This document shows, piece after piece, positions 1 to 64,000 of a DNA stretch of 64,000 nt. The stretch covers positions 64,001 to 128,000 of the IMG/VR virus record IMGVR_UViG_3300023199_000127. One strand, given 5' to 3'. Origin of the DNA: a virus. Within the stretch, counting starts at the first letter, position 1. Each line of letters begins with the position of its first letter. A program made the translations under genes and the position numbers. The notes beneath the pieces were generated by a model. The model did not search any database and was not told the DNA's origin. It was given only the letters and a program-made list of their open reading frames with translations.

Positions 1-2286
1 AGAATCGGCAAGGGCTTCTTCTGGGTCCGCGATCGACAGTATTACCTTTATGCCAGCAAGAGCACTTGCACGCTTGGTGACATCCAGGAAACTCTGTTCG
101 ATCTACCCATTAAGCTTCTGCCGAATTCCGTCACGGTGACGGTTCGCGGACAGTCGGCGCCGCTCACCTCCTGGGATCTCCATGGCAACACCCTAGTCAT
201 CAAGCACAAGGACCTTGGAGTAGAGAGCCTGAACGATGAGGCTCAGGTGACCGGTGACTACTACGAGTGGCAGGAGGCTAGCCACAAGTTCATCACCAAG
301 TCCATTACGGTTCGCTTCAAGTTCCGTGATGGCGAGAACCGCTGGGTCCTTCCCGAGGCTCCCAAGGATGCTGCCCCGATCGTTGTGACTGACGATACCA
401 TTGGTCGTATGGACCGTCGCACGATGCTGCACCAGCAGTATCGTGTGCAGGGATCAACTACTCCCGGAGAGCCTGCTGTGCTGGAGTTCCTCCACCACAA
501 CAAGCTGCTGAACCCGGACTTCCACTACGGCAGTGACACGGGAGCTGGTGACTGGGAGATCGGCGGTTCACCCATTGTCCAGCGGTTGAGCTACTACACG
601 GACGAAGATGATCAGAAGATCTACCCGTTGCGGGGCGGGAAGCTGTGCCATTTGGCGGCTGCTGCAGTGCCAACTGGCAACTACATCGGCCAGCAGGTGC
701 GCGTTGACTACCGTGAGCCTCACGTGTTTTCGGTATACGCAAAAGCACCTGAGAGTGATCCTGCATCTCTGCACCTCACCGTTGTGGAGTATGACGCCCT
801 GAACAGGGAAATCACTGGTGGCACCTACGAAGCTTCCGTGCCCACTGGTGATTGGCAGAGATTCGGATTGAATCTGTGGCGTACCCCCAGTACCCAGACC
901 AACCTGGGCGACGCTGATCTCGACTTCTTCTTCAGCGCCAATGCGCTGGAGCTCAATACTGGTACCGCTAGTGTGCTGCTGAAACTCTCATCTGACAGCG
1001 ATGGAGTCTTGGTTGACGCTGCTCAGCTGGAGGAGGGTTACCGTCCTACTCGATTCACCAATCTACCCCGCGGTAGCGATGGAACGGTGGAGTATGAGAC
1101 CAGTGATGCGCAGATGTACCAGGTAAACGATCTGCCAGTCACTCCTATCAGAAACCCGAACCATGCTGGGTTCCTGTACATTGGCGCTGTGCCGGCTCAG
1201 CAGCTGGATACTGGTGCGCCGGCCGATGCCACTACGCTGAGTGACTGGGCCTGGCCCCGAGGTCGCACTAACTACCTGCCTTGGGCCAAGCTCCACGGTG
1301 CCAATAAGATGCGCCGTGTTTCGGAGTGGGATCAGTACGATTCTCCCCAGCTGCCCAGAGAGATTTCTCCGGGCTTGCCTGTTCCTAATGCTGGCGACAT
1401 CAGCATGGATCCGGGTGAGGTTGTGGCTCGACAGGGTAACAGCGGCGAAGGCTTCGCTCTGGGTATCCTGGATGGGTACGGTAATCCGTTTGCCTTCGAG
1501 CGTGCACGTCTCGAGCTCTACTGCGACAACGGAGCCTTCCCCGGCTACCTACATATTCGCGAGTGGGGCCTCAGCACAAAGCTTGGACAGGACGTTACAA
1601 AGATCACTAACGAGAAGGGTGAGGTGGCGGCTCGGTGGATCCCGCCTGCATCGGAGGATGTCGAGTTTCGTGGCACTGCTCCGTCTGTGCAAGGCACGGT
1701 CAACACGGGTGAAAACCAGCCCCTCCCCTTCTCCTTTGTCGATGTCCGCTACCCGGTCAATGCCACCAACCATGGCAATGCATCAGTCCATCAGGATGAT
1801 GACACCCAGATCCTGCTGACGGGCGTTAGCTCGGCAGTCAGGATCATGCCTCGCAACCAGCAGGGCAAGTCGGTATATGAGCTGACTGGCCAGTATCCCA
1901 ACTACGGATCTGTCACTGTCCAGCTCGAGAGTATTACCGGCGGGCTCGGATACCCCCTGATCGAGACGCGTAATCCCATCGTTGCTGGTGGGGAATTCTA
2001 TGTGGACTATGAGCGTGGCCAGATTATGGTCGAGGGCACCACGCAGGCTCCTGCCCGCGTGGTCTTCACTCCTCGTACCACATGGAGAAACCCGGTATAC
2101 CCCCGTCGAATTTACTTCGACGCTCGCTATCTGGATACTCTCACCGGTGACTTGGTGGTCCGGTATGATGCTTTCGCGCGGCTGAAGGTGACTGCACAGG
2201 AGCCCACTGGTGTTACCCAGGGGGCGACTGCTGAGCGCGTATTCAGTACGCTGGTAGCACAGAATCCGAACAGGGGAGACTTCTAG
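1..2286 (+). CDS. Large virion structural protein (5'-partial), CBM-like domain
   Basis: Frame 1 reads RIGKGFFWVRDRQYY.. from base 1 and 136 is in the same frame, so the gene probably starts left of the window. FSVYAK...WQRF...VDAAQLEEG..PT is typical of carbohydrate-binding modules in phage tail proteins. Confidence 0.65.
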   Translation, partial: RIGKGFFWVRDRQYYLYASKSTCTLGDIQETLFDLPIKLLPNSVTVTVRGQSAPLTSWDLHGNTLVIKHKDLGVESLNDEAQVTGDYYEWQEASHKFITKSITVRFKFRDGENRWVLPEAPKDAAPIVVTDDTIGRMDRRTMLHQQYRVQGSTTPGEPAVLEFLHHNKLLNPDFHYGSDTGAGDWEIGGSPIVQRLSYYTDEDDQKIYPLRGGKLCHLAAAAVPTGNYIGQQVRVDYREPHVFSVYAKAPESDPASLHLTVVEYDALNREITGGTYEASVPTGDWQRFGLNLWRTPSTQTNLGDADLDFFFSANALELNTGTASVLLKLSSDSDGVLVDAAQLEEGYRPTRFTNLPRGSDGTVEYETSDAQMYQVNDLPVTPIRNPNHAGFLYIGAVPAQQLDTGAPADATTLSDWAWPRGRTNYLPWAKLHGANKMRRVSEWDQYDSPQLPREISPGLPVPNAGDISMDPGEVVARQGNSGEGFALGILDGYGNPFAFERARLELYCDNGAFPGYLHIREWGLSTKLGQDVTKITNEKGEVAARWIPPASEDVEFRGTAPSVQGTVNTGENQPLPFSFVDVRYPVNATNHGNASVHQDDDTQILLTGVSSAVRIMPRNQQGKSVYELTGQYPNYGSVTVQLESITGGLGYPLIETRNPIVAGGEFYVDYERGQIMVEGTTQAPARVVFTPRTTWRNPVYPRRIYFDARYLDTLTGDLVVRYDAFARLKVTAQEPTGVTQGATAERVFSTLVAQNPNRGDF

Positions 2287-4307
2287 TGGCAACGAGCAAA
2301 GTGACTCAGGTCCTGGCTCTGACCGATGAAAACGGCCAGAAGACCGGCAAGGTCGGTATCGAATTCGAGGTATCGAGCAGTGGTCTCTGGCGTTTCCTGA
2401 ACAACTCCCCTGCCATCTTTGTCGACCAGGCTGGTAATCGCGGCCGGATGACGCCGGCCGAGGATCACCCTCTCCACCTGCAGACTCCTGCCCTGGTCGC
2501 AACCAAGCGCAGCTTCTGGTACATCTGGGATGCCTTCAAGGATGGCATCAACATCGACCAGTTCGATGTGCTCACCTGGGGCTATCAGATCCCCATGGTC
2601 AACGTGCAACATGGACTTGCGGTTGGTAGATCTACCCCCACCAGGCATCCCTCGATCGCCAAGCTAGATGCTGATATCGGTGATGCCGATCTAGCAGAGA
2701 CTCCCTCCAAGCCCACCGTGGCACCCTCATTCTCCCAGGACCCCACCTGGGCGCCTGAGGCGGCCCAGGAGAGCCCCAAGTCTGGGACGACCGAGGATGC
2801 CTCTGGGCATACGATCGTCCGACCTGGAGCGCCTGGCGTGCCCAGAACAGCCCTTCCTACCCAGAGTAGCCCTGGTGAGCTGGCTCAGGAGCCCAATTAT
2901 GGGTTCCCGGAGAGCCCTATTAGCCAGCCTGGAGCTGATACTGAGGACTCTGATGGGGTTGTGACCGAGTCTGCTGAGACGCCTGCACTGGCTGAATTCC
3001 CGGTGCCGGTAGGGAGCCAGGAGGCTCCCGACCTCAAGAAGCTGCAACAAAAGCAGGGGATAGACGGAGTAGGCAATGAGCCTGATGAGCCGGTGAAGGT
3101 TGCTGGCCGCAAGGTGGATATCCCTAATCTGTCGTCCAGTACCGCTTCGCTGAAGCCCGTTCCTTTCCTGGACTATCAAGCAGGGACTGCAGGTGACTCA
3201 TATCACTCGAGTGCTGCCGTGGCCGGCGAGGCTGATGCATCTCTGACTGTCCTCATGGAGCCGCGTGTGATCCCGGTTGGTGAATATGCTGCAGTCTCCG
3301 TACTAGTAAAGAACAGACATCATGCTGGCATGCTCACCAACGTGGGTCTCTATCTCGAAGCTCGTACTTCTGACGGACAGAGGATTGTCATCGCCAATGG
3401 CTCCAAGGATATCACGCTTGGGCCTGGTGAAAGCGTATCGCAGGACTTCAGGTTCGAAGTCAGAGACTTGGCGATCGGCGATGCCATCGTGACTGGCGTC
3501 CTGTTTAGTGCAGGCGGAGCGCCCATGGCTAAGAAGACTATCGACTTCTTCATTGGGCCCTCGGACTACAGCGCACGCTCTATGGGTCGTTCAGCTCCTG
3601 AGCAATTTGTCAGAGACGAGAAGCTGCCTAGCGAAGTCGTGAGCATCATCAATGCGAGCGACGCTGGGTGTAACTGTATTTCCGCGGGAATGTATCGGTA
3701 TGGCCAGCCCTGGATTTATCAGTTCCAGGCTACGAAAACGAACATTGGCTTTGCCCTTCAGTTGAATGGTATGGCAGACGCAGCCAATGTACGTATGCGT
3801 ATGCGTGTGGGCCGTGGCACCAACTTTGATGACTATGTCGAAGTGACACAGCCGCTCCAGACCGGTTCTGTGGTGATCCATCCTGGCACCCAAGCCGGCG
3901 CCATCGGCCTCACAGAACTTCTTGGAACCTCCATTGCATCAGGCGATCAGCTCTGGGTGTCTGTGGAGCAGACTACCCCGCTCTATGATCCTAGCTATGT
4001 GTTCACCCTGCACGCCAATGGTGCCCAGCTCCTGTCCCAGACTTCTCTGTTGGATGTAGATGTGGATGGGAATCTGAGCGGAACGCTCAAGATTCCCTAC
4101 CTTGCTCAAGATGTAATCCTGGAAAACACCAGGACTCTTGAGGTGCTGCGGCTTCTGATGCCTGGTGGCCCCGCAGATATCCAGGAGAGAGCTTGGCCAA
4201 GTGGTAGTCTTCTCGCAGTGGTCGCGGGAGACCAGATCGCGGTTAGGCCTGGCGGGGTCTTCAACCGGTTCGCTGATGTCTACGAGACCTTGACGGTGCC
4301 TGCATAA
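2286..4307 (+). CDS. Putative virion protein with Pro/Ser/Thr/Glu-rich linker and Ig-like segment
   Basis: 673 aa; TAGTG overlap with the upstream gene; beta-sandwich-like VSVLVKN...ITLGPGESVSQDF. Confidence 0.55.
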   Translation: MATSKVTQVLALTDENGQKTGKVGIEFEVSSSGLWRFLNNSPAIFVDQAGNRGRMTPAEDHPLHLQTPALVATKRSFWYIWDAFKDGINIDQFDVLTWGYQIPMVNVQHGLAVGRSTPTRHPSIAKLDADIGDADLAETPSKPTVAPSFSQDPTWAPEAAQESPKSGTTEDASGHTIVRPGAPGVPRTALPTQSSPGELAQEPNYGFPESPISQPGADTEDSDGVVTESAETPALAEFPVPVGSQEAPDLKKLQQKQGIDGVGNEPDEPVKVAGRKVDIPNLSSSTASLKPVPFLDYQAGTAGDSYHSSAAVAGEADASLTVLMEPRVIPVGEYAAVSVLVKNRHHAGMLTNVGLYLEARTSDGQRIVIANGSKDITLGPGESVSQDFRFEVRDLAIGDAIVTGVLFSAGGAPMAKKTIDFFIGPSDYSARSMGRSAPEQFVRDEKLPSEVVSIINASDAGCNCISAGMYRYGQPWIYQFQATKTNIGFALQLNGMADAANVRMRMRVGRGTNFDDYVEVTQPLQTGSVVIHPGTQAGAIGLTELLGTSIASGDQLWVSVEQTTPLYDPSYVFTLHANGAQLLSQTSLLDVDVDGNLSGTLKIPYLAQDVILENTRTLEVLRLLMPGGPADIQERAWPSGSLLAVVAGDQIAVRPGGVFNRFADVYETLTVPA

Positions 4308-4918
4308 TGCCTAGCTTGAAAGACATCCTCGAGTCCGGCCTTCCCGTTGGAAGCCCCGAAGGTACTTCAACTTACCCGGATAGCATTCCTACCCCTGAAG
4401 ATGCTGGTGTTCTGCGTCCTCCCGGACTGGGACTGGGTCTCGGTAATGAAGACAACTACCTGTCTCCTGATGATGTGGCACTGCTGGGCAATGGACTAGT
4501 AGCCAGTCGGGCGGCAACCGCCCGTGTGGCTACGGCTATTTCCTCCGGGACTGCAATTGATGATCTCTTGCAGGACCTGACAGGGATCATTCCCATGGCT
4601 CCATTTGTTGTGCGCTTTGATACTGTGGGTGACGGCAATATCTTTGGCTCTGATGTTAAGCCTTCCGTGATCCATCATCAGGTGGGTGTCGCACGTCGCA
4701 ATGCTGATGGCCACGAGCTCGGTGGCCTACAGTTCATCATCCAGCGGTACATCGGTACCCCCGATAACGTAGCTACGTTCCGCGACTGGACCACTTACGG
4801 GAACCTTCCTGGTAACGTGGCCTGGAACTTCTATGCTCGTCAAGATATCGAATATGGATATCGGATCAAGTGGAAGGGTTCTACGGAATCCAACTGGTCC
4901 TCCTGGAGTGTGGTGTAA
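4307..4918 (+). CDS. Hypothetical virion-operon protein
   Basis: 203 aa; TAATG overlaps at both ends. Confidence 0.6.
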   Translation: MPSLKDILESGLPVGSPEGTSTYPDSIPTPEDAGVLRPPGLGLGLGNEDNYLSPDDVALLGNGLVASRAATARVATAISSGTAIDDLLQDLTGIIPMAPFVVRFDTVGDGNIFGSDVKPSVIHHQVGVARRNADGHELGGLQFIIQRYIGTPDNVATFRDWTTYGNLPGNVAWNFYARQDIEYGYRIKWKGSTESNWSSWSVV

Positions 4919-5712
4919 TGCCCTCTTCTATTGAGTTCGATAGCGTTTACGACTTTGCAGGCCTTAGAGTGCACTGCAATGCTGAGCGCCGGGCTCGGAA
5001 CGGCGCTACTGATGGTGCCGATGTCCTGAACGTCCTGAACAATGTAGATAGAGGTCCTGATTGGACAGACGCGAACACTCCTACATGGCATGACAATCAG
5101 CTGAATGGCGAGCCGATCTTTAGGTTTGGTTCAAATGAAGGATTCACTGAAGCACTGGGAGATGGCAATCGCCAAGAAGAGCTGCACCCTCTGGTAGATG
5201 ACTGGATCCAGTGGATGTATGAAGGCCCCATTCTGGTGATGACAGTGATGCGACAGACCGGGGACTTCTCCGTGCAGCGGAACTGGTTTGGTTTCGGGGC
5301 TAGTCTTGGTTCTGGCTGGAACCTGCAGACCAATACCTCCACCCAGTTTGTTGCTGAATGGAGTGATGGCTCTAGTGACTATACACAGGTTCTAACACCC
5401 ACCCCGGTACAGAATGACTGGTACATCTGCATGTGGTCATGGGATGGTGAGACGGACAGCCAATTCAGGATTGGGCTCAACTCCTTCTACGAAGATGCAG
5501 ATTTGGTGGACTTGAGCTCGCAAAACTTCTTGGCCGAGGGCGCTGGTGGATATCCCTACGGGCCGTGGCAATTTGGCCAAGCGTGGGCTAATAACATAGA
5601 TGCTGGTGAATGTGCTATGTGGGCTTTCTGGCGTGGTATTGAAGCTAATGAAAAGGCATGGGATGGCTTGCTGCGCTATGCTGGCACCAAGTACGACATC
5701 TCTCTTTCGTAA
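4918..5712 (+). CDS. ConA/LamG-like jelly-roll virion protein
   Basis: Start moved to the ATG overlapping the upstream TAA (MPSSIEF..). TPTWHDNQLNGEPIFRF, DWYICMWSWDG, FRIGLN, WQFG pattern. Confidence 0.6.
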   Translation: MPSSIEFDSVYDFAGLRVHCNAERRARNGATDGADVLNVLNNVDRGPDWTDANTPTWHDNQLNGEPIFRFGSNEGFTEALGDGNRQEELHPLVDDWIQWMYEGPILVMTVMRQTGDFSVQRNWFGFGASLGSGWNLQTNTSTQFVAEWSDGSSDYTQVLTPTPVQNDWYICMWSWDGETDSQFRIGLNSFYEDADLVDLSSQNFLAEGAGGYPYGPWQFGQAWANNIDAGECAMWAFWRGIEANEKAWDGLLRYAGTKYDISLS

Positions 5713-5969
5713 TGATTATCGTCCAATTCAATGAACTCTTCCCCGAGGGTCATCCGCTTAGCCTAGTGGAACTGCCGGATCTTCGTGGAAAGTATATGCC
5801 GTTTGACAACGAAGGAGATCTGGCGCCCACTAAGGGCGCCGGCGCACATGTTGGGGGCTTTACAGGTTGCCCAAAATGTGGAGAATGGGTACTGATTACC
5901 CTCGAGCAACGCCACGGGCAGCCTATCAAGTGCTCTTGTGGTGAGGAGTTCAGCCTGAATGACCTTTAA
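5712..5969 (+). CDS. Small zinc-ribbon protein (85 aa)
   Basis: TAATG-coupled ATG at 5712; CPKC...CSCG. Confidence 0.6.
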   Translation: MIIVQFNELFPEGHPLSLVELPDLRGKYMPFDNEGDLAPTKGAGAHVGGFTGCPKCGEWVLITLEQRHGQPIKCSCGEEFSLNDL

Positions 5970-8900
5970 GCCCCCGGACGGGAAAACGTCCATTGAGAAG
6001 ATTGAAGACAGCCAGGTTCAAGGCTTTGTCTTCAGCGATCGCACCAAGCAGGGTGTGCAGGGCGGCTCCGTGCGCCTCCTCCCGCAGCTGACTGGTAACT
6101 TCCAGGCGATCGGGGCTAAGTGGCCGGTGGTCGCAAGCTGGGATCAGCAGGAAGAGTTCCCGGCTGACATCCCCAACTCCGTTGAGACCCGATGGGACGC
6201 GAACCATGATCCCGAGTTCGCAGTCTTCTCCGGCTACCTGAAACTGAACCCTACTGGACAGGCACTATTCCTCGAGCAGTCTGGGACCGGTGTCAATGGC
6301 ACCAAGTTCTCTGACGTAAGCCCCATCATTGGATACACCCTGCAGTTCAGGGCACAGGTTCTGAATCACGCTACTGGTGATGCCGTGCAGGGCGCTATGC
6401 TCCTGTTTGATGACGGATCCAAGCACGATGTGCTTCGACTGCGCAGTGATGGTGTGTACCTGGAATCCAATGAAGCTCTTGGCGTCGTGACGGATATGAA
6501 ATCCTCACCCAAGGATGTACGTCTCACTGTTCGTGGTGACGACTTCTGGTTGTGGGTCGAGGGTAACGACGGTGTATATGCAGAGAATGGATTGACTCAG
6601 GACTCCGCCACAGGAGCCACGAAGAAGCTTCTTCTTGGCTCCACTGGCGATGTGACTGCTGATCTGCGGATGGACTATCTGTATCAGAAGCACGAGGCCA
6701 TCACAGATGTGCCCGATTCGCTCGATACCGGGTTCGGATTCTCTACGGATTTGCAGAGCACGCGACTCCCGGCCTTCTATCCCAAGAGGTATGTGGATAG
6801 ATTCAACAAGGTTTTGGTGGACACGTCACATGGCGAGAGTGAGATCCAGTTTGAGTCCCCCTACCTCTTCAGTGAAGACTTCGACTCCAAGACGGACAAC
6901 ATAGACCTGCTCGTTATCGAGCCCACTATCTGGAGCGATGTCGCCGGTCCGAGTACAGGCAGTGGTGGCCTGAACGTTGACTTCGACGGGAGCGATGGTG
7001 TGCTGTGGTCTTCCAACCAGTATGTGCGATTCATCGGACATGTTGGAGAGTTGCGCGAGGACCATTATTTCCAGATCACCTATGGACGTGTGCGTACTGG
7101 TGACGGAAGCTTTATCGACAATGGCACCGATCGGTTCGCGAATAACATCCTTATGAAGGATGATGGATCCAGTCGCTACTACTATAGGATCGACTGGCAG
7201 GATCTGACTTCCTTTGCTGGTATCTCTCTGTTTATCTACAAGATTGACAGGACTACCAGCACTGCTTCGCTGAAGGCTTCGCAGTCCTGGACGTCTGGTG
7301 CTGATATTACTACCTACCGTCCGGACGATGGGAAGAAGATTCGTGTAGAGATCCGTGGTCGCGTGATCTCTGTGTACCTGGATGTCTTGGATGGGAATGG
7401 GCTGGTGAAACAGCTCGAATGGGAAGACACCGAGACTAGCACACTGCCGCCCAGCGATGGTGACCCTGGTCTATGGCTGGGGCCCCGACTGACAGGTGGT
7501 GGACAGTCCACGATTCGTGACCTGGAAGTTGGTAACTTCGAAGGAGGCGGTAGTAGTACCGTCACTGGCACTACAAGACTGAAGATCGAGAAGTCCACTG
7601 ACGGAGGCCAGACGTGGGGTCTCGCCAAGAGCGTCAGCATCACCTCCATTCCCCGGCAGGAAGTGAGCCTTAGCGATATTGCTATTGATGGTCTGGCAAA
7701 GGATGCACTGCGTTTCACGGTTGAGCAGTCCAGCCCCGGTGGCCTTGCAGAGGCCATCCGGGTAGACCAGCTCACCGTTAAGACGGATTTCAAGGAACCC
7801 TCCCTCGATGTCTTCCCGTGCTGGGGACCGAAGGTGGGAGGTACCAATGTGGCCCTCACGATCAAGGAAGGCGCCAAGGCACTATGTGCTACGCCTCCCA
7901 CAGAAAGTGATCACACCAAGATGTACACCGAGGACAGCACCGATACTGGTGTCGCCTCGATTTATGGTTCCAGTATGGCTGCCCCTCCTTACGGCAACGT
8001 GTACGGTTCGCCAACAGTTATTGGGGCACCTTCTCTTGGCCTCAGTACTGTAGAGGTGCCCATCGCAGACGAGGCTGGATATAGCAGCAAGTCTGCTCAG
8101 GAAGTCTGGGGCAACTCCGGTGATGGTGTCACCTATACCCTGAGTCCTCCGGGCTCTGGTAACCAGCTGTTGCGTGGGTACCTGGAGGTACTGAAGGGTG
8201 CTGCGTATCTGCAGGCCAACACTGGCCAGCAGCATGTGTTCCGCAACGACACCTACCAAGACACCCGACGAGTTGGCCTGGTGTTCTCTGGTGGCTCACT
8301 CGAGCTCATTGCTGCAGCATTCGAAGCTGACTCGCACTTCCGTCTGCACCTCGAGAACATGGCTGAGCTTACGCTCACCGGCACCTCTACTGGTGCCGCT
8401 GATGCACACCGTAGCCTGGAGACCTGGACCATTGTCGACGGTCTCAATACGGAGGGAGATACCTTGCTCTTGTCCACCAAGAGCACTGGTGAAGGACTTC
8501 AGCTGGGTCTAAATGCCGATGGTAGGCCGTTCATTCGCGTCTCGGATGGCACCACGGAAGAGGCACTGACTGGTGAGTTCCCTCTGACTATGGGGGATCT
8601 ACACCATGTGGCCGGCGGCATCGTGCAGTATCCTGATAGAGACGCACTAGAAATTTTGCTGAATGGAGAGATCTGTGGCCAAAAAGAATCCCAAGTCCAA
8701 TTCGCAGCGTACGGCGACGGGGAACAAGTCCAAGTCGCGCAAGGGGCCGACCCCGGATCAGCTGATTCCGCGGGAGCGGTCCGACTTGCGGAAGGACGGA
8801 CCCGGGCACAAGCTCCCGACTCGGAACGAAGGGTAGTCGAGCTTGGTATTGCTGACCCGTTCTTCGGGTTGGATACCAACTGGCCCCTACGCGATAGCAC

Positions 8901-10443
8901 CCGACTCCTTGCTCACATGGATGCCCAGCAGGGCTCCATTGTGGACAAGTCCCTGTACGGCCACTACCCGGTCGTCCTAGAGTCCAAGCGACGCAACACT
9001 GTCCGCGGTGCCGATGGGTACTTCGGGCGCTCTCTGTACGTCGTTGGCGCCCAGGGTGGAGCTCAGATCGCCCAGAAGGGCGAGCTGGAGCCTAACACCG
9101 GCATCACTATCTCCTTCTTCACCAAGGCCTATGCCAACCCCAGTGCTGACTCCAGTGTCTGGGCCCATGGCACCGGCCTGGATGTCGCTATCGACACTGA
9201 GGGCCAGCTCAAGGTCACGGTGCCGGGCGGTGAACATATCCATACCGGGCAGCTGCTGGGCGTCAACAAGTGGCGTCCTGCCTGGGTGCAGCTGGACGTC
9301 ACGGGCAACCTCGTTCGGACCAGGGTCGGTACTGGCGCCTGGGAAGAGAGCTCCATGTCGCTGGGTATCCCGGATCTCAGCGACCTGCCGGTGGAGCTCG
9401 GCTTCGGCCTCTGGGGTCTTCTGGATGAGGTTGCCTTCCATCGTGAGCTTCTGGATACCGGCCTGTACGATAGCCTAACCAGTCTCACAGGCGTCAAGAG
9501 CGACCCGAATGAAAATGTGATCTGGGGTGGCAGCTCGTTGGCAGCAGCCAACGTGCGCCACACCTATGTGAATCGCAAGCACATTCTGACGCCCACCGGA
9601 GCTGTTGGGGGTGTCTCGGTTGGCGTGGAGGTATATGGAAAGACCTGGCCGGCGGAGTGTGCGTTCAAGTACACCGATATCTACAGTCGGGAAATCGACG
9701 CATCGAAGTATGAGAGCCAGGCATGTAAGACCAAGGGCCCCTTCCGGATTGGTAATCGAGTCCCGGATGGCGGTGTGAACCTGGCGTTGCTGGGCGCTCC
9801 CCCGATGAGCGTGCCCAATAACGTGTCCCTAACGGACATGTCTGACCGTGAGGCAGCGAACATCGCCTTCTATAACCAGGGACGATTCATTCAGACGGAT
9901 CCGACGATTACTGGTCAGAACAGCGGCGAGTTCTACTACTCGCCTCAGTTCGATACCAAGGAGGTCTACATCTCGAACCGCTCGGTCATGCGCCGGCAGT
10001 TCAAGCAGCCCGTGCCGCTCTTCTTCAAGTACCTTGTTGGTCGCGGGCGGTTCTATGTCTACCAGCCCGATGCGACCGATGCTACTGATGCCGATCTCAT
10101 CAGGAAATCCATCCAGGTGCAGGACAGACAGGGTCGAACCATCCCGCTCGAGGTTTTCCCCTGGGACATTACCGTCTCCAGGCTGGACTACTACGGTTCG
10201 ACTCTGCCTACCAACACCTTCTCGGTCGTTTTGTATACCGAGCGTATTCCTCTCGGTGAGACTCGATTCGTGGTCTACAATGGTGCTGATGCCCAGGACA
10301 GCTTCAAGACTGTCCCGGGCAAGCGAGAGGTAATCAACCCGGTCCCGATCTTCGAGCTCGATGAGAGCGGGGATCTGACCCGTTTCGAGTTTGATATGAA
10401 TCTGGATACTGGAGGCTTTTATGACCTCCGCATCGTGAGGTAA
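5959..10443 (+). CDS. 1494-aa virion protein with LamG-like domains (tail/baseplate fibre)
   Basis: LHHVAGG..EILLNGE and AHMD..GSIVDKS..GYFGRSL..ITISFF..LLDEVAF LamG-type patterns. Confidence 0.65.
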   Translation: MTFKPPDGKTSIEKIEDSQVQGFVFSDRTKQGVQGGSVRLLPQLTGNFQAIGAKWPVVASWDQQEEFPADIPNSVETRWDANHDPEFAVFSGYLKLNPTGQALFLEQSGTGVNGTKFSDVSPIIGYTLQFRAQVLNHATGDAVQGAMLLFDDGSKHDVLRLRSDGVYLESNEALGVVTDMKSSPKDVRLTVRGDDFWLWVEGNDGVYAENGLTQDSATGATKKLLLGSTGDVTADLRMDYLYQKHEAITDVPDSLDTGFGFSTDLQSTRLPAFYPKRYVDRFNKVLVDTSHGESEIQFESPYLFSEDFDSKTDNIDLLVIEPTIWSDVAGPSTGSGGLNVDFDGSDGVLWSSNQYVRFIGHVGELREDHYFQITYGRVRTGDGSFIDNGTDRFANNILMKDDGSSRYYYRIDWQDLTSFAGISLFIYKIDRTTSTASLKASQSWTSGADITTYRPDDGKKIRVEIRGRVISVYLDVLDGNGLVKQLEWEDTETSTLPPSDGDPGLWLGPRLTGGGQSTIRDLEVGNFEGGGSSTVTGTTRLKIEKSTDGGQTWGLAKSVSITSIPRQEVSLSDIAIDGLAKDALRFTVEQSSPGGLAEAIRVDQLTVKTDFKEPSLDVFPCWGPKVGGTNVALTIKEGAKALCATPPTESDHTKMYTEDSTDTGVASIYGSSMAAPPYGNVYGSPTVIGAPSLGLSTVEVPIADEAGYSSKSAQEVWGNSGDGVTYTLSPPGSGNQLLRGYLEVLKGAAYLQANTGQQHVFRNDTYQDTRRVGLVFSGGSLELIAAAFEADSHFRLHLENMAELTLTGTSTGAADAHRSLETWTIVDGLNTEGDTLLLSTKSTGEGLQLGLNADGRPFIRVSDGTTEEALTGEFPLTMGDLHHVAGGIVQYPDRDALEILLNGEICGQKESQVQFAAYGDGEQVQVAQGADPGSADSAGAVRLAEGRTRAQAPDSERRVVELGIADPFFGLDTNWPLRDSTRLLAHMDAQQGSIVDKSLYGHYPVVLESKRRNTVRGADGYFGRSLYVVGAQGGAQIAQKGELEPNTGITISFFTKAYANPSADSSVWAHGTGLDVAIDTEGQLKVTVPGGEHIHTGQLLGVNKWRPAWVQLDVTGNLVRTRVGTGAWEESSMSLGIPDLSDLPVELGFGLWGLLDEVAFHRELLDTGLYDSLTSLTGVKSDPNENVIWGGSSLAAANVRHTYVNRKHILTPTGAVGGVSVGVEVYGKTWPAECAFKYTDIYSREIDASKYESQACKTKGPFRIGNRVPDGGVNLALLGAPPMSVPNNVSLTDMSDREAANIAFYNQGRFIQTDPTITGQNSGEFYYSPQFDTKEVYISNRSVMRRQFKQPVPLFFKYLVGRGRFYVYQPDATDATDADLIRKSIQVQDRQGRTIPLEVFPWDITVSRLDYYGSTLPTNTFSVVLYTERIPLGETRFVVYNGADAQDSFKTVPGKREVINPVPIFELDESGDLTRFEFDMNLDTGGFYDLRIVR
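8675..8836 (+). CDS. Overprinted 53-aa basic protein nested in the +1 frame of the 1494-aa gene
   Basis: GGAG (8665-8668), 6 nt, GTG; MAKKNPKSNSQRTATGNKSKSRKGPTPDQLIPRERSDLRKDGPGHKLPTRNEG*. The host frame switches to CAA/GAA codons over this span. Confidence 0.6.
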   Translation: MAKKNPKSNSQRTATGNKSKSRKGPTPDQLIPRERSDLRKDGPGHKLPTRNEG

Positions 10444-10445
10444 TC

Positions 10446-11012
10446 ATGGCTGAAACTCTTCGTACATATGCGCAGATGCTGACAGTTCTCGCCGACAACT
10501 CTGCCGGCGAGATCTCTGCTGCTGATCTGCGCTCGTCGCTGGCTAGCTTGACTCAGCTATGGGGCAGCTTCAGCATGTATCAGAGGACGAACTTTAGCCT
10601 CATCTCTGGTGAGGCCATCGTGACCTACGACCTCAAGACTGCCAGTGCTGCGCCCAGTGGTGTATTGTCTGGCACCGCAGGGACTGGAAGATGGACTGTC
10701 CCCACTAACGGGAATGGCTACTATCGCATTTCCTACGGTGGTGCATTGGAGCCTGGTAGATGGTCTGGGGATGGGCAGTATAGCCTCAGCATCTACAGGA
10801 ACGGTTCAGTGCTACTCAACGCACCTAGCCTGTATATGTCGGTCCATGAGAGTCTTGGGGGTATCGACTCCACTAACTCTGTTGCAGGCGAAGTCTTTGT
10901 CTTGTGCTCGGATGGCGACATCATTGACATGCGCCTCGACAAGGTCGACGGTAGCTCCGACTCCACGGTAGACATGAACACTGCCTTCTTGCTCATGCAG
11001 CGCATGCAGTAA
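10446..11012 (+). CDS. C1q/TNF-like virion fibre protein
   Basis: GRWTVPTNGNGYYRISY ... LSIYRNG ... VLCSDGDIIDMRL match the C1q strand pattern. Confidence 0.55.
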   Translation: MAETLRTYAQMLTVLADNSAGEISAADLRSSLASLTQLWGSFSMYQRTNFSLISGEAIVTYDLKTASAAPSGVLSGTAGTGRWTVPTNGNGYYRISYGGALEPGRWSGDGQYSLSIYRNGSVLLNAPSLYMSVHESLGGIDSTNSVAGEVFVLCSDGDIIDMRLDKVDGSSDSTVDMNTAFLLMQRMQ

Positions 11013-11018
11013 ACACCA

Positions 11019-12437
11019 ATGGTTGCCGAGTACAATAGCGCCTTTAACGAGGACTTCTTCATTGAGACCGCTGGCTCCGGATCAGGAGGTGGTGCAGGTG
11101 GTGCAGGTGGTGACTCAGGCTCTGAAGAGGCACCGTCCTCAGGTGGGTCAATTAGTGGTGGTAGCACGCCGGCCGTCGGAAGTACACCCACTGGCTTCGT
11201 CCCCGACTTTCTGCTGGAAAGTCCTGCCTTCAACCGTGCTCCTGCACTCGCGATCTACACGCCCAACGACGATATCCAGACTACAGATATCGTCTTGACC
11301 TCCGCTAAGGTGCGCCTCTGGGAGAGTCCTACCTGGCATGAGGTTAACTATGTCGGGCGCTCCATCAAAGAGGTAGTGGAAGAGATTAACCAGAGCTCAC
11401 AGCGATACTTCGCTGTCGAGCTCAATCAGTTGCCTGAGCTGGTCAGTAACGATTTGTTCCTGAATGATGGGGACTTCTCCCCCGACCTTGGTGCTATCGT
11501 TCGACTCAATGGTCACTCGTTCTCCTACCAGACCCAGACTCGCCTCAGGCTTCTGGCCCCGTATGAGGATGATCGTAGAAAGCCGTGGTATGGACGTGTG
11601 TCTGTGGGCGAGGTGGTGAAGGTCTTGAATGGAGTCCGACATGTGTTCCGTGTGCCGGAATACACTGACCAGCCCTGGTCTCACTACTACGGTAAGCCCT
11701 ACGTGGATATTCAGGATGTGCGTCCGGTGTTTGTGGACGGCAGGACTCTACGAGCTCCGCGCCGGCCTCTCTACTGGCTCCACAACAATATCGTCGTCCG
11801 TGTCAATGGCATCGCCCAGCCCTCCAGCATTATCGAGGATGTTGATGTTGAGAACGGCTTCATTTTCCTGGCCACAGAACTAGATCCTGGTGACCCCACG
11901 CTCCTTTCCTTTACCTACAAGGAAACGAGCCTGGTGTACAAGGGAATCAATGTCAATCCTTCGGTGGATCAACTACCTCAGTTCATTGGGCAGCATATCG
12001 TCTACTTCCTACGGCCTCAGGGTGATTCCCTCGGCCGTACCTGGGAGGAGTGTGTTTTCCATAGCGTGGCTCCTACGCTGGATGGTGCTATCTCTCAGAT
12101 CGAGGTCAGCGATGATGAGCCGGTGCTCCTCCTGGGAGCACTACAGGTTCGTCAGGCCAATGTGGTCGATGACGTGAGCATTACGGACACTAGGACAGTG
12201 GGCGGTGGTCTCAAGGATGATGAGCTCGAGCGAAGCAAGAAGCTCAATCGAGCCATGCAGGCTGTTACCGATCTTGGTAATCTGGATGGGGTCCCGTATC
12301 CTGGGAACGCGGTTGTCCTCGTGGATCTACCGGACTCCGTTCGTACTGCTATGACTAAAGACGAGCTCATGGAACGCATTAAGCGACACATCGCCTTCGG
12401 CGTGGTGCCGCTGGTGAACTTCAGGAGGGCAGACTAG
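11019..12437 (+). CDS. Putative baseplate/virion protein
   Basis: 472 aa; Gly/Ser-rich N-terminal linker; operon context. Confidence 0.55.
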   Translation: MVAEYNSAFNEDFFIETAGSGSGGGAGGAGGDSGSEEAPSSGGSISGGSTPAVGSTPTGFVPDFLLESPAFNRAPALAIYTPNDDIQTTDIVLTSAKVRLWESPTWHEVNYVGRSIKEVVEEINQSSQRYFAVELNQLPELVSNDLFLNDGDFSPDLGAIVRLNGHSFSYQTQTRLRLLAPYEDDRRKPWYGRVSVGEVVKVLNGVRHVFRVPEYTDQPWSHYYGKPYVDIQDVRPVFVDGRTLRAPRRPLYWLHNNIVVRVNGIAQPSSIIEDVDVENGFIFLATELDPGDPTLLSFTYKETSLVYKGINVNPSVDQLPQFIGQHIVYFLRPQGDSLGRTWEECVFHSVAPTLDGAISQIEVSDDEPVLLLGALQVRQANVVDDVSITDTRTVGGGLKDDELERSKKLNRAMQAVTDLGNLDGVPYPGNAVVLVDLPDSVRTAMTKDELMERIKRHIAFGVVPLVNFRRAD

Positions 12438-15013
12438 TGCCCCTGCTCGATGCACTTCTTGACACCCTCCCCGGCGCACAGCGTAATGCCATTGATGCAT
12501 TGCTAGAGCAGCTACAGGAGCGTGGAAACACCACAGATCTACGTAAGCTGTCTAGAGAGGTGTCAGAGAAGGTAAACGAGGACCCCCGAGGTCCGACGTT
12601 CTTCCCCATCAAGGTTACGCCTGTCGCACGAGTTTCGTCACAGCTGTGGAACGATATCCAGCAGCGCATCTATCTGGACATGGTTACCATGTACACCCAG
12701 GTGCGTGCAATCGATCAGCAGGTGAAGAGCCAGGGTCAGATTACACAGAACGAGCTCATTAGAGCTCGTTCTGCACTGCACAAGATCATCCAGCAGGTAC
12801 GGGTTTACCAGTTCCTGCAGGAAAACCCCGAGTACCAGGATGTCCGCTTTGTGGACTTCATCGATGGTCGCAATGAGGCTGACCGTCCTCCGCGCGCTAA
12901 GGTGGACACAAGTGTCCAAAGACTGGAGCTCCCTGCCCGCCGACGCGCCCGCCTTGAGGGACGGAATGTGAATTTGAAACAGACTACGGTGACCACTGAG
13001 AATGTGGGCGGTGGCGTGGCTGGCGGGATGATTAAGGACTTTAAGCCCGAGAACATGCTCGACGGTGATCCGGATACGTTCTGGGCGGAGATGGTCTTGG
13101 CAGACGGCGTGATTCTCCAGGACTATAGCGCTTCGTGGGGCGTGCGCCGCTCACAAGGTGCGATCGGTGAGGTCAAGCTCAAGCTGAGCCAGACGTCGCG
13201 TATCAACAATGTCCGGATCCTGCCCTTTGGGCAGTTCCCGGTCAAGATCGTCGATGTGGCATACAAGACGTCAGAGACCGATGATCACTGGGAGACAATC
13301 CCGGACTTCGCGGTTACTGAGTCCACCCTAGGATGGCTCGAGTTCGATTTCTCTCCTCGTATGATGTCCGAGATCATCATTGTTATTGAGCAGCCCAATT
13401 ACACTCGGAACATCTACCATCTTCCCAGGAAGACTGCAGCGAACCATGTGTTCTGGGAGCAGGTGCTGGACTCTAAGTTCGATAGCACGATTCATACGAT
13501 CCGACTCGATACTGAAGGCGCCGGCAAGGTGGAGGCAGATCCCTCCAAGCTCGCGCACCTGAACGCACTGGAGCTTGTGAATGAGGAGCTTGCCGATATG
13601 GCACTCCGCGAGGAGCGTACTAAGCGCTACGAGCTCTCCTCTAAGCTCCTGGACGCTCAGGGCAAGGTGTTCTCCGAGACTGATCCCTCCAAGCAGGGAG
13701 AAGTGAAGGAACCTGTGGATGGAACACAGGTTCCGGATAACAACGACGTGCTGGATGTGCGTAAGTATGAGTACATGTATGGCATTCGCCAGATCGCACT
13801 CAACCAAGTGCTGTATGAGCCCTTCGCCTTCTACTCGTCTCCGAAGATGAACCCTGGTGCTACTGTGCTTTCCGTGGAGCTTGATACCAACGAGGAGCAT
13901 GTGACCTATCGGGACCCTCACGGCATCTATCGTCGTACCTCCGTAGAGTACGAAATTGCCGTGGCTGACAACCAGTCCTTCCCCATTCTGCCGGCTAACG
14001 TAGCCAACAGGACGGTGCAGGATGAGTACATCTTCGTTGATCGTCGCACCAGAACCGGATGGACCCGCTTCCCTGTGGATAGCCTTGGTGCAGTGGTGAG
14101 GCGCAATGGTGTGCGCCTCTTGTTCTCCGAGTACACACTAACGGTGGACTCTACGAAGAATGGCCGCGCTAAGTTGGTGGTGGTGCCCGGTGCTTACGAC
14201 CCCAATGCGGTATACACCATCACCTATCCGGCGACCATTGGGTCGACGAAGCTGGATCTAGATGCCAATGTGGTATCCACCCCGCTCTCTGATGCTGACG
14301 AGTTCAGCGAAACGGATAGGAATTCCAGCATCTTGCTAAGTGCCTATCCGTATATCGAGCGTGAGATCCTCAATTCGTCCCAGTGGCTCCAGGACGACGA
14401 GAACGACGCACGCTGGCGCTTCTCCCCGAGCCAGACAGATATCACCTCGGCCGACGGATCCACCGTCGAACTCACTGATGGGTCCCCGATTGTGATTGGT
14501 ACGGGGACTGACTTCACCCAACTCGACGCCGACAAGATCAACGTCTTCAGGGCGAAGGGTGATAGCGTGGTCTACAAGATTGCGTCAATTGACTCTGCTG
14601 TGCAGATCACGCTGGAAAAGAATTACGTCGGCAGCGGAACCGGTATCGGTTACGCAGCCGGCGAGGGTGTGGAGATTGATGGAGTCCTTTATGGCCTCAA
14701 CTCCAACATCTATGAGCCGGTCCAGGTATTCGTCAACGACCAGAAGGCCTTCAATCTGACCAACTATCTAACCCTGGAACATCAGGCATTTACCCCTATC
14801 CAGGAGAGTGGTAGAAGGTTCCAATTCATCCACGCTGGTAGGCGTTTGTACTTCAATACGCCTATTCAGGGTGCTAAGATCGAGGTATTCTACAGCTGGA
14901 GAGCTCAGTACCTGCAGTTGAAAGCGGTCCTCCGTAGCAACATCCCCGTGCTCACGGAGGTTACCCCTAAGCTGGTGGACTACAAGCTCAAGCTAAAGAC
15001 TACAAGCCTGTAA
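12437..15013 (+). CDS. Virion protein, discoidin-like (paralog A)
   Basis: 858 aa; ENMLDGDPDTFW motif, YMYGIRQI, C-terminal TPKLVDYKL. Confidence 0.6.
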   Translation: MPLLDALLDTLPGAQRNAIDALLEQLQERGNTTDLRKLSREVSEKVNEDPRGPTFFPIKVTPVARVSSQLWNDIQQRIYLDMVTMYTQVRAIDQQVKSQGQITQNELIRARSALHKIIQQVRVYQFLQENPEYQDVRFVDFIDGRNEADRPPRAKVDTSVQRLELPARRRARLEGRNVNLKQTTVTTENVGGGVAGGMIKDFKPENMLDGDPDTFWAEMVLADGVILQDYSASWGVRRSQGAIGEVKLKLSQTSRINNVRILPFGQFPVKIVDVAYKTSETDDHWETIPDFAVTESTLGWLEFDFSPRMMSEIIIVIEQPNYTRNIYHLPRKTAANHVFWEQVLDSKFDSTIHTIRLDTEGAGKVEADPSKLAHLNALELVNEELADMALREERTKRYELSSKLLDAQGKVFSETDPSKQGEVKEPVDGTQVPDNNDVLDVRKYEYMYGIRQIALNQVLYEPFAFYSSPKMNPGATVLSVELDTNEEHVTYRDPHGIYRRTSVEYEIAVADNQSFPILPANVANRTVQDEYIFVDRRTRTGWTRFPVDSLGAVVRRNGVRLLFSEYTLTVDSTKNGRAKLVVVPGAYDPNAVYTITYPATIGSTKLDLDANVVSTPLSDADEFSETDRNSSILLSAYPYIEREILNSSQWLQDDENDARWRFSPSQTDITSADGSTVELTDGSPIVIGTGTDFTQLDADKINVFRAKGDSVVYKIASIDSAVQITLEKNYVGSGTGIGYAAGEGVEIDGVLYGLNSNIYEPVQVFVNDQKAFNLTNYLTLEHQAFTPIQESGRRFQFIHAGRRLYFNTPIQGAKIEVFYSWRAQYLQLKAVLRSNIPVLTEVTPKLVDYKLKLKTTSL

Positions 15014-15022
15014 GGAGATCCA

Positions 15023-15190
15023 ATGCCCGAACCGAAAAGACGTCAGAAAATGCCCGCGCGAGACAATCGCGACAAGACGAAAATCGTCCGCGAAGCTCAG
15101 AAGGAGTATCGCGAGGGCAAGCAGGACAGAAAAGAATGGCCCGGTGGCCCCAGTCGGGCTCCTGGTGCCCCCGAACCGAAGGGTGGTTAA
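15023..15190 (+). CDS. 55-aa basic protein
   Basis: TAAGGAG SD at 15011-15017; MPEPKRRQKMPARDNRDKTKIVREAQKEYREGKQDRKEWPGGPSRAPGAPEPKGG*. Confidence 0.7.
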   Translation: MPEPKRRQKMPARDNRDKTKIVREAQKEYREGKQDRKEWPGGPSRAPGAPEPKGG

Positions 15191-15191
15191 T

Positions 15192-15257
15192 ATGGCCAAG
15201 AAGAAGGACCGACCCAAGAAAAAGCCCTCCAAGAAGGGCAAGAAGAAGGGCTACTAA
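15192..15257 (+). CDS. 21-aa Lys-rich peptide
   Basis: MAKKKDRPKKKPSKKGKKKGY*; AAG-rich; TAATG overlap with the next ORF. Confidence 0.6.
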   Translation: MAKKKDRPKKKPSKKGKKKGY

Positions 15258-15394
15258 TGCCCAAGGGCAGCAAGGTCGACAAGATCTACCGTGCTCTGCG
15301 CGAAGAGGGTATGTCTCGTGAAAAGGCTGCCCGTATCGCGCAGGACAGAAGTGGTCAGTCACTAAAGACCGGCAAGAAGCCCAAGAAGAAGTAG
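15257..15394 (+). CDS. 45-aa basic helical protein
   Basis: MPKGSKVDKIYRALREEGMSREKAARIAQDRSGQSLKTGKKPKKK*; stop abuts the next ATG. Confidence 0.7.
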   Translation: MPKGSKVDKIYRALREEGMSREKAARIAQDRSGQSLKTGKKPKKK

Positions 15395-16984
15395 ATGTTC
15401 AAGCTCCGCAATCCCAACCAGTCCCGCCTGGCTAACGCACGTCTAGGTATGTTCATGCAGCGCCTCCGTGAGAGCCTCACGGAGAGCGCCGACCTTTCTA
15501 CCCTCAGGCAGAAGATGGCTGAACTGTTCAAGCAGTTCTTTCAGTCTGGTGGGACCACTAACATCGATCTTGATAGAGTCCTGCTCAGTAAGACAGCACT
15601 TCCCTCTGTCCGTGAGTGGAACGAGCTCATGGACATGATCGAGAACGATATCACTGCTGGCTTCCAGGAGCTCGAGGCCCTGAACGAGATGGCTGTTGCC
15701 GCCAGCAATATGGGATCTGTGCTGGTTAATGACCTGCGCGAGCGAGTCTCCGTTGCGGCTTCCAAGGTCATTGATGTCAGGCTCAAGAGTGGACAGTTGA
15801 ACGAGCAGCTGATTGTAGCCGGCGACGACTTCAATGATCTGTCACTGGTGGATGTGAACTTCGCCCTCCAGAACCCTCAGGCACAGGTTATTACTGGTCA
15901 GGGTGCAGTGACGCTAGCCAGAGCAGAAGCGCTCAATCTGATCAACCCGGATAATGTCCAGGTGCAGGTCAAGCCGCTGAATCAGAACATCACCACAGGG
16001 CCTACTCCCGACAACACCAACCGTTTCTATGAGGGGAACTTCTTCGACTTCCTTGGCAAGGCTCGCCCTGAAGGTGGTCAGTTCCACCTCGAGGAGAAAG
16101 CGAAGCCCGGCGTAGCTCGTCAGGGTGACGGTGGTATTCGTGTCCTGGACCTCGAGCAAGGTGGTTTCTTCGATCAGGTAGGGGATCTGCGACGTCTCAA
16201 CGAAGACGTTAACAGAGACGGCCTGCCCTATAAGCCCGAAGACATCCTGGTCATTGATCGTGGGGCCACTCAGGAAGAGAAAGCCGAACAGCGTCGTAAG
16301 ATGCTGGACGGCAACCCCGATACCTTCTGGGAGTGTGAAGTGGTGCAGCGTGCTGAGGAGCTCAGCCGGCTTGCACGCGGCAATCCCATCGAAGGCACCA
16401 ACGGCAACCCGGATGACCGATACTTCATTCAGGAGTATGCCAAGGGCGCTATAGACGCCCTTCTGCCTAACTCGGCACAGCCTAGCTCCTCGAATGTCCT
16501 TCGGGAGCCGGAACCCCTGGATGATCCTGCCACTCCCGACACACTGAGGGCTAAGGCAGCTTCCGCAGAGATCGATAGATTCGATCTTGAGATCGAGATC
16601 CAGCTCAGACTGCCGTCTCCTCAGCCACTGAACTTCCTGACGCTGAATCCATACAACTTCGACGAGACTGCATGGCTGGAAGTCTTCGAAATCTCCACTT
16701 CTCCCGATGAGAGCTCGGCCTTTGAGCTGATCGAGGGGTTCGCGACCAACCAGTTCGAGAACACCCTAACCGATGAGGCCAATGAAGAGCTGTCCCCGGA
16801 AGAGGCCAAGGTGGTCCTGTCTCCCAACCGATATGCCTACAGGGGCCAGGGTTTCTGGAGCTTCCCGGTACGTACCGTGCGACTGATCAAGTTCAAGATC
16901 CGGCAGAGAACGCCAGTCCCTAACCCGTACCAGCGCGTGATTGTTCAGCTTCGTCGACAGTTGACGAAGACCGTGAGTAAGTAA
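15395..16984 (+). CDS. Virion protein paralog B, N-terminal part
   Basis: 529 aa; KMLDGNPDTFWE shared with paralog A; lacks the family C-terminal motifs. Confidence 0.6.
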   Translation: MFKLRNPNQSRLANARLGMFMQRLRESLTESADLSTLRQKMAELFKQFFQSGGTTNIDLDRVLLSKTALPSVREWNELMDMIENDITAGFQELEALNEMAVAASNMGSVLVNDLRERVSVAASKVIDVRLKSGQLNEQLIVAGDDFNDLSLVDVNFALQNPQAQVITGQGAVTLARAEALNLINPDNVQVQVKPLNQNITTGPTPDNTNRFYEGNFFDFLGKARPEGGQFHLEEKAKPGVARQGDGGIRVLDLEQGGFFDQVGDLRRLNEDVNRDGLPYKPEDILVIDRGATQEEKAEQRRKMLDGNPDTFWECEVVQRAEELSRLARGNPIEGTNGNPDDRYFIQEYAKGAIDALLPNSAQPSSSNVLREPEPLDDPATPDTLRAKAASAEIDRFDLEIEIQLRLPSPQPLNFLTLNPYNFDETAWLEVFEISTSPDESSAFELIEGFATNQFENTLTDEANEELSPEEAKVVLSPNRYAYRGQGFWSFPVRTVRLIKFKIRQRTPVPNPYQRVIVQLRRQLTKTVSK

Positions 16985-17049
16985 TTCTGGGTAGAAATGT
17001 TGAGATCCTTTCTGACTCCGGGTTAGGATAGGATCCAAGGTAGACGTAG

Positions 17050-17241
17050 ATGGCAATCAAGAAGATCACCTTCGCAGCCCGCGGGACCAATTTCCTGCGC
17101 GTGACTGAGACCCTCGATACATACGAGATCGCGTATGTAAGCGATGGCCCCGTCATTCAACTGCACCATGATCCGGACACCATCACTCGTCTGCTTGCCG
17201 ATATTCATATTGAAGGCTGGCAGGTGAGAGATGGGGACTAA
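17050..17241 (+). CDS. 63-aa protein inside the insert that splits paralog B
   Basis: Normal phage codon usage; AGGT upstream; overlaps the next start. Confidence 0.55.
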   Translation: MAIKKITFAARGTNFLRVTETLDTYEIAYVSDGPVIQLHHDPDTITRLLADIHIEGWQVRDGD

Positions 17242-17968
17242 GACCTACTTCCAGTCCCTCACTCGAGAAGTCCGGTTCTCGTATCTCCAGACGTTGCAGC
17301 TGGTCTCCGACCAGGTCAACGCTGGAGAGCTTGCTGGTGAGACGCAGGGTTTCTCGCTAAGCGCCAACCGCACTAAGGGTGGGCGTTCCGGGTTCCTGGG
17401 CATTGGCGCCAAAGGCGCATCTTCCTCCTCCGTTTCCGTAGATGATTCAGGATGGATCATCTCTCGTACATGGCAGGAGACCTTCTACGATCGCATTCGG
17501 TACTCCATCGGCATTCGTGACATCGGTGCCTTCTCGTACCGCTTCGAGCCGAGCTCAGAACTCGTCTCTCTGCCTTTCCGTTCACCCAGGGAGCTCCTTA
17601 AGATAGAGCTCAGGGTGGATGAGTTCATCCCCAGTGTCCTGCCGAACAACCGTAGGTGGATCGAGTACTACGTATCCATTGATAACGGACAGGACTGGAT
17701 CAGGATGAATCCGCTGGATCATCCGACGCTCTTCAACGACGCCGGCAATATCGTCCCGCGGACCCTTACTCTCAATCTTGATGACGGTGGTCCGCAAGGT
17801 GATGCCGTCACCGCAATGAAGACGGAGCGGCCTGTGTACGAAGCCAGGTTCCGGGCTGTCTTCTTTAATGATCCCACGTTGCCGGACGGGGATCGCTTCA
17901 GCCCGGTACTAAAGGGGTATCGACTGTTGATGCTGCCGAGAGGTGGCCTTAGTGATGCCGGCATCTAA
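17231..17968 (+). CDS. Virion protein paralog B, C-terminal part
   Basis: Same frame as 15395..16984; RYSIGIRDI, WIEYYVS and SPVLKGYRL match the C-terminal motifs of paralogs A and C. Confidence 0.6.
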   Translation: MGTKTYFQSLTREVRFSYLQTLQLVSDQVNAGELAGETQGFSLSANRTKGGRSGFLGIGAKGASSSSVSVDDSGWIISRTWQETFYDRIRYSIGIRDIGAFSYRFEPSSELVSLPFRSPRELLKIELRVDEFIPSVLPNNRRWIEYYVSIDNGQDWIRMNPLDHPTLFNDAGNIVPRTLTLNLDDGGPQGDAVTAMKTERPVYEARFRAVFFNDPTLPDGDRFSPVLKGYRLLMLPRGGLSDAGI

Positions 17969-17977
17969 GGGGTAGAT

Positions 17978-19129
17978 ATGGACAAGCGTACGCGTAAGGC
18001 ACTCGCAAAGAAATTCCCGGAGGAGATGAAGCGTAGCTTCCTCTGCACTTCGGGAGATGAGGAGAAGTTGGCTCTTCTCCAGTTCCGGGACAAGAACGAG
18101 ATTCCGGAACCCTCTCCCAAGGAGAGGGTGCAGACTGACATCCAGATGCGCACCCTCGAGCAGAAAAACAAGAAGCTCTCGAAGCACAACCGTGATCTGG
18201 TGGACCAGTTCCGGGAAATGCAGGAGCAGATGGATGTGATGTCTATGCTGCCTAAGCCCCAGCGGGTGAAGACCGGCATTAAGTCGCGTCATGGCGCAGG
18301 TGTGGATGAGGCAGTCGCAGTCTTCGTGACTAGCGACTGGCACATCGAAGAGCAGGTTGATCCCTCTACGATCAGCGGCATGAACGAGTACACTCCTGAG
18401 ATCGCCGGAAAGCGTCTCACCAAGATGTGGGAGAGCGCTCTCCGCTGTGTTGATAAGGAGCGTAGTATCTCCAAGATCGACACCATGGTTTGCGCTGTCA
18501 TCGGAGACCTTATCACCGGCTTCATTCATGATGAGCTGGTGGAGAGTAACTGGCTGCACCCGCTCGAGGCTCTCGAGCTGGCACAGAACCATTTGATCGA
18601 TGGACTGTCCTTCCTTGCTGATCACGGCAAGTTCAAGGAAATCGTGGTTCCCTGCTGTTTCGGCAACCATGGTCGTACTACGACCAAGCGCCGCGTCTCT
18701 ACGGCTGCGAAGAACAACTACGAGTGGTTCATGTACCGACAGGTCGCGAAGTACTTCGAGGGAGACAAGCGCTTCCGCTTCCTCCTGACGGATGGCTACT
18801 TCATCACCGAGGACATCATGGACACTCGTGTCCGGTTCCACCACGGAGATAACGTGCGCTACTACGGTGGAGTTGGTGGTCTCACCATTCCCCTGAACAA
18901 GTCGATCCAGCAGTGGAACAAGAACAACCCGCGTCCTGCAGACTATGATGTGCTGGGGCATTACCACCAGCTACAGTTCACGCCGGACGCAATGATCAAT
19001 GGCAGTGTCGTTGGATACAACCCGTACGCCCTGTCTATCAAGGCACGCTACGAGCCGCCCCAACAGGGTCTGTTCCTCGTGGCCAAGGATCATGGCCCCA
19101 CGTGCTTTAACCGCGTGTGGGTGGAGTAG
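17978..19129 (+). CDS. Calcineurin-like metallophosphoesterase/nuclease with N-terminal coiled coil
   Basis: SDWH, IGDLI, GNHG, FHHGD, LGHYH motifs. Confidence 0.8.
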   Translation: MDKRTRKALAKKFPEEMKRSFLCTSGDEEKLALLQFRDKNEIPEPSPKERVQTDIQMRTLEQKNKKLSKHNRDLVDQFREMQEQMDVMSMLPKPQRVKTGIKSRHGAGVDEAVAVFVTSDWHIEEQVDPSTISGMNEYTPEIAGKRLTKMWESALRCVDKERSISKIDTMVCAVIGDLITGFIHDELVESNWLHPLEALELAQNHLIDGLSFLADHGKFKEIVVPCCFGNHGRTTTKRRVSTAAKNNYEWFMYRQVAKYFEGDKRFRFLLTDGYFITEDIMDTRVRFHHGDNVRYYGGVGGLTIPLNKSIQQWNKNNPRPADYDVLGHYHQLQFTPDAMINGSVVGYNPYALSIKARYEPPQQGLFLVAKDHGPTCFNRVWVE

Positions 19130-19137
19130 GTAAACTG

Positions 19138-19575
19138 ATGCCCTCTACGGAGGGTATCACGCCATCTACCCCCAGCTGCAGGCCCCCGGGGGTGGTCCCC
19201 GGGGTGCCTGTCAGCGCTGGAGAAGAGATGAACGAAGAAACTGAATTCAACCCTGAGCCCAACGAAGATCGCATCAAGCTAGCCGACAAAGCTCGTGAAG
19301 AGTTCGAGGCCATGCTTGCTCTCATTTCTGACGAGCATCTTGATGCCATGGTGAACACTCTCGAAAAGGCCACGTTGGACTTTGCTAGGCACAACATACT
19401 CGCTTACGCCCTACTTGAGCGGAATGGGCTCGACAATATGGGCATGGCCCTAGGCCATATCATCGCCAGCTTCCAGGATCTGGGGGCAAGAATGATCAAC
19501 GATCTGGATACCGACGAGGAGACCTACGATCCTACTTGGCGTGGACGTCCTCGATCCACTCACCGTGAGGCGTAG
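19138..19575 (+). CDS. Hypothetical acidic helical protein
   Basis: ATG 19138 has TAGGT upstream; alternative ATG at 19228. Confidence 0.55.
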   Translation: MPSTEGITPSTPSCRPPGVVPGVPVSAGEEMNEETEFNPEPNEDRIKLADKAREEFEAMLALISDEHLDAMVNTLEKATLDFARHNILAYALLERNGLDNMGMALGHIIASFQDLGARMINDLDTDEETYDPTWRGRPRSTHREA

Positions 19576-19584
19576 AATTACAGC

Positions 19585-22467
19585 ATGGGAATCGCGAAGC
19601 GGCAGTTCGACACTCTGACGGCTGATGGCGTCCTGGAGGCACTCCAGGCCGGCCGTATGCCCTCTCTCCGTGAGCTGGCTGCGGGAGTCTCCAAGCTGAC
19701 AGAACGCCCTGACGGGCCTGGTATGCCCCTTATGAGGGTGCGTCCGCAGGCTCGCCGGCGCCAATGGGACGTGGAGGGGTTCAATAAGACCCTCACGGAG
19801 CTCGAATTCGACCTGTCCCTCTTCTTCGAGGAAACCCTAGCGCTGGGTAATGAGATCCTGGCACGTCACAATTTCCAGATGGCGTCCTATAGATCCCAGA
19901 GCCGGCAGCTAGAAAAGCTGCTCGGCTCACTGGACAACTTGCTGTTTGTCACGAAGAATGCTGACGATCGGTTCTTTGGATTGTTCGACAACTTCGCAGA
20001 TCTCAGCAAGCTTAACCTGGATCTGACTACAAAGGACTGCATCGATCTAGATGAGCAGGTGGCTCTACTGCCTGCTGGATTGCAGTCTGCTAGGAAACTG
20101 GAGATGACCCATCTGTTCTCCAAGGCTACCTGGGGTGTGACCCCGTCGGTGACCGAGGGAGTCCGGGTGCTCAATAACAAGGCGGGAGCGGATGCACCGT
20201 TTGGTAACGCGTTCCAGGACCTCGTGAATGTCTGGCGTCAAGACGTGGTGGTGGACCGGCCTGTGCCGGTGACTATAGAGTTCACTGTTCCCATTTCCGG
20301 GATCAAGACTCAGCAGGTGTCGATTACGCGGGTAAAGCTCGCTCCGCATCTGACCCGGCCAATGAAGGTACAGGTTTTGACCAGTACTGATGGCGTCAAC
20401 TTCCTCAGTCTCGGGGAGGCTATGGTTCTGAAGCGTACTGATCGTGTGAGAAACCTCGACGTCCCGAGCACCCGGGTTCGCTTGGTCCGATTCAAGTGTA
20501 CACTGGATACACCTGACGAGCAGCTAGAGGATGGAAACTATCGGTACTCGTTTGGCTTCCAGCATATTGGCTTCTACACAATGGGGCGTGCTACACAAGC
20601 TGAGCTAGTGTCTGTAGCCGACAGGCCGCAGAACATGTCTGGACCCATCTCCAAGGTGTCTCTGGTGGCTGAGGAAGATATCCCTGCTGGATGCCAGATC
20701 GACTACTTTGTAGCCAGGGCGAACGCTGATGGCGATCGCCTGGATGACTGGCGTCCTATCTCTCCACAGAATCGTGGTGTTGCAGAACATCCTTTGGTTA
20801 TCGAGTTTGCCCAGGCTAATACTGTGCGTCGGCTCATCAGAGCCGATAGCGCACAGGTACATAGCACCCGTAAGAGTGCTAGTTTCTATAGGCTGGAGCC
20901 CGACAGTCTTCTGACTGAGGACATCATCTTTGGATCTGCCAAGCTCCTGCGTGGCAGGAATGCATGGGTGCGTAATACCCGACGGGATCGCATTCTTCGA
21001 TCCGTGAACGATGCCTACATCTCATTTAATGACGGAAACACGCAGAACATCTATGCGGTAGTCAAGGAAGTCGCCTCAATCTCCGCGAAGGACTACAACG
21101 ATGAAGCTGTGAGCTGGCTTGAGATCGACCAGGTTGTAGACTACAACGCTGCTCTGATGGATCTCATCCCTGGTGACAACGTCGACGTGAATACGGATCA
21201 GACTCCGAACTATGCGGTCTACTCTGTAAAGCGATTCCGTCAGACCATGTCTATCTCCAATGAGGAGATTACTCTGACTGGTCTTGCCCTGCAGAGCCTG
21301 GCTCATCCCAAGATCATTCGCACTGGTGCCTCCGCACCAGTGGTTACGAATGATGCAAGTACTGTCACGTACACAGAGGGTGTTGACTATGTCTTCCAAG
21401 AAGATGCGAATGGTGCAATCCAGATCAAGCGTGCATCTGGAACCACCATTAGCTCCGGTGCTACGGTCAAGGTGTCATACACCATTGACCCCGACATCAC
21501 CTCGCTAGTCGAGGCGGTTTACCAGAACAACGTGATTCTTAAGGTGAACTTGGAGGCTGAGGACGATGAGCGCTTCGAGGTCCAGTACCGCTTTGTTCCG
21601 ACGGGCGCCAATGAAATCGTGAAGAGCACCATTAAGGTGACTGAAAAGTATGGCCCCGACTCTGGCAAGCAGTACAACGAAGGCCCCGACTACGCTATTG
21701 ATCTCATCAACGGCAAGATCACTCGTGTCCCCCAAGGTGATATCCAGGGTGCTGGTGCAGACGCGGATGCCCAGATTGCTGCCTATGTAGACTTCAAGTA
21801 CATCGAGACTCCGAAGGTCCTAGACACTTTCTCGGCCTGGGTGTATGTAGAGAGCTCTACTCCTGTACAGTTTGAATTCAGCTCGCTCAGCCTCGACACC
21901 GAGGCCGGTGAGCGTGTGACCATTCTAACTGGTGGGGAAACCCAGGACATCTCGGAGCTCACAGAGAGCCCCGAGTTGCCCAATGGGTGGCACCAGGTCA
22001 TCGTCAAGTCCAAGGATCCCGACTCGTTCTCTGATGCCGCGATCCGCAAGATCACTGCTCTCTTCGACACGGACAATAACCCCGTGTTCTTGGCTGGTGG
22101 CAGATACTTCAGCCGGCTTACTGCTGAAAGACAGCCGATGCGTCAGGTCACCATCGAGTTCCTGCGTACTGCAGTGCTCCCTCAGGACCACACAGCTTTT
22201 GCCATCGACAATGATGGCTCTGTGGTGGTCAATTTCGAACCTGGTGCAACCAGCGACTTGTTTCTCTATGGTCTCCGCTACTCTCCTTCTACTGAAACCT
22301 ATGCTGCAGGTACTTTCGATGAAGAGTTCGATCTGGAATACAGATACCGGATCACCAACGCAGAGACTACGCAAAATATCATGTTCCGAGCCCTTCTCTC
22401 CCGTCGATCCAGTGCGGACAACGGGCTAACCCCGAAGCTTCGTCAGTACGCCCTAAGGATCGGGTAG
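19585..22467 (+). CDS. Virion protein paralog C
   Basis: 960 aa; FDNFADLS, YRYSFGFQHI, IDYFVA, TPKLRQYAL shared with paralogs A and B. Confidence 0.6.
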   Translation: MGIAKRQFDTLTADGVLEALQAGRMPSLRELAAGVSKLTERPDGPGMPLMRVRPQARRRQWDVEGFNKTLTELEFDLSLFFEETLALGNEILARHNFQMASYRSQSRQLEKLLGSLDNLLFVTKNADDRFFGLFDNFADLSKLNLDLTTKDCIDLDEQVALLPAGLQSARKLEMTHLFSKATWGVTPSVTEGVRVLNNKAGADAPFGNAFQDLVNVWRQDVVVDRPVPVTIEFTVPISGIKTQQVSITRVKLAPHLTRPMKVQVLTSTDGVNFLSLGEAMVLKRTDRVRNLDVPSTRVRLVRFKCTLDTPDEQLEDGNYRYSFGFQHIGFYTMGRATQAELVSVADRPQNMSGPISKVSLVAEEDIPAGCQIDYFVARANADGDRLDDWRPISPQNRGVAEHPLVIEFAQANTVRRLIRADSAQVHSTRKSASFYRLEPDSLLTEDIIFGSAKLLRGRNAWVRNTRRDRILRSVNDAYISFNDGNTQNIYAVVKEVASISAKDYNDEAVSWLEIDQVVDYNAALMDLIPGDNVDVNTDQTPNYAVYSVKRFRQTMSISNEEITLTGLALQSLAHPKIIRTGASAPVVTNDASTVTYTEGVDYVFQEDANGAIQIKRASGTTISSGATVKVSYTIDPDITSLVEAVYQNNVILKVNLEAEDDERFEVQYRFVPTGANEIVKSTIKVTEKYGPDSGKQYNEGPDYAIDLINGKITRVPQGDIQGAGADADAQIAAYVDFKYIETPKVLDTFSAWVYVESSTPVQFEFSSLSLDTEAGERVTILTGGETQDISELTESPELPNGWHQVIVKSKDPDSFSDAAIRKITALFDTDNNPVFLAGGRYFSRLTAERQPMRQVTIEFLRTAVLPQDHTAFAIDNDGSVVVNFEPGATSDLFLYGLRYSPSTETYAAGTFDEEFDLEYRYRITNAETTQNIMFRALLSRRSSADNGLTPKLRQYALRIG

Positions 22468-22479
22468 ACTGGAGTCCCA

Positions 22480-23820
22480 ATGAGCAATCCGAGCGATATC
22501 GAGCTGTTCTTTACGCCCTCCATTGAGCGGGCTCGTTTCCCCTACCAGGGAACGATCCATTCCAAGGTTCTTGATGGCCTGGCAGAGCAGGCAGGCAATG
22601 ACCTAATTGGTCTTGGCGCTCTCCACAATGCTCTGGTGAGCCGCGTGTCCGCACAGGACGCCGCGGCACACCGTGACGTGAAGTTCCTCGCCAAGCAAGT
22701 GAGTGACCTCATGGAGGAGCTCAAGTACCAGCGACAGGTGCGTTCCGAAAATGGTGTTCGTATCACCAACTGGCACACCTTCCGTGACACTGGCCCCATC
22801 AGCTTCCTCTCCGGCACCCCTTTGAGCCGGCGAGCAATGGTGGACGGTTTGTTCGGGGAGGCTACGGTGCCCCTGAACGCTATCCAGTCCAAGTTCTACA
22901 GCACCAGCCCTCGCACGGGTCGAATCATCCCCGATGATGACTTGTCGATCGATGTGACTGGCTCGTTCGATAAACAGGATGGCGATGGTGTAGTTGATCG
23001 GGAATACACCAGCCAGCAGACGCGGTTGGACGAGGGCACCCCGTCATACGCCTTCAATGGCACTAACCTTGACCGGTGGGTCCGTCGGATCGAGTTCGAT
23101 CTCGACTCCGACGTGGACTCAGTGGAGACTCAGATCACCGTTCGTGTGCCCCCGAGCCAGAACCCGGAGTCCAACGTCCTGACCATCAACCCGCATCCGG
23201 TGGGCTGCATCGACATCCTTGGTCTGTTCACCGCCCCGGACCTCTCGGACTCATTCACACAGGTTTCCAGCTTCTCTTCAGTGGAGAGTACGTGGGCCCG
23301 TAGATGGTTCTTCCCTGCAGCGCAGGTGCAGCAGATCCGTATCTGGCTGCGCCAGCGCAACTGGGTGGAAGAGAACGGTAAGAAGGTCTTCTACATTGGC
23401 GCCGAAGAGATCGGTCTCTTCCTTGCTGACTGGGACAAGACCTATGAGGCCGCTGGTGAGCTCACGGACAATCACTCTGTGGTCACGCGCGTCGACGCTC
23501 CCTCTGGCTACCGATTTGCCACTCTGCACAACTTCCGCACGGATCCCTTCTTCACTCTCGAAGACGATGGTAGCCGGCATCTGCACTTCCAGATTGCTAC
23601 TGACGAAGCATTCACCAACGTGGTATGGGATTCCGACTCAGACGCCCTGCCCCAGACCCTGTCCCAGGGCCTGGCACTGGGCGGCACCTCTGGTGTTCTC
23701 TATGTACTCAGCACCCTGAACTGGGTGCAGTCGAGCGGTGGGGTCAGCTCCCCGTTCGAGGTCAACACTCCGCCGTACCTCCGAGGCTTCGGTCTCGAGA
23801 CGTCGGTGGTGGAGGAGTAA
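22480..23820 (+). CDS. Virion protein, distant discoidin-like paralog
   Basis: 446 aa; AFNGTNLDRW, IRIWLRQ, FYIGAEEI, TPPYLRGF echo the family motifs. Confidence 0.55.
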   Translation: MSNPSDIELFFTPSIERARFPYQGTIHSKVLDGLAEQAGNDLIGLGALHNALVSRVSAQDAAAHRDVKFLAKQVSDLMEELKYQRQVRSENGVRITNWHTFRDTGPISFLSGTPLSRRAMVDGLFGEATVPLNAIQSKFYSTSPRTGRIIPDDDLSIDVTGSFDKQDGDGVVDREYTSQQTRLDEGTPSYAFNGTNLDRWVRRIEFDLDSDVDSVETQITVRVPPSQNPESNVLTINPHPVGCIDILGLFTAPDLSDSFTQVSSFSSVESTWARRWFFPAAQVQQIRIWLRQRNWVEENGKKVFYIGAEEIGLFLADWDKTYEAAGELTDNHSVVTRVDAPSGYRFATLHNFRTDPFFTLEDDGSRHLHFQIATDEAFTNVVWDSDSDALPQTLSQGLALGGTSGVLYVLSTLNWVQSSGGVSSPFEVNTPPYLRGFGLETSVVEE

Positions 23821-23821
23821 T

Positions 23822-24052
23822 ATGCCCCTAATCCCCGACGATGAAGCTGCCGACCTGCTCGCACGTCACCAGCAGCTCGAGACTATCGTAGCTAGCATGA
23901 TGAAGACTGCAGCTGCTACGACCCAGATCAGCAACGTGTCCACAGAGATCGCCACGGAGGCCGCCAAGCTGGACGCGCTACGTGTGCGGCTCAATGCCGC
24001 ACTCGAGCGCCAGAATGACCACGAGGATCGCCTGGCTGCACTGGAAGCATAA
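23822..24052 (+). CDS. 76-aa coiled-coil protein
   Basis: MPLIPDD..HEDRLAALEA; TAATG overlap. Confidence 0.65.
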   Translation: MPLIPDDEAADLLARHQQLETIVASMMKTAAATTQISNVSTEIATEAAKLDALRVRLNAALERQNDHEDRLAALEA

Positions 24053-24264
24053 TGAGTGCTGCAGCAATCCGTGCTATCCAAACCACCGCACGTAAGACGT
24101 GGGGGACCTACCTGCAACAGCAGGACCTCCGCGATGTACTGCGGCGCAAGCGCCGCACACTGGAGGACATTCGTGAAAAGCGACGAGAGCTCGAAAAAGC
24201 AGTTGACCGACTCGAAAAGAGACTCGAGTCCGCAGACGCACGAATCACGGCACTCGAGCCTTAG
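24052..24264 (+). CDS. 70-aa coiled-coil protein
   Basis: Heptads ending RITALEP, similar to the upstream RLAALEA. Confidence 0.65.
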   Translation: MSAAAIRAIQTTARKTWGTYLQQQDLRDVLRRKRRTLEDIREKRRELEKAVDRLEKRLESADARITALEP

Positions 24265-24514
24265 GCTCCCGCCGGCTTCAGATGAGATTGACTGGGGCCT
24301 GGTCTCTACCAGGGAGCTCATCAAGGCTCTGAAGAAGCGCTGTGACGGCCTGATCCTCATCACGTACGAGCACAACAATGGTGAGGACTACGAGGGTGAC
24401 TTCAGCTATCACGGGTCTAAGACGATCCTGAGAGGCCTCAGGGACACCCTGATGGACGACCTCGCCCGGTTCTTCGGTGAGCTGCCTTCATACGACGACG
24501 AGGAGACGGCCTAG
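24173..24514 (+). CDS. Hypothetical protein
   Basis: GGAGG 6 nt before GTG 24173; C-terminal 77 aa have normal codon usage. Confidence 0.5.
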   Translation: MKSDESSKKQLTDSKRDSSPQTHESRHSSLRLPPASDEIDWGLVSTRELIKALKKRCDGLILITYEHNNGEDYEGDFSYHGSKTILRGLRDTLMDDLARFFGELPSYDDEETA

Positions 24515-24680
24515 GCTCGCTTTGTCGGCCTTTACCCCCTCGTGGTACCTGTTCGGGTGAAATGCTCTCACAAAGCCTTCTAGAGGGTCTGGTAGTACCG
24601 AACTGATCCCTAACATATTGTGCCTGCAGGCATGTTAGTAAAGGAAAGGCACCCTCTCCTTTCATAAGCCGGCCGCTATG

Positions 24681-24914
24681 TTAGCTATCCTTCTTTAGCA
24701 TGAAGACGAAGGAGCCCTTGTACTCTCCTTCAATCTTGATGCGACCGCGCACTCCTCCATCGACTGGCTCCACTCTGATATCCCCCTGCTCTGCTTGGAA
24801 GTACTCATTGAGATACTGACCCAGAGCATGGATGAAGGTGTTGAGTGCCTCGACATTGGCATTAGGAGAACCCGCTTTAATGGTCTCTTGGAAGGTTTTG
24901 GAATCATGAATCAT
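24681..24914 (-). CDS. Hypothetical protein
   Basis: 77 aa; overlap with the upstream gene. Confidence 0.6.
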   Translation of the reverse strand: MIHDSKTFQETIKAGSPNANVEALNTFIHALGQYLNEYFQAEQGDIRVEPVDGGVRGRIKIEGEYKGSFVFMLKKDS

Positions 24915-25207
24915 GAGGAAGAGTCAGGCGACTCGCCATCCCCATTGGGATGGCGAGTGCTTTGATTGTTGATAGTATGAATGGCCCGGGATCGGTGATA
25001 ATCTTCTGCTCGGGCCTCCCTTGCCTTCGTCACCGCAATAGATATCATCACCTGTTGTACCACCCTGCCCAAGATGTAGGGCAACCAGATCATGATGAAG
25101 CACCAGGCAGTAACGCTCGGCTTATAGCCCCCAGACATCCAGAGGGCAACGATCAGCAAGATCGTGCCCTCTACCAGGGCCCAGAGGAACTGGCGTTGTC
25201 TATCCAT
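24911..25207 (-). CDS. Small two-TM membrane protein
   Basis: Two hydrophobic segments (FLWALV..WMS; AWCFIMIWLPYIL). Confidence 0.55.
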   Translation of the reverse strand: MDRQRQFLWALVEGTILLIVALWMSGGYKPSVTAWCFIMIWLPYILGRVVQQVMISIAVTKAREARAEDYHRSRAIHTINNQSTRHPNGDGESPDSSS

Positions 25208-25793
25208 AGCGCTTAATCTTTCCACCAGGGAGGATGATGCCATCCACTAGGCCCCATTCTAGCACCTCTTCAGCCAGGGCGTAGGTGTCCAGTCCCTTGC
25301 CGCGGCGATTGGCCTGGCCGAACCACCACAGGTAGTTCTTGTTCGTCCGCTCAGCCATAGCCTTGGCATAGAGCTTCTCCATCTTCTCGTAGTGCTCCAT
25401 GGTGACCTTGGCGTTATTGTGCCGCTCCTCCAGTCCATAGCTCTCTTCGTGGAACATGAACTGGGTGTGGGGATAGCAGAAGCGCTCGTCGCCGGCCGCA
25501 AGGACGAGCGGCGCAGCGCTCATGATCTTGCCAATGGCAGTGACACGGATCGTGTGCTGGTGGGAGCTGCGGATAGCATCATATGCAGCCCACATCTCGT
25601 ACTGGTCACCCCCACAGGAGCTCAAAACCACGTCGATAGGGTCATTTCCATGAGACTTCAGGATCTCAAGACCCATGACGAACTGGCTGATGCTGTCCTC
25701 GTCGACATCGCCCCACAAAAACAGCCTCCTGTCCCGAAAATTCAGGCCATAGGAGAAATAGTTGTCGATGTAATCGGGTGCTAGTCGCGCCAT
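25200..25793 (-). CDS. clpP: ClpP-like serine protease subunit
   Basis: RRLFLWGDVD, SCGG, GKIMSAA (catalytic Ser), MFHE (His), EWGLVD; GGAGG SD. Confidence 0.9.
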   Translation of the reverse strand: MARLAPDYIDNYFSYGLNFRDRRLFLWGDVDEDSISQFVMGLEILKSHGNDPIDVVLSSCGGDQYEMWAAYDAIRSSHQHTIRVTAIGKIMSAAPLVLAAGDERFCYPHTQFMFHEESYGLEERHNNAKVTMEHYEKMEKLYAKAMAERTNKNYLWWFGQANRRGKGLDTYALAEEVLEWGLVDGIILPGGKIKRYG

Positions 25794-25811
25794 TGGATCC
25801 TCCTCGGATCT

Positions 25812-25820
25812 AGTGTACCA
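25812..25820 (-). promoter_or_regulatory. Putative extended -10 promoter (TGGTACACT)
   Basis: TGn+TACACT upstream of the clpP SD; identical 9-mer upstream of tRNA-Asn. Confidence 0.5.
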
Positions 25821-25920
25821 TCAGAGGGGGTGAAAAAAGATAAGTGGTTACACGACAATGGTTTACGCCATTTCTGTGTCTTATCTGAGATGCGGAGCCG
25901 AAATAGAGTGTGAGGTGCCC

Positions 25921-26103
25921 ATGGAAAGGCTACAATGGAGATGTGCGGCATTTTACCGCATTATGGGTCCAGAGGACGAGGAACAGATCGTACTACATAG
26001 AAATCTCTACGTATATACCTGTGGTAACCCAGATCCAGCTTCATTGATCTGCAACGGTTCCATCAGAGTACCGTTAGCTGCTCACATGAGAAGGCTAAGG
26101 TGA
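25921..26103 (+). CDS. Hypothetical protein (60 aa)
   Basis: GAGGT SD before ATG 25921. Confidence 0.45.
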   Translation: MERLQWRCAAFYRIMGPEDEEQIVLHRNLYVYTCGNPDPASLICNGSIRVPLAAHMRRLR

Positions 26104-26110
26104 GTTCCTA

Positions 26111-26497
26111 ATGGCAAAAATTACCTCTCTACCCACACTGAGACTCAGTGTCGTACGAGGCATCACGTTCTTCCTGGAACATCCTGTCACCAATGATGAT
26201 GCTGTAGGCGAAGTCTACTTGCCGGAAGAACTCGTGATAGATGAATTGCGCGCAGTTGTGCGCGACGGCATTACCCCGTCCGTCACCTTTACCCTACGCT
26301 TTGCATCAGACAGAAATGCTGCCGGCATAGAAGTGGTTACAGGCGGAAGCATTATCACGAGCCAGCAGGGCCAGAGTATCTCTCTGCTAGACAACGACAC
26401 GATCCCAGCGGGATCGTGGGTCTGGCTTGAGATCATTAACGCCACCACTGGTGTTGACCTTCCCGAATCCTTCAGCGTTACTATCGTAGGCCAATAA
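26111..26497 (+). CDS. Small beta-sandwich virion-like protein
   Basis: 128 aa; SVTFTL..TIPAGSWVWLEI pattern. Confidence 0.55.
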   Translation: MAKITSLPTLRLSVVRGITFFLEHPVTNDDAVGEVYLPEELVIDELRAVVRDGITPSVTFTLRFASDRNAAGIEVVTGGSIITSQQGQSISLLDNDTIPAGSWVWLEIINATTGVDLPESFSVTIVGQ

Positions 26498-26499
26498 CC

Positions 26500-27666
26500 A
26501 TGGCTACGATACTCACTAATGGGATCATTGCCCGTGCAGAGGCTGACACATGGGCTCATGCATTTCAAAGTCCCAACATCACGCCCTACCAAGACCCCAG
26601 TCTGATCATGGGCAACTTCTTCATTGGCCTGCAATCGACCATATTCTGGAAGTTCACAGGGCACGGCATTCCTCGAGGTGCTCAGATAGAATCTGCTCTC
26701 ATCGACATGGATGCCGCATTCACTAGTGGTGTCGGCACCAAAGCATCTCGCTTTACTATCTCAGACATGTCTGGCCATAGATCAGAGGCGTTGCTCGATA
26801 ACACCTTTGGTCCCGCCTGGAGAGCAATGCTATGGGGAAGGTTTAAGGTCATTCTGCGTAACAGCCCATCCTCTATTATCACTGACACTCTGCCATCTAT
26901 CGCTACGAATGGCGCCTGGGCCATTCGCTGGCAGAACAACTCTGCCGGTGGTGTCATGAACGACCAAATGGCTCAGCGTATCACGCTTGGAGCCTCTCCG
27001 GGTGTCCTTGGATCTGCTCAGCTCCAGCTCAACAGAGTTGGAGCTCCGGCAGGCAACATGCAGGTGCAGATTGCTGCTGTGACGACTGTAAATGGACTCA
27101 CGGTCCCAGGGTCTATCCTGGCAAGCTCCAACACCATCACAGCTTCCAGTATTCCCCTGACGCCAGGCCTTGTGACCTTCAACTTCTCTGGGGCCAACCA
27201 GATCTCGTTGCCGGCGAACACTGATGTGTTCTTGATCCTTCGGTCTACGCTACCCTACAACGTGGACGGAACGAACTTCATTAACTGGCACCAGCAACGA
27301 GCATTCTTTGGAGCGGGTGGTGGCCGACACTATGGCACCGGCGTGGACTTTGACTTCCAGAACTTCCCTGGTGCAGCTGATGTCTACCAGGTGCAATCTG
27401 TAGAAGGCCTTACCCCAACAGTGCCCTGGGATACGCCCCCATTCACGGCTGGCAATACCTACCAAAGCCCTGACCTAACTGCATTGGTTCAACACGCGGT
27501 TAGTAGACCCACATACAACGATGGGGGACCCATCGTTGTATCGTGGATACCAACCAACACGAATAATTTGAACAGACGGATCGCATCATTCAACCACCCA
27601 ACATTGAACTCTGCTGAATTGGTAGTGACCTATCGCCAGCGCCGCATATGGACGATGATCTCATGA
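26500..27666 (+). CDS. Virion-like beta protein (DNRLRE-like termini)
   Basis: IPRGAQIESALI ... SPDLTALVQ..RP ... ELVVTY. Confidence 0.5.
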   Translation: MATILTNGIIARAEADTWAHAFQSPNITPYQDPSLIMGNFFIGLQSTIFWKFTGHGIPRGAQIESALIDMDAAFTSGVGTKASRFTISDMSGHRSEALLDNTFGPAWRAMLWGRFKVILRNSPSSIITDTLPSIATNGAWAIRWQNNSAGGVMNDQMAQRITLGASPGVLGSAQLQLNRVGAPAGNMQVQIAAVTTVNGLTVPGSILASSNTITASSIPLTPGLVTFNFSGANQISLPANTDVFLILRSTLPYNVDGTNFINWHQQRAFFGAGGGRHYGTGVDFDFQNFPGAADVYQVQSVEGLTPTVPWDTPPFTAGNTYQSPDLTALVQHAVSRPTYNDGGPIVVSWIPTNTNNLNRRIASFNHPTLNSAELVVTYRQRRIWTMIS

Positions 27667-28226
27667 GCGTACTCCACGCATTCAAAACCAGCACGACATT
27701 TCACCTATCCCTGCTCATTGAAACCCTAGGTGAAGGAGGCGTAGCCGGAGCTACGCCGACGGTAGGCATTAGGGAAAGCGATACCGACGACTTGTACCTG
27801 GACTGGGATGATATGACGTTCAAGACAAGTGGCTGGGGTACCCAGTATGCCGCCATGGAAGATCATGGAAACGGGTACTACAGACGATTGCTGAACTTCT
27901 CAGCAATCACCAATCTAACCACAGATCCAACAAAAATGTTGGTGGCGGAGTATACAGCTCCTGCCCACGGCGTCGCACAGGACCTGATACAGATGAACCC
28001 GGTGATGCTCGAGGAGATCAGGGACGGTGTCATAGGCACCGGATTCATTGATGTGGCCTCGGATCCCAACGGATGGCAGGAGCTGCGATATCAACGAGGT
28101 ACAAACACTGTAGTGGCGCGCTTTGAGCTCTATGATCAGGATAGTGTGCGAATCACACAGCAACGCAACCCTCTAAACACTCCCGGGATTCTCATCTCGG
28201 AACGCAGGTGGATTGGAGACACCTAG
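27663..28226 (+). CDS. Hypothetical virion-like protein
   Basis: 187 aa from the ATG overlapping the upstream TGA. Confidence 0.55.
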   Translation: MSVLHAFKTSTTFHLSLLIETLGEGGVAGATPTVGIRESDTDDLYLDWDDMTFKTSGWGTQYAAMEDHGNGYYRRLLNFSAITNLTTDPTKMLVAEYTAPAHGVAQDLIQMNPVMLEEIRDGVIGTGFIDVASDPNGWQELRYQRGTNTVVARFELYDQDSVRITQQRNPLNTPGILISERRWIGDT

Positions 28227-28432
28227 TGCCGTTTGGATCACCGGCCTCCAAGGGCATACAGCCGCTAAACCCCTCGTTCTCTAGTACTAGCACTCAGACT
28301 AACGAGCGGATTGTGGCTATACACATTACAGAGGGCATACTGGGAACGTGCAGTCTGATTGCACCTCCTGCACCCACTCCTACTAGCACTAGGTCATATC
28401 GAACCATGCCAATAGGTTACTGCAACGCTCCG

Positions 28433-28660
28433 CTATGTAGCATGCCATCTCAGCCATCCTCGTAGATGTACCAATGTGAAGAGGATCTGAGAGAACCACA
28501 CGGCCGGAGATGCCATCAAGATGCCGGCGGCGATCCATAGGAGATCGCCGACGCCTTGGAATACCCAGCCCGTGATACACCTGTTTCCAAGCCGGGTATA
28601 CCCATAGAGAAGCAGACCAGTACCTAGAATGCCCAGAAGCTCAGGAAGCAAATCCATCAC
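28433..28660 (-). CDS. Small multi-TM membrane protein (PnuC-like pattern)
   Basis: GWVFQGVGDLLW..WFSQILF..LRGWLRW. Confidence 0.5.
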   Translation of the reverse strand: MMDLLPELLGILGTGLLLYGYTRLGNRCITGWVFQGVGDLLWIAAGILMASPAVWFSQILFTLVHLRGWLRWHAT

Positions 28661-29036
28661 AGGGATCCCCGACGGTCAGATTGAATCTCTTGCGAAGCTG
28701 TTGAGCACTTTCCTCGAGATACACAATCTTGTTTTTGACACGCTCGAGAGCCTCAGCTTCAGCCTCCTCACGAGTCTCAAAGCTGTCATCGCCCTCCAGG
28801 CTGTCCCAGCCATCGGCACTACGACCTAGGGGAGAAAACTCTTTGTCAGGCCCATAGCGCTGCTCAACCGCCCAGTGATTTTCAAAATCTGCACCGGGAG
28901 AACCAGAATCGAACTGGCCCCACGGATGATCCACCCATTTCACACAAGTCTCATAGAAAGTAGCTCGGTACTCTACGATTTGATAATCGTGTGAAATCCT
29001 ATACCAGTAGCGTGTGGCCAAATGTCGCTCGCTCAT
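28641..29036 (-). CDS. Hypothetical protein
   Basis: 131 aa ORF in a - strand operon. Confidence 0.6.
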   Translation of the reverse strand: MSERHLATRYWYRISHDYQIVEYRATFYETCVKWVDHPWGQFDSGSPGADFENHWAVEQRYGPDKEFSPLGRSADGWDSLEGDDSFETREEAEAEALERVKNKIVYLEESAQQLRKRFNLTVGDPCDGFAS

Positions 29037-29054
29037 GCTTACTCCGTATAGGCG

Positions 29055-29303
29055 CTACTGGCAACGCTTCTCATGCTCTCGACCAGCTTCAAAGGCCTGC
29101 ATGGCCTTCACACGAAGTCCAGGCGGGACATCTGTCCACACCCCGTCATACCCAAGCTGATAGGCCATATCGATTTTGGCATCAGACATCAGGGAACCAG
29201 GGTTAGCTTGATGACTGGCGCCAAACTCACGACAGGCATTCTCTCCCTCGAACTCTTCTACGTCTTTGTGTAGTCTGTCCATCACGCTTTCCTCTTCGGG
29301 CAA
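29055..29303 (-). CDS. Hypothetical protein
   Basis: 82 aa ORF. Confidence 0.55.
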   Translation of the reverse strand: MPEEESVMDRLHKDVEEFEGENACREFGASHQANPGSLMSDAKIDMAYQLGYDGVWTDVPPGLRVKAMQAFEAGREHEKRCQ

Positions 29304-29587
29304 GGGGTCTGGGAGCCAGGAACCTTGCCCGCCGGCCCATTGCGTTCCACGATCATGATAGCCATGTTGTGACTCTCATCCGTATCACGCAGGAGCCAAT
29401 AGCGCCTGCGTGTCGGAGAATCAATGAGCTGACAAATCTGATCAATCTGACGATCATCAAGCTCATGACCCGGCCCAACAGTCGGCGGGCTATCACAGTG
29501 AAAGCACCCCTTAGCAGGCACATCATTGGACCTGATCGGGAGAAAACACTTGCAGCAAGGTCGATACTTAGGCATTGGCGAATTCAT
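29282..29587 (-). CDS. Small Cys-cluster protein
   Basis: CCKC..CFHC. Confidence 0.5.
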   Translation of the reverse strand: MNSPMPKYRPCCKCFLPIRSNDVPAKGCFHCDSPPTVGPGHELDDRQIDQICQLIDSPTRRRYWLLRDTDESHNMAIMIVERNGPAGKVPGSQTPCPKRKA

Positions 29588-29849
29588 TCATTCGTCTGTA
29601 CTGAGACCAAGTCATCCCAGACTCCATCAGGCGCCACTCGTTCAAAGCTATGACGATGGACAACTTATGGGAGTCACCATGCTGACGATGGTCCATGTAC
29701 ACGTGGTAATTCATAAGCGGAGACCTCTCCAGCTCTTTGCGCTCCTCGGGACTAAGCCGGGGCTCAATGAGTAGACCAGCTCCGTCCTCTCTCGACTCTA
29801 CTCTAGGAGACTGGGTGGATTTCGTGGAGGACTTGGACATCATGATCAC
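29568..29849 (-). CDS. Hypothetical protein
   Basis: 93 aa ORF. Confidence 0.5.
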   Translation of the reverse strand: MIMMSKSSTKSTQSPRVESREDGAGLLIEPRLSPEERKELERSPLMNYHVYMDHRQHGDSHKLSIVIALNEWRLMESGMTWSQYRRMNEFANA

Positions 29850-30456
29850 TCACTAGTTGTACCGTACGACCCATGAAGGTACGCGGTAGAGACGAGAAGT
29901 ATTCCTGGTGCAGGTGTCCAAACACCAGGTGCTCAATCTTAGTCATATCCAGAGAGTCTTTCCAGATTTCCTTGGCTACCTGATTAGAGAAAAACGGGAA
30001 ATGGGACATGAGAATGTGGGCATCACCAGCAGTGATGGCCATAAGCTGAGCATGCTGGCCCTCTTGCTCACGAGTCAAAGTGTCATGGTGGTGAGACCAG
30101 GGAAGTGAGCCATAATTACCACCCTCCAGAAGAGCAACGTCTGGTATCGGCTTCTGCTGATAGTAGTGCTTCTCACTGAGAAGAGACTTCTTCATCCAGC
30201 TTTGCCACCAGTCATTGTTCCCAGGCACGAACGTGACTTCGTATGCACTAAGGGCATTACTGAGTCTGCGGTCTGCTTTCTCCCAGTCCTGTACAGGGTC
30301 GATGATATCGCCCAGTAGGACGATACGAGACCCGATGGGAATATCACGCAGTTCCTCATGGAACCGCTCCTCAGTCTCGCTGATTGTGCCTACCAGGTGT
30401 AGGCACGAAGTCGCGAACAGCTTCGTGGTCTCGGATTGCGCCGAGGATTCGCTCAA
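29803..30456 (-). CDS. Metallophosphoesterase with variant motifs
   Basis: SCLHL, LGDII, GNND, SHFP, FGHLH; DxH is CxH and GNH is GNN. Confidence 0.7.
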   Translation of the reverse strand: MSESSAQSETTKLFATSCLHLVGTISETEERFHEELRDIPIGSRIVLLGDIIDPVQDWEKADRRLSNALSAYEVTFVPGNNDWWQSWMKKSLLSEKHYYQQKPIPDVALLEGGNYGSLPWSHHHDTLTREQEGQHAQLMAITAGDAHILMSHFPFFSNQVAKEIWKDSLDMTKIEHLVFGHLHQEYFSSLPRTFMGRTVQLVSDHDVQVLHEIHPVS

Positions 30457-31030
30457 TTGTTACCTCTTCCGGATTCTTCACAGCACAGAGACGACAGCCT
30501 GCCTCTAGGCAGGCTCTCTGACCATTGATGTTGTCTTCAACTACTAGAACCTCAGCCGGCTCAAGCTCCAACCTACGGCAGGCCTCGAGGTAAATGTCCG
30601 GATGGGGCTTTGGGTTATCGACATCCTCATTAGAAAGAGTGAATTCCATGAATGGCATAGCACCAACACCAGTGACCATCAGATCAACAGACTGACGAAT
30701 GGAATTGGAGGCACAGCCCAGTTTGTACCCACGGTCACGGAGGCCCTGCAATAGGGCCACCGTGCCGGTATCAATTCGCACAACCTCAGCAAGCATTTCT
30801 GAAGTACAGTCCTGCTTAAGCTGCCAGATGCGCGTTGCCTCTTTTCCCTCGATACCAAGCATCTTCATCTTCACATTGGTCGGCAGTCCATCAAACTTAC
30901 CCTTATGGTCTCCACGACTAATAGGGTCATGTCCTGCTCTTTCCAGAGCCTTATTCAAGGCCTGGTAGTGCAGGTCACATGCATCGAACAGGACGCCATC
31001 CAAATCGAATACGACAGCCCGGATCTTCAT
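30371..31030 (-). CDS. HAD-family phosphatase
   Basis: FDLDGVL, CASNS, PKPHPDIY, VEDNING. Confidence 0.9.
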   Translation of the reverse strand: MKIRAVVFDLDGVLFDACDLHYQALNKALERAGHDPISRGDHKGKFDGLPTNVKMKMLGIEGKEATRIWQLKQDCTSEMLAEVVRIDTGTVALLQGLRDRGYKLGCASNSIRQSVDLMVTGVGAMPFMEFTLSNEDVDNPKPHPDIYLEACRRLELEPAEVLVVEDNINGQRACLEAGCRLCAVKNPEEVTIERILGAIRDHEAVRDFVPTPGRHNQRD

Positions 31031-31040
31031 GCTACTTACC

Positions 31041-31868
31041 CTAGCCTGTATCCTTCATACCAAAGGGCGTAGCACTTTGCTTAGGATATACACTAATATC
31101 GCAGCTTGAGAACTTCTCCACATCCTCCGGCGTGCCAATGCCTCGCATTACACACGACAGAGTTTGGCCAATGAACTTCTTGCGAATCAAATAGTTCAAA
31201 GAAGGGGCAATGTAAAACTCCCCATTCACCATATCACCCACACGCATCATTTCCTCAATGGCTTTATCAGCCATCGAGGTTGAAGCATACACAAAGATAC
31301 CAACAATCGCCTCGGAACACGCCGGCTTCACAACCGGCTTCTCCACACAGGCAGCAATGTACTTTGTTTTGTCCTCAACACATGCAAAACTCCACTTACT
31401 CTCGTCTGCTGAGAACGTGGGAACCATGAAATCCACATCTCCCGCTAGAACCTGATACAGCTTAGCCCAACCTCTATTACCCAAAGGTTTCACCCATTGA
31501 TCACAGTTGGCAATCATGAGAGGGCTTTTCTTGTCGATGGAAATCGCTTCAGCAATCCCCACACGGGCACTACTAGCTTGGCCACGAGGATCCGGATCAA
31601 TAACCGCCTGAAACTCCGTCCGCGGATACTGATCACGCATCTGATGTACTGCTCTGCGAATCTGCTGGTCATTCTCACGATTCGTAACCAAGATACAGTT
31701 CTTCACAAGCTCCATCGGAAGACCGTCCAGCGACCACTGCAATAGCGTCTTGGAATCACCAGTAACACCGTTCTCGACAACGATCAGAGGCTTGGGAATG
31801 CTGGCATCATACCCGGCTTCCATAAACCGACTGCCTTGACCGGCCACGGGAATGACAAGATTGAACAC
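31041..31868 (-). CDS. Sugar/polyol-phosphate nucleotidyltransferase
   Basis: IPVAGQGSRF..PKPLI, IANCDQ, VEKP, NGEFYIAP, IGTPED. Confidence 0.85.
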   Translation of the reverse strand: MFNLVIPVAGQGSRFMEAGYDASIPKPLIVVENGVTGDSKTLLQWSLDGLPMELVKNCILVTNRENDQQIRRAVHQMRDQYPRTEFQAVIDPDPRGQASSARVGIAEAISIDKKSPLMIANCDQWVKPLGNRGWAKLYQVLAGDVDFMVPTFSADESKWSFACVEDKTKYIAACVEKPVVKPACSEAIVGIFVYASTSMADKAIEEMMRVGDMVNGEFYIAPSLNYLIRKKFIGQTLSCVMRGIGTPEDVEKFSSCDISVYPKQSATPFGMKDTG

Positions 31869-32678
31869 TTACCTCTCCTTGCGGGCTTCGCCCACTCTTT
31901 CATTGTACACATGCTCAATATGGCGCCAAAGTAGCCAATGATCCTGCTCCAGGAATCCAGTATGAGCTACAGCATCTTTGTAGGTCTGGGACTGCGGGCC
32001 TTGCCCGTGTCCCAGAGCCTCATTATGCTCTCGGAAGAAGAAACTACAGGGCACCACATAAGGATCACCCATGATTCCGCAATGAGCAATGATCCATGCT
32101 TCCGCACATGCACCAGCATGCATGGGATAGTCACATGCCCCAGAACTCACAAACGGTTCACGCTTCACTAGGAAGCTGTAGACGGGCAACGTAGGTCCAG
32201 TCGCAGGCACCATCTTAGTCGCACGATCAAAATCGTGCAACACCCTGCGATTCTCCTGGCCACCGGCATTCACAAAGATCGTCCTGCCACAGAATGACCA
32301 ATCGCGCTGCCACTTCTGCATTCCCTCAATCTGCATAGAGATGCGAGACCGACTACTGTAGTCATCAGAAAACTGATAAGCCACATAGTCTGCCTTGCTG
32401 GTAAGCGCATGCTCAAAGAACGGACGGTGGATTGCACCAGGCCTCCAGTTGGACCGACCAGGTCCAAACTGGAGTCGCACAGTCCGTTCTCTGGGATGCA
32501 TTCTAGCAAGCTCAGCCCACCTGTGAGCAAGAGCTGCAGTTCCATCAACAGACTGATCGTCTACCAGCAACACATCAATAGACCCATCATAGTCTTGGTC
32601 AACCAGACTCTTGATGCACTGGTCCAAAGTATGTTCTCTATTCCATATCGGAATGACGATGCTGACTGTAGGTAGCAT
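31869..32678 (-). CDS. Glycosyltransferase, GT2/GT-A
   Basis: VSIVIPIWNRE..CIKSL..QDY..LVDDQSVDGT. Confidence 0.85.
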   Translation of the reverse strand: MLPTVSIVIPIWNREHTLDQCIKSLVDQDYDGSIDVLLVDDQSVDGTAALAHRWAELARMHPRERTVRLQFGPGRSNWRPGAIHRPFFEHALTSKADYVAYQFSDDYSSRSRISMQIEGMQKWQRDWSFCGRTIFVNAGGQENRRVLHDFDRATKMVPATGPTLPVYSFLVKREPFVSSGACDYPMHAGACAEAWIIAHCGIMGDPYVVPCSFFFREHNEALGHGQGPQSQTYKDAVAHTGFLEQDHWLLWRHIEHVYNERVGEARKER

Positions 32679-33400
32679 TAGTATCCTAGCTGACGGAAGT
32701 CCTTATGAAATGACAAAGACAGCAACCGATAAGCATCAGGATGGTAGAAATAACTAGGGAAGGGAACCTTCCCATTCTTATGCTTACACCGTTGCTGTAG
32801 ATGTTCGACCGTATAGTCCCACAACTGAGACTCATTTACACCAAAATAGGCCATGGCATTTTCGACCTTTGGCCAGGGAGTGCCGTAGTAGCGAGCAAAA
32901 TCCCTCACTGCCAACGGATCCTCTAGCGGGATGATCACTGTATCCCCAGAGGTTCTGGTATTCAAATCCCAACCAAGAACCTGAGGTTGGTAGTGTGCAT
33001 CGAGCGCGTACGGGTCGTATCTACAGACGGCCCGTACGAAGTCGAGGAAACACCAGTTCTTAAAGTCTTCCTGGTACACACAATTACGGTCAATGTAGAG
33101 CAGATCTTGCTGAATGAACTTGTTCAAAAATGCACTGACCAGACGATCCCAAGGATGCCTGGTGAACACATAAAAGTCCTTCTTGTAATCCAATCGATGG
33201 ATAGGACACCACCACTCAGAATTCTCGGCATATCCCATGCAATTATGCAGCTCGCCAATGCCCATTTCATTAGCTCCAGACAAGCCAATAAGGTTAGCCC
33301 ACCACCTCTTGATTGTGGTGCAACCAGCCCTCTGCTTCCAGGCAATTGCTAGCTGATGCTCATCACTAGAGAAAACGTTGTAGGAGTACTGGGTGCTCAT
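32678..33400 (-). CDS. Carbohydrate sulfotransferase (Sulfotransfer_2/HNK-1 type)
   Basis: 5'-PSB-like KQRAGCTTIKRW; 3'-PB-like FTRHPWDRLVSAFLNK; HYQPQ; DFRQLGY end. Confidence 0.75.
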   Translation of the reverse strand: MSTQYSYNVFSSDEHQLAIAWKQRAGCTTIKRWWANLIGLSGANEMGIGELHNCMGYAENSEWWCPIHRLDYKKDFYVFTRHPWDRLVSAFLNKFIQQDLLYIDRNCVYQEDFKNWCFLDFVRAVCRYDPYALDAHYQPQVLGWDLNTRTSGDTVIIPLEDPLAVRDFARYYGTPWPKVENAMAYFGVNESQLWDYTVEHLQQRCKHKNGKVPFPSYFYHPDAYRLLSLSFHKDFRQLGY

Positions 33401-34143
33401 CTCTGTCTAAACCCACTAACCCACAACCACTCACCATGATCATCAATCGGTTCCGTCTCCCAGGTGTTTAGCGCATGAAGGCCCGCCTCCTCACATACCC
33501 GGACAATTTCCTCATGTGTGTAGGCGCATCCCTCCTCGGCTTGGAGGTGTTCAGGAAGCTCATCGTACCCAGTGGAATCTGGCTCCCCACTGGCCGGCGG
33601 GACATAGTCCCACGGCCGTAGACCATCTCGATACTTCTTCACCTGCAAGGTAAACCAGCCACCCTGCACCAAACACCGTCTCCACGAAGCCAAAATGCTC
33701 CGAACCACAGAATGATCGGCGATGTGCTGGAAGGTGATCACCGAGTAGATATGGTCCACACTGTGGGGTTCCACAAATCCCTCAGGAATACCATCGCCGT
33801 CAGCGGTGGCTACTCCTGCTACGTTATCAGCATCTCCATCCCCAATCTTGTCGGAAACAACCTGAATCATATCTGGGGAAATATCAACCCCGTACCAAAT
33901 ACCACCAAGTTGTGCAGAAAGGGGCAGCAGAAGACGACCAACACCGCAACCATAGTCCAGGATGGTCTCAGCAGGACAGCTACCCACAGCATCCAGTCCA
34001 CCATCTAGCATATGATCGAAGATCTGCTCACGATACCAGTCAACGCTGGCTTTATCGAACTGGTTGTAGCCAACACGATGCTTGAGTTCTTCTTCTCCAC
34101 CAAGCCACCGCTGTCGAGCACCCTTAAGGTACTGGTTGGTCAT
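33397..34143 (-). CDS. Class I SAM methyltransferase
   Basis: ILDYGCGVGRL, GVDISPDMI, FQHI, LVQGG. Confidence 0.85.
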   Translation of the reverse strand: MTNQYLKGARQRWLGGEEELKHRVGYNQFDKASVDWYREQIFDHMLDGGLDAVGSCPAETILDYGCGVGRLLLPLSAQLGGIWYGVDISPDMIQVVSDKIGDGDADNVAGVATADGDGIPEGFVEPHSVDHIYSVITFQHIADHSVVRSILASWRRCLVQGGWFTLQVKKYRDGLRPWDYVPPASGEPDSTGYDELPEHLQAEEGCAYTHEEIVRVCEEAGLHALNTWETEPIDDHGEWLWVSGFRQR

Positions 34144-34961
34144 GCACGTGCTCCTGAAACAGAAAGCATACGGTCATAGCTGGACCACTCAAGGAAATCC
34201 TTCGGGTCTACGCCAGCTTCCCGTGCGCCCTCGGCAAACACCTCACCCCAGTGTATGCCGTAACGACGCTCCAACTCATAAAGCATGTTATTGCGAGCTT
34301 TCTTACGCATTTCTTCGTTCGGCTCGACCTTGGCTTTTTCGTGGTTGATATGCGTGGTACCTGGTTGGTGCAAAATACCTACATCCTGATGGATGTACGA
34401 CTTGAATCCCAACCGATGGCCCAGGTAGGCCATCTCGTAATCCACGCCCCAACCATACATGAAGTCCTTGCTAATGCCGGGCATCTTGAACTCTTCAAAG
34501 CAGCTACGAACAAAGGAGCCACTCAGCAAAGGACAAACAAACTCGACAAAAGAGGTATTCCGTACACCAGATCCCCTTTTCCCCTGCGCACTAGTTGCAG
34601 GATGGCTCTTCTGGTACGGATGAATCTGCGCAGTCGCCGGCGGCATGTCGGCGACAAGCCTATCTAGCGTTCCATCGTCCACAATCTGAGCATCATTACA
34701 GAGACACCAGTAATGGTCAAAATTGTACTCCCCATTGAACCAGATTGACTTAATAGCCTCATGGAAAGACCAGGCCCAACGATTGTTCTCACGCAACATC
34801 AGGTTGTGGTCAGCATTCCTAGTCACCTCGTCAGCATCCGAATCGGCATCGATGTTGAAGATCGTTACTTCAACATCATGCGTGGTCTGACGGATACTGT
34901 CGATCAGACTTTCGGTCATCTCACGCATATTGCGATTGAGTACCAGTGCTGCTACGTTCAT
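34140..34961 (-). CDS. Glycosyltransferase, GT2-like
   Basis: LVLNRN, CLCNDA, GWGVDYE..H; paralog of the adjacent gene. Confidence 0.7.
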   Translation of the reverse strand: MNVAALVLNRNMREMTESLIDSIRQTTHDVEVTIFNIDADSDADEVTRNADHNLMLRENNRWAWSFHEAIKSIWFNGEYNFDHYWCLCNDAQIVDDGTLDRLVADMPPATAQIHPYQKSHPATSAQGKRGSGVRNTSFVEFVCPLLSGSFVRSCFEEFKMPGISKDFMYGWGVDYEMAYLGHRLGFKSYIHQDVGILHQPGTTHINHEKAKVEPNEEMRKKARNNMLYELERRYGIHWGEVFAEGAREAGVDPKDFLEWSSYDRMLSVSGARA

Positions 34962-35692
34962 TCCATGATCCTCTTATGCCAATTAGCCCCGTACTTCTCC
35001 GTGAGACGCTTATTCATCTCACTGTAGGCGCTCTTGTAGAACTCCTCCACACTCTCTGGCGCCACACCGCTGCTATATGTCTTGGAGGCTTCATGTTTGA
35101 CAGTGATGTTGTCATCAATGACCACTCGATAGCCTCTCCGACGGGCTTGGTAGCAGGTGTCATAATCGATACCCCAACCCCTATACAATTCAGGGTCAAA
35201 GACAGGCACATTAGCCTGGGGACCGATCATTTGCCAGATCAAGTTGATGTTCAAAGCAGGACAGATGGAATCTGTCATCCGAACATCTCTAAGCCCAATG
35301 CCTTGATAGAACATCCAGGGGTACGCATACCCCTGGATTCGTTCAACCGCGGGGTGCCACCACCCAACATCATTCTTCAAACGATGATGGAAGAAGTCCG
35401 GCGATGGAACTCCGCCGGTGATCTCGAAGTCGTTGGTACACAACCAGAGCCAGTCAATAGACTCACTCCTGTGCTTTTTTACAATGTAGTTCCAACCACC
35501 AGTCATACGCAAGTTGCCACCAGTGAAATGTGTGACATACTGTGACACATCACTATGACTCTCGTCTTCGCTACCATTCTCGTAAACAAAGAGATTCCTG
35601 CCTATTTCCCATCCACAGTTGAGAAGATTGTCAACTGTGCGATCGGTTAGCTCAGCCATCTTGTAGCTGAGAATGCAGCAATGAGCACTCAT
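34958..35692 (-). CDS. Glycosyltransferase, GT2-like
   Basis: ILSYK, YENGS, LCTNDF, GWGIDYD..H. Confidence 0.7.
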   Translation of the reverse strand: MSAHCCILSYKMAELTDRTVDNLLNCGWEIGRNLFVYENGSEDESHSDVSQYVTHFTGGNLRMTGGWNYIVKKHRSESIDWLWLCTNDFEITGGVPSPDFFHHRLKNDVGWWHPAVERIQGYAYPWMFYQGIGLRDVRMTDSICPALNINLIWQMIGPQANVPVFDPELYRGWGIDYDTCYQARRRGYRVVIDDNITVKHEASKTYSSGVAPESVEEFYKSAYSEMNKRLTEKYGANWHKRIME

Positions 35693-36501
35693 AGGTAATC
35701 AGGACTCCTGCGAGGGATAGGTCCACCATTCCTTACCACTGTACGTTGACCAGGTTTGAAGTGATGAGACGCCGTCTGTGGGGTCCGCAAGTCATGATCC
35801 AGATGATACACAAGAGCATCAGTTCTGTGGAAGGCCAGGCCAGAGCGGTGCAACCGCTCGGCCATATCTTCATCCTCACCACCCCAGCCTATGAAGGACT
35901 CATCGAAACCACCCATTCTTCGCATCGCATCTGCCGATGCAGAGAAATTACACCCCCAGCAGACCACCCAAGGATTGGGCACATCGGGCAGCTGGGCATA
36001 GGTACGGCCAAAGACGGTGCTCTCGTCGAGCCTGATGTCCTTCACAGTGGCATTCTCAGCCCAGAAGCTATCATGGACCCTGATATCCAAAGACCCCTCT
36101 ACGAGGCTCTGAGGCACCCTAGAACGAAGGCCCACAAAAACGTCTTTGGGCCGGCCTTCCTGTCCATGTTTGTGGACAAACCTGGTCTCCGGGACAGTAT
36201 CACAGTCGCAGATGATTACCCGGTCTCCTTCAGCATGGCTCAGGCCCATATTTCGGGCCTGGGCTAAGCGGAAGTCTGAACTTCGAGGATGCAGGTAGTG
36301 ATACTGCAGACCGGCAAAGCCTGCTGCATCCTGCATCCAGTTGTTGGCGTAGTGGACCGCATCTCGCGTATCACCATAGCCACCGTCGTTTACAACGATC
36401 AGTTCCCAGAGAGGAGCATCAACCTGCTGGCTAAAGCCACGCAAAGTTTGGAGCAGTCGAGCATTGTCATTACAGACTGTAAGGACGACTGAGATCTTCA
36501 T
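35689..36501 (-). CDS. Glycosyltransferase GT2 with GT7-type C-terminus
   Basis: VVNDGG, ARNMG, ICDCD, GGFDESFIGWGGEDED. Confidence 0.9.
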   Translation of the reverse strand: MKISVVLTVCNDNARLLQTLRGFSQQVDAPLWELIVVNDGGYGDTRDAVHYANNWMQDAAGFAGLQYHYLHPRSSDFRLAQARNMGLSHAEGDRVIICDCDTVPETRFVHKHGQEGRPKDVFVGLRSRVPQSLVEGSLDIRVHDSFWAENATVKDIRLDESTVFGRTYAQLPDVPNPWVVCWGCNFSASADAMRRMGGFDESFIGWGGEDEDMAERLHRSGLAFHRTDALVYHLDHDLRTPQTASHHFKPGQRTVVRNGGPIPRRSPDYL

Positions 36502-37097
36502 TAGTGTTTCACCCTCAGGCTATGCTCGCTTACCACTACTACCTTCTTACCAGTGCGGAGCACGGGAATGTTCCTCTTACGCAACTCCGGAATCAGCAGA
36601 CGACCCTTCTCAGCATCTTGCTTGTGCTCGACCTCTTCATAATCCTCACAGTCATCAAGAGCAATGATGCCACCCGACTTACAGAGTCTCTCAGCCTGCT
36701 CAAACAATTTGAGCGTGTACTCAGCATCATCTGGTCCATCCAAGTAGATGAAATCGAAGAAATTCCAGGTATTCTGCATGAACTGCAGACCATCATGCTG
36801 AACCAGGTTTACATCATAGCGCAACCCTGCCTCTTCCAAAGCAGCATCGGCACAACTGATGTCTAGGTCAACACTAGTGAAAATGGATTCAGTATCCTGC
36901 GCAAACTGAGCAAAGTGCAAGGTACTATGACCATCGCCCTTGGCATATTCCTCGGTGTTGACCCGCATGGATCCGATCTCAAGGATTTGAATCCCACCAT
37001 GCTCCTCAACAAGAGTCTGCATAGGGATCAGTAGATTCCACGCTCGATGCGCAGGATCATGAAGCTGGAAGATCCGGTCGGTGTCTTGAAGAATCAT
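36501..37097 (-). CDS. SAM methyltransferase (Methyltransf_24-like)
   Basis: ILEIGS, SVDLD, FIYLDG, GGIIALDD. Confidence 0.8.
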   Translation of the reverse strand: MILQDTDRIFQLHDPAHRAWNLLIPMQTLVEEHGGIQILEIGSMRVNTEEYAKGDGHSTLHFAQFAQDTESIFTSVDLDISCADAALEEAGLRYDVNLVQHDGLQFMQNTWNFFDFIYLDGPDDAEYTLKLFEQAERLCKSGGIIALDDCEDYEEVEHKQDAEKGRLLIPELRKRNIPVLRTGKKVVVVSEHSLRVKH

Positions 37098-37873
37098 TAG
37101 GGGTAGCTTGCAACGTTACCCGCATTGCGGATCACGTACTTTCCAGGGTTAGGGTCTTGATTAATGGGCAGGTTATTGAAATGCTGGTCATGAAACTTAG
37201 GTGTCGCATGTACACCACCTTCACGACCGATATGATTACTACGAGAGAATGCAGGCGTTAGGGTCATCAACGGCTTCTCTATAGCCATCATTGATGTAAT
37301 TGCCCAGTCCCAGCCTATATAGTGTTTACCCCATGCCTGTTTAGACTTGGAGTCATCATGCCAACTAGGCTTGAACCATCTCTCCCAACTGGGTCTAGTC
37401 ATTACCACGCCCAGAGCATTGAACGCCTTAGACTCCAGCAGACCAACAGGGTCTGCTGGGTTACTCCCATTATGGAAGTAGTTCAGACTAAGCCATCGTT
37501 CCTGATCAGCACGCGTAATATCCCAATACCAGTTCGCCATGCGTATTGCATCTTTCGAGAGGACTACATCCTCCTCCAGGTAGATGTTCATCTTTGAGTC
37601 GTCGTTAAACACACGACAAAGGGCAGCAAAAGGATTCTCTCGTACACCCATCCGTTTACGGTTAACGATGATCTCTTTGTGGGGCCAATCGAACTCTTCA
37701 CACACCTTCACAGTCTCAGCACATCCCGGTTCCAGAAAGCAATAGAGCTTCCAGTCCTTAAGCTTCCTGGAGTCCGGCGATTTCAGATCATTCTGCGCCA
37801 GGGTTTCCAGGGATTTTCTGAGATAGTGAGGCCTCTTCCAGCCTGTGATAGTAATCGTTCGCAGATCGGACAT
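37097..37873 (-). CDS. Glycosyltransferase, GT-A (GT13/GnT-I-like)
   Basis: WKRPHYLRKSL, YLEEDV, GWDW, SRSNHIG. Confidence 0.7.
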   Translation of the reverse strand: MSDLRTITITGWKRPHYLRKSLETLAQNDLKSPDSRKLKDWKLYCFLEPGCAETVKVCEEFDWPHKEIIVNRKRMGVRENPFAALCRVFNDDSKMNIYLEEDVVLSKDAIRMANWYWDITRADQERWLSLNYFHNGSNPADPVGLLESKAFNALGVVMTRPSWERWFKPSWHDDSKSKQAWGKHYIGWDWAITSMMAIEKPLMTLTPAFSRSNHIGREGGVHATPKFHDQHFNNLPINQDPNPGKYVIRNAGNVASYP

Positions 37874-37887
37874 TCTCTTGAGTCATT

Positions 37888-38232
37888 CTATCCCGCATGA
37901 ACTCGAAAAACCTGATCGAACCGCATGAAGTTATACATACAGCCCCCATCTACTATAGGACACTTAGGACCTGACAAAATGTACACAACGTCATCCACAT
38001 GAGTAGCTATAGGCGGCTGTTCTCCACCAATAATCCAGATGCCAGATTGACAAGTCAGGTACTTCAGATGGACACGTAGATTGCGCATAAACTCATGCGT
38101 CACAGCAATCTTTGCACCCTGCTTTTTACCAGAACGATTAAAATACCTACTATTAGGTCGATAATCGGATCTGATCACATCAGCATAGGGCAGAGGACGC
38201 TCTCCAGCTACTGCATGGACCATCAACGCCAT
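37888..38232 (-). CDS. Hypothetical protein
   Basis: 114 aa ORF. Confidence 0.5.
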   Translation of the reverse strand: MALMVHAVAGERPLPYADVIRSDYRPNSRYFNRSGKKQGAKIAVTHEFMRNLRVHLKYLTCQSGIWIIGGEQPPIATHVDDVVYILSGPKCPIVDGGCMYNFMRFDQVFRVHAG

Positions 38233-38234
38233 AA

Positions 38235-38615
38235 CTATTTCCTGGGCAGATCAGGCCGGCTAGCATTCTCCTGGGAGAGAATAGCATCCTTGGACGACGA
38301 AGGGATAATGATCTGAGACCCATTCGGATCATCGATCATCCTATTATCGTTCTCGTCAGCAGGATTCTCAAACCAGCGTGCATGACGGCAAAGGACATCA
38401 TGTCCTAGCTGCTTGATGAACCGATACTCGTTCCGTTCAGCGGCAACCAGATTAGACCACAACGCATACCCCTTATCCAGGGCCTCAGGCGAGAGGTAAA
38501 CCTCCTTGCCACGTGTGTAGTCAGAAATCCATGCCAATACATCCGGATCTGTATCATTCATCTGTAGCACTTGCTCAATGCCTAGTGCAATGCATTTCAC
38601 TCTGAGTTCGGTCAT
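38235..38615 (-). CDS. Hypothetical protein
   Basis: 126 aa; TAATG overlap. Confidence 0.6.
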   Translation of the reverse strand: MTELRVKCIALGIEQVLQMNDTDPDVLAWISDYTRGKEVYLSPEALDKGYALWSNLVAAERNEYRFIKQLGHDVLCRHARWFENPADENDNRMIDDPNGSQIIIPSSSKDAILSQENASRPDLPRK

Positions 38616-39682
38616 TAAATGGGACTCCCTTCGGTATCCTCCACCGGCTTAGGCTCAGCAGGAGCCAAGCTGGTGGGATTCTCCTGACGGATAGGACCGC
38701 CAGCCATGTGTTTGATGCCATGCTTGCACAAGGTATAGAACTCGCAGTACCTACACTGCCAGTCCCCCTTCTGAACGAGCGGATTACTATCATCCTTCAA
38801 TCGCTCAGGATCCTTCTTCACTGCATTTAGCACAGCCTTAGTCTGAGTCTTGTTCAGCTTGTCCCACCTACCGTGCTTGGCATACGTGTGGATACGAGCG
38901 TTGCTCCACTGGTCCACATAGTCCCCCTCAGGAACCTCCTTAGCACGAATATGCTTGACCAGTTGCTGGACTCGCTTGTACACCCCACGAACCGTTAGGT
39001 GCTTGAGGTTCCACAAGCCAGTCTCATTCTCCACACGAATGAAACGCTGATCATCCTCCACCTTTATGCCATATGCACCCTGGCCACCAAAGTACACAGT
39101 GTGCTCAACATAGTCCATGGAGTCACGGCACAGATAAAGCAGAGTACCCTTGATGTTGGGAATGAACTGACTATAGTAGTCTAAGTAGGGGATCATCTGC
39201 AACAGATGATCCTCCTTCGGAGTCATCTTGTTATCCACCGGCTGCATACAGCCCCTGGTACCCCAGAGACCAGTAGTCTTCATTTCGGTAGGGACCAGAA
39301 CCTCACCGTTCTCGGTGTTAACCGTCGGATCCGCAAGCCAGAAGTCGATCCGGCCTGAGATATTGAAACGAGGGTTCTTGAAGCTGGTTTCTGAACCACG
39401 CCAAAGCCCTGTCAGCTTGAACTTCTCCTCAATCATGTCCTGGAGATAGTTACCAGCCTCCATCTTCAACATGCCAGGTCCATCACGCTCAGTGTTGGTA
39501 GGTACGGCGCCGGTCAATCGATAGTACTGCTTACGCAGACAACCGCCAGCCACCTCCCGAAGCCCTGTATTCTCATCTGTGTAAGCAATGGAAGACTCAG
39601 AGGCATACAGACTAGTCGACTTGCGCTGGCTGGAGACCGGCGGGTCTACGATTGCTTGGGTGAGATGTTTCTTGAAAATCAT
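38615..39682 (-). CDS. Cas4-like PD-(D/E)xK exonuclease
   Basis: GCLRKQYY, SGRID, EMKT, QxxxY, CRYC..LC. Confidence 0.8.
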   Translation of the reverse strand: MIFKKHLTQAIVDPPVSSQRKSTSLYASESSIAYTDENTGLREVAGGCLRKQYYRLTGAVPTNTERDGPGMLKMEAGNYLQDMIEEKFKLTGLWRGSETSFKNPRFNISGRIDFWLADPTVNTENGEVLVPTEMKTTGLWGTRGCMQPVDNKMTPKEDHLLQMIPYLDYYSQFIPNIKGTLLYLCRDSMDYVEHTVYFGGQGAYGIKVEDDQRFIRVENETGLWNLKHLTVRGVYKRVQQLVKHIRAKEVPEGDYVDQWSNARIHTYAKHGRWDKLNKTQTKAVLNAVKKDPERLKDDSNPLVQKGDWQCRYCEFYTLCKHGIKHMAGGPIRQENPTSLAPAEPKPVEDTEGSPI

Positions 39683-39873
39683 CAGATGTCTTCTTGGCTA
39701 GGGGCATCAGCAGGACGCAAAATGATTTCATCAATGCGTCCCGGCACACCGATCAGGTCTGTAGTAACACCTTTGCCGGCATGCTTGTCATAGATGCGTT
39801 CGAGTTGTCGTTCCTCACGACTATTCTCAGGAATCAAATGGACGTCGTAGCCCTGGGTAATCTTCACTTTCAT
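39682..39873 (-). CDS. Hypothetical protein (63 aa)
   Basis: MKVKITQG.., ATG directly after the primase stop. Confidence 0.55.
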   Translation of the reverse strand: MKVKITQGYDVHLIPENSREERQLERIYDKHAGKGVTTDLIGVPGRIDEIILRPADAPSQEDI

Positions 39874-39874
39874 A

Positions 39875-42382
39875 TCAGAATTCTGGGGCTTCTTCTTGGT
39901 GATCGGCAACCCCAATGATGTTATCCACAAGGGCACCACTGTCTACAGATGTCATCTTCTTGATCTCATCCTCAACTTCCTCTCGCGAGGTAGGTATGAG
40001 ACGAGCACTCTCTTCATGAAACTTAAACCACAGGGTGCCCTTGAAGCTGTTTACCTTATTCTTCTCAATCTCCATCTGGACGACAGGGCGTTTACGAAGC
40101 TCCAGCTGCGGATTGTCAGCCTGATCCAACCAGTAATGCTCTGCCTTCTCTCTACGGTCATGTAGCTCGTTGTACAACACACCAACAAGCTTAGCACCAT
40201 AGGCGATCTTAGCCGTTTCGGCAGCATGCCAGAAACGGCCCTTCCCCTCAAACCCAGCCTTGGTCATCTCAAGAGACCAAAGCGAGGTGTAGTCAAGATG
40301 ATCAGAGCTATCCTGCGCCCACTGGAAGGCAGCCTTGAACCTAGCTCTATCTTCACCCTCACCACCGATATTGTGGAAGGAGTCACCGAAGAGAATCACC
40401 GGACGTCCGGTCTGATCCTGCACCGTTTTAATGAGTCGCTCAAAGACCTTGGTACTGTTGCCCAGGTTCGTACCCTGGATCACCAGCCGGCCAGAGTCGA
40501 CCCACTCGAGGATCTTGTCGCGCCACTGAACCCAGATGCGCTTCTGGTCCTCGTCCTTCCACACTCTCTCGTTAGGGAAGATCACGTCCTGAATGTTAAA
40601 GCCAGAGGCAATAGCCATAAGCTTAGCGAGAGTAGTCTCCCGCGGATCATCCAGGGACAAGTAAATGCACGCAGGTTCTGCGTTGTGCTGAATGATACCA
40701 GTGCACAAATTCCCTAGCGATGCTGACTTACCAACGTTAGGTCCCCCAAGAAAGCAGTAAACCTCCTTGGATTTCTTCAACCCCTTAAGGTGATGGTCCC
40801 AATTAGACATGCCAGTAAGCCAGCCAAGTTCACCTTCCTGGGTATTGGCGAACTTCTCAAAGGCTCCACGAGCAAACGACACAGTCTCGTCGGGGCGAGC
40901 CACCTCATCCTTCTCTCCCATGGTCTCAATAGTATCAACGGCATGGTAGAGCAGGTTCTTTTTGCTCCTGGAGTCCCTAGCACGACGCAGGTCCCACATG
41001 AGACGCTCAATTGCTGTCTCGACCTCCTTGTCTTCAATCGTATCGATCTCAGACCTGATGTCCTGTTCAGGAACGCCAGTGACATCTGCCAACTTACGGC
41101 AGAGCAACCCACGTTCAATAGGACTCTCCTCATTGAGGATGAAGCCAACCATCTCCTTGACGATATCCAGAGAGCCCATATCAGGCTCCTTCTGATACAC
41201 ACCAAGCTGATAGTCAAAAGCTGAAGTAGGCTGGTGGGCAAAGAAATTCGACAGGCCCTCTACAAGGTTAGGCCATGCACGAATATAGAAGTCAACATCC
41301 CTATCACTAGGAGGTGTTGCCTCATTGAAGGTCAGGAACATAGCCGTGACCCGTAGGCCCTTCTGGTTCCTGAACTTCTCGAGGTACTTGATCATGTTGG
41401 TCCGACCAACCTCATCTCCGTTAAGGACGAGGTTCACATGTCGGAAACCACATTCTCGAATTACCTCTACTTGCAAGTCAGTCAGTGCAGTGCCGCAAAG
41501 AGCGGCACAGCACGGATGACCTGCTAGGACTGCAGTAGCCCAGTCCATGTAGCTCTCGAAAACATCGAGACGCTTCATGGGATGCTGCTTGGCAACATGA
41601 ATGCCATACAGCAAGGTCTCCTTGCGTAGAATCATGCACTTCTCCTGCGAAGTAATCTGATACTTCGGAGGATAGTACTGACCAGCCGCCATATAACTCT
41701 TGTACTCTTCCTTGTCGAACAGAGTATAGCGGCGGTCAAAGCCCACGATCTTTCCCTTGAAGTCGCGAAGTGTAATCGTCATGCGATCCAGGCCAATTTT
41801 GTCCTGGTTAATGCCTGAAGACTTCACGTACTCACGGGAAAACCCGCGGTTCTGGATCTCAGTGATGAACTGCTCCCAGTTCACCACACCGATCCCATGT
41901 TCAAGCTGGAAGCCATGTGGAATCCCTCTATTTCTCACGTACTCCTGGTTCTCAGGGTACTTCTCGATGAGGTCCACAATAATCTCTGCTGCAGCAGTAT
42001 AGAGACGTTCCTGTTTAAGCTCTTGCAACTCTTGCTCAGAAAGCTCCAGCTTTTCATGAGGAATACGATACTTCTCTGCCAGGAAGTACACGTTATCGAA
42101 CAGGAATCCCTTCCCATCCAACGGTTTGCCATCGAAGATATTAGCCGCATGGAAGATATCAAGCACACGACCACACCCGAAACACTTCAAGAAGGTTTCA
42201 GGCTCAGTATCGTTGCGCTTCAAGTACCCCATTGAAGGGGTCTTGTCATTATGCTGCGGATGAATGCAGCACGTCTTGCCGGCCTGCGTAAAGGTTACTC
42301 CATGTTCCTGGAGATAATCGGGCAAGTATGCCCGAACCTTCTTTAGCAAGGCCTCAAATGCGGGATCGTCTCTACGGCTCAT
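39875..42382 (-). CDS. DNA primase-helicase (CHC2 zinc finger + Toprim + DnaB-like SF4)
   Basis: CCIHPQHNDKTPS..CFGC; ESYMD / NGD; GGPNVGKS; FGDSFH. Confidence 0.9.
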   Translation of the reverse strand: MSRRDDPAFEALLKKVRAYLPDYLQEHGVTFTQAGKTCCIHPQHNDKTPSMGYLKRNDTEPETFLKCFGCGRVLDIFHAANIFDGKPLDGKGFLFDNVYFLAEKYRIPHEKLELSEQELQELKQERLYTAAAEIIVDLIEKYPENQEYVRNRGIPHGFQLEHGIGVVNWEQFITEIQNRGFSREYVKSSGINQDKIGLDRMTITLRDFKGKIVGFDRRYTLFDKEEYKSYMAAGQYYPPKYQITSQEKCMILRKETLLYGIHVAKQHPMKRLDVFESYMDWATAVLAGHPCCAALCGTALTDLQVEVIRECGFRHVNLVLNGDEVGRTNMIKYLEKFRNQKGLRVTAMFLTFNEATPPSDRDVDFYIRAWPNLVEGLSNFFAHQPTSAFDYQLGVYQKEPDMGSLDIVKEMVGFILNEESPIERGLLCRKLADVTGVPEQDIRSEIDTIEDKEVETAIERLMWDLRRARDSRSKKNLLYHAVDTIETMGEKDEVARPDETVSFARGAFEKFANTQEGELGWLTGMSNWDHHLKGLKKSKEVYCFLGGPNVGKSASLGNLCTGIIQHNAEPACIYLSLDDPRETTLAKLMAIASGFNIQDVIFPNERVWKDEDQKRIWVQWRDKILEWVDSGRLVIQGTNLGNSTKVFERLIKTVQDQTGRPVILFGDSFHNIGGEGEDRARFKAAFQWAQDSSDHLDYTSLWSLEMTKAGFEGKGRFWHAAETAKIAYGAKLVGVLYNELHDRREKAEHYWLDQADNPQLELRKRPVVQMEIEKNKVNSFKGTLWFKFHEESARLIPTSREEVEDEIKKMTSVDSGALVDNIIGVADHQEEAPEF

Positions 42383-42557
42383 CCTCTATTTTGGCTTTCT
42401 GTAACCACCTCGGTAGTCTATTCCGCCCCACCCGGAGAAAGGTGGCAACCTTTCTACGGGAACCTAGACGTTCTAGCAGATACCGCAGGTAGTGCTCTCC
42501 TGTGGTGTCCTCAGCGAAGAGCAGCTTACGCAGACTTCGGGCTGAGGGTTCCGGCAT
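42372..42557 (-). CDS. Small HTH (Fis-like) protein
   Basis: 61 aa from ATG 42557; LGSRRKVATFLRVGRNRLPRWL. Confidence 0.55.
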   Translation of the reverse strand: MPEPSARSLRKLLFAEDTTGEHYLRYLLERLGSRRKVATFLRVGRNRLPRWLQKAKIEDEP

Positions 42558-43749
42558 TGTACAGCTCAGCCATCCGCTCGGCAACAAGCTTTGCGATGGC
42601 AGGGATGCTACAGGTCTCTTCAACAGCTTCTTGTCCAGCCTGACGCATGGCATCCACCTTGTCACGATCCCACTGCATGGCTTCAATGATCCTTGCAGTA
42701 GCTCCGTACATATCAATACGAGCCCACCATTGATCAGCTCGATACCACGGGTTATAACTCATCCCGTAAACCGGCTCCATGGTAAAAGGCAAGAGGATGC
42801 CAGACTCACCATCCTGGATATAGTCCGTGGGACCTCCCCAGCCTGTATGGGCAGCAATGCAACCCGAGGCCATAGCCTGTACGACGGGGAAGGCAAAGCC
42901 TTCACCACGGCTAAACGAAACGTACATATCCACAGTCTGGAACCACTGAGCAATCTCATCATCAGAGAGATGCTCAGTGAGCATAAAGATGTCGGCGCCT
43001 TTCACCTCCTCAGGACCAAACTGCACTAGGCTACGACATGCTTGCACACGATCGAAGACCTGTTGCTGCTGGCTACCTTCAATGTGACTTCCATAGGTTT
43101 TGATCAGACCAGCGACCTTCTTGCCGCTGAACTGAGTCATCAACCAGATAAGCCACTCCTCAATGTTCTTACGCTTGGTCCACTGGCCCATAAATCCGAT
43201 GACAAACGGACGCTCCTCTCGGGGAATCTCATTTCCCATAGCGTCCACAGTCAGACCAGTGATAGGCAACTCTTCCAAACCAGATCGATGTAGAGAAGTA
43301 TCTACGGGACCAGGCATCACAGTTACAGGAACTGTGACTCCACTACGTGAAAATGCCTTCTTCGCATCTGTACTAGAAGTCCAGATCTCGTCCATACGAT
43401 TCATCTGTGTGACCCAGTTCAACCTGGGCTGTCCATGCATGTCCGTATCTGGGATGCGAGTAGTCTCCCACTGCGTGAATCCAATGTTATACCGATCCGG
43501 CTGGGGATTGTAGAACTCTGGAGTCTCGAAGTGGATAGCCACATCAGGATCATCCCACGATTTTGAGGCAAGATCCTTGTAGTGCTGACGCTGCGCAGAA
43601 TCCATGCGAATAGTAGCAGAATCATGCTTGTTCGGCTGTAGCTTGATATCAAGATCTTCAACAAGCTCCATAGACTTGAGAAGATTACGGGCGTGAGTCG
43701 AATAGCCAGAAGGGCTATCGATGTCGGTAACAAATAGAACCTTAATCAC
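42526..43749 (-). CDS. Glycosyltransferase GT4 (GT-B)
   Basis: SGYSTHAR, QWETT, RKNIE, SRGEGFAFPVVQAMASG. Confidence 0.85.
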   Translation of the reverse strand: MIKVLFVTDIDSPSGYSTHARNLLKSMELVEDLDIKLQPNKHDSATIRMDSAQRQHYKDLASKSWDDPDVAIHFETPEFYNPQPDRYNIGFTQWETTRIPDTDMHGQPRLNWVTQMNRMDEIWTSSTDAKKAFSRSGVTVPVTVMPGPVDTSLHRSGLEELPITGLTVDAMGNEIPREERPFVIGFMGQWTKRKNIEEWLIWLMTQFSGKKVAGLIKTYGSHIEGSQQQQVFDRVQACRSLVQFGPEEVKGADIFMLTEHLSDDEIAQWFQTVDMYVSFSRGEGFAFPVVQAMASGCIAAHTGWGGPTDYIQDGESGILLPFTMEPVYGMSYNPWYRADQWWARIDMYGATARIIEAMQWDRDKVDAMRQAGQEAVEETCSIPAIAKLVAERMAELYNAGTLSPKSA

Positions 43750-45086
43750 AGTCGAACTCCGAAAGCAGAACGCCCCTCCTGGGCAGCTAAATCATCAAGC
43801 AGTTTCTTCCACTGAGCAGCAATGATGGTGTAGTCAAAATTCTCTACCACTGAACGTCGTCCTGCACGTCCCATAGACTTACGCATCTCCTTGTTCTGCG
43901 CAAGCAGGTAACAGTGCAAGACACACTGTGCAATATCAGGAATCACCCGCTCGATACCTGAGCCGTGCTCCGTAATACGAGCAGCCTCCGGCACAGCAAT
44001 GCCACCAATCTGTTTCCCAACCTCTCCTTGTCCAGAGTAGTCTGAGTAAATCACAGGCACGCCGGCTGCGGCAGCCTCAATCAGAGGCATGCCGAAGCCC
44101 TCACCACCAGACATCGACACATACATGTCGAACAGGTTGTAGACGTCGTTCATGGCCCCATCATCAAAGCCCTTGGTGTGACCCAGGCCTTGCGTGTAGA
44201 TCACTTCGCCCTTCTGGCCCCACAGTTCCTCCTGGTAGGGGAAGTTGATACCTCCCTCCTGAGCAAAACTGTGCACCCAGAAACGCATGTTCGGCATAGC
44301 CTTGGGATGAATCCAGTCACCACTCGTATTTCCTTGAGGTGCATATCCCTTACGTGCATTGCGATCGTAATGTCCAAGTTCCACGCCACCATCTGCCTTG
44401 TACATCCAATTTCCTGAACGCAGATAATACTGAATCGGGTATATGATCCAGGGCATCTTACGAAACTGATTCTTACCAACGAAGCCCATCACGATGGCAT
44501 CCTTGGAGTACCGTGAGCCCAGCGCATGCTTACGCAAGTTCTCTCGCTGATCATCGGATAGAGGCTTAAACACCTCAGGATCTACACCATGATAAACAGT
44601 CTCCGCAGAACCACCAGTCAAACTCTGCATGGCCTTAGAACCCCACTTGGTGACACCCACCAGCAGATCACACTGCTGCAGGGTGTCCTTGTACACCGAG
44701 GGGATCGGCTCTCCATCTATGGGAATCCACAGTGCAAGCTTGAAACCCATAGTGCGACGCCACTCTGCAAGGTGTTCAATCATGTATGCATCAGCCAAAG
44801 ACCAGACAATGTCTGGTCTCATCTGATGCACCAGACGACCAAAGGACTGTGCTCCATATCGATCCCCCTCCTGTAGCATCGGTCGACCCTCAGGATCGAA
44901 ACCTGCATTGGTGGGGTAAATCTCAAAAGGAACCTCTAGTCCTTCGATCGTCTTCTGATGGAACCACGCATGCTGAGCAATACGATACTGACCTGTCTGC
45001 AAAAGTGCAGTCCAGAGGTCGCGAGTAATGCGACCAAAAGACGTGTGCGTTGCAGCACTGTAAGTGGACAACAGGATCTTGGTCAT
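43746..45086 (-). CDS. Glycosyltransferase GT4 (GT-B)
   Basis: HGVD..F.PL, NQFRK, GEGFGMPLIEAAAAGVPV (EX7E). Confidence 0.9.
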   Translation of the reverse strand: MTKILLSTYSAATHTSFGRITRDLWTALLQTGQYRIAQHAWFHQKTIEGLEVPFEIYPTNAGFDPEGRPMLQEGDRYGAQSFGRLVHQMRPDIVWSLADAYMIEHLAEWRRTMGFKLALWIPIDGEPIPSVYKDTLQQCDLLVGVTKWGSKAMQSLTGGSAETVYHGVDPEVFKPLSDDQRENLRKHALGSRYSKDAIVMGFVGKNQFRKMPWIIYPIQYYLRSGNWMYKADGGVELGHYDRNARKGYAPQGNTSGDWIHPKAMPNMRFWVHSFAQEGGINFPYQEELWGQKGEVIYTQGLGHTKGFDDGAMNDVYNLFDMYVSMSGGEGFGMPLIEAAAAGVPVIYSDYSGQGEVGKQIGGIAVPEAARITEHGSGIERVIPDIAQCVLHCYLLAQNKEMRKSMGRAGRRSVVENFDYTIIAAQWKKLLDDLAAQEGRSAFGVRL

Positions 45087-45952
45087 TTCATTCGGTTCTT
45101 CAGAACTTCAATATCGTGCTTATGCACGCGCCCTGTGTGGGCCTCGTTGCAGATTTTCTGGAATGGACAGGTTCTACACCTGCTCATATGCGGGGTCTGA
45201 AATACCACATTCTCCTGCATACCCCGCACCAGATTTTTCAGTGTAGCAGAGAAGCCACGATTTCGCACCCTGATGGTCTTTATCTCTGGAGACTGGGATC
45301 TATGCCAGGGACTGAAGGAGACGTGATGAATCTGAGCCTTGGGCTCCGCGTCCCGCAATACCGCCTGAGTCCAGGCCCCCTTGATAGGGTAGAACCGTGG
45401 AGAGGACAAGGAACTCTTCTCATTGGTGATATGGAGGACGATTGGCCCATGACAGTACGTTCTGTCTCGAGCCATCATGATTCCATCCAGCTCACCCTCA
45501 ATGACGTGCCCCCAGAGCTCCACAGCGGCCGGCAGACGGCCTGCAGAGATCTCGAAGTCTCCTCGGTAGCTAGTCCACCTAGCGAACTCCTGGAGGGCCA
45601 GAGAGCCCTCCTGGAGGTACAGGGAGTACTTGGCAGCCTGGTCTAGCATCCCACCAGCTGCACTGAAGCCCTTAGAGAGCACCTTCTTGAAGATCTCGAC
45701 AGCCTGAGAGGCTGGCGATCGCTTCGAATTTGCTCCCACCTCAGTCATCTTGTACGCATAGTGACTAATCGCTTCGCGTACAGATTCGTAGTACACCTGC
45801 TCAAGATCCCGCTCCGCATGGGGCAAGCTCCACTGGTACTGATACCGCCATTTCAATGAACAGTATCCATAGGTCAGGATCTCATTGATGTGCATGAATA
45901 AAGGAGCCCAGGGTGAACCCCCGGGTTCCCCATTGCAAGAAGCATCCTCCAT
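45083..45952 (-). CDS. Cas4/AddB-like protein, probably catalytically degenerate
   Basis: YCSLKWRY..CRTCPFQKIC four-Cys set; EGELD present but ExK replaced by LHI. Confidence 0.6.
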   Translation of the reverse strand: MEDASCNGEPGGSPWAPLFMHINEILTYGYCSLKWRYQYQWSLPHAERDLEQVYYESVREAISHYAYKMTEVGANSKRSPASQAVEIFKKVLSKGFSAAGGMLDQAAKYSLYLQEGSLALQEFARWTSYRGDFEISAGRLPAAVELWGHVIEGELDGIMMARDRTYCHGPIVLHITNEKSSLSSPRFYPIKGAWTQAVLRDAEPKAQIHHVSFSPWHRSQSPEIKTIRVRNRGFSATLKNLVRGMQENVVFQTPHMSRCRTCPFQKICNEAHTGRVHKHDIEVLKNRMK

Positions 45953-45967
45953 GACGAAGGTTTTATT

Positions 45968-46468
45968 CTAGTCGGACTTGGGCTCGATCGCAAGAACATC
46001 TGACCAATCGATCACGTCGATGGACAGAGCCTTGGCGCCAACGGTGAGACCAATCTTCTTCTGCCCAATGGGCGGATAGTAGATGAGATCACCCGTATGC
46101 ACCTCAGAAACCGGGAGGTAGTCCACCTCCAGTTCGAGATTGCTCTTGATGATGTCAAAGCTCAGTGACTCATCCGTCATCTGGAAGCCGGCGGCCTGCA
46201 GCACGCCTGCTTTCAGATGATTGTTCTGGATGATCACAGCAATGTCCTTGCTGGGCCGAATCACCATGCCCTTCTTAGCAGCTGCCTGGTGAATATCCTG
46301 GGCATTCTGGGGCATATAGATTCGGCCGATCTTCTCCTCCTTGGGGAACTCCACAACGAGGATGCGAGAGCCATGAACCTGAAGGTTCTGTGCCTTCTCC
46401 AGAAGGAGCTTCATCTCCTCCTTAGTAAGGGGCTCTTGATTCTTAGGGGCTTCTTGAATGAGATCCAT
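45968..46468 (-). CDS. groES: GroES/Cpn10-like co-chaperonin, enlarged (166 aa)
   Basis: GAGG SD; HGSRILV..EEKIGRIYMP..GMV..VHTGDLIYY..DVLAI. Confidence 0.75.
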   Translation of the reverse strand: MDLIQEAPKNQEPLTKEEMKLLLEKAQNLQVHGSRILVVEFPKEEKIGRIYMPQNAQDIHQAAAKKGMVIRPSKDIAVIIQNNHLKAGVLQAAGFQMTDESLSFDIIKSNLELEVDYLPVSEVHTGDLIYYPPIGQKKIGLTVGAKALSIDVIDWSDVLAIEPKSD

Positions 46469-46479
46469 GTTTCCTCTAC

Positions 46480-46506
46480 AAAAAAGGTGGGGGCCCGAAG
46501 GCCCCC
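46480..46506 (-). terminator. Rho-independent terminator downstream of tRNA-Asn
   Basis: GGGGGCC-TTCG-GGCCCCC followed by ACC and a T6 tract on the - strand. Confidence 0.85.
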
Positions 46507-46545
46507 GATTCACACAACAACAGGAGTCGCAAACTGGCCGAAGCC

Positions 46546-46621
46546 TGGCTGTGGGGGCAGGAATTGAACCTGCGACCAACGCATTAACAGTGCGCCGCTC
46601 TACCAACTGAGCTACCCCACA
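46546..46621 (-). tRNA. trnN: tRNA-Asn(GTT)
   Basis: Full cloverleaf; GCGCA-CTGTTAA-TGCGT; encoded CCA. Confidence 0.97.
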
Positions 46622-46633
46622 AACGGGTTGCTC

Positions 46634-46642
46634 AGTGTACCA
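46634..46642 (-). promoter_or_regulatory. Putative extended -10 promoter (TGGTACACT)
   Basis: 12 nt upstream of tRNA-Asn; identical to the clpP motif. Confidence 0.5.
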
Positions 46643-46659
46643 CTCCCAGACTAACTAGG

Positions 46660-46942
46660 CTAGGCTAGCTTCTCCAAGACTACTTCAGTGATCCAGTCTC
46701 CAGGATCAAGCTGACAACTGCTTACCGTCTCAAAAGGTATTTCTTGAATCTCCAGAAGTTCAAATTATCGAAATGTGGGGCTGTATACCCGGATAAAGAT
46801 CGCAGCTTTGCTAGACCAGGCCCTTGGCGTATTCAGTGGCGTACTCAGCATTGACATAAAGCTTCTTCAGTTTGCTGAAGACACTGGCAGCCGTAGTGCT
46901 TTTACCAGTGCTAGGACCACCAAAGAGATTTACTACCAACAT
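46660..46942 (-). pseudogene. Degraded P-loop (NadR/AAA_28-like) kinase
   Basis: MLVVNLFGGPSTGKSTTAA..EYATEYAKGLV* (TAG where W is expected); short C-terminal remnant further on. Confidence 0.65.
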
Positions 46943-46945
46943 TGA

Positions 46946-47113
46946 CTACACCACTTCGCCTTCCATATCAGTGCACGTCATAAAGACACCCCAGTGTCCG
47001 AATTCTCGCGCCTGCTTCTTGGCCTCGGCAATAGCTTCTTCCTCAGACTCAGCAATGATTTCCACATGACCCTCGAGAGTGACGCGGAGATCAATTCCGT
47101 ATGTTTTCAGCAT
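46946..47113 (-). CDS. Hypothetical protein (55 aa)
   Basis: ..HVEIIAESEEEAIAEA..; below the ORF-track cutoff. Confidence 0.6.
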   Translation of the reverse strand: MLKTYGIDLRVTLEGHVEIIAESEEEAIAEAKKQAREFGHWGVFMTCTDMEGEVV

Positions 47114-47116
47114 GAC

Positions 47117-47551
47117 TTAGTCGTGATCGTACTCAGAAATCTCAATACCGTCACGCTTTACTGTGACGGCAACGTGATCACCAAACATGTCCTCGTAAGC
47201 ATCAGTACTAAACAACTCCAGGAACCGGTGAACAGCGTCGCTAACTGCTAGTTGATCTTCTGTGTAATTCGAAGAATCACAGTATAAACCAGGACGCTCA
47301 AACTGTACGATCTCTTCACCATCATTCCATTCCATCTCACCATAGTCAGTATATACTGAGAAGATACAAGCATCTCCATCATTGAAATGGGGGGTGTACT
47401 GATGCCAGCTGAAGCTGACTAGCTTCGGGAACTTAGCAAAGACCTCGTCAACGCCTTCCTGGAAGGCGAGACGAGCTGCTGTCAGAGCAGCTTCCAAAGC
47501 CGCATCAGCGTCTTTCTGCGCTGCCGCATACTTTTCCATGAAAGTAGACAT
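47117..47551 (-). CDS. Conserved phage hypothetical protein
   Basis: FSWHQYTPHFNDGDACIFSV; GGAG SD. Confidence 0.7.
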   Translation of the reverse strand: MSTFMEKYAAAQKDADAALEAALTAARLAFQEGVDEVFAKFPKLVSFSWHQYTPHFNDGDACIFSVYTDYGEMEWNDGEEIVQFERPGLYCDSSNYTEDQLAVSDAVHRFLELFSTDAYEDMFGDHVAVTVKRDGIEISEYDHD

Positions 47552-47559
47552 TGAAACTC

Positions 47560-48027
47560 CTAATCAACAAACATTCCACCACCGTGGCTGTCTTTCTTAC
47601 TTGAAATACCAGGTTGATAAACAAACTGGTCCCACGACTGTTGCTTGCCAGGAGCAGCGGGCTTCTCCAGCTTCCTACAAGAAGCAGGAGGAGCCCCCTT
47701 GCCCTTCAGCATCCACTCTTCCATTTCTATGTTAGACAGATAGTCCTGAGCCGATGGGATAAAGCGACCGCCAAAGTCCTCAAGCACATGCTGCTCACCA
47801 ACGTCACGTACTGACACCTTCTTGCCATCTGAATTGACAATATACACTCCAAAGATCTTCTCCAGAATGGTGCCAACAAACCAGCTTGTATGAGTCAATG
47901 CACGGTGGCGACTATTTGCTACCGTAGCCTTGGAAGAATCCATCAGGTTATGAATATCCAGATAGTCCTCTACTTTACCGCCGAACTTCTTGACCGAAGA
48001 CTCAGCGTGGATCAACGGCTTGGCCAT
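47560..48027 (-). CDS. DUF6915-like protein (family recalled, not searched)
   Basis: PLIHAESSVKKFGG..DY..IH..D.SK..RHRAL.H..GEQHVLEDFGG. Confidence 0.65.
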   Translation of the reverse strand: MAKPLIHAESSVKKFGGKVEDYLDIHNLMDSSKATVANSRHRALTHTSWFVGTILEKIFGVYIVNSDGKKVSVRDVGEQHVLEDFGGRFIPSAQDYLSNIEMEEWMLKGKGAPPASCRKLEKPAAPGKQQSWDQFVYQPGISSKKDSHGGGMFVD

Positions 48028-48031
48028 CCTG

Positions 48032-48253
48032 CTATCCCTCTATGCACAGAGCATCAAACAATGTCATCAGATCGATAGGCGCCTTGATATAGATGATGCG
48101 AACATGACCTTATTGTTTGGCTTGCTCTATCTTGTCATCAAACCCCTGAGGATTTGCATCATCAGCATCGAACACATCCCATGCTTCAAATACCTCAGGG
48201 AAATCTTCAGTACGACGCCAAAGAATGATGCATTTCAGTATAGTGGTGGGCAT
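48032..48253 (-). pseudogene. Small gene interrupted by an in-frame TAA
   Basis: 47 aa, TAA (48110-48112), then 25 aa; TAATG-coupled start. Confidence 0.55.
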
Positions 48254-48549
48254 TACAAACCTCGGTTCTTAATGAACCTGTTTAGTCGATCAATGAATCG
48301 ACACCCATCCTCGAGACGTGTAAACCACACATTCAGAGAACAATACTCTGAGTCGGGGTGCATCTGTTCGTCGATTACACTAGTATCGATGAGCTTATCT
48401 TCCACGTCCCCATTACCATCACAGTCCTCAAAGAGACCATAAGCTGCGCAGGTCCCTATCATGCTTCTCTCAAAGCACCATAGACCACTATCAGACTGCT
48501 CAATGTCTTCATAGGTGAAGACAGGCATCGTTTCATTCTGGTAGTACAT
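48253..48549 (-). CDS. Hypothetical protein
   Basis: 98 aa; TAATG overlaps. Confidence 0.6.
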   Translation of the reverse strand: MYYQNETMPVFTYEDIEQSDSGLWCFERSMIGTCAAYGLFEDCDGNGDVEDKLIDTSVIDEQMHPDSEYCSLNVWFTRLEDGCRFIDRLNRFIKNRGL

Positions 48550-48656
48550 TAGCTACACGCTCTCAAAATGTATGCAGTAGCAACACAAAGGAAGGCCAAC
48601 TGGACCACTCGCAGAGTAATAACAGTTATGCATAGCAACCAGTCCTGAAAACTCAC
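48549..48656 (-). CDS. 35-aa single-TM peptide
   Basis: Coupled on both sides (TAGTG, TAATG); MSFQDWLLCITVITLRVVQLAFLCVATAYILRACS. Confidence 0.55.
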   Translation of the reverse strand: MSFQDWLLCITVITLRVVQLAFLCVATAYILRACS

Positions 48657-49162
48657 TAGATCTTCTCTACCACACGCAGCATGACACCACATTCATTGAT
48701 GTGCTGCACGGAGAATCTACAGGACTCCCTCCACCTATCAGAGACTTCCTGGTCTCTAAAATTATGGTACTCCGGAATGAAGATGGCACGAATGCCGGCC
48801 TGAATCAGGCCTCGAGTGCAATCTACACAGGGCGGCCCGGTGACGAAGGCAACGGTGCCGTCCGTAGCAACGCCACGTCGAGCAGCACCATAAAGCGCAT
48901 TGCGCTCCGAGTGTTCAAAGAAGGCATACTTCTGCGGACGCTGATGACGCCAGCTTACGGCATCATCCATGCCACGAACCATACCGTTGTAACCAAAGGC
49001 CACCTCGTTACGGTTAAGATCGACCAAGACACAGCCACACTGTGTGCTCGTATCCTTGGACATAGACGCTTTCAGACGTGCCTGCTCAATGAAGTGACGC
49101 TGCCACTTCGTAGTAAAAACAAGCTGCACGTCTTCGTGGCACACATCGTTATTTTCCATCAT
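48656..49162 (-). CDS. dCMP deaminase
   Basis: GYNG, HSERNA, PCVDC, IQAGI. Confidence 0.92.
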   Translation of the reverse strand: MMENNDVCHEDVQLVFTTKWQRHFIEQARLKASMSKDTSTQCGCVLVDLNRNEVAFGYNGMVRGMDDAVSWRHQRPQKYAFFEHSERNALYGAARRGVATDGTVAFVTGPPCVDCTRGLIQAGIRAIFIPEYHNFRDQEVSDRWRESCRFSVQHINECGVMLRVVEKI

Positions 49163-49168
49163 GGGACT

Positions 49169-49540
49169 TTACCGATCTTTGAGCCGATCCATATCCTGGC
49201 ACAGCTCTCGTAGAAGTCGCTCACTGCTCTCAAACCAAATCATGGTGATCTCAGTATCAGGACCAAAGTCCTCATAAGCACCACCATACTTACGCATATG
49301 CTCATAGAACTGCTGAGAGTTGTCATACCCCAACAGAAAAGCATCAGCAAACCGAGCGGTTGTTTTCTCAACACCAAAGATCAAGATAGGCTTCGAGTAA
49401 CTTCTGTCCTCAGAAACAGCACGACACTCACCAGGAATGTAATCACGGAAACCTGCTCTCACCGTTACTCTAATGTCTTCGCTCTTGATGCCAGGCAAAA
49501 GGTCATCTGCGAAGACAAGCGGTGCATTCACAATTTCCAT
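49169..49540 (-). CDS. ASCH-like domain protein
   Basis: VTVRAG.R ... LGY.N..F..M.KY ... ITMIWF. Confidence 0.55.
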   Translation of the reverse strand: MEIVNAPLVFADDLLPGIKSEDIRVTVRAGFRDYIPGECRAVSEDRSYSKPILIFGVEKTTARFADAFLLGYDNSQQFYEHMRKYGGAYEDFGPDTEITMIWFESSERLLRELCQDMDRLKDR

Positions 49541-50728
49541 TCATACATCCTCTCGAAAAGTGATGCCAACAGGTAGGAAAGGCTTTAGGTCCTTGGTCCT
49601 TTGCTGGAATCGCACCGTCAGCTTCCTACCAATGTAGTCATCCTTGTTGGACAAATATCCTTCGCGGATCTGCTGATTACCACGCGGAACGACGTCAAAC
49701 TCCTCGTCATTGACGTCGTTCTTGCAGACAAAGACCACAGCCTTTTCATGCTTGCCCTTACCAGGCTTAGCATCAATAACCATGAACTCCTCGTCCTCGA
49801 ACTGTTTCAACTTCAGCAGTTCGTTAGAGCGATAACCCCATTCATAGAACCCAGTACGAGAGCGTACCATGGCGCCCTCATATCCCCTGGCAACTACTCT
49901 GGTCTCCGCAGCTTTCAGCTCCTGCAGATCATTCACTGTCTTTGAAGGTACGAGACGTATCAACGGCTCGTGCCGGCGGAACTTCTCGCCGTATATGAGA
50001 TAGAGATACTCAGCGCGCTCTGACCAAGGAGCTTCGTCTCCATGCACAGGAATAACCGGCATGTCGAAGATCCAATACTCGAGCTTCACACGATCGTCCT
50101 TCGGGTTCTTGGAATTATGCTTAGGGACCAAGGCATTGATCTCCTCTAGCAGCATCCCATGGATGTACAACTCGCCATCGAAGACACATCCTCGAGGCAA
50201 GATGTTCTGGATGGGGTCCGTGACATGCTCCAGGAAAGGAAAGAGCTTGCCGCTGTTAGAGCGCAAGGTGACCTTGCCCTCCTCCCATTGTGCGGTTGCA
50301 CGGACCCCATCCAGCTTGGGCTGGACATCAAAGCCACTTGAATTGGCCTCCATGAACTTCTTGGCTTTGGAGGTGAGGTGATACTCGCCTTCCTTGTCTT
50401 GCCGATAGAAGGGCTGAGCCTTCATCGGCTGGGACAAGGGTGCCTGAGCATCCTCCACGGTAAGCGAGTATTTGCGCTCCAGCTTATGCTTGTGCTTATA
50501 CAGAGCCTCATTAATAGCCTGCTGCTCTGCTGTAGTCTCATGCTTCTTGCCCACATTTGTCGGCTGAGCGCGTACCTTCGACGTCTGCTTCTTACCGTCG
50601 ATAGTACCGTAGCTAGTGTAGACAAACTGATCCTTAGCCCACACCTGCCACACTCTCATTTCGCCCTTTCTGCCCTTATGGTAGAGAGGGGGGCATGTAT
50701 GCGATGCATCATCCGGAGCGAGATTCAT
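49541..50728 (-). CDS. ATP-dependent DNA ligase
   Basis: QPKLDGVRA, FDGELY, IFD, EGAMVR, LLKLK, OB fold (LTVRFQ). Confidence 0.95.
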   Translation of the reverse strand: MNLAPDDASHTCPPLYHKGRKGEMRVWQVWAKDQFVYTSYGTIDGKKQTSKVRAQPTNVGKKHETTAEQQAINEALYKHKHKLERKYSLTVEDAQAPLSQPMKAQPFYRQDKEGEYHLTSKAKKFMEANSSGFDVQPKLDGVRATAQWEEGKVTLRSNSGKLFPFLEHVTDPIQNILPRGCVFDGELYIHGMLLEEINALVPKHNSKNPKDDRVKLEYWIFDMPVIPVHGDEAPWSERAEYLYLIYGEKFRRHEPLIRLVPSKTVNDLQELKAAETRVVARGYEGAMVRSRTGFYEWGYRSNELLKLKQFEDEEFMVIDAKPGKGKHEKAVVFVCKNDVNDEEFDVVPRGNQQIREGYLSNKDDYIGRKLTVRFQQRTKDLKPFLPVGITFREDV

Positions 50729-50999
50729 GGTACTTCCTTAGAAACCTTTCAACGCCTCTTACAGAAAAAGGCCACACATCCATTTCAGTATAGATCCTGA
50801 CGTTGTCAAAGAAACATCCTCGATATTCAACCGTTCCCGGGTCCTTAGTTTCTTGGAATCTATTCATTCTATACACCAGAATATCAATCTGCTGTACTGT
50901 GAGATACAACACAGGTGCCAGGTGAGCGTCACTGCCAATGGGAACAAAATCAATGTGTTCAGGTATTCTTCTAAGGTTCATTTCATAGCAAGGAGCCAT
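50709..50999 (-). CDS. Hypothetical protein
   Basis: 96 aa ORF. Confidence 0.5.
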   Translation of the reverse strand: MAPCYEMNLRRIPEHIDFVPIGSDAHLAPVLYLTVQQIDILVYRMNRFQETKDPGTVEYRGCFFDNVRIYTEMDVWPFSVRGVERFLRKYHESRSG

Positions 51000-51081
51000 G
51001 AAACCGTAGCAACCTTCTTCTTTGTACCGCGTGCCCTAATGGCGCGCGGGACTAACGTGTAGTGCCATATCTAAAGAGGAA

Positions 51082-51157
51082 TGGTGGACCCGACAGGATT
51101 TGAACCTGCGACCCCCTGCGTGCAAAGCAGGTGCTCTCCCAGCTGAGCTACGAGCCC
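51082..51157 (-). tRNA. trnA: tRNA-Ala(TGC)
   Basis: Full cloverleaf; CCTGC-TTTGCAC-GCAGG; encoded CCA. Confidence 0.97.
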
Positions 51158-51174
51158 ATGTTGTTGTGGAAATT

Positions 51175-51357
51175 CCCTACCTGGTCTTTTTGTTCCGAAG
51201 ACAGAGTTCCAGAGCTGAAGTGTATGCGGCCGGCACCACCCATATGGTCTGTCCAGGTTCTGTCCTTAGCTGAAGTCAATGTGGCCACGCCGACAGCTCT
51301 TTTAGGATAGACTAGCCAGTCAACTACCCGTGAACACTTATTCGCAGGCAGGTAGGG
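51175..51357 (-). ncRNA. Candidate 183-nt structured ncRNA, family unassigned
   Basis: Terminal 9-bp stem CCCTACCTG/CAGGTAGGG plus nested AGAGCTG/CAGCTCT and GTGGCC/GGCCGC stems, between tRNAs. Confidence 0.5.
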
Positions 51358-51514
51358 GTCATCGATCTCTCATCGATTTTGGTCCTTGTGTTTTTTGTGC
51401 AGTCATCAAAGGCCTAAACATTGACTGCTTGTAACTCGCGGTGACCTCTTCAACGGTGCCCTCGTCAACCTATGGTCAACTGCCAGGGTCCTATCCTGTC
51501 GATCACCGAGAGAA

Positions 51515-51588
51515 TGGAGGCGGGGTGGGACTCGAACCCACGACCTTCAGCTTATGAGGCTGACAAACTACCACTACTCCACCCCGCC
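51515..51588 (-). tRNA. trnM: tRNA with CAT anticodon (Met or Ile2), atypical
   Basis: TCAGC-CTCATAA-GCTGA, TTCGAGT T-loop, CCA; one nt short in the acceptor/T region. Confidence 0.85.
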
Positions 51589-51657
51589 GGGTAAAGACTC
51601 AAGCTTAAATGCACAAGGGCGCTTGAGTTGTGCCTATGCTATAGGTGCATCTCTTTT

Positions 51658-52056
51658 TGGTGGAGGCGGTGGGAATCGAACCCACGTGCTGCATCGTCCT
51701 TCCAAGGACATCTACATGTGTGTCTCATTGCTTCGTGGATTAAAGCATTCAAGCGCAATGAGCAAAGCGTCCCTACTAGAAAGCTTTCCCTTACCAGGGC
51801 AGCGCTTTCGCTGAGTCAGCAGTCTTTCCTGCCGTCATCCTCCTGGAACCTGGAGGCAAGGCTTGCGGCCCTTAGGCCGCGAGGCGAGCGACGCCACCGG
51901 AGCTCTTAACGAGCACCGGCACGAGGCTGCCGAGGGTGCGCTTGGAGCGCTTGAAACCGTTCTTTGCGGTTACGTTGTCCAGGGTTTTACGAGGCCACCT
52001 GGAACCTCGACATGCAGTCTCTTTTCAGTAACGACCAGTCGATACCGGTCGCCCCC
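51658..52056 (-). ncRNA. ssrA: tmRNA (399 nt)
   Basis: 5' GGGGGCGA..TCGAC; 3' GGTTCGATTCCCACCGCCTCCACCA; G3-U70 pair; pk1 (CGAGG/CCTCG, TCCAGG/CCTGGA); tag ORF 51967..51872 ending LAA*. Confidence 0.96.
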
Positions 52057-52087
52057 ATGTTGTTAAAGACCAGGGACCCAGTCTATC

Positions 52088-52270
52088 CTAAAGGATGAAC
52101 TGGGTCCAAATATAGAGGGTGTAACCCATCTGTTCAACAAAATGCTTGAATGCTTCAAGGTCATTTTTGATGTCGGGCAGATCTTCCCAATCATCTACTA
52201 TGTACACGTCGAGGATCCAGTCATCATGGATCTCCTTGATCCATTCAAAGAAAATAGGTGCGACTTGCAT
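52088..52270 (-). CDS. Hypothetical protein
   Basis: 60 aa acidic ORF. Confidence 0.55.
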   Translation of the reverse strand: MQVAPIFFEWIKEIHDDWILDVYIVDDWEDLPDIKNDLEAFKHFVEQMGYTLYIWTQFIL

Positions 52271-52283
52271 GATCGCCTGATCC

Positions 52284-52550
52284 TCAGTACCGCTGGTTCA
52301 TATACGAGTCTTCATTCTCCTCCAACTCAATGACCCAAACCTGCGTTTGCTGCAATTCGGTGTCACATACACGAAATGCCATGCTCTGTGTATCTCCAAG
52401 CTCCGTGATTGATGATAGTCCCGTCACGTTTAGTGACCGGATAAATCCGCGACAACCATACGTGAGTAGCCTGCATGTGTCTACGAAATAGACGTCCCTG
52501 CATATAGCCCATGCGACACTCATGCATAGGACTATACACCCACGGCGCAA
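52284..52550 (-). CDS. Hypothetical protein
   Basis: Start uncertain (ATG at 52523 is possible). Confidence 0.4.
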   Translation of the reverse strand: MRRGCIVLCMSVAWAICRDVYFVDTCRLLTYGCRGFIRSLNVTGLSSITELGDTQSMAFRVCDTELQQTQVWVIELEENEDSYMNQRY

Positions 52551-52574
52551 ACCTGGGAGATACGGCAGCTGCCA

Positions 52575-53465
52575 CTAGTATCTCTTGTTGTGTGTCGCTG
52601 GACGCTTGGAGTTCACCTGGAATTTCGCATGAATCTCCTGAGCAAAACGGTACGGAGTCATCTCATGACGCTCGCAATAGCGGCGCACAAAGTCGCAGAG
52701 TCGAATGAACACATCGCTCACCTCCTCCCAGACACCGTCCTTGCCATTCCAGTTTGCAGGCTTCTTGCGGAGAGCTTCAATGGCCTCATGGACCTCACCG
52801 GCCATGAGGGCCAGCATGATAGCAGGATCACCAACAACATCAGCTCTATGCAAAGCTTCCACTGCAGTCTCAATATCCTGCTGCTGGAATCCAGCCTCCC
52901 GCAAAGCTTGACGTGCCATGTTTTTATGGCACTCCCAGAATCCCTTGTTCTCTGACTGCTTACCGCAGGCATCGACAAAGGCAGCAAAGCTACGACAGAA
53001 TGTCTCTACATCCCTATCGTCTTCGTTTAGCTCATCCAGCCACTCCTGGAAGTTCCACTGGTGGCCACCTACATCTCCATGCCACTTCTTAATCCACGTA
53101 TCAGCCTCCTCCAAGGAGTTTGTTACAGGGATATCGTTCTTATGGCAAAAGGTAACCTCACGGTCCGCTCCGGCCGAAAGGCCAGGGATGCGGACCAGCA
53201 TGTCACAACGCAGGATAACCTGCTCATCCATGCCCAGCCAATACTCCCACGTATGGTAGTACTTGCCTTCGTCCAGGATCTGTCCCAGATGGGACAGATG
53301 CGGGACAAAAACTGCAGCACCCATTGCACGGACCTTATCGCCCCACTCAATAGCGGTACGCACATGGTCCATACGAACTTCCTCTTCGAATCCACCATCG
53401 ACATTCCGCTCACCAGAGAGCGGACCAGCAATGTAGATCAAAGGTTCAGAGGGTCTATTGCGCAT
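52575..53465 (-). CDS. Fusion: nucleoside 2-deoxyribosyltransferase-like (DUF4406-type) + MazG-like NTP pyrophosphatase
   Basis: IYIAGPLSG..VPH..RCDML..SAGADRE; LMAGEVHEAIEA..EEVSDVFIRLCD. Confidence 0.75.
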   Translation of the reverse strand: MRNRPSEPLIYIAGPLSGERNVDGGFEEEVRMDHVRTAIEWGDKVRAMGAAVFVPHLSHLGQILDEGKYYHTWEYWLGMDEQVILRCDMLVRIPGLSAGADREVTFCHKNDIPVTNSLEEADTWIKKWHGDVGGHQWNFQEWLDELNEDDRDVETFCRSFAAFVDACGKQSENKGFWECHKNMARQALREAGFQQQDIETAVEALHRADVVGDPAIMLALMAGEVHEAIEALRKKPANWNGKDGVWEEVSDVFIRLCDFVRRYCERHEMTPYRFAQEIHAKFQVNSKRPATHNKRY

Positions 53466-53656
53466 TTGTTTTCCTTTGTACAATGTGAAGCCAGTAATAA
53501 CACTAACGTCAAGTCAAGACCAAATACTTTCTCTGACCATTGCCTTAATGTTCGATATCCCTTGGGTGCCTCTCGTCGCTCATACAAAGAGAAAAACACA
53601 CGCAGTGCCTGATGACGTTTATAAGAAGGAACCTTCCAGGGTTCATTCTTAATCAT
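53438..53656 (-). CDS. Hypothetical protein
   Basis: 72 aa ORF. Confidence 0.4.
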   Translation of the reverse strand: MIKNEPWKVPSYKRHQALRVFFSLYERREAPKGYRTLRQWSEKVFGLDLTLVLLLASHCTKENKCAIDPLNL

Positions 53657-53744
53657 TCGCGCAGGAATCTATATTCCTATCAGGATCCTGGCATAAGTAT
53701 CAATCGGATCGTCGGGCATTTTATCGACAATACGGATAGCCATA

Positions 53745-54374
53745 CTATCCTCCGAGCTGATCTTGTAGTTCCTGAGAGATCTGCAAAGCAACGATCTTAC
53801 CACCTCCAGGTCCCTGCATGCGGATAGGGCTAGCAAGACAAATGATGGGCAGAACACGCCCAAGAACTTCCGGCTTCCATCCCCTAGTCTGGTCTTCCCA
53901 TTCCTGAAAATAGTTCGGAGCTTCCCGGTTCGTATGAATGAACATGAAATGACGAGTAAGCTGGCGGAGCCAGTCCATTCCCTGTAGTTCGCTACACAGT
54001 ACAGCTCTGTAGAACGCAGGGAAATCATTCAATGACATGACCATCCAATCCCCTCTTAGGGTAAGGATCATGCGCATCTTATCGAGCGGAAAGCTAGCCG
54101 GGAACTTCTCTCGTTCCTTCTTGTAGCGCTTTGGCCACGTAGCTACATCGCTCTTGAGATTTCCAGTGTGTTTGCACTCGACAATAATCGAGTCAAACGG
54201 CTTAGGCCAATCCTTCTTACCGATGTGCTCATACCACTCGTCAACATCAACCACCACGTCGGACGGCGATGTGCCTGTCCGACGATGATCGTTCTTCAGG
54301 CTCTGTTTATGACGCTCAGTGCCGAAGAGTTTAGCGACAGATCGTTCGTGGACTTTCCAAGCTTTATCTACCAT
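53745..54374 (-). CDS. PD-(D/E)xK nuclease, Holliday-junction-resolvase-like
   Basis: WKVHERSVAK..PSDV..IVECK. Confidence 0.6.
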   Translation of the reverse strand: MVDKAWKVHERSVAKLFGTERHKQSLKNDHRRTGTSPSDVVVDVDEWYEHIGKKDWPKPFDSIIVECKHTGNLKSDVATWPKRYKKEREKFPASFPLDKMRMILTLRGDWMVMSLNDFPAFYRAVLCSELQGMDWLRQLTRHFMFIHTNREAPNYFQEWEDQTRGWKPEVLGRVLPIICLASPIRMQGPGGGKIVALQISQELQDQLGG

Positions 54375-54379
54375 AGCTG

Positions 54380-55153
54380 TTACAGAATACCATGGGCCCT
54401 GATATGCACCATGATCTCCTTATGAATCTCTTCGGCCGGCCTATCTGCCCAGACACGCATCACGGGACCGTACTCGACGTCGTTCCAGTTATGCTCAAAG
54501 AGATTCTCAAAAGCCTCCTGAGTTTTCAGGAGGCGATCGCCCTTCTCGTAAAGACTCTGCTGAACTTTACCACCTGCACCAGCCCCTTCAGCACGACGCT
54601 TGATACGATTCATCGTGACCTCCACAGGCTGGTCCAGCCAGATCCAAAGATCAGGAGCCTTAAGTTTCTCAGCAGCCACGAGAGCCAGCTGCTGGACCTC
54701 GGGGCTGTTGAACTGATAGGCATAAGTGCTAGCCCAACTACGAGACTGAATGACGAAGGTTCTATCGATTTCCTCATTCTCCTTACGTAGCCAAGCAGCA
54801 TGATGCTCATGCTCCTCCAGATCATAAGGAGTCAGCTCACCACGAGATTCCGAATTACTGCCCCAGACCTTACGGTCCAAGGAGATCATATCCGTAAGGA
54901 ACAGTGGAGACGTCATTAGATGTGCCACACTGGGATCCATTCCATGCTCACTGATTTCCTGCCAAGCCTTACGGAGCATCTCGCCATACTGCGTCTGCTC
55001 ATTCTGAGGAAGACCCGGGTCATTACCACCCGTAGGCGTGCGCAGAAAGTAGGGCACCTTCCCATACGTCTGCACATTGGTATGCAGCATTTGAAGCTGG
55101 GTATCCTTACCCGTACCGTCAATGCCCTCGATAATGATGTGGCGTGCACTCAT
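54380..55153 (-). CDS. tmk: Thymidylate kinase
   Basis: IIIEGIDGTGKDTQ, SRS..STYAYQ, PDLWIWLD. Confidence 0.9.
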   Translation of the reverse strand: MSARHIIIEGIDGTGKDTQLQMLHTNVQTYGKVPYFLRTPTGGNDPGLPQNEQTQYGEMLRKAWQEISEHGMDPSVAHLMTSPLFLTDMISLDRKVWGSNSESRGELTPYDLEEHEHHAAWLRKENEEIDRTFVIQSRSWASTYAYQFNSPEVQQLALVAAEKLKAPDLWIWLDQPVEVTMNRIKRRAEGAGAGGKVQQSLYEKGDRLLKTQEAFENLFEHNWNDVEYGPVMRVWADRPAEEIHKEIMVHIRAHGIL

Positions 55154-55196
55154 AGTTTTCTCTGTATGTAAGAACTACTCCTAAGCACTAGACGGC

Positions 55197-55219
55197 GAAG
55201 CGAGGAGTATCCTCGCTTC
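55197..55219 (-). terminator. Perfect 10-bp hairpin downstream of the SSB-like gene
   Basis: GAAGCGAGGA-GTA-TCCTCGCTTC; no clear U-tract. Confidence 0.45.
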
Positions 55220-55249
55220 TCCCTCTAGCTAGTACTACAGAGTTCAACC

Positions 55250-55867
55250 CTAGAAAGGGATGTCCTCGTCGGGAAGATCGTCACCACCAGCCACCGGCGG
55301 AGTAGCCGGAGCAGCAGGGGCGGCAGGCGCTGCAGGTGCAGCCGGTGCCGCGGGAGCTGCGGGTGCAGCTGGCGGCGCAGCCGGAGTGGTCGGAGCCGGC
55401 TGGGTCGGAGGCGTGGGGCCTCCAGAAGCAGCAGCCGGGGCATTGTTGCCCTTGTCAGGCGCCGGAGAACCGACAGGGAGACCAAGGCGAGCACACTCAG
55501 CCTCATAGTCCTTGATGATCTTGTCGGTGAACTTGAAGAACAAGTTCTTGTCCTCCGGGAAGAAGTAGACGACATTCGCCCACTCATCCTTGCCATTCTT
55601 CTGGTACTTGCGGCTGGGCATGGCAACCCACCACTTGTTCTTGTCCCGGGAGAAGCGGATGATCAGATCCTGGATCGAGACCCAACGCTGTCCACCAGCT
55701 TCCGGTTTCTTGTTGTATACATCGACCGTGACCCGGGCAAACATGCCCTTCTGGATCATAGCCGCCGTACCCAGCTGGACTTTATTTACCAGCCACATAC
55801 GGTTCACATCGCCACCAGTAGTGGCTGCGGCCGCCGGTGCTGCCGGCGGAGGGGGAGGGGTACTCAT
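55250..55867 (-). CDS. SSB-like protein with SpoVG-type core
   Basis: IQDLII..WVAMPSRK..GKDEW..VV core; Pro/Ala linker; DDLPDEDIPF tail. Confidence 0.75.
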   Translation of the reverse strand: MSTPPPPPAAPAAAATTGGDVNRMWLVNKVQLGTAAMIQKGMFARVTVDVYNKKPEAGGQRWVSIQDLIIRFSRDKNKWWVAMPSRKYQKNGKDEWANVVYFFPEDKNLFFKFTDKIIKDYEAECARLGLPVGSPAPDKGNNAPAAASGGPTPPTQPAPTTPAAPPAAPAAPAAPAAPAAPAAPAAPATPPVAGGDDLPDEDIPF

Positions 55868-56460
55868 ACTTCGGTTTCTCCTTGAGCTTCTTCATGCTCA
55901 TCTATCAAATCGTCCGGTAATGCATCTCCATGAGCGTAGACACTACTACTAATAGTGCCCATCCTCTGGTACATGCGTTCTTCAATCGTTTCTCGTTCTT
56001 TCCCAAGCTTACTAATGAATTTCAGGAAACGCTGGAGACTCAGAACAGTAGGTTGTGCAGTCGACAGGATGTGGATTATGGCACGCAGCCCTACCTGTGC
56101 TCCTACTGCTGCGTATACCATTTCATCTTCACAGTCATCCTCATCGACATGGTCGATGAGGTACCTCACGTCACACTCAAAAATGTCCCAGAGAAGACGG
56201 ACTACGTCAACTATTCTGGGATCATCATTTTGTTCACGTGCATTTTCATAAGCAATGCAAACTGCATTCTCTGCTGCAGCTTGTAACTCACGAGATCTAT
56301 TCAACAAACCCGTTATCGAAGCTCGCAGTTTTTTGGCAACACGTTCATGATCCTGAGCAGACTCAACTAGCAGCATTGCTCGTTGCCACGCTTGGTCTGC
56401 ATCAAGTCCAGTATGCTCTAGATACTCAGGAAGGCCTGCCAGTCCAACACGTTGAGCCAT
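55864..56460 (-). CDS. Hypothetical helical protein
   Basis: 198 aa; coupled on both sides. Confidence 0.6.
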   Translation of the reverse strand: MAQRVGLAGLPEYLEHTGLDADQAWQRAMLLVESAQDHERVAKKLRASITGLLNRSRELQAAAENAVCIAYENAREQNDDPRIVDVVRLLWDIFECDVRYLIDHVDEDDCEDEMVYAAVGAQVGLRAIIHILSTAQPTVLSLQRFLKFISKLGKERETIEERMYQRMGTISSSVYAHGDALPDDLIDEHEEAQGETEV

Positions 56461-57710
56461 TAGAAGGGCGTAGTCTCCTCGGAAGTCTCTGACTCAGGAT
56501 CAAAACCATCCTGTACGCCACCAACTTCCTGGAACTCAGTGAGGTTTCTAATGTCATCGCGAATCATCTCGAGAACCTCCGGGTTCTCTACGATGAACTT
56601 CTTGGCATTGTCTTTGCCTTTGATGCGATTCTGACCCTTACTATCCTCCGGGAAGCCCTTGTACTTGTAGTAGGCACCACCCTGTAGGATTACACCAAGA
56701 GCCATAGCGCTGTTAATAGCTGCAGCATCGGTGTCAAAGCCAAGTCCAAACTGGAAGGGCAGAGCAATCTCATGACCTTCCGTGGCAGACTGTTTGGTCT
56801 TATCGATCTTGATGATGCCATTGTAACCAAGCATCACCTTCTTCTTCTGCCCATCCGGCATGACAATATCGCCCTTGCGATCCTTGTCATATTGTCGTCG
56901 AAGAAATAGTCTCAGGTGGGCAAAGTGCTTCAATGCAGTGCCACCCTTCTGCTGGTAGGACGTACGTCCAGTGGGATTAATGTCCTGATACACATGGCCG
57001 ATGAGAATCTGAACCATCGGATTCTCGAGGCCACCAAGCTTAAGGTTAGCAATACCCAGGAACTTACTGAGCACCTTCGGCAAAGCGGCTACCGTATCAG
57101 CGTGTACAGTCTTCGCCACGCCATCCTGGCCAATCTTGGCAGGCTTACTCTGGATCTCCTGCGAGGTGACAAAGCCACCAAGAGAGTCGACCACGTAGCC
57201 AACAAATGCACCAGTCTCACCAAGGTCCAGCAGCATCTGTACAAGATCTTCCATGATGGCAGTGCCAGGCAGAAGCACCAGACGAGTCAAGTCGATGCCA
57301 ATATGCTCAGCATACGACTTGTCGAAAGAGTTCTCCGTATCCACCCAGATCCAGTCACCGATCTCGTTGTTCTGCATCCAGTGAGCAATGATCTGCATGA
57401 TCAAAGTGGTCTTGCCGGCGCCGGGGTTACCGAACACCGTTGTGAACTTGCCCTTCGGCAAACCGCCACCGCTAAGTCTATCAAGCTCCGGGAACGGAGT
57501 GCCAACGCGCTCGTACTCCACGAAACGCTTCATTGACTCATCGTTCGCGTAGCCCACATGTGCGCGCGGGTATTGCTCCTGCAACTTGTTCATAAGAAGC
57601 TTCGCTTTACGCTGCTTATTCGCCTGCTCTTTCTTTAGATCAGGTTGAATAGTTAGTGCCGCCGCCTTTTTAGTGGCCTTCTTCTTCGAGGCCTTCTTCT
57701 TAGCTGCCAT
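56460..57710 (-). CDS. recA: RecA/UvsX-like recombinase
   Basis: GAGG SD; ELDRLSGGGLPKGK, GNPGAGKTT, DTENSFD, VVDS, GGTALKHFA. Confidence 0.92.
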   Translation of the reverse strand: MAAKKKASKKKATKKAAALTIQPDLKKEQANKQRKAKLLMNKLQEQYPRAHVGYANDESMKRFVEYERVGTPFPELDRLSGGGLPKGKFTTVFGNPGAGKTTLIMQIIAHWMQNNEIGDWIWVDTENSFDKSYAEHIGIDLTRLVLLPGTAIMEDLVQMLLDLGETGAFVGYVVDSLGGFVTSQEIQSKPAKIGQDGVAKTVHADTVAALPKVLSKFLGIANLKLGGLENPMVQILIGHVYQDINPTGRTSYQQKGGTALKHFAHLRLFLRRQYDKDRKGDIVMPDGQKKKVMLGYNGIIKIDKTKQSATEGHEIALPFQFGLGFDTDAAAINSAMALGVILQGGAYYKYKGFPEDSKGQNRIKGKDNAKKFIVENPEVLEMIRDDIRNLTEFQEVGGVQDGFDPESETSEETTPF

Positions 57711-58050
57711 GGTCCTCTTTTCTATAGTCATCCAGTTCCTCATACAGTCCAATGAAATCATCCCAGCGCAGGACAGCGAAGGTATCACCACGCTTAGTCC
57801 TATGTACCATGAGAGGCATTTTACTGTGGAGGAGGGACACTCTCAGGGTTTTCTCGATCCATTCCCTACGAAAGGCTACGCCCTCAGCGTAGCCGTTCTT
57901 CGCCTCGATCTGAAAATCCTTGGTCTGCAGGTCCGCGTCACTAAAGACAGCACCTGAGTTCAAGGTTTCTCTGATGTCATCAGGGAGGGGCCAACTGTTC
58001 TTAATGAACAGTTCCAGATCATCTCCCTGAGTCTTGTTGGGATTAGTCAT
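57700..58050 (-). CDS. Hjc-like Holliday junction resolvase
   Basis: GDDLE..SGA..DAD..IEAKN..PLMVHR. Confidence 0.7.
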   Translation of the reverse strand: MTNPNKTQGDDLELFIKNSWPLPDDIRETLNSGAVFSDADLQTKDFQIEAKNGYAEGVAFRREWIEKTLRVSLLHSKMPLMVHRTKRGDTFAVLRWDDFIGLYEELDDYRKEDHGS

Positions 58051-58055
58051 GCTAT

Positions 58056-58478
58056 CTAGGTAGAAATTACCAAAGGAAGGGTAAATGCTACATTATCCCT
58101 ATCACGATCTGTCTTGTCGTGAGGAGGTGCCGGGGGCGCTACAGCAGGATGCCAGTAGCCCCTGAACTTACCATGGCATCTAGCAAAACGTCCTAGATTT
58201 GTACGCTTGTAGATCAGGCTGTTCCCTGCACGATTCACTCGCACCCTATACGGCCCAGTCATGAACCTCACCCAACGCCGTTGGCGATAGGCATAGATCT
58301 TTGCAAGCCAGACTTTACCCTGGGCTCCCTCGTTACGACACTCGGAGTACCAATACCAGCCGTTCTTCTCCGGCAGTTCATCGCTCCAAAGAGAAGAGAA
58401 TGCACGACCAGAATCGATCCTCGCGGCCATGTTCCATTCCTTAACAATAGTTTCAGTCTGTCTTTGTGTACTCCACAA
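58056..58478 (-). CDS. Basic Trp-rich hypothetical protein
   Basis: WSDELPEKNGWYWY; start uncertain. Confidence 0.5.
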   Translation of the reverse strand: MWSTQRQTETIVKEWNMAARIDSGRAFSSLWSDELPEKNGWYWYSECRNEGAQGKVWLAKIYAYRQRRWVRFMTGPYRVRVNRAGNSLIYKRTNLGRFARCHGKFRGYWHPAVAPPAPPHDKTDRDRDNVAFTLPLVIST

Positions 58479-58757
58479 CTACCCATAGTCTGGCGCCCAC
58501 CCCATTTCAGGCCCATCGTAGAAGACGTCATCATCGCCTCCATCTACAATATCGTCGCCAGATCTACCAGAAAGTACTAGACCGGCAGGCTGAGTGGGAT
58601 CCAGACCAAGCGCAGCTCTACGTGCGCCAGCACGTTGAGTAATGCGTTTCTTGGCCGCATTCCACGTCATCCATGACACATCACGCACGATCAAACGTAG
58701 TAACGTGTAGGCGAAGAGGCCTGCTACCTGTCTAACCAGATAGTGAGGGGAACTCAT
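58479..58757 (-). CDS. Hypothetical protein
   Basis: 92 aa ORF. Confidence 0.55.
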   Translation of the reverse strand: MSSPHYLVRQVAGLFAYTLLRLIVRDVSWMTWNAAKKRITQRAGARRAALGLDPTQPAGLVLSGRSGDDIVDGGDDDVFYDGPEMGWAPDYG

Positions 58758-59215
58758 TCGAAGTCAGATTCTAGATCAATATCATCCGGAACTGAATCGA
58801 TCTTAGGATCCTCATCAGGGGGAAGATCATCTTCCGGCGACTTAGGCTCCGGATAATCAAGCACCGGAACCATGTTGTGCGGATCCAGATGCGAGCGTCG
58901 CTCTCCCATGTACAAGCCAAAGAGAAACGCCTCCATGAGGTGCTTGTGAATCAAGACCGCAAAGAAGGGGTGCTGAGCGAATAGACCTTGTAGCCTACGG
59001 CCCAACTGATTGACAGTGGAGTAGTGAACCTCCTCTGCATAGTCCATCAAGGCCGGTTCCTTGTCGTAGCAACGACTCTTCCATGCTTCGGAACGACCCA
59101 GGTGAGTGGCGATCTGGGAAAATTCCTTGATCACCTTCTCGCTGATCAGGCCACGGTCATCAGGCGCCGTTGGCCGAGGGGTCTTGTCCGGGATGGGGTT
59201 CTTGTCCTTGCTCAC
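58754..59215 (-). CDS. Hypothetical protein
   Basis: 153 aa with an acidic tail. Confidence 0.65.
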   Translation of the reverse strand: MSKDKNPIPDKTPRPTAPDDRGLISEKVIKEFSQIATHLGRSEAWKSRCYDKEPALMDYAEEVHYSTVNQLGRRLQGLFAQHPFFAVLIHKHLMEAFLFGLYMGERRSHLDPHNMVPVLDYPEPKSPEDDLPPDEDPKIDSVPDDIDLESDFE

Positions 59216-59690
59216 GAATTTTAGCCTCGATGCGTTCTCGTTCTTCTTGATTGATATCTCTAACTTCCACGCGTACTTCGCACTTCTTGTTTTTCAAGAA
59301 CCGGCCTACCAGTAGACCATGCGTGAAGTAGGAGTGGAAATTACCCATTGCTGCTCTAATGCCTCCGTCGGCAAAGCCTACGAAGGCATAGAAGTTTGTC
59401 AGAGCCATGTCAGGGTACTTCTTCTGCGCAGTATCTACATCCTCCGCAGTCACAACGGGTTCACCATCCTCTTCCTCGTCAGGCCTAGTATCCTCGTTGC
59501 GTTTCTCAATGATTCTCTTCACCGCAAGACAGATCTCTTTGCTAAGCCAACGTCGTGTCTCACCTTCCCCACCAGGGATTACTGAGACAATGATCAGCTC
59601 TGTCTTCTTGCCTCGATAGAGATCCCACAAAGTATCTGTGCTCTCATCGAAGTAGTGAGTGGCGATCTGATTTGCGCCTTCAAAATTCAT
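59160..59690 (-). CDS. Hypothetical protein
   Basis: 176 aa ORF. Confidence 0.65.
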   Translation of the reverse strand: MNFEGANQIATHYFDESTDTLWDLYRGKKTELIIVSVIPGGEGETRRWLSKEICLAVKRIIEKRNEDTRPDEEEDGEPVVTAEDVDTAQKKYPDMALTNFYAFVGFADGGIRAAMGNFHSYFTHGLLVGRFLKNKKCEVRVEVRDINQEERERIEAKIREQGQEPHPGQDPSANGA

Positions 59691-60808
59691 GAGTCCAACT
59701 CTCGCAGTGCATTCACGGGATCAAGTGAAATGACCTCGTGACTTTCCTGATCCACCAAGTGTAGCATAGGCGAACCCTCAATACCCAGGTTCTCCTGGAT
59801 CTTGATAATGATCTTCTTGAATGAGCTATTGCTCACAGCATTCAGAAGCCGACTGCCAGTAACACCAAAGGAATAGTTCTTCTGGAGGGTTGAAGTTGCT
59901 TCCAGATCGAACGCAACCTCATTACCCTCTTCTTCACCAAACCAATAGGCTTTGCCGTCCTCAAGACGACAGGTGATCAAGGCTTCCTTGCCTAGCACCT
60001 GTACTGCAGTACTCAGTTCGCTATGTAGCTCCTTTTTGTCCAGCTCCACCGAATCTACGAAGGTGATATTCTGGAACATCTCGAGCACTTGAGAAACGAA
60101 CTTAGGTTCCTTCTGCTGTTTCAGGGCAAGCGTATTGCCCGGAGATGACATGACAAGCCACTTGTCGGAGAGCCTTACGGTGATGAATTCACCGAGGGTA
60201 CCCAATCGTACAAGTTCCTTTCCGGCTACGAATGCACGTTTGTCCTGAGGTAGGAGGTCGCAGTCGACCATAATGATCTGGTCTACCCAGGCAGCCAAAA
60301 GCTGCCTGGGGAGAACCGTTACACAACGCGCAGTCAGAGGTCCAGCAGAAGAGGACGCAAAGCAATGCTCTGCACGCTCGATGTTCGGAATGGGATTAGA
60401 GATCCCGTCAAGCACCTTCTCTGCCTTGGTAACACCCTCGGGGAACCTACCAAACATGGTAGGTTCGAAGGTAGCTACCTTGATCTTGCCGAACTTGATA
60501 CCGGTCTTGAGAAACCGGATTTCTTGGACACCCTTGGCCTTTGCCAGTTGTCTAGTTGCAGCCAGCAACTTAGGACCCTCTACTGCCACTCGAATAGACT
60601 CCTCCGGACCCTTCTCCACTTCCATTGAAAGCTGGAGGATAGCCAGATTAGACTGGCTACGGAAGAAGAGTCTGCCGTCCTTGTAGACGACGGCGACCAT
60701 ACCACCCGTTGCAGTGTCTTTCTCAGTACGAGCAAGACGCTCGATTTCGACGACAATGCGTTTGAGTTCGACCGTATCCAGAGAGATCTTGATGCCAGTA
60801 GACGCCAT
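59687..60808 (-). CDS. Putative DNA polymerase sliding clamp (DnaN-like)
   Basis: 373 aa; repeated helix/strand units (LDTVELKRIV; VELDKKELHSEL; FGVTGSRLLNAV); replication context. Confidence 0.55.
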   Translation of the reverse strand: MASTGIKISLDTVELKRIVVEIERLARTEKDTATGGMVAVVYKDGRLFFRSQSNLAILQLSMEVEKGPEESIRVAVEGPKLLAATRQLAKAKGVQEIRFLKTGIKFGKIKVATFEPTMFGRFPEGVTKAEKVLDGISNPIPNIERAEHCFASSSAGPLTARCVTVLPRQLLAAWVDQIIMVDCDLLPQDKRAFVAGKELVRLGTLGEFITVRLSDKWLVMSSPGNTLALKQQKEPKFVSQVLEMFQNITFVDSVELDKKELHSELSTAVQVLGKEALITCRLEDGKAYWFGEEEGNEVAFDLEATSTLQKNYSFGVTGSRLLNAVSNSSFKKIIIKIQENLGIEGSPMLHLVDQESHEVISLDPVNALRELDS

Positions 60809-60810
60809 AA

Positions 60811-61272
60811 CTAACGAGGCTTCAGAATAGTCATCGCTTTGTTGGCCTCACCATAGACACCAATGACAGCCTGAACGTCACGAGTGTGCAGATGCTGCAC
60901 CACGTTCTCGGCCAGCTCCTGAAGATTCTCCTCAGGGACATCGGCAGCGATCACGATGCGACCAGAACCGACCTGAATAGGCATCGGATCCTCGACATGC
61001 GGGTCACGGCGACAGGTGACATAAAGGTCACCAGTGGCGGGCTGCACCCAGGCAGTGTAGGGAACAAACTTCGGGTCGATACCGAAAGCCATGAGGGCCT
61101 CAAGACGCGGGATCTTGAAGGTACCATGCTCGACCTCGTTCACATCGAGAGTCTTGGTACCCTTCACCAGCTCCATCTCTGCCATGATCTCCGCGGCTTC
61201 GCGTCGTTCCCCTTCCGGAATCTTGGCAAGCAGCTGCTTGGCCAGCTTCTTGCTATCCACCTGTTCGGGCAT
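60811..61272 (-). CDS. Hypothetical protein
   Basis: GGAG SD; MPEQVDSKK.. Confidence 0.65.
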   Translation of the reverse strand: MPEQVDSKKLAKQLLAKIPEGERREAAEIMAEMELVKGTKTLDVNEVEHGTFKIPRLEALMAFGIDPKFVPYTAWVQPATGDLYVTCRRDPHVEDPMPIQVGSGRIVIAADVPEENLQELAENVVQHLHTRDVQAVIGVYGEANKAMTILKPR

Positions 61273-61951
61273 TGCTATACTCCTGCTTGTGCTGACGTTG
61301 TGCAATCTTTTCTAGCTGATCCGCAAACCGGGTGATTGCAAAGTACCCATTGCGAATGACACTCGCGACAGTCGCTGTCTGGCGACTGTCTTCATCCATC
61401 TGTTTGGTCACAGCCTTCGAGATGTTATCTGCATCTGAATCTGTCACCACTGTTTTCAATGCATCTCGTGCTCGCTTAGCCACAATGTAAGCGCCAGCAC
61501 GTGAGATCTTGACCTGATTCTCAGACTGTACTGAGACACCGCTAAAGAAGCCAACGATCATACTCAGGCGCACAAGGGCGCCCTGCAAAGTGATCAAGTC
61601 ATCGTTAACGGTGGCCAAGTGGGCCCTGAATCCCTGTTGCTCATACTTCTTAATAATGTCAAAGCAACGATTGAGATCCTCAAAGTACTCATCGCGAACG
61701 AGGATCTCTCGATACGGTTCCGGGATCCTTAGGTCGGTGAAGTCATCCGAGTTCTTACGCACATAGTCCTGCACGTCCTGGATATTCTTCTTGGCTTGTC
61801 GCACCTGCTTAGCAGCTTTACCAGCTGCATCCTTGGTAGCGACATCCTCATCCAGACCCGGAATCTCATCCTCGCAGTCCTCAGGTTCGCCGACGACGAG
61901 ATCCTCTGCGATCTCGGCTTCGGCCAAAGTGTCTTCGATTTCCTTCGTCAT
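61253..61951 (-). CDS. Hypothetical coiled-coil protein
   Basis: 232 aa helical ORF. Confidence 0.65.
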   Translation of the reverse strand: MTKEIEDTLAEAEIAEDLVVGEPEDCEDEIPGLDEDVATKDAAGKAAKQVRQAKKNIQDVQDYVRKNSDDFTDLRIPEPYREILVRDEYFEDLNRCFDIIKKYEQQGFRAHLATVNDDLITLQGALVRLSMIVGFFSGVSVQSENQVKISRAGAYIVAKRARDALKTVVTDSDADNISKAVTKQMDEDSRQTATVASVIRNGYFAITRFADQLEKIAQRQHKQEYSNARTGG

Positions 61952-63639
61952 ACCATGTCCCCTAGAAGTTCATCGATCAAATCATCGCCGCCTTCGACAT
62001 TGATCTCGTCGTTGCCGCCGAACTTAACCGATTCATGAGGGGCCAGTGTATCATTCGGAAGAGACACCGGCAGCTTCGTATTGCTTGTCAGGTAATAGAA
62101 AGGACCATGTGAAGTGGTCTTATGACCATTCTCCTGAATGGATTCCACCAACCCTTCCAGCGTGAACATCTTAGACACGTAATTCGGACGCACAATCGAG
62201 TCCGCATACGTGTGGTAGAGGAAGAACATGGAGAACATGAAGTCCATCAAGATGGGCTCAGTGTTATGGGGCATGAAGACCTCACGGGCTTCTTCCCATT
62301 TCACAGACTCCTCATTATTGAGGAAGTGCTTGTGCTCCAGCTTAGGCACTCTGATTAGCGTGATACCCTCGAGAGCCTCGCACATACGACGGTCAAACTC
62401 AGGATACTGATCAACAATCCACTGTACCAAGCGAGGCCACACCTCTTCTTTGGTTCCCTTGTGGTCAATCCCATGATTGAAACAGATGTTTCTGATGCTA
62501 TCAAGAGTGATCTTACTAAGGGAATCACACCCACTGTGCTTAATCAGCTTCGGTAGATCTTCATTAGACAGGATCTGTACACCGGTCCTGATTGTGCCAG
62601 GGTATGCTGAGAAAACGTGCTTCTCAAACTCGTCCCATGACATCTTAATGGGGATGGTATGAGCTTGATCAATGTGCTCACTATCCATCTGTTTACGAAT
62701 AGCCGGCATGGTACGCCCAGCCTGAGGCTGTAGTTCCACGCCGGCTGAAGACACGTTAGCTTGCCAGGGAATTGTGCTGTCCTTTGTGGTATACACCACC
62801 CAGTCGGACAGCATAGTCTTTCCCTGAATCGGGTTCTGATAGTCGTTGCGCAAAAAACCATTCGGGGTTAGCACAACTTTGCTAATGGCATCCCAATCGT
62901 ACAAGCTATCACTCATCATCATGCTGATGAGGATGTCCTCCATGTCCTCAAAGTCTGCAGGTGCAAAGACCTTAGACAGCTTCATGGCACGAAACACATC
63001 CCAGCTAGCCAGTTTGATTTCTGGATTCAGCTCCTTGAGGACAGCTCTGATCTCCTGCAACGTAGGCATGATCTGATCGGAGTCATCTCCAGTACCGATT
63101 CTGTAGATGAGTTTGCGTACAAAATCATCAGTCCAGATATCAGGATTCTGCATGCGCTCTACAGCTAGCTGCAGGATGTGCTTATACTTTGCACCCTTCC
63201 TCACTACCAGCGTCTTTGGGTCACGCATCTTGAGAACAAACTCGCTGGGCATCAAAGAAAGCGATTGCTTAAACTTTACCGTGTTGTACCTCTGCAGTGA
63301 GGTTCTAATCTCATTCGCATAGCGAAGATATTCACCAGTAACACCTGCCTCCTGCACACGGACACTCATCCAGTCCATAAGAATAGAGACATTCTTCAGA
63401 CTCTCACCACGTGCAGCCTGTGCCAGCGTTGTCTCTGATACTTGACGGGTCAAAGTCTCAAACTCGCGATTGGGATACTCTGCACTGAACTCCTTCACAC
63501 ACTGATTCACAGGAGTTAGCAGATAGTAACCGTTTAGCACCGACTCCTTCATGGAGACGTCAACAAGCTGGCACTCGATGGTGCCAATTTCTTCGCTAAT
63601 TGCTAGCGGCTTGAAGCGCATGCTCAGCGCCAGCATCAT
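61948..63639 (-). CDS. Hypothetical protein with SAP-like motif
   Basis: 563 aa; ITLDSIRNICFNHGIDHKGTKEEVWPRL. Confidence 0.6.
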   Translation of the reverse strand: MMLALSMRFKPLAISEEIGTIECQLVDVSMKESVLNGYYLLTPVNQCVKEFSAEYPNREFETLTRQVSETTLAQAARGESLKNVSILMDWMSVRVQEAGVTGEYLRYANEIRTSLQRYNTVKFKQSLSLMPSEFVLKMRDPKTLVVRKGAKYKHILQLAVERMQNPDIWTDDFVRKLIYRIGTGDDSDQIMPTLQEIRAVLKELNPEIKLASWDVFRAMKLSKVFAPADFEDMEDILISMMMSDSLYDWDAISKVVLTPNGFLRNDYQNPIQGKTMLSDWVVYTTKDSTIPWQANVSSAGVELQPQAGRTMPAIRKQMDSEHIDQAHTIPIKMSWDEFEKHVFSAYPGTIRTGVQILSNEDLPKLIKHSGCDSLSKITLDSIRNICFNHGIDHKGTKEEVWPRLVQWIVDQYPEFDRRMCEALEGITLIRVPKLEHKHFLNNEESVKWEEAREVFMPHNTEPILMDFMFSMFFLYHTYADSIVRPNYVSKMFTLEGLVESIQENGHKTTSHGPFYYLTSNTKLPVSLPNDTLAPHESVKFGGNDEINVEGGDDLIDELLGDMV

Positions 63640-64000
63640 CTTCCTCCCCAGTTTCGGTAATCATTCGGCCCAGCCTGTTGCATTTCATGGCCACATCTTC
63701 TTCAAGGGCCTGCACCTGAGACTCATTGATAGCATTCATTCCAGCATCAGCGGTCTTCTCAAGCCACTCATTCACAATAGCAATGGCCATCAAACGCTGC
63801 GGCATCTCATCATTGTTCTTGGAGTACTTACCAACCAGTGCCGCAAGACGGTCGGCATACTTCATCTGATTATCCTGGATCGGATGAATCTCCGGAGTCA
63901 CCAGACTTTCGTCCAGTTTCTTCGTAAGCTGGTCGACCACATTCGGGGGCAAAGTGCCCTCCCTATGGGCTTCGATCTGCAGAGCAACCAGAGCAAGCAC
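63596..64000 (-). CDS. Hypothetical protein (5'-partial)
   Basis: Open to the window edge. Confidence 0.55.
   Translation of the reverse strand: MLALVALQIEAHREGTLPPNVVDQLTKKLDESLVTPEIHPIQDNQMKYADRLAALVGKYSKNNDEMPQRLMAIAIVNEWLEKTADAGMNAINESQVQALEEDVAMKCNRLGRMITETGEEDDAGAEHALQAASN

Follow-up and report, generated by a model that had tools for sequence, protein, structure and literature searches.

A probable overprinted gene for a small basic protein inside a LamG-domain gene of an uncultured phage

The host gene and the reading frame within it

The window analysed here, a stretch of 64,000 nucleotides (positions 64,001 to 128,000 of virus record IMGVR_UViG_3300023199_000127), carries on its plus strand a gene of 1494 codons at 5959–10443 (frame 0 in the ORF list), which we refer to as the host gene. 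It encodes a large protein with a LamG/concanavalin-like domain and lies among virion-structural genes, the adjoining genes matching PHROG 'virion structural protein' families. The Pfam profile PF13385 (Laminin_G_3) matches host residues 817–933 with E=6.8e-10, and the match ends, at residue 933, at position 126 of the 151 in the profile.

Overlapping the end of this first LamG domain, on the same strand and in the +1 frame, is an ORF of 53 codons at 8675–8836 that opens with a GTG and closes with a TAG at 8834–8836. A +1-frame TGA is found just upstream at 8660–8662, and a Shine-Dalgarno-like GGAG at 8665–8668 precedes the GTG by 6 nt, an arrangement also present in the relative described below. 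An earlier note on this DNA had pointed out the GGAG, the GTG and the 53 open codons, together with the use of AAG for seven of the eight lysines, and we find all of these as it described. The GGAG motif comes free, since it is made by the conserved host codons GGA-GAG, which specify the Gly-Glu of an N-G-E motif. Across the phage, GGAG or GAGG stands 5–9 nt ahead of the ATG or GTG start of 30 out of 123 crude ORFs, compared with approximately 11% expected, a pattern that the GGAG and the GTG at 8675 match in sequence. An ATG at 8663, from which the listed ORF would have 57 codons, was rejected as the initiation codon, since it lacks a Shine-Dalgarno sequence, is not matched in the relative and is followed by an AGA codon.

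Several +1 stop-free stretches in the host gene are longer than this ORF. When the host protein was recoded at random with synonymous codons, the +1 frame stayed open in 69% of cases; given the host protein sequences of both lineages, the frame was open in 45–69% of recodings and a start codon fell at the site in 40–49%. Because a start codon and an open frame are so common among random recodings, these signals are weak when taken one by one. Openness alone is unremarkable; what stands out is the choice of codons, together with the conservation of the boundaries and of the synonymous sites.

Codon choice and conservation in the overlap

Between 8680 and 8826 the host frame contains seven CAA, four GAA and one AAA codon, and no CAG, GAG or AAG. 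The whole host gene uses CAA 9 and CAG 53 times, GAA 26 and GAG 53 times, and AAA 6 and AAG 49 times, so that seven of its nine CAA codons are packed into 130 nt (8680–8809). The sole GAG nearby, at 8668, lies upstream of the GTG. The bias reported earlier for 8680–8832 (CAA for 7/7 glutamines and GAA for 4/4 glutamates, in a gene preferring CAG and GAG) is therefore exact in all its counts. The sliding-window codon analysis that had been proposed as a check gave a similar answer. We scored 43,011 stretches of 53 codons in the 123 crude ORFs of the 181-kb phage genome, and the one starting at 8680, with its 12 CAA/GAA/AAA codons and zero CAG/GAG/AAG, ranked third (synonymous-codon z = −7.4), which places it among the three most anomalous; the two with equal or lower scores seem to result from crude ORF calling.

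The bias has a direct consequence in the second frame, since A at a host third position makes the +1 codon AAG (Lys) or AAY (Asn) instead of AGG or AGY. The +1 frame contains no AGR codon, where 7.0 were expected under synonymous recoding (P=5e-5), and eight lysine codons against an expected 1.55. Its codon log-odds at the ORF are +14.3, compared with a genome mean of −31 (sd 12.3), and values above +14.3 occur only in stretches that the crude ORF caller had framed wrongly. Two simpler causes of the bias were rejected. Avoidance of CCWGG sites does not account for it, as changing CAA to CAG would, by inspection, create such a site at just two of the seven codons, and neither does a low-GC insert, because the segment is not AT-rich and its nucleotide divergence equals the mean of the gene.

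One close relative was found. Its host protein, P0001, is encoded on Logan contigs L001–L003 and is colinear with ours from end to end at 44% identity. No further close relative was recovered by blastn against phage GenBank sequences, by searches of IMG/VR (protein, alignment and two degenerate DNA patterns), by scans of JGI metagenomes and GTDB genomes, or by a word-indexed protein search for shorter fragments. An exhaustive search of representatives yielded two fragments, P0002 (56% identical) and P0003, neither of which reaches the overlap region. Four DNA runs contain the phage sequence itself, and no RNA run does; the four are from one study and near-identical, and their contigs over the ORF have 0 differences where approximately 1 would be expected. 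As only two independent lineages are available, each comparative statistic given below is a single pairwise comparison.

The relative has the same arrangement of signals. Its ORF (L001 5117–5275) begins with GGAG, 6 nt and ATG-GCC and runs for 52 codons; a TAA immediately precedes the ATG in the +1 frame, and the +1 stop, formed by GTA-GTC, falls at the same aligned place as in the phage. The start codon has outlived a change in the host frame, where TGT (Cys) in the phage corresponds to AAT (Asn) in the relative and the start correspondingly reads GTG or ATG. There is no internal +1 stop in the ORF of either lineage. Two features of the relative count against a gene: its codon anomaly is modest, with GAA for four of four glutamates and a lack of AGR codons at P=0.027, and its start region is GC-rich and paired in the minimum-energy fold. 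The earlier note had looked to homologues for +1-frame stops and unconstrained synonymous sites; in this relative no stop lies inside the ORF and the synonymous sites are constrained.

This constraint is seen in several ways. Where the two host proteins share a residue, the codon is also identical at 17 of 18 positions in the overlap, compared with 281 of 629 elsewhere (p=1.2e-5), and the sliding maximum of codon identity is unique to codons 906–959, exactly on the ORF. All three codons that follow the +1 stop differ synonymously from those of the relative. Differences at the first, second and third host codon positions number 28, 19 and 21 of 52 in the overlap but 579, 471 and 846 of 1394 elsewhere, and the excess of first- over third-position change peaks exactly at codons 902–911. 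Host-silent differences that change the +1 frame occur at a rate of 0.42 in the overlap and at 0.74 and 0.65 in the flanks. Judged from the aligned sequences, host-silent changes within exactly the bounds of the ORF are reduced until they are no commoner than those that alter an amino acid.

The +1 peptides of the two lineages are identical at 23 of 53 positions, whereas synonymous resampling gave 9.1 ± 2.5 and, over 20,000 trials, never more than 20. Among the conserved blocks are S-R-K-G-P and L-P-T-R-N-E, and the exchanges include K for R and D for E. The difference between +1 and host identity reaches its gene-wide maximum at the overlap, the only place where +1 identity exceeds host identity. 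Altogether, four sliding statistics peak on the same 53 codons. As controls we took nine other long +1 stop-free stretches of the host gene: all show baseline codon identity (20–61%), and seven are interrupted by one to five stops in the relative. A recently recombined patch is excluded as the origin of the similarity, because the two sequences differ in the overlap (68/156 nucleotides, 44%) as much as over the whole gene (45%) and agree less in the host frame there than elsewhere.

Competing explanations for the constraint

These observations argue that 8675–8836 is, with good probability, a real protein-coding gene, specific to this clade and written in the +1 frame across the end of the first LamG domain. 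The proposal in the earlier note, a dual-coded gene for a small basic protein with its own Shine-Dalgarno sequence and GTG, thus receives strong support from comparison of the two sequences. Four other readings were weighed against it.

The ORF might have no function and be a by-product of a Gly/Ala/Glu/Gln-rich loop in the host protein, its shared features being due to chance or mutational bias. As shown above, the host proteins by themselves make both the open frame and the start codon likely enough, alternative-frame ORFs are common in the host gene, and the comparison covers two lineages only. Chance does not, however, produce 17 identical codons out of 18 (p=1e-5), nor 23 identical +1 residues of 53 when no resampling out of 20,000 went above 20, nor does it place the maxima of four sliding statistics on the same 53 codons. 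We consider this reading improbable.

Programmed +1 frameshifting would explain constraint on the +1 frame equally well. Ribosomes that shifted, for example, on the CAA-AAA-G at 8680–8686 would make a truncated isoform of approximately 960 residues with a basic 53-residue tail, and the phage does have a suitable A-run (C-CAA-AAA-G) two codons past the GTG, on which a lysine tRNA could slip into +1 pairing. The relative, however, has GGC-CAC-TCG-CGG at the aligned place and lacks the slippery run, so that there is no conserved slippery site of the kind that marks the tail-chaperone G/GT frameshift pair. Moreover, both genomes retain a Shine-Dalgarno sequence and start codon at one site, the start codon survives the amino acid change in the host frame, and the +1 stop of the relative directly abuts its ATG, so that a shift site would have hardly any space. 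Frameshifting is accordingly a poor candidate, with a quite low probability.

The constraint could instead act on the nucleic acid, as an RNA structure or a binding site in DNA or RNA, with the open +1 frame being incidental. Conservation of silent sites does not by itself separate constraint on RNA from constraint on protein, local inverted repeats are present, and the minimum-energy fold pairs much of 8735–8800. The earlier note had offered the local hairpins as an alternative cause of the codon bias, and here this finds no support: the folds are about as stable as sequences of this composition would be expected to form (z −0.88 and −0.25), and no structure is common to the two homologues, the consensus having an energy of −18.7 kcal/mol from pairs that are mostly invariant. 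Rfam gave no family at E≤1, and no promoter-like or terminator-like site was found. A nucleic-acid element also predicts neither a three-base periodicity in which the third position of the +1 frame changes most nor the preference for Lys and Asn codons, the K/R and D/E exchanges or limits that match a start and a stop. We therefore regard this explanation as very improbable.

Finally, a minus-strand gene as the source of the constraint is scarcely credible, even though two antisense ORFs of 133 and 73 codons (8499–8900 and 8588–8809) overlap the region, as the 73-codon frame is broken by stops in the relative, and in the sole antisense frame that is mostly open in both genomes the third positions coincide with those of the host frame, which would leave the latter free to vary, the opposite of what is observed, and CAA would be read there as the less-used leucine codon TTG, not CTG.

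The product, its cost to the host domain and its origin

If the overprinted gene is expressed, ribosomes would initiate internally at the Shine-Dalgarno/GTG site on the late structural mRNA, and the product would be a very basic, intrinsically disordered peptide of 53 residues. Its predicted pI is 11.1 and its net charge approximately +8.6 (12.0 and +10.5 for the peptide of the relative), with a GRAVY of −1.83, no cysteine and 5 hydrophobic residues out of 53. A structure model has a pTM of 0.14 with no secondary structure, and no helix of at least four residues. The peptide thus has the basic, low-complexity, disordered composition of protamines, histone-like proteins and small DNA-binding proteins inside virions. 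No relative of it was detected in a set of 5.8 billion proteins, no PHROG family matched it, and no paralogue was found in the phage genome or in loci L002 and L005–L008. In the ESM Atlas every match scored below 0.9; these are small hydrophilic spore peptides, which we treat as leads only.

It had also been suggested that the peptide is of the same type as the products of the free-standing tiny Lys/Arg-rich genes at 15023–15394, which belong to the same structural module and are kept in position in both phages (counterparts at L001 11439–11828). The likeness in size (21–67 residues), in extreme basic hydrophilic composition and in location within the late structural block is confirmed, but kinship by sequence is not, as no similarity to the embedded peptide is detectable (best tblastn E=0.22); unlike the embedded gene, the free-standing ones overlap no other gene. 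Among them only the 45-residue one matches a PHROG, a family of unknown function (E=9e-6). Such genes are present in the module of both phages, and we tentatively propose, as the likeliest role though one more probably wrong than right, that the embedded peptide may bind a polyanion, such as the DNA or RNA of the phage, either late in infection or inside the virion. A function read in this way from composition is a guess.

The host frame would pay for the second gene with odd codons (CAA, GAA, GGA, GGG), an insertion and a loosened loop. The insertion consists of ten host codons at 8701–8730, F-A-A-Y-G-D-G-E-Q-V, and in the protein alignment it is shared by the phage and P0001 and missing from distant homologues. 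The loop, at 8743–8766 (host residues approximately 929–936), is predicted by AlphaFold2 with a pLDDT below 50. In the model of host residues 798–1047, which has a mean pLDDT of 79.8, this loop occupies model residues 132–139, and it is flanked by LamG strands that are still present, including one at model residues 143–152. The earlier note had called the overlapped strands degenerate. This is borne out by the early end of the Pfam match and by the alignment, in which the hydrophobic pattern of distant homologues is gone at the overlapped LamG end, but not by AlphaFold2, which still builds strands there. In the model, then, the overlapped strands are altered, not lost, and the host frame would nonetheless complete the LamG sandwich.

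Distant homologues keep a canonical LamG end. In four of them (L005–L008) the +1 frame is closed by stops at the aligned place, so that the new frame extends to fewer lineages than the host frame does. The embedded gene would accordingly have arisen in the common ancestor of the phage and P0001 lineages, and its birth would be datable: it is present where host proteins are 44% identical and absent where they are approximately 30% identical to that of the phage.

Genes of this kind, arisen de novo out of frame and fully embedded in another gene, have been reviewed for viruses (Pavesi, 2021, PMC8227390; Sabath et al., 2012, PMC3494269). The present case resembles known overprinted genes in that a new frame of narrower range lies inside an older gene and constrains its silent sites, and in its genome-like codon usage and purifying selection it agrees with what has been reported of de novo genes of greater age (PMC8227390). 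It differs from them in that its product lacks a membrane segment and that it is known here from sequence alone.

The phage under study has a 181-kb genome and a tail, with no obvious pressure for genome compression. This sets it apart from the tiny phages in which fully embedded out-of-frame genes are textbook examples, such as E within D and K within A/C of phiX174. A nearer parallel in layout is lambda Rz1, the o-spanin gene embedded in the +1 frame of the i-spanin gene Rz, where a tailed phage likewise accommodates a small gene, with its own ribosome-binding site, entirely inside a larger late one. The Rz1 product carries a signal peptide and a lipobox cysteine and is secreted as a lipoprotein, and its host gene serves lysis, whereas the peptide described here has no cysteine and few hydrophobic residues and its host gene encodes a structural LamG protein. 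An embedded Rz1-like o-spanin or a lysis protein like phiX174 E was rejected on these grounds, together with the GRAVY value and the absence of a modelled helix.

To our knowledge large tailed phages have provided few documented cases of embedded genes, which gene callers exclude by design. Here the codon signal of a single genome sufficed for discovery and a single distant relative sufficed for testing, which supports codon-anomaly scans as a route to hidden genes in viral metagenomes. If translated, the gene would give the structural module of this uncultured phage, with its genome of 181 kb, a basic orphan protein, provide a dated example of gene birth and make visible its cost to the overlapped LamG domain. 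A fuller reading, which we put forward as possible and rather less likely than not to be correct in all its parts, is that a gene born de novo in a LamG loop is now conserved and functional and encodes a highly basic, disordered protein of a new orphan family, which would act either on DNA or RNA within the virion or, late in infection, on the host, and that the host domain has traded fold quality for it through the insertion, the lost hydrophobic pattern and the rare codons. Were this so, a large dsDNA phage would provide a clean and datable case of a gene born through overprinting, and the case would suggest that six-frame constraint scans could reveal many such hidden genes.

Codon usage and layout of the embedded frame

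The host gene (5959..10443, plus strand, 1494 codons in the ORF list) belongs to a virus record of 180,792 bp that is 93% complete according to CheckV and of which the window covers bases 64001-128000. Its neighbours match PHROG 'virion structural protein' families, and residues 817-933 of its product match Laminin_G_3 (Pfam). In its +1 frame, a TGA at 8660-8662 is followed by an ATG at 8663, a GGAG at 8665-8668 and, six bases further on, a GTG at 8675 that opens a 53-codon ORF (8675-8836) ending in TAG at 8834-8836. Two codons into this ORF the sequence C-CAA-AAA-G (8679-8686), with its run of five A, forms a potential slippery site that is unpaired in the centroid fold.

The codon anomaly described in the earlier note was recovered. 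All seven host-frame Gln codons across 8680-8809 are CAA, against 2/55 elsewhere in the gene, and all four Glu codons inside the ORF are GAA; genome-wide, CAA accounts for 16% of Gln codons and GAA for 29% of Glu codons. A scan of synonymous codon usage over the whole genome (43,011 windows of 53 codons, from 123 crudely called ORFs) placed the stretch starting at 8680 third lowest (z -7.4), with 12 Gln/Glu/Lys codons ending in A and none in G; two other stretches had scores equal to or below this one, apparently as artefacts of the crude ORF calling. In the +1 frame this 53-codon stretch has a coding log-odds of +14.3 against a mean of -31 (sd 12.3) for all +1 windows, exceeded only by mis-framed crude ORFs near genome 172-177 kb. 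When the host protein was randomly recoded with synonymous codons, 7.0 AGG/AGA codons were expected in the +1 frame and none was observed (P=5e-5), while 8 Lys codons were observed and 1.55 expected; the unusual host codons are thus precisely the ones that convert +1 AGG/AGY to AAG/AAY. Taken singly, neither an open +1 frame (present in 69% of recodings) nor a start codon at this position (49%) is significant.

The scan also returned stretches elsewhere. The most codon-anomalous (48263-48421, z=-9.3) has a GC content of only 45% and an implausible-looking translation; it is probably not a gene but either an artefactual long ORF or DNA that is non-coding or foreign. Strongly atypical synonymous codons (z -6.1 to -6.5) were seen within long ORFs at 56025-56500 and 27463-27620. 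On the minus strand at genome 172-177 kb, outside the window, three crude long ORFs are clearly mis-framed and the +1 frame scores far better as coding sequence; automatic longest-ORF annotation there would be wrong.

Comparison with the relative P0001

Among all sequence sets searched, no close relative of the host protein was found other than P0001 (1469 residues, 44% identical over the full length), which is carried by the near-identical Logan contigs L001-L003. Its +1 frame at the corresponding site has a TAA and then ATG-GCC opening 52 codons, with GGAG six bases upstream of the ATG, and it stops at the same site as in the window, here through host codons GTA-GTC. The start codon is retained despite a change of host residue, from TGT (Cys) in the window to AAT (Asn) in the homolog.

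The synonymous-site comparison that the earlier note had proposed came out in favour of dual coding: of the overlap sites at which both host proteins have the same residue, 17/18 also have the same codon, compared with 281/629 (45%) elsewhere (binomial p=1.2e-5). A sliding scan found this value once, at codons 906-959, and the codons in common include many rare ones (GGA, GGG, GAA, GTA). Immediately outside, synonymous differences occur in 3/3 codons after the stop and in 2/3 identical-residue codons before the start. Differences at host codon positions one, two and three number 28/19/21 of 52 in the overlap versus 579/471/846 of 1394 elsewhere, and the excess of first- over third-position changes peaks at codons 902-911. 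This is the periodicity expected under +1-frame selection, because the third base of the +1 frame is the first base of the host frame. Per site, host-silent changes that alter the +1 residue have a rate of 0.42 in the overlap versus 0.74 and 0.65 in the flanks, and +1-silent changes that alter the host residue a rate of 0.43 versus 0.42 and 0.39, from which both frames appear to be about equally constrained in the overlap.

The two +1 peptides share 23/53 residues, including the blocks M-A, R-T-A-x-G, S-R-K-G-P and L-P-T-R-N-E, against 9.1 ± 2.5 (maximum 20 in 20,000 trials) under independent synonymous resampling. Host-frame identity over the overlap is 17/52, below the gene mean of 46%, and the difference between +1 and host identity reaches its gene-wide maximum here. 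At the nucleotide level the overlap is as divergent as the gene on average, which means that it is not a recently exchanged patch. Nine other stop-free +1 stretches (47-166 codons) served as controls; their codon identity is 20-61%, and the homolog interrupts seven of them. Those at 6092-6241 and 6656-6904 are stop-free in the homolog and have only baseline codon identity (8/23 and 15/36), so nothing points to another embedded gene at either place.

Alternative explanations

The +1 frame might instead be read as a frameshift isoform, since the A-run at 8680-8686 could slip; however, the homolog lacks this run and keeps the Shine-Dalgarno sequence and start instead. Chance does not readily explain four statistics that peak on the same 53 codons, although all of them come from one sequence pair. 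Constraint by RNA structure, including the hairpins that the earlier note had offered as a refuting alternative, is not supported, as fold z values are -0.88 and -0.25, no structure is common to the two homologs and there is no Rfam match. An antisense gene cannot explain the conservation of host third positions, because the sole antisense frame open in both genomes places its own third positions on them. No promoter or terminator was found. On this comparison of two lineages at the sequence level, the reading of the embedded ORF as an overprinted gene, of a known kind, is well supported.

Predicted product and origin of the proposed overprinted gene

The predicted 53-residue product has no Cys, a GRAVY of -1.8, a net charge of about +9 to +10 and a pI of 11.1 (12.0 in the relative); its structural model has no secondary structure (pTM 0.14). 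It is an orphan: searches of the large protein set, PHROGs and Atlas returned no relatives and the genome has no paralog of it. It lacks the defining features of embedded spanins and lysis proteins. Three tiny Lys/Arg-rich genes lie at 15023-15394, between structural genes of 858 and 529 residues, and L001 has counterparts at the same position (11439-11828; ORFs of 67, 58 and 27 codons); the gene at 15257-15394 encodes a 45-residue product with a match to PHROGs that have no assigned function (phrog_4974, E=9e-6). The earlier note had assigned the embedded product to the same type. It resembles them in its basic composition, but no relation to these genes is detectable. Our best guess, from composition and the phage's small basic genes in the module, is an accessory protein that would be made late and bind polyanions.

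The overlapped LamG strands had also been described as degenerate. The AlphaFold2 prediction for host residues 798-1047 (pLDDT 79.8) has a low-confidence loop at ~929-936 and a final strand at ~940-949, and ten residues common to the window phage and P0001 are missing from the distant homologs P0006, P0007, P0010 and P0011, yet the sandwich is still built; as modelled, the domain is strained, not broken. On contigs L005, L006 and L008, distant relatives of the 1494-residue protein adjoin one to three small genes of Pfam PF23140 (Gp80), which were not seen beside the window's host gene or in L001.

Distant homologs from a representative search, those four among them, are ~30% identical to the host protein. 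The four retain a canonical LamG end with its alternating hydrophobic residues and the +1 frames of distant homologs have stops at the aligned place, which argues that the host frame is older. Judged from these alignments, the embedded frame is limited to the clade of the window phage and P0001, and a narrower range of one overlapping frame is the pattern used for calling that frame de novo (PMC8227390).

Follow-up and report, generated by a model that had tools for sequence, protein, structure and literature searches.

How does a phage make one virion protein from a gene that is interrupted by a stop codon and 273 nt of other sequence, or are there two proteins to begin with? The question is raised by a locus in the window (the whole stretch of 64,000 nt analysed here, bases 64001-128000 of a 180.8-kb IMG/VR virus record that is estimated to be 93% complete). 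A preliminary description read the interruption in two ways: as a mini mobile element that had duplicated its target and supplied its own stop and start, leaving the halves to reassemble in trans, or as a segment removed or skipped at the RNA level (an unusual intron, or ribosomal bypassing of the kind found in T4 gene 60). Its reading of the letters holds: the ORF list contains the two ORFs in one frame (their starts are 1836 nt, or 612 codons, apart), a near-repeat with both copies encoding T-K-T recurs at a distance of 273 nt, and a stop, two hairpins and a 63-aa ORF in another frame all lie between the halves. The explanation that we consider likely is a naturally split virion gene, in which the 529-aa and 245-aa chains are made independently and would then associate without a covalent bond. 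The features on which the argument turns are these.

15395..16984, + strand: N-half gene, 529 aa, ending ...TKTVSK and a stop (ORF list and translation); from the AF2 model of the fused homolog P0007, predicted to comprise a long N-terminal helix and most of a CBM32/discoidin-like beta-sandwich with insertions.
16963..16972, + strand: GACGAAGACC, T-K-T codons in the N-half tail, in the predicted outgoing strand of a beta-hairpin.
16985..17049, + strand: spacer of 65 nt from the N-half stop to the small gene; its hairpin at ~17000-17038 is specific to the window.
16988-16997, + strand: TGGGTAGAAA, a degenerate copy of the conserved TGGTAGAAT motif of relatives.
~17000-17038: larger hairpin, core GATCCTTTC/GATAGGATC; -21.6 kcal/mol, z -2.1.
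17050..17241, + strand: small gene, 63 aa, in a frame different from that of the halves; ferredoxin/ACT-like fold predicted (AF2).
17118..17139, + strand: 8-bp hairpin inside the small gene; -13.5 kcal/mol, z -1.8.
17222..17227, + strand: AGGTGA, Shine-Dalgarno-like, 3 nt ahead of the C-half ATG (read from sequence).
17231..17968, + strand: C-half gene, 245 aa, starting MGTKTYFQ... (ORF list and translation); predicted to comprise the returning strand of the hairpin, the strand that closes the discoidin-like sandwich and a beta domain at the C terminus.
17236..17245, + strand: GACTAAGACC, T-K-T codons in the C-half head.

The small ORF overlaps the C-half ATG (17231) by 11 nt, and translation of the insert meets four in-frame stops. 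Both hairpins are only modestly better than shuffled sequences, and the 8-bp one is probably incidental; the peptide encoded by that segment differs among the small ORFs of relatives (protein alignment). A scan for promoters and terminators returned nothing above shuffles.

The two halves are jointly colinear with proteins that exist elsewhere as single chains, as had been proposed from the paralogs in the window, and several comparisons agree on this. In PHROG 21108 (“virion structural protein”), the N-half corresponds to profile positions 36-179 and the C-half to positions 472-560. Fused homologs of 742-766 aa (P0007, P0016, P0018 and P0021) align end to end with both halves, each at full length. 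In hhalign, the 858-aa paralog 12437 matches the N part at a probability of 96, and the 960-aa paralog 19585 matches the C part at 87. The protein is probably a structural component of the virion and associated with the baseplate. The phage collection gave no match to the DNA or to the N-half protein, and the C-half alone reached distant Bacillus and Moorella phages. A related-locus search with a second alignment yielded only 8 IMG/VR loci. Literature searches returned no description of this split-protein family, nor of Hint domains at such a junction.

Within the family, the split into two cistrons is old and common. Among 107 N-half homologs, 82 (~75%) stand alone, 17-18 are fused and 7 carry a Hint domain at the same site; stand-alone C-half homologs (n=27) are 241-294 aa long. 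A separate C-half gene follows the stand-alone N-half in every inspected locus (L004, L005, L007-L013 and L016-L029). It starts almost always with Met-Gly, Met-Ala or Met-Ser (Met-Pro in L028), often abuts or overlaps the N-half and usually lies in a different frame. The preliminary description had weighed against its own reading the possibility that homologs always encode two separate genes; most do, but fused forms exist too. N-half and C-half alike are kept in relatives as genes in their own right, with a start and a stop apiece. Estimates of dN/dS are ~0.14 (N-half), ~0.07 (C-half) and ~0.29 (small ORF). In relatives, 0-100 nt or other ORFs separate the halves. The junction of L013 holds a 441-aa signal-peptide-like ORF and that of L029 a 105-aa tail extension plus a 132-aa ORF; neither these two ORFs nor the extension matched a Pfam family.

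The repeat at the edges of the interval is not above chance expectation. With the codon usage of this genome, two T-K-T tripeptides share at least 8 of 9 bases with a probability of 0.44, a 10-mer has a copy with at most one mismatch 100-400 nt downstream at 1.9% of positions, and the same 331 nt contain two further direct repeats of similar quality. A shared frame is a 1-in-3 event and occurs in only two of four relative lineages (the window and L016 keep both halves in one frame, L004 and L019 do not). The combination of in-frame halves with a 9/10 DNA repeat is found in the window only, and the DNA repeat is absent in L004, L016, L019, L024 and L026. Across the window and its relatives, the tail and head triplets are TKT/TKT, TRT/TKT, TRT/ART, IRT/ART, IRT/AYT and IRT/AKT, and they do not co-vary, which rules out a requirement for matched codons. 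The match in the window would then reflect the Thr/Lys/Arg-rich composition of both hairpin strands and not a target-site duplication.

What fills the interval is a gene. Seven related loci (L004, L016-L020 and L026) have the same arrangement of a 527-534-aa N-half, a 61-62-aa ORF and a 245-aa C-half, and two (L024 and L025) have a tandem pair of small ORFs (62 + 75 aa) at the junction. A word-based homolog search found only one relative of the small ORF, and an exhaustive profile search added five; the profile matches this junction only. Looking for the 63-aa ORF at other loci, as had been suggested, thus led to homologs in relatives that always sit at the same junction. Its dN is four to ten times that of the N-half and C-half, and we regard it as a real, fast-evolving gene under purifying selection. 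AF2 predicts a beta-alpha-beta-beta-alpha-beta, ferredoxin/ACT-like protein (pLDDT 86.6). Neither Pfam nor PHROG gave a match to it, Foldseek against the PDB returned just generic ferredoxin-like, ACT and UreE C-domain matches at E >0.001, and a search of the ESM Atlas gave no usable lead. Throughout the sub-clade the C-half starts 1-4 nt after the stop of the small ORF or overlaps it, a spacing that suggests translational coupling of the small gene to the C-half. The small protein is possibly an assembly factor or the product of an unrelated accessory gene.

Upstream of the small gene, the TGGTAGAAT motif stands directly after the N-half stop in L004, L016, L019, L024 and L026, whereas in the window the degenerate form precedes 45 additional bases, which fold into the larger hairpin. 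The motif resembles an extended -10 promoter element. It shows no enrichment across the window and hence is no general promoter motif of the phage.

Where the break falls in the protein could be judged from the fused homolog P0007, which is 48-54% identical to the halves in the window and gives a confident AF2 model (pLDDT 86.9 overall and ~91 around the junction). The model has a strand at 474-489, a turn at 490-492 and a second strand at 493-503. The junction falls at the turn, and the equivalent of the T-K-T tail lies within the strand 474-489. CBM32/discoidin modules align to model residues 164-600 with Z 13-13.7 over 125-141 residues (the best described case, 4a42_A in VIA-align, has Z 13.7, rmsd 2.6 and 125 of 127 residues), and baseplate chains of phage 812 align to residues 121-734 with Z 12.6-13.1. 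The proteins of the window match F5/8 type C/CBM32 families in Pfam below the cut-off (E 0.02-0.06). On this model, the fused homolog carries an F5/8 type C/CBM32 (discoidin-like) fold. The CBM32 alignment runs over residues 164-600, and therefore the predicted domain extends across the break, with its closing strand in the C-half. The break is accordingly placed, in the model, at the tip of a long beta-hairpin inside the sandwich. Because that hairpin is inserted between the last two sandwich strands, the N-half would lack the closing strand.

These observations suggest how a split gene could still give one functional structure. The N-half and C-half would be translated separately and then joined by strand complementation in trans, with the C-half supplying the closing strand that the sandwich of the N-half lacks; the break would be just the tip of a two-stranded hairpin placed between the last two strands. 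Such assembly in trans is most likely, given a domain that spans the break in the single-chain model of a fused homolog. Of the preliminary idea of a mini-element with trans-acting halves, the separate stop and start stand and reassembly in trans is supported by the model, but neither the mobile element nor the target duplication finds support.

A related explanation also ends with two separate genes but differs in the order of events. It proposes secondary fission: a small-gene cassette with stop and start signals would have inserted into a fused ancestor and duplicated a 9-10 bp target encoding T-K-T. In its favour, the 9/10 direct repeat is exactly in frame, the fused P0007 is one of the nearest relatives, and the N tail of the window is short, without the Gly-hydrophobic end of most other split forms. 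The N-half tree does not decide the matter: every one of its 52 most distant rows is split, fused forms are scattered among the other 45 rows with at least four state changes required, and the sub-clade of the window sits in an unresolved trichotomy with fused forms. A quick mixture-model tree leaves the polarity within the nearest clade of the window open as well. Because the N-half tree alone leaves the split/fused polarity open, secondary fission is kept as a rival. Other evidence points the opposite way. The C-half tree joins L028, the fused P0007 and the small-ORF group in one clade (SH-aLRT 95), in which the small-ORF group is monophyletic (SH-aLRT 98). L028, whose C-half is 62% identical to that of the window, is split by a 62-nt spacer without a small ORF, and its N tail has the Gly run and Ile-Met end that is typical of sister split clades. 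The split thus appears older than the insert, because L028 is split without the cassette and keeps this ancestral-type, Gly-rich tail. From its T-K-T onwards, the C-half head of L004 is identical at 14 of 18 positions to that of L021, a sister-clade locus without the small ORF, and L023, where the small ORF is missing too, carries T-K-T on both sides. The head T-K-T is therefore shared with loci (L021 and L023) that never had the cassette and, together with L028, argues that both the split and the Thr/Lys-rich strands predate the insert. Secondary fission also has to contend with a repeat that is expected by chance and is missing from the five cassette-bearing loci named above. The insert itself offers no terminal inverted repeats, no second copy in the 180-kb genome and no similarity to an endonuclease, transposase or Hint domain in Pfam or PHROG. 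We judge secondary fission improbable. It is most likely that the small gene entered a two-cistron junction that already existed; the 61-63-aa gene would have been acquired there in the sub-clade of the window. Nor do the data support a transposable mini-element with a target-site duplication, since the insert is single-copy and without inverted repeats, the repeat is absent in relatives that bear the gene, and L028 is split without it.

The remaining alternatives would restore a single product or deny that there is a functional one. A broken, decaying gene, inactivated by the stop and the insert and dispensable given three other paralogs, gains something from the presence of those paralogs in the window. 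However, both halves are intact and full length against fused homologs, purifying selection on them is strong (dN/dS 0.07-0.14) and the split arrangement persists across very divergent phages, which makes decay very improbable. Rejoining at the RNA level would make the 273 nt an unusual self-splicing intron whose removal restores one frame. The interval is in frame, its length falls within the range of minimal group I introns, it is bounded by a U before position 16963 and a G ending at 17235, and the folded insert has z -2.4. Against this, cmscan of 16700-17500 with the Rfam models, at E up to 10, gave only three chance-level sRNA/snoRNA matches and no intron family, the interval codes for a conserved protein on which purifying selection acts, relatives have a gap of 0-100 nt or other ORFs there, and every C-half has its own start. 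Splicing is therefore not sustained, and we give it hardly any credence. Translational bypassing from the T-K-T codons as a take-off site to matching landing codons draws on the matching ACC codons 273 nt apart, with a stop and hairpins between them. It meets more obstacles: the gap is over five times the 50 nt that ribosomes bypass in T4 gene 60, the stop lies three codons past the putative take-off codon and does not adjoin it, and the take-off site has no hairpin. Codons of the tail and of the head show no co-variation in six relatives and are unmatched in L016, L019, L024 and L026; moreover, the halves are out of frame in two lineages (L004 and L019) and the gap is itself translated as a gene. 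Bypassing fails on these points and its probability is next to nil. An intein or other Hint element in the insert of the window was also rejected: the insert has the four in-frame stops and no Pfam match, and Hint domains occur in relatives only.

The junction is a hot spot for extra coding material. In seven relatives (P0009, P0012-P0014, P0019, P0020 and P0024), the N tail continues into a complete Hint domain that begins with Cys, and a gene of its own encodes the C-half. In five of the seven the domain closes with His-Asn, after which come Phe, a conserved tail of 20 aa and a stop. Pfam gives Intein_splicing at 40-49 bits in P0019 and P0020, and both Hint_2 and PT-HINT above the cut-off in P0012. 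Very close kin can lack the domain altogether (P0008 versus P0009 and P0014). Judged by the Phe after His-Asn, the short tail, the stop and the separate C-half, the Hint domain of these relatives is not a splicing intein. One could imagine that the break at the hairpin tip is a conserved docking slot for accessory cargo, filled differently in different lineages (the small ferredoxin-like protein, a self-cleaving Hint domain, or the extra material of L013 and L029), and that in the clade of the window the small protein is a stoichiometric third subunit or dedicated assembly factor; this is unlikely, though such a role would explain the translational coupling of the small protein to the C-half. 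In a bolder version for the Hint-bearing relatives, a thioester at the C terminus of the N-half may be resolved by the nearby N-terminal amine of the separately encoded C-half, ligating the halves without an intein C-fragment.

If naturally split, the locus loses its appeal as a tempting candidate for recoding or an intron, which can be removed from consideration, and becomes a well-documented case of a structural-protein gene split within a domain, in a family that flips between split and fused several times. An annotation would describe the products of 529 aa and 245 aa as two subunits of one protein and call the 63-aa ORF as a gene. The natural pairs of fused and split CBM32-like sandwiches are useful material for studies of strand complementation, and the junction tolerates very different cargo, among it a Hint domain that does not splice, here within virion genes of phages. 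Interest is moderate and lies mainly in the mid-domain break, in the recurrence of fusion and fission, and in the variety of what the junction carries.

Several known systems resemble parts of this locus. By fold, the model of the fused homolog matches both baseplate chains from Staphylococcus phage 812 (PDB 9euf_0, 9euj_G and 9eui_Q) and CBM32/F5/8 type C modules, with Z 12.6-13.7 over 125-141 aligned residues for the two groups together. Sequence identity is only 14-18%, and the fold alone gives no function. By sequence, unsplit homologs occur in Bacillus phage vB_BauM_KLEB27-3 (gp056, 605 aa), Moorella phage MTATph1 (CDS0054, 578 aa) and Bacillus phage 0305phi8-36 (ORF172). All are annotated as virion structural proteins, and their C-terminal 150 aa match the C-half at ~30% identity; in KLEB27-3 the N-half is matched weakly too, in colinear order. 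Compared with the window, they are single chains, shorter, from Firmicutes phages and remotely related. Inteins, bacterial intein-like (BIL) domains and pretoxin Hint domains come to mind because relatives carry Hint at exactly this junction, but the window has no Hint sequence, and its insert has in-frame stops and another reading frame. T4 gene 60 shares matching codons that flank an untranslated-looking gap with a stop and a hairpin. Unlike in gene 60, the gap is 273 nt long and codes for a conserved protein, the downstream part comes with a start codon of its own, and the matched codons are not conserved in relatives.

The closest parallels are phage genes that are split into two cistrons and whose products reassemble, such as the T4 topoisomerase genes 39 and 60, and the nrdA gene of Aeromonas phage Aeh1, which is split by the free-standing endonuclease gene mobE. 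As in those cases, a protein that is a single chain in relatives is encoded by two adjacent genes with their own stop and start, there is an extra gene between them, and function is presumably restored by association of the subunits. Split phage genes with an intervening gene are thus a known kind, and the window is a new example. It differs in that the intervening gene is no homing endonuclease (63 aa, ferredoxin-like by prediction, with no Pfam or PHROG match), that the split is ancient and dominant in its family and not a recent invasion, and that the break would lie inside a beta-sandwich domain of a structural protein.

The break between the two genes of this virion protein is predicted to fall at the tip of a long beta-hairpin, and the ends left on either side of it follow a pattern across homologs of the N-half (P0044-P0101) and relatives' loci (L007-L013), which are split forms of great divergence. 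The tail of the N-half is a Thr run followed by Lys or Arg and then by Gly and hydrophobic residues, and the C-half starts with Met-Gly, Met-Ala or Met-Ser followed by basic, Thr-rich residues. These tail and head patterns are conserved in sequence and mark the broken hairpin. The small second residue of the C-half implies a predicted removal of its initiator Met. Two nucleotide features lie close to the N-half end:

Window 16949-16969: 10-bp near-palindrome, arms CTTCGTCGAC and GTTGACGAAG, 1 nt apart
Window 16988-16997; L016:3782-3790; L019:3792-3800; L024:176-184; L026:1167-1175: TGGTAGAAT motif

The near-palindrome occupies codons just 5′ of and inside the first T-K-T triplet, and is probably incidental. 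The TGGTAGAAT motif is conserved immediately 3′ of the N-half stop while the rest of the spacer is divergent, and it resembles an extended -10 element. It lies 7 nt upstream of the ATG of the small ORF between the halves in L019 and L024, a spacing that could reflect a leaderless transcript. The window copy is degenerate, and no enrichment of the motif was found elsewhere in the window.

The gene slot following the C-half varies in content among the window, L004, L016 and L006:

Window 17978-19129: 383-aa exonuclease-like gene (PHROG 284, E 3e-39)
L004:7545-8144 and L016:4762-5367 (nearest relatives): ClpP-family protease gene
L006: 55-aa HTH_8 gene

Several relatives carry other coding material at the break itself:

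L013:3953-7609: junction region with an extra ORF
L029:672-3801: extended N-half, extra ORF and C-half
L024:192-611; L025:216-635: small junction gene duplicated in tandem between the halves (62 aa and 75 aa)
L005:5001-6992; L022:1603-3564; L023:3001-4989: N-half with a C-terminal Hint domain

The extra ORF of L013 (441 aa, 5529-6854), located between the halves, has a signal-peptide-like N-terminus and no Pfam match; the N-half there is itself in two ORFs (345 aa and 178 aa, overlapping at 4990), the result of a frameshift or else of a second fission. L029 encodes, in order, a 606-aa N-half, a 132-aa ORF and a 266-aa C-half. Its N-half includes a 105-aa extension opening with Cys-Cys immediately past the Gly-rich tail, and neither this extension nor the 132-aa ORF gave a Pfam family.

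In L005, L022 and L023 a complete Hint domain forms the C-terminus of the N-half, placed exactly at the break, with Cys1 and the Thr-x-x-His block present. It ends in His-Asn followed by Phe, not a nucleophile, in L022 and L023, and in Val-Ser followed by Cys in L005. Beyond this point the N-half continues for about 20 aa as a conserved amphipathic tail before its stop; the C-half has a gene of its own, which overlaps. Close kin of these N-halves do without the domain (P0008). By its sequence, the Hint domain in this phage virion gene looks like a self-cleaving one of the BIL or pretoxin type.
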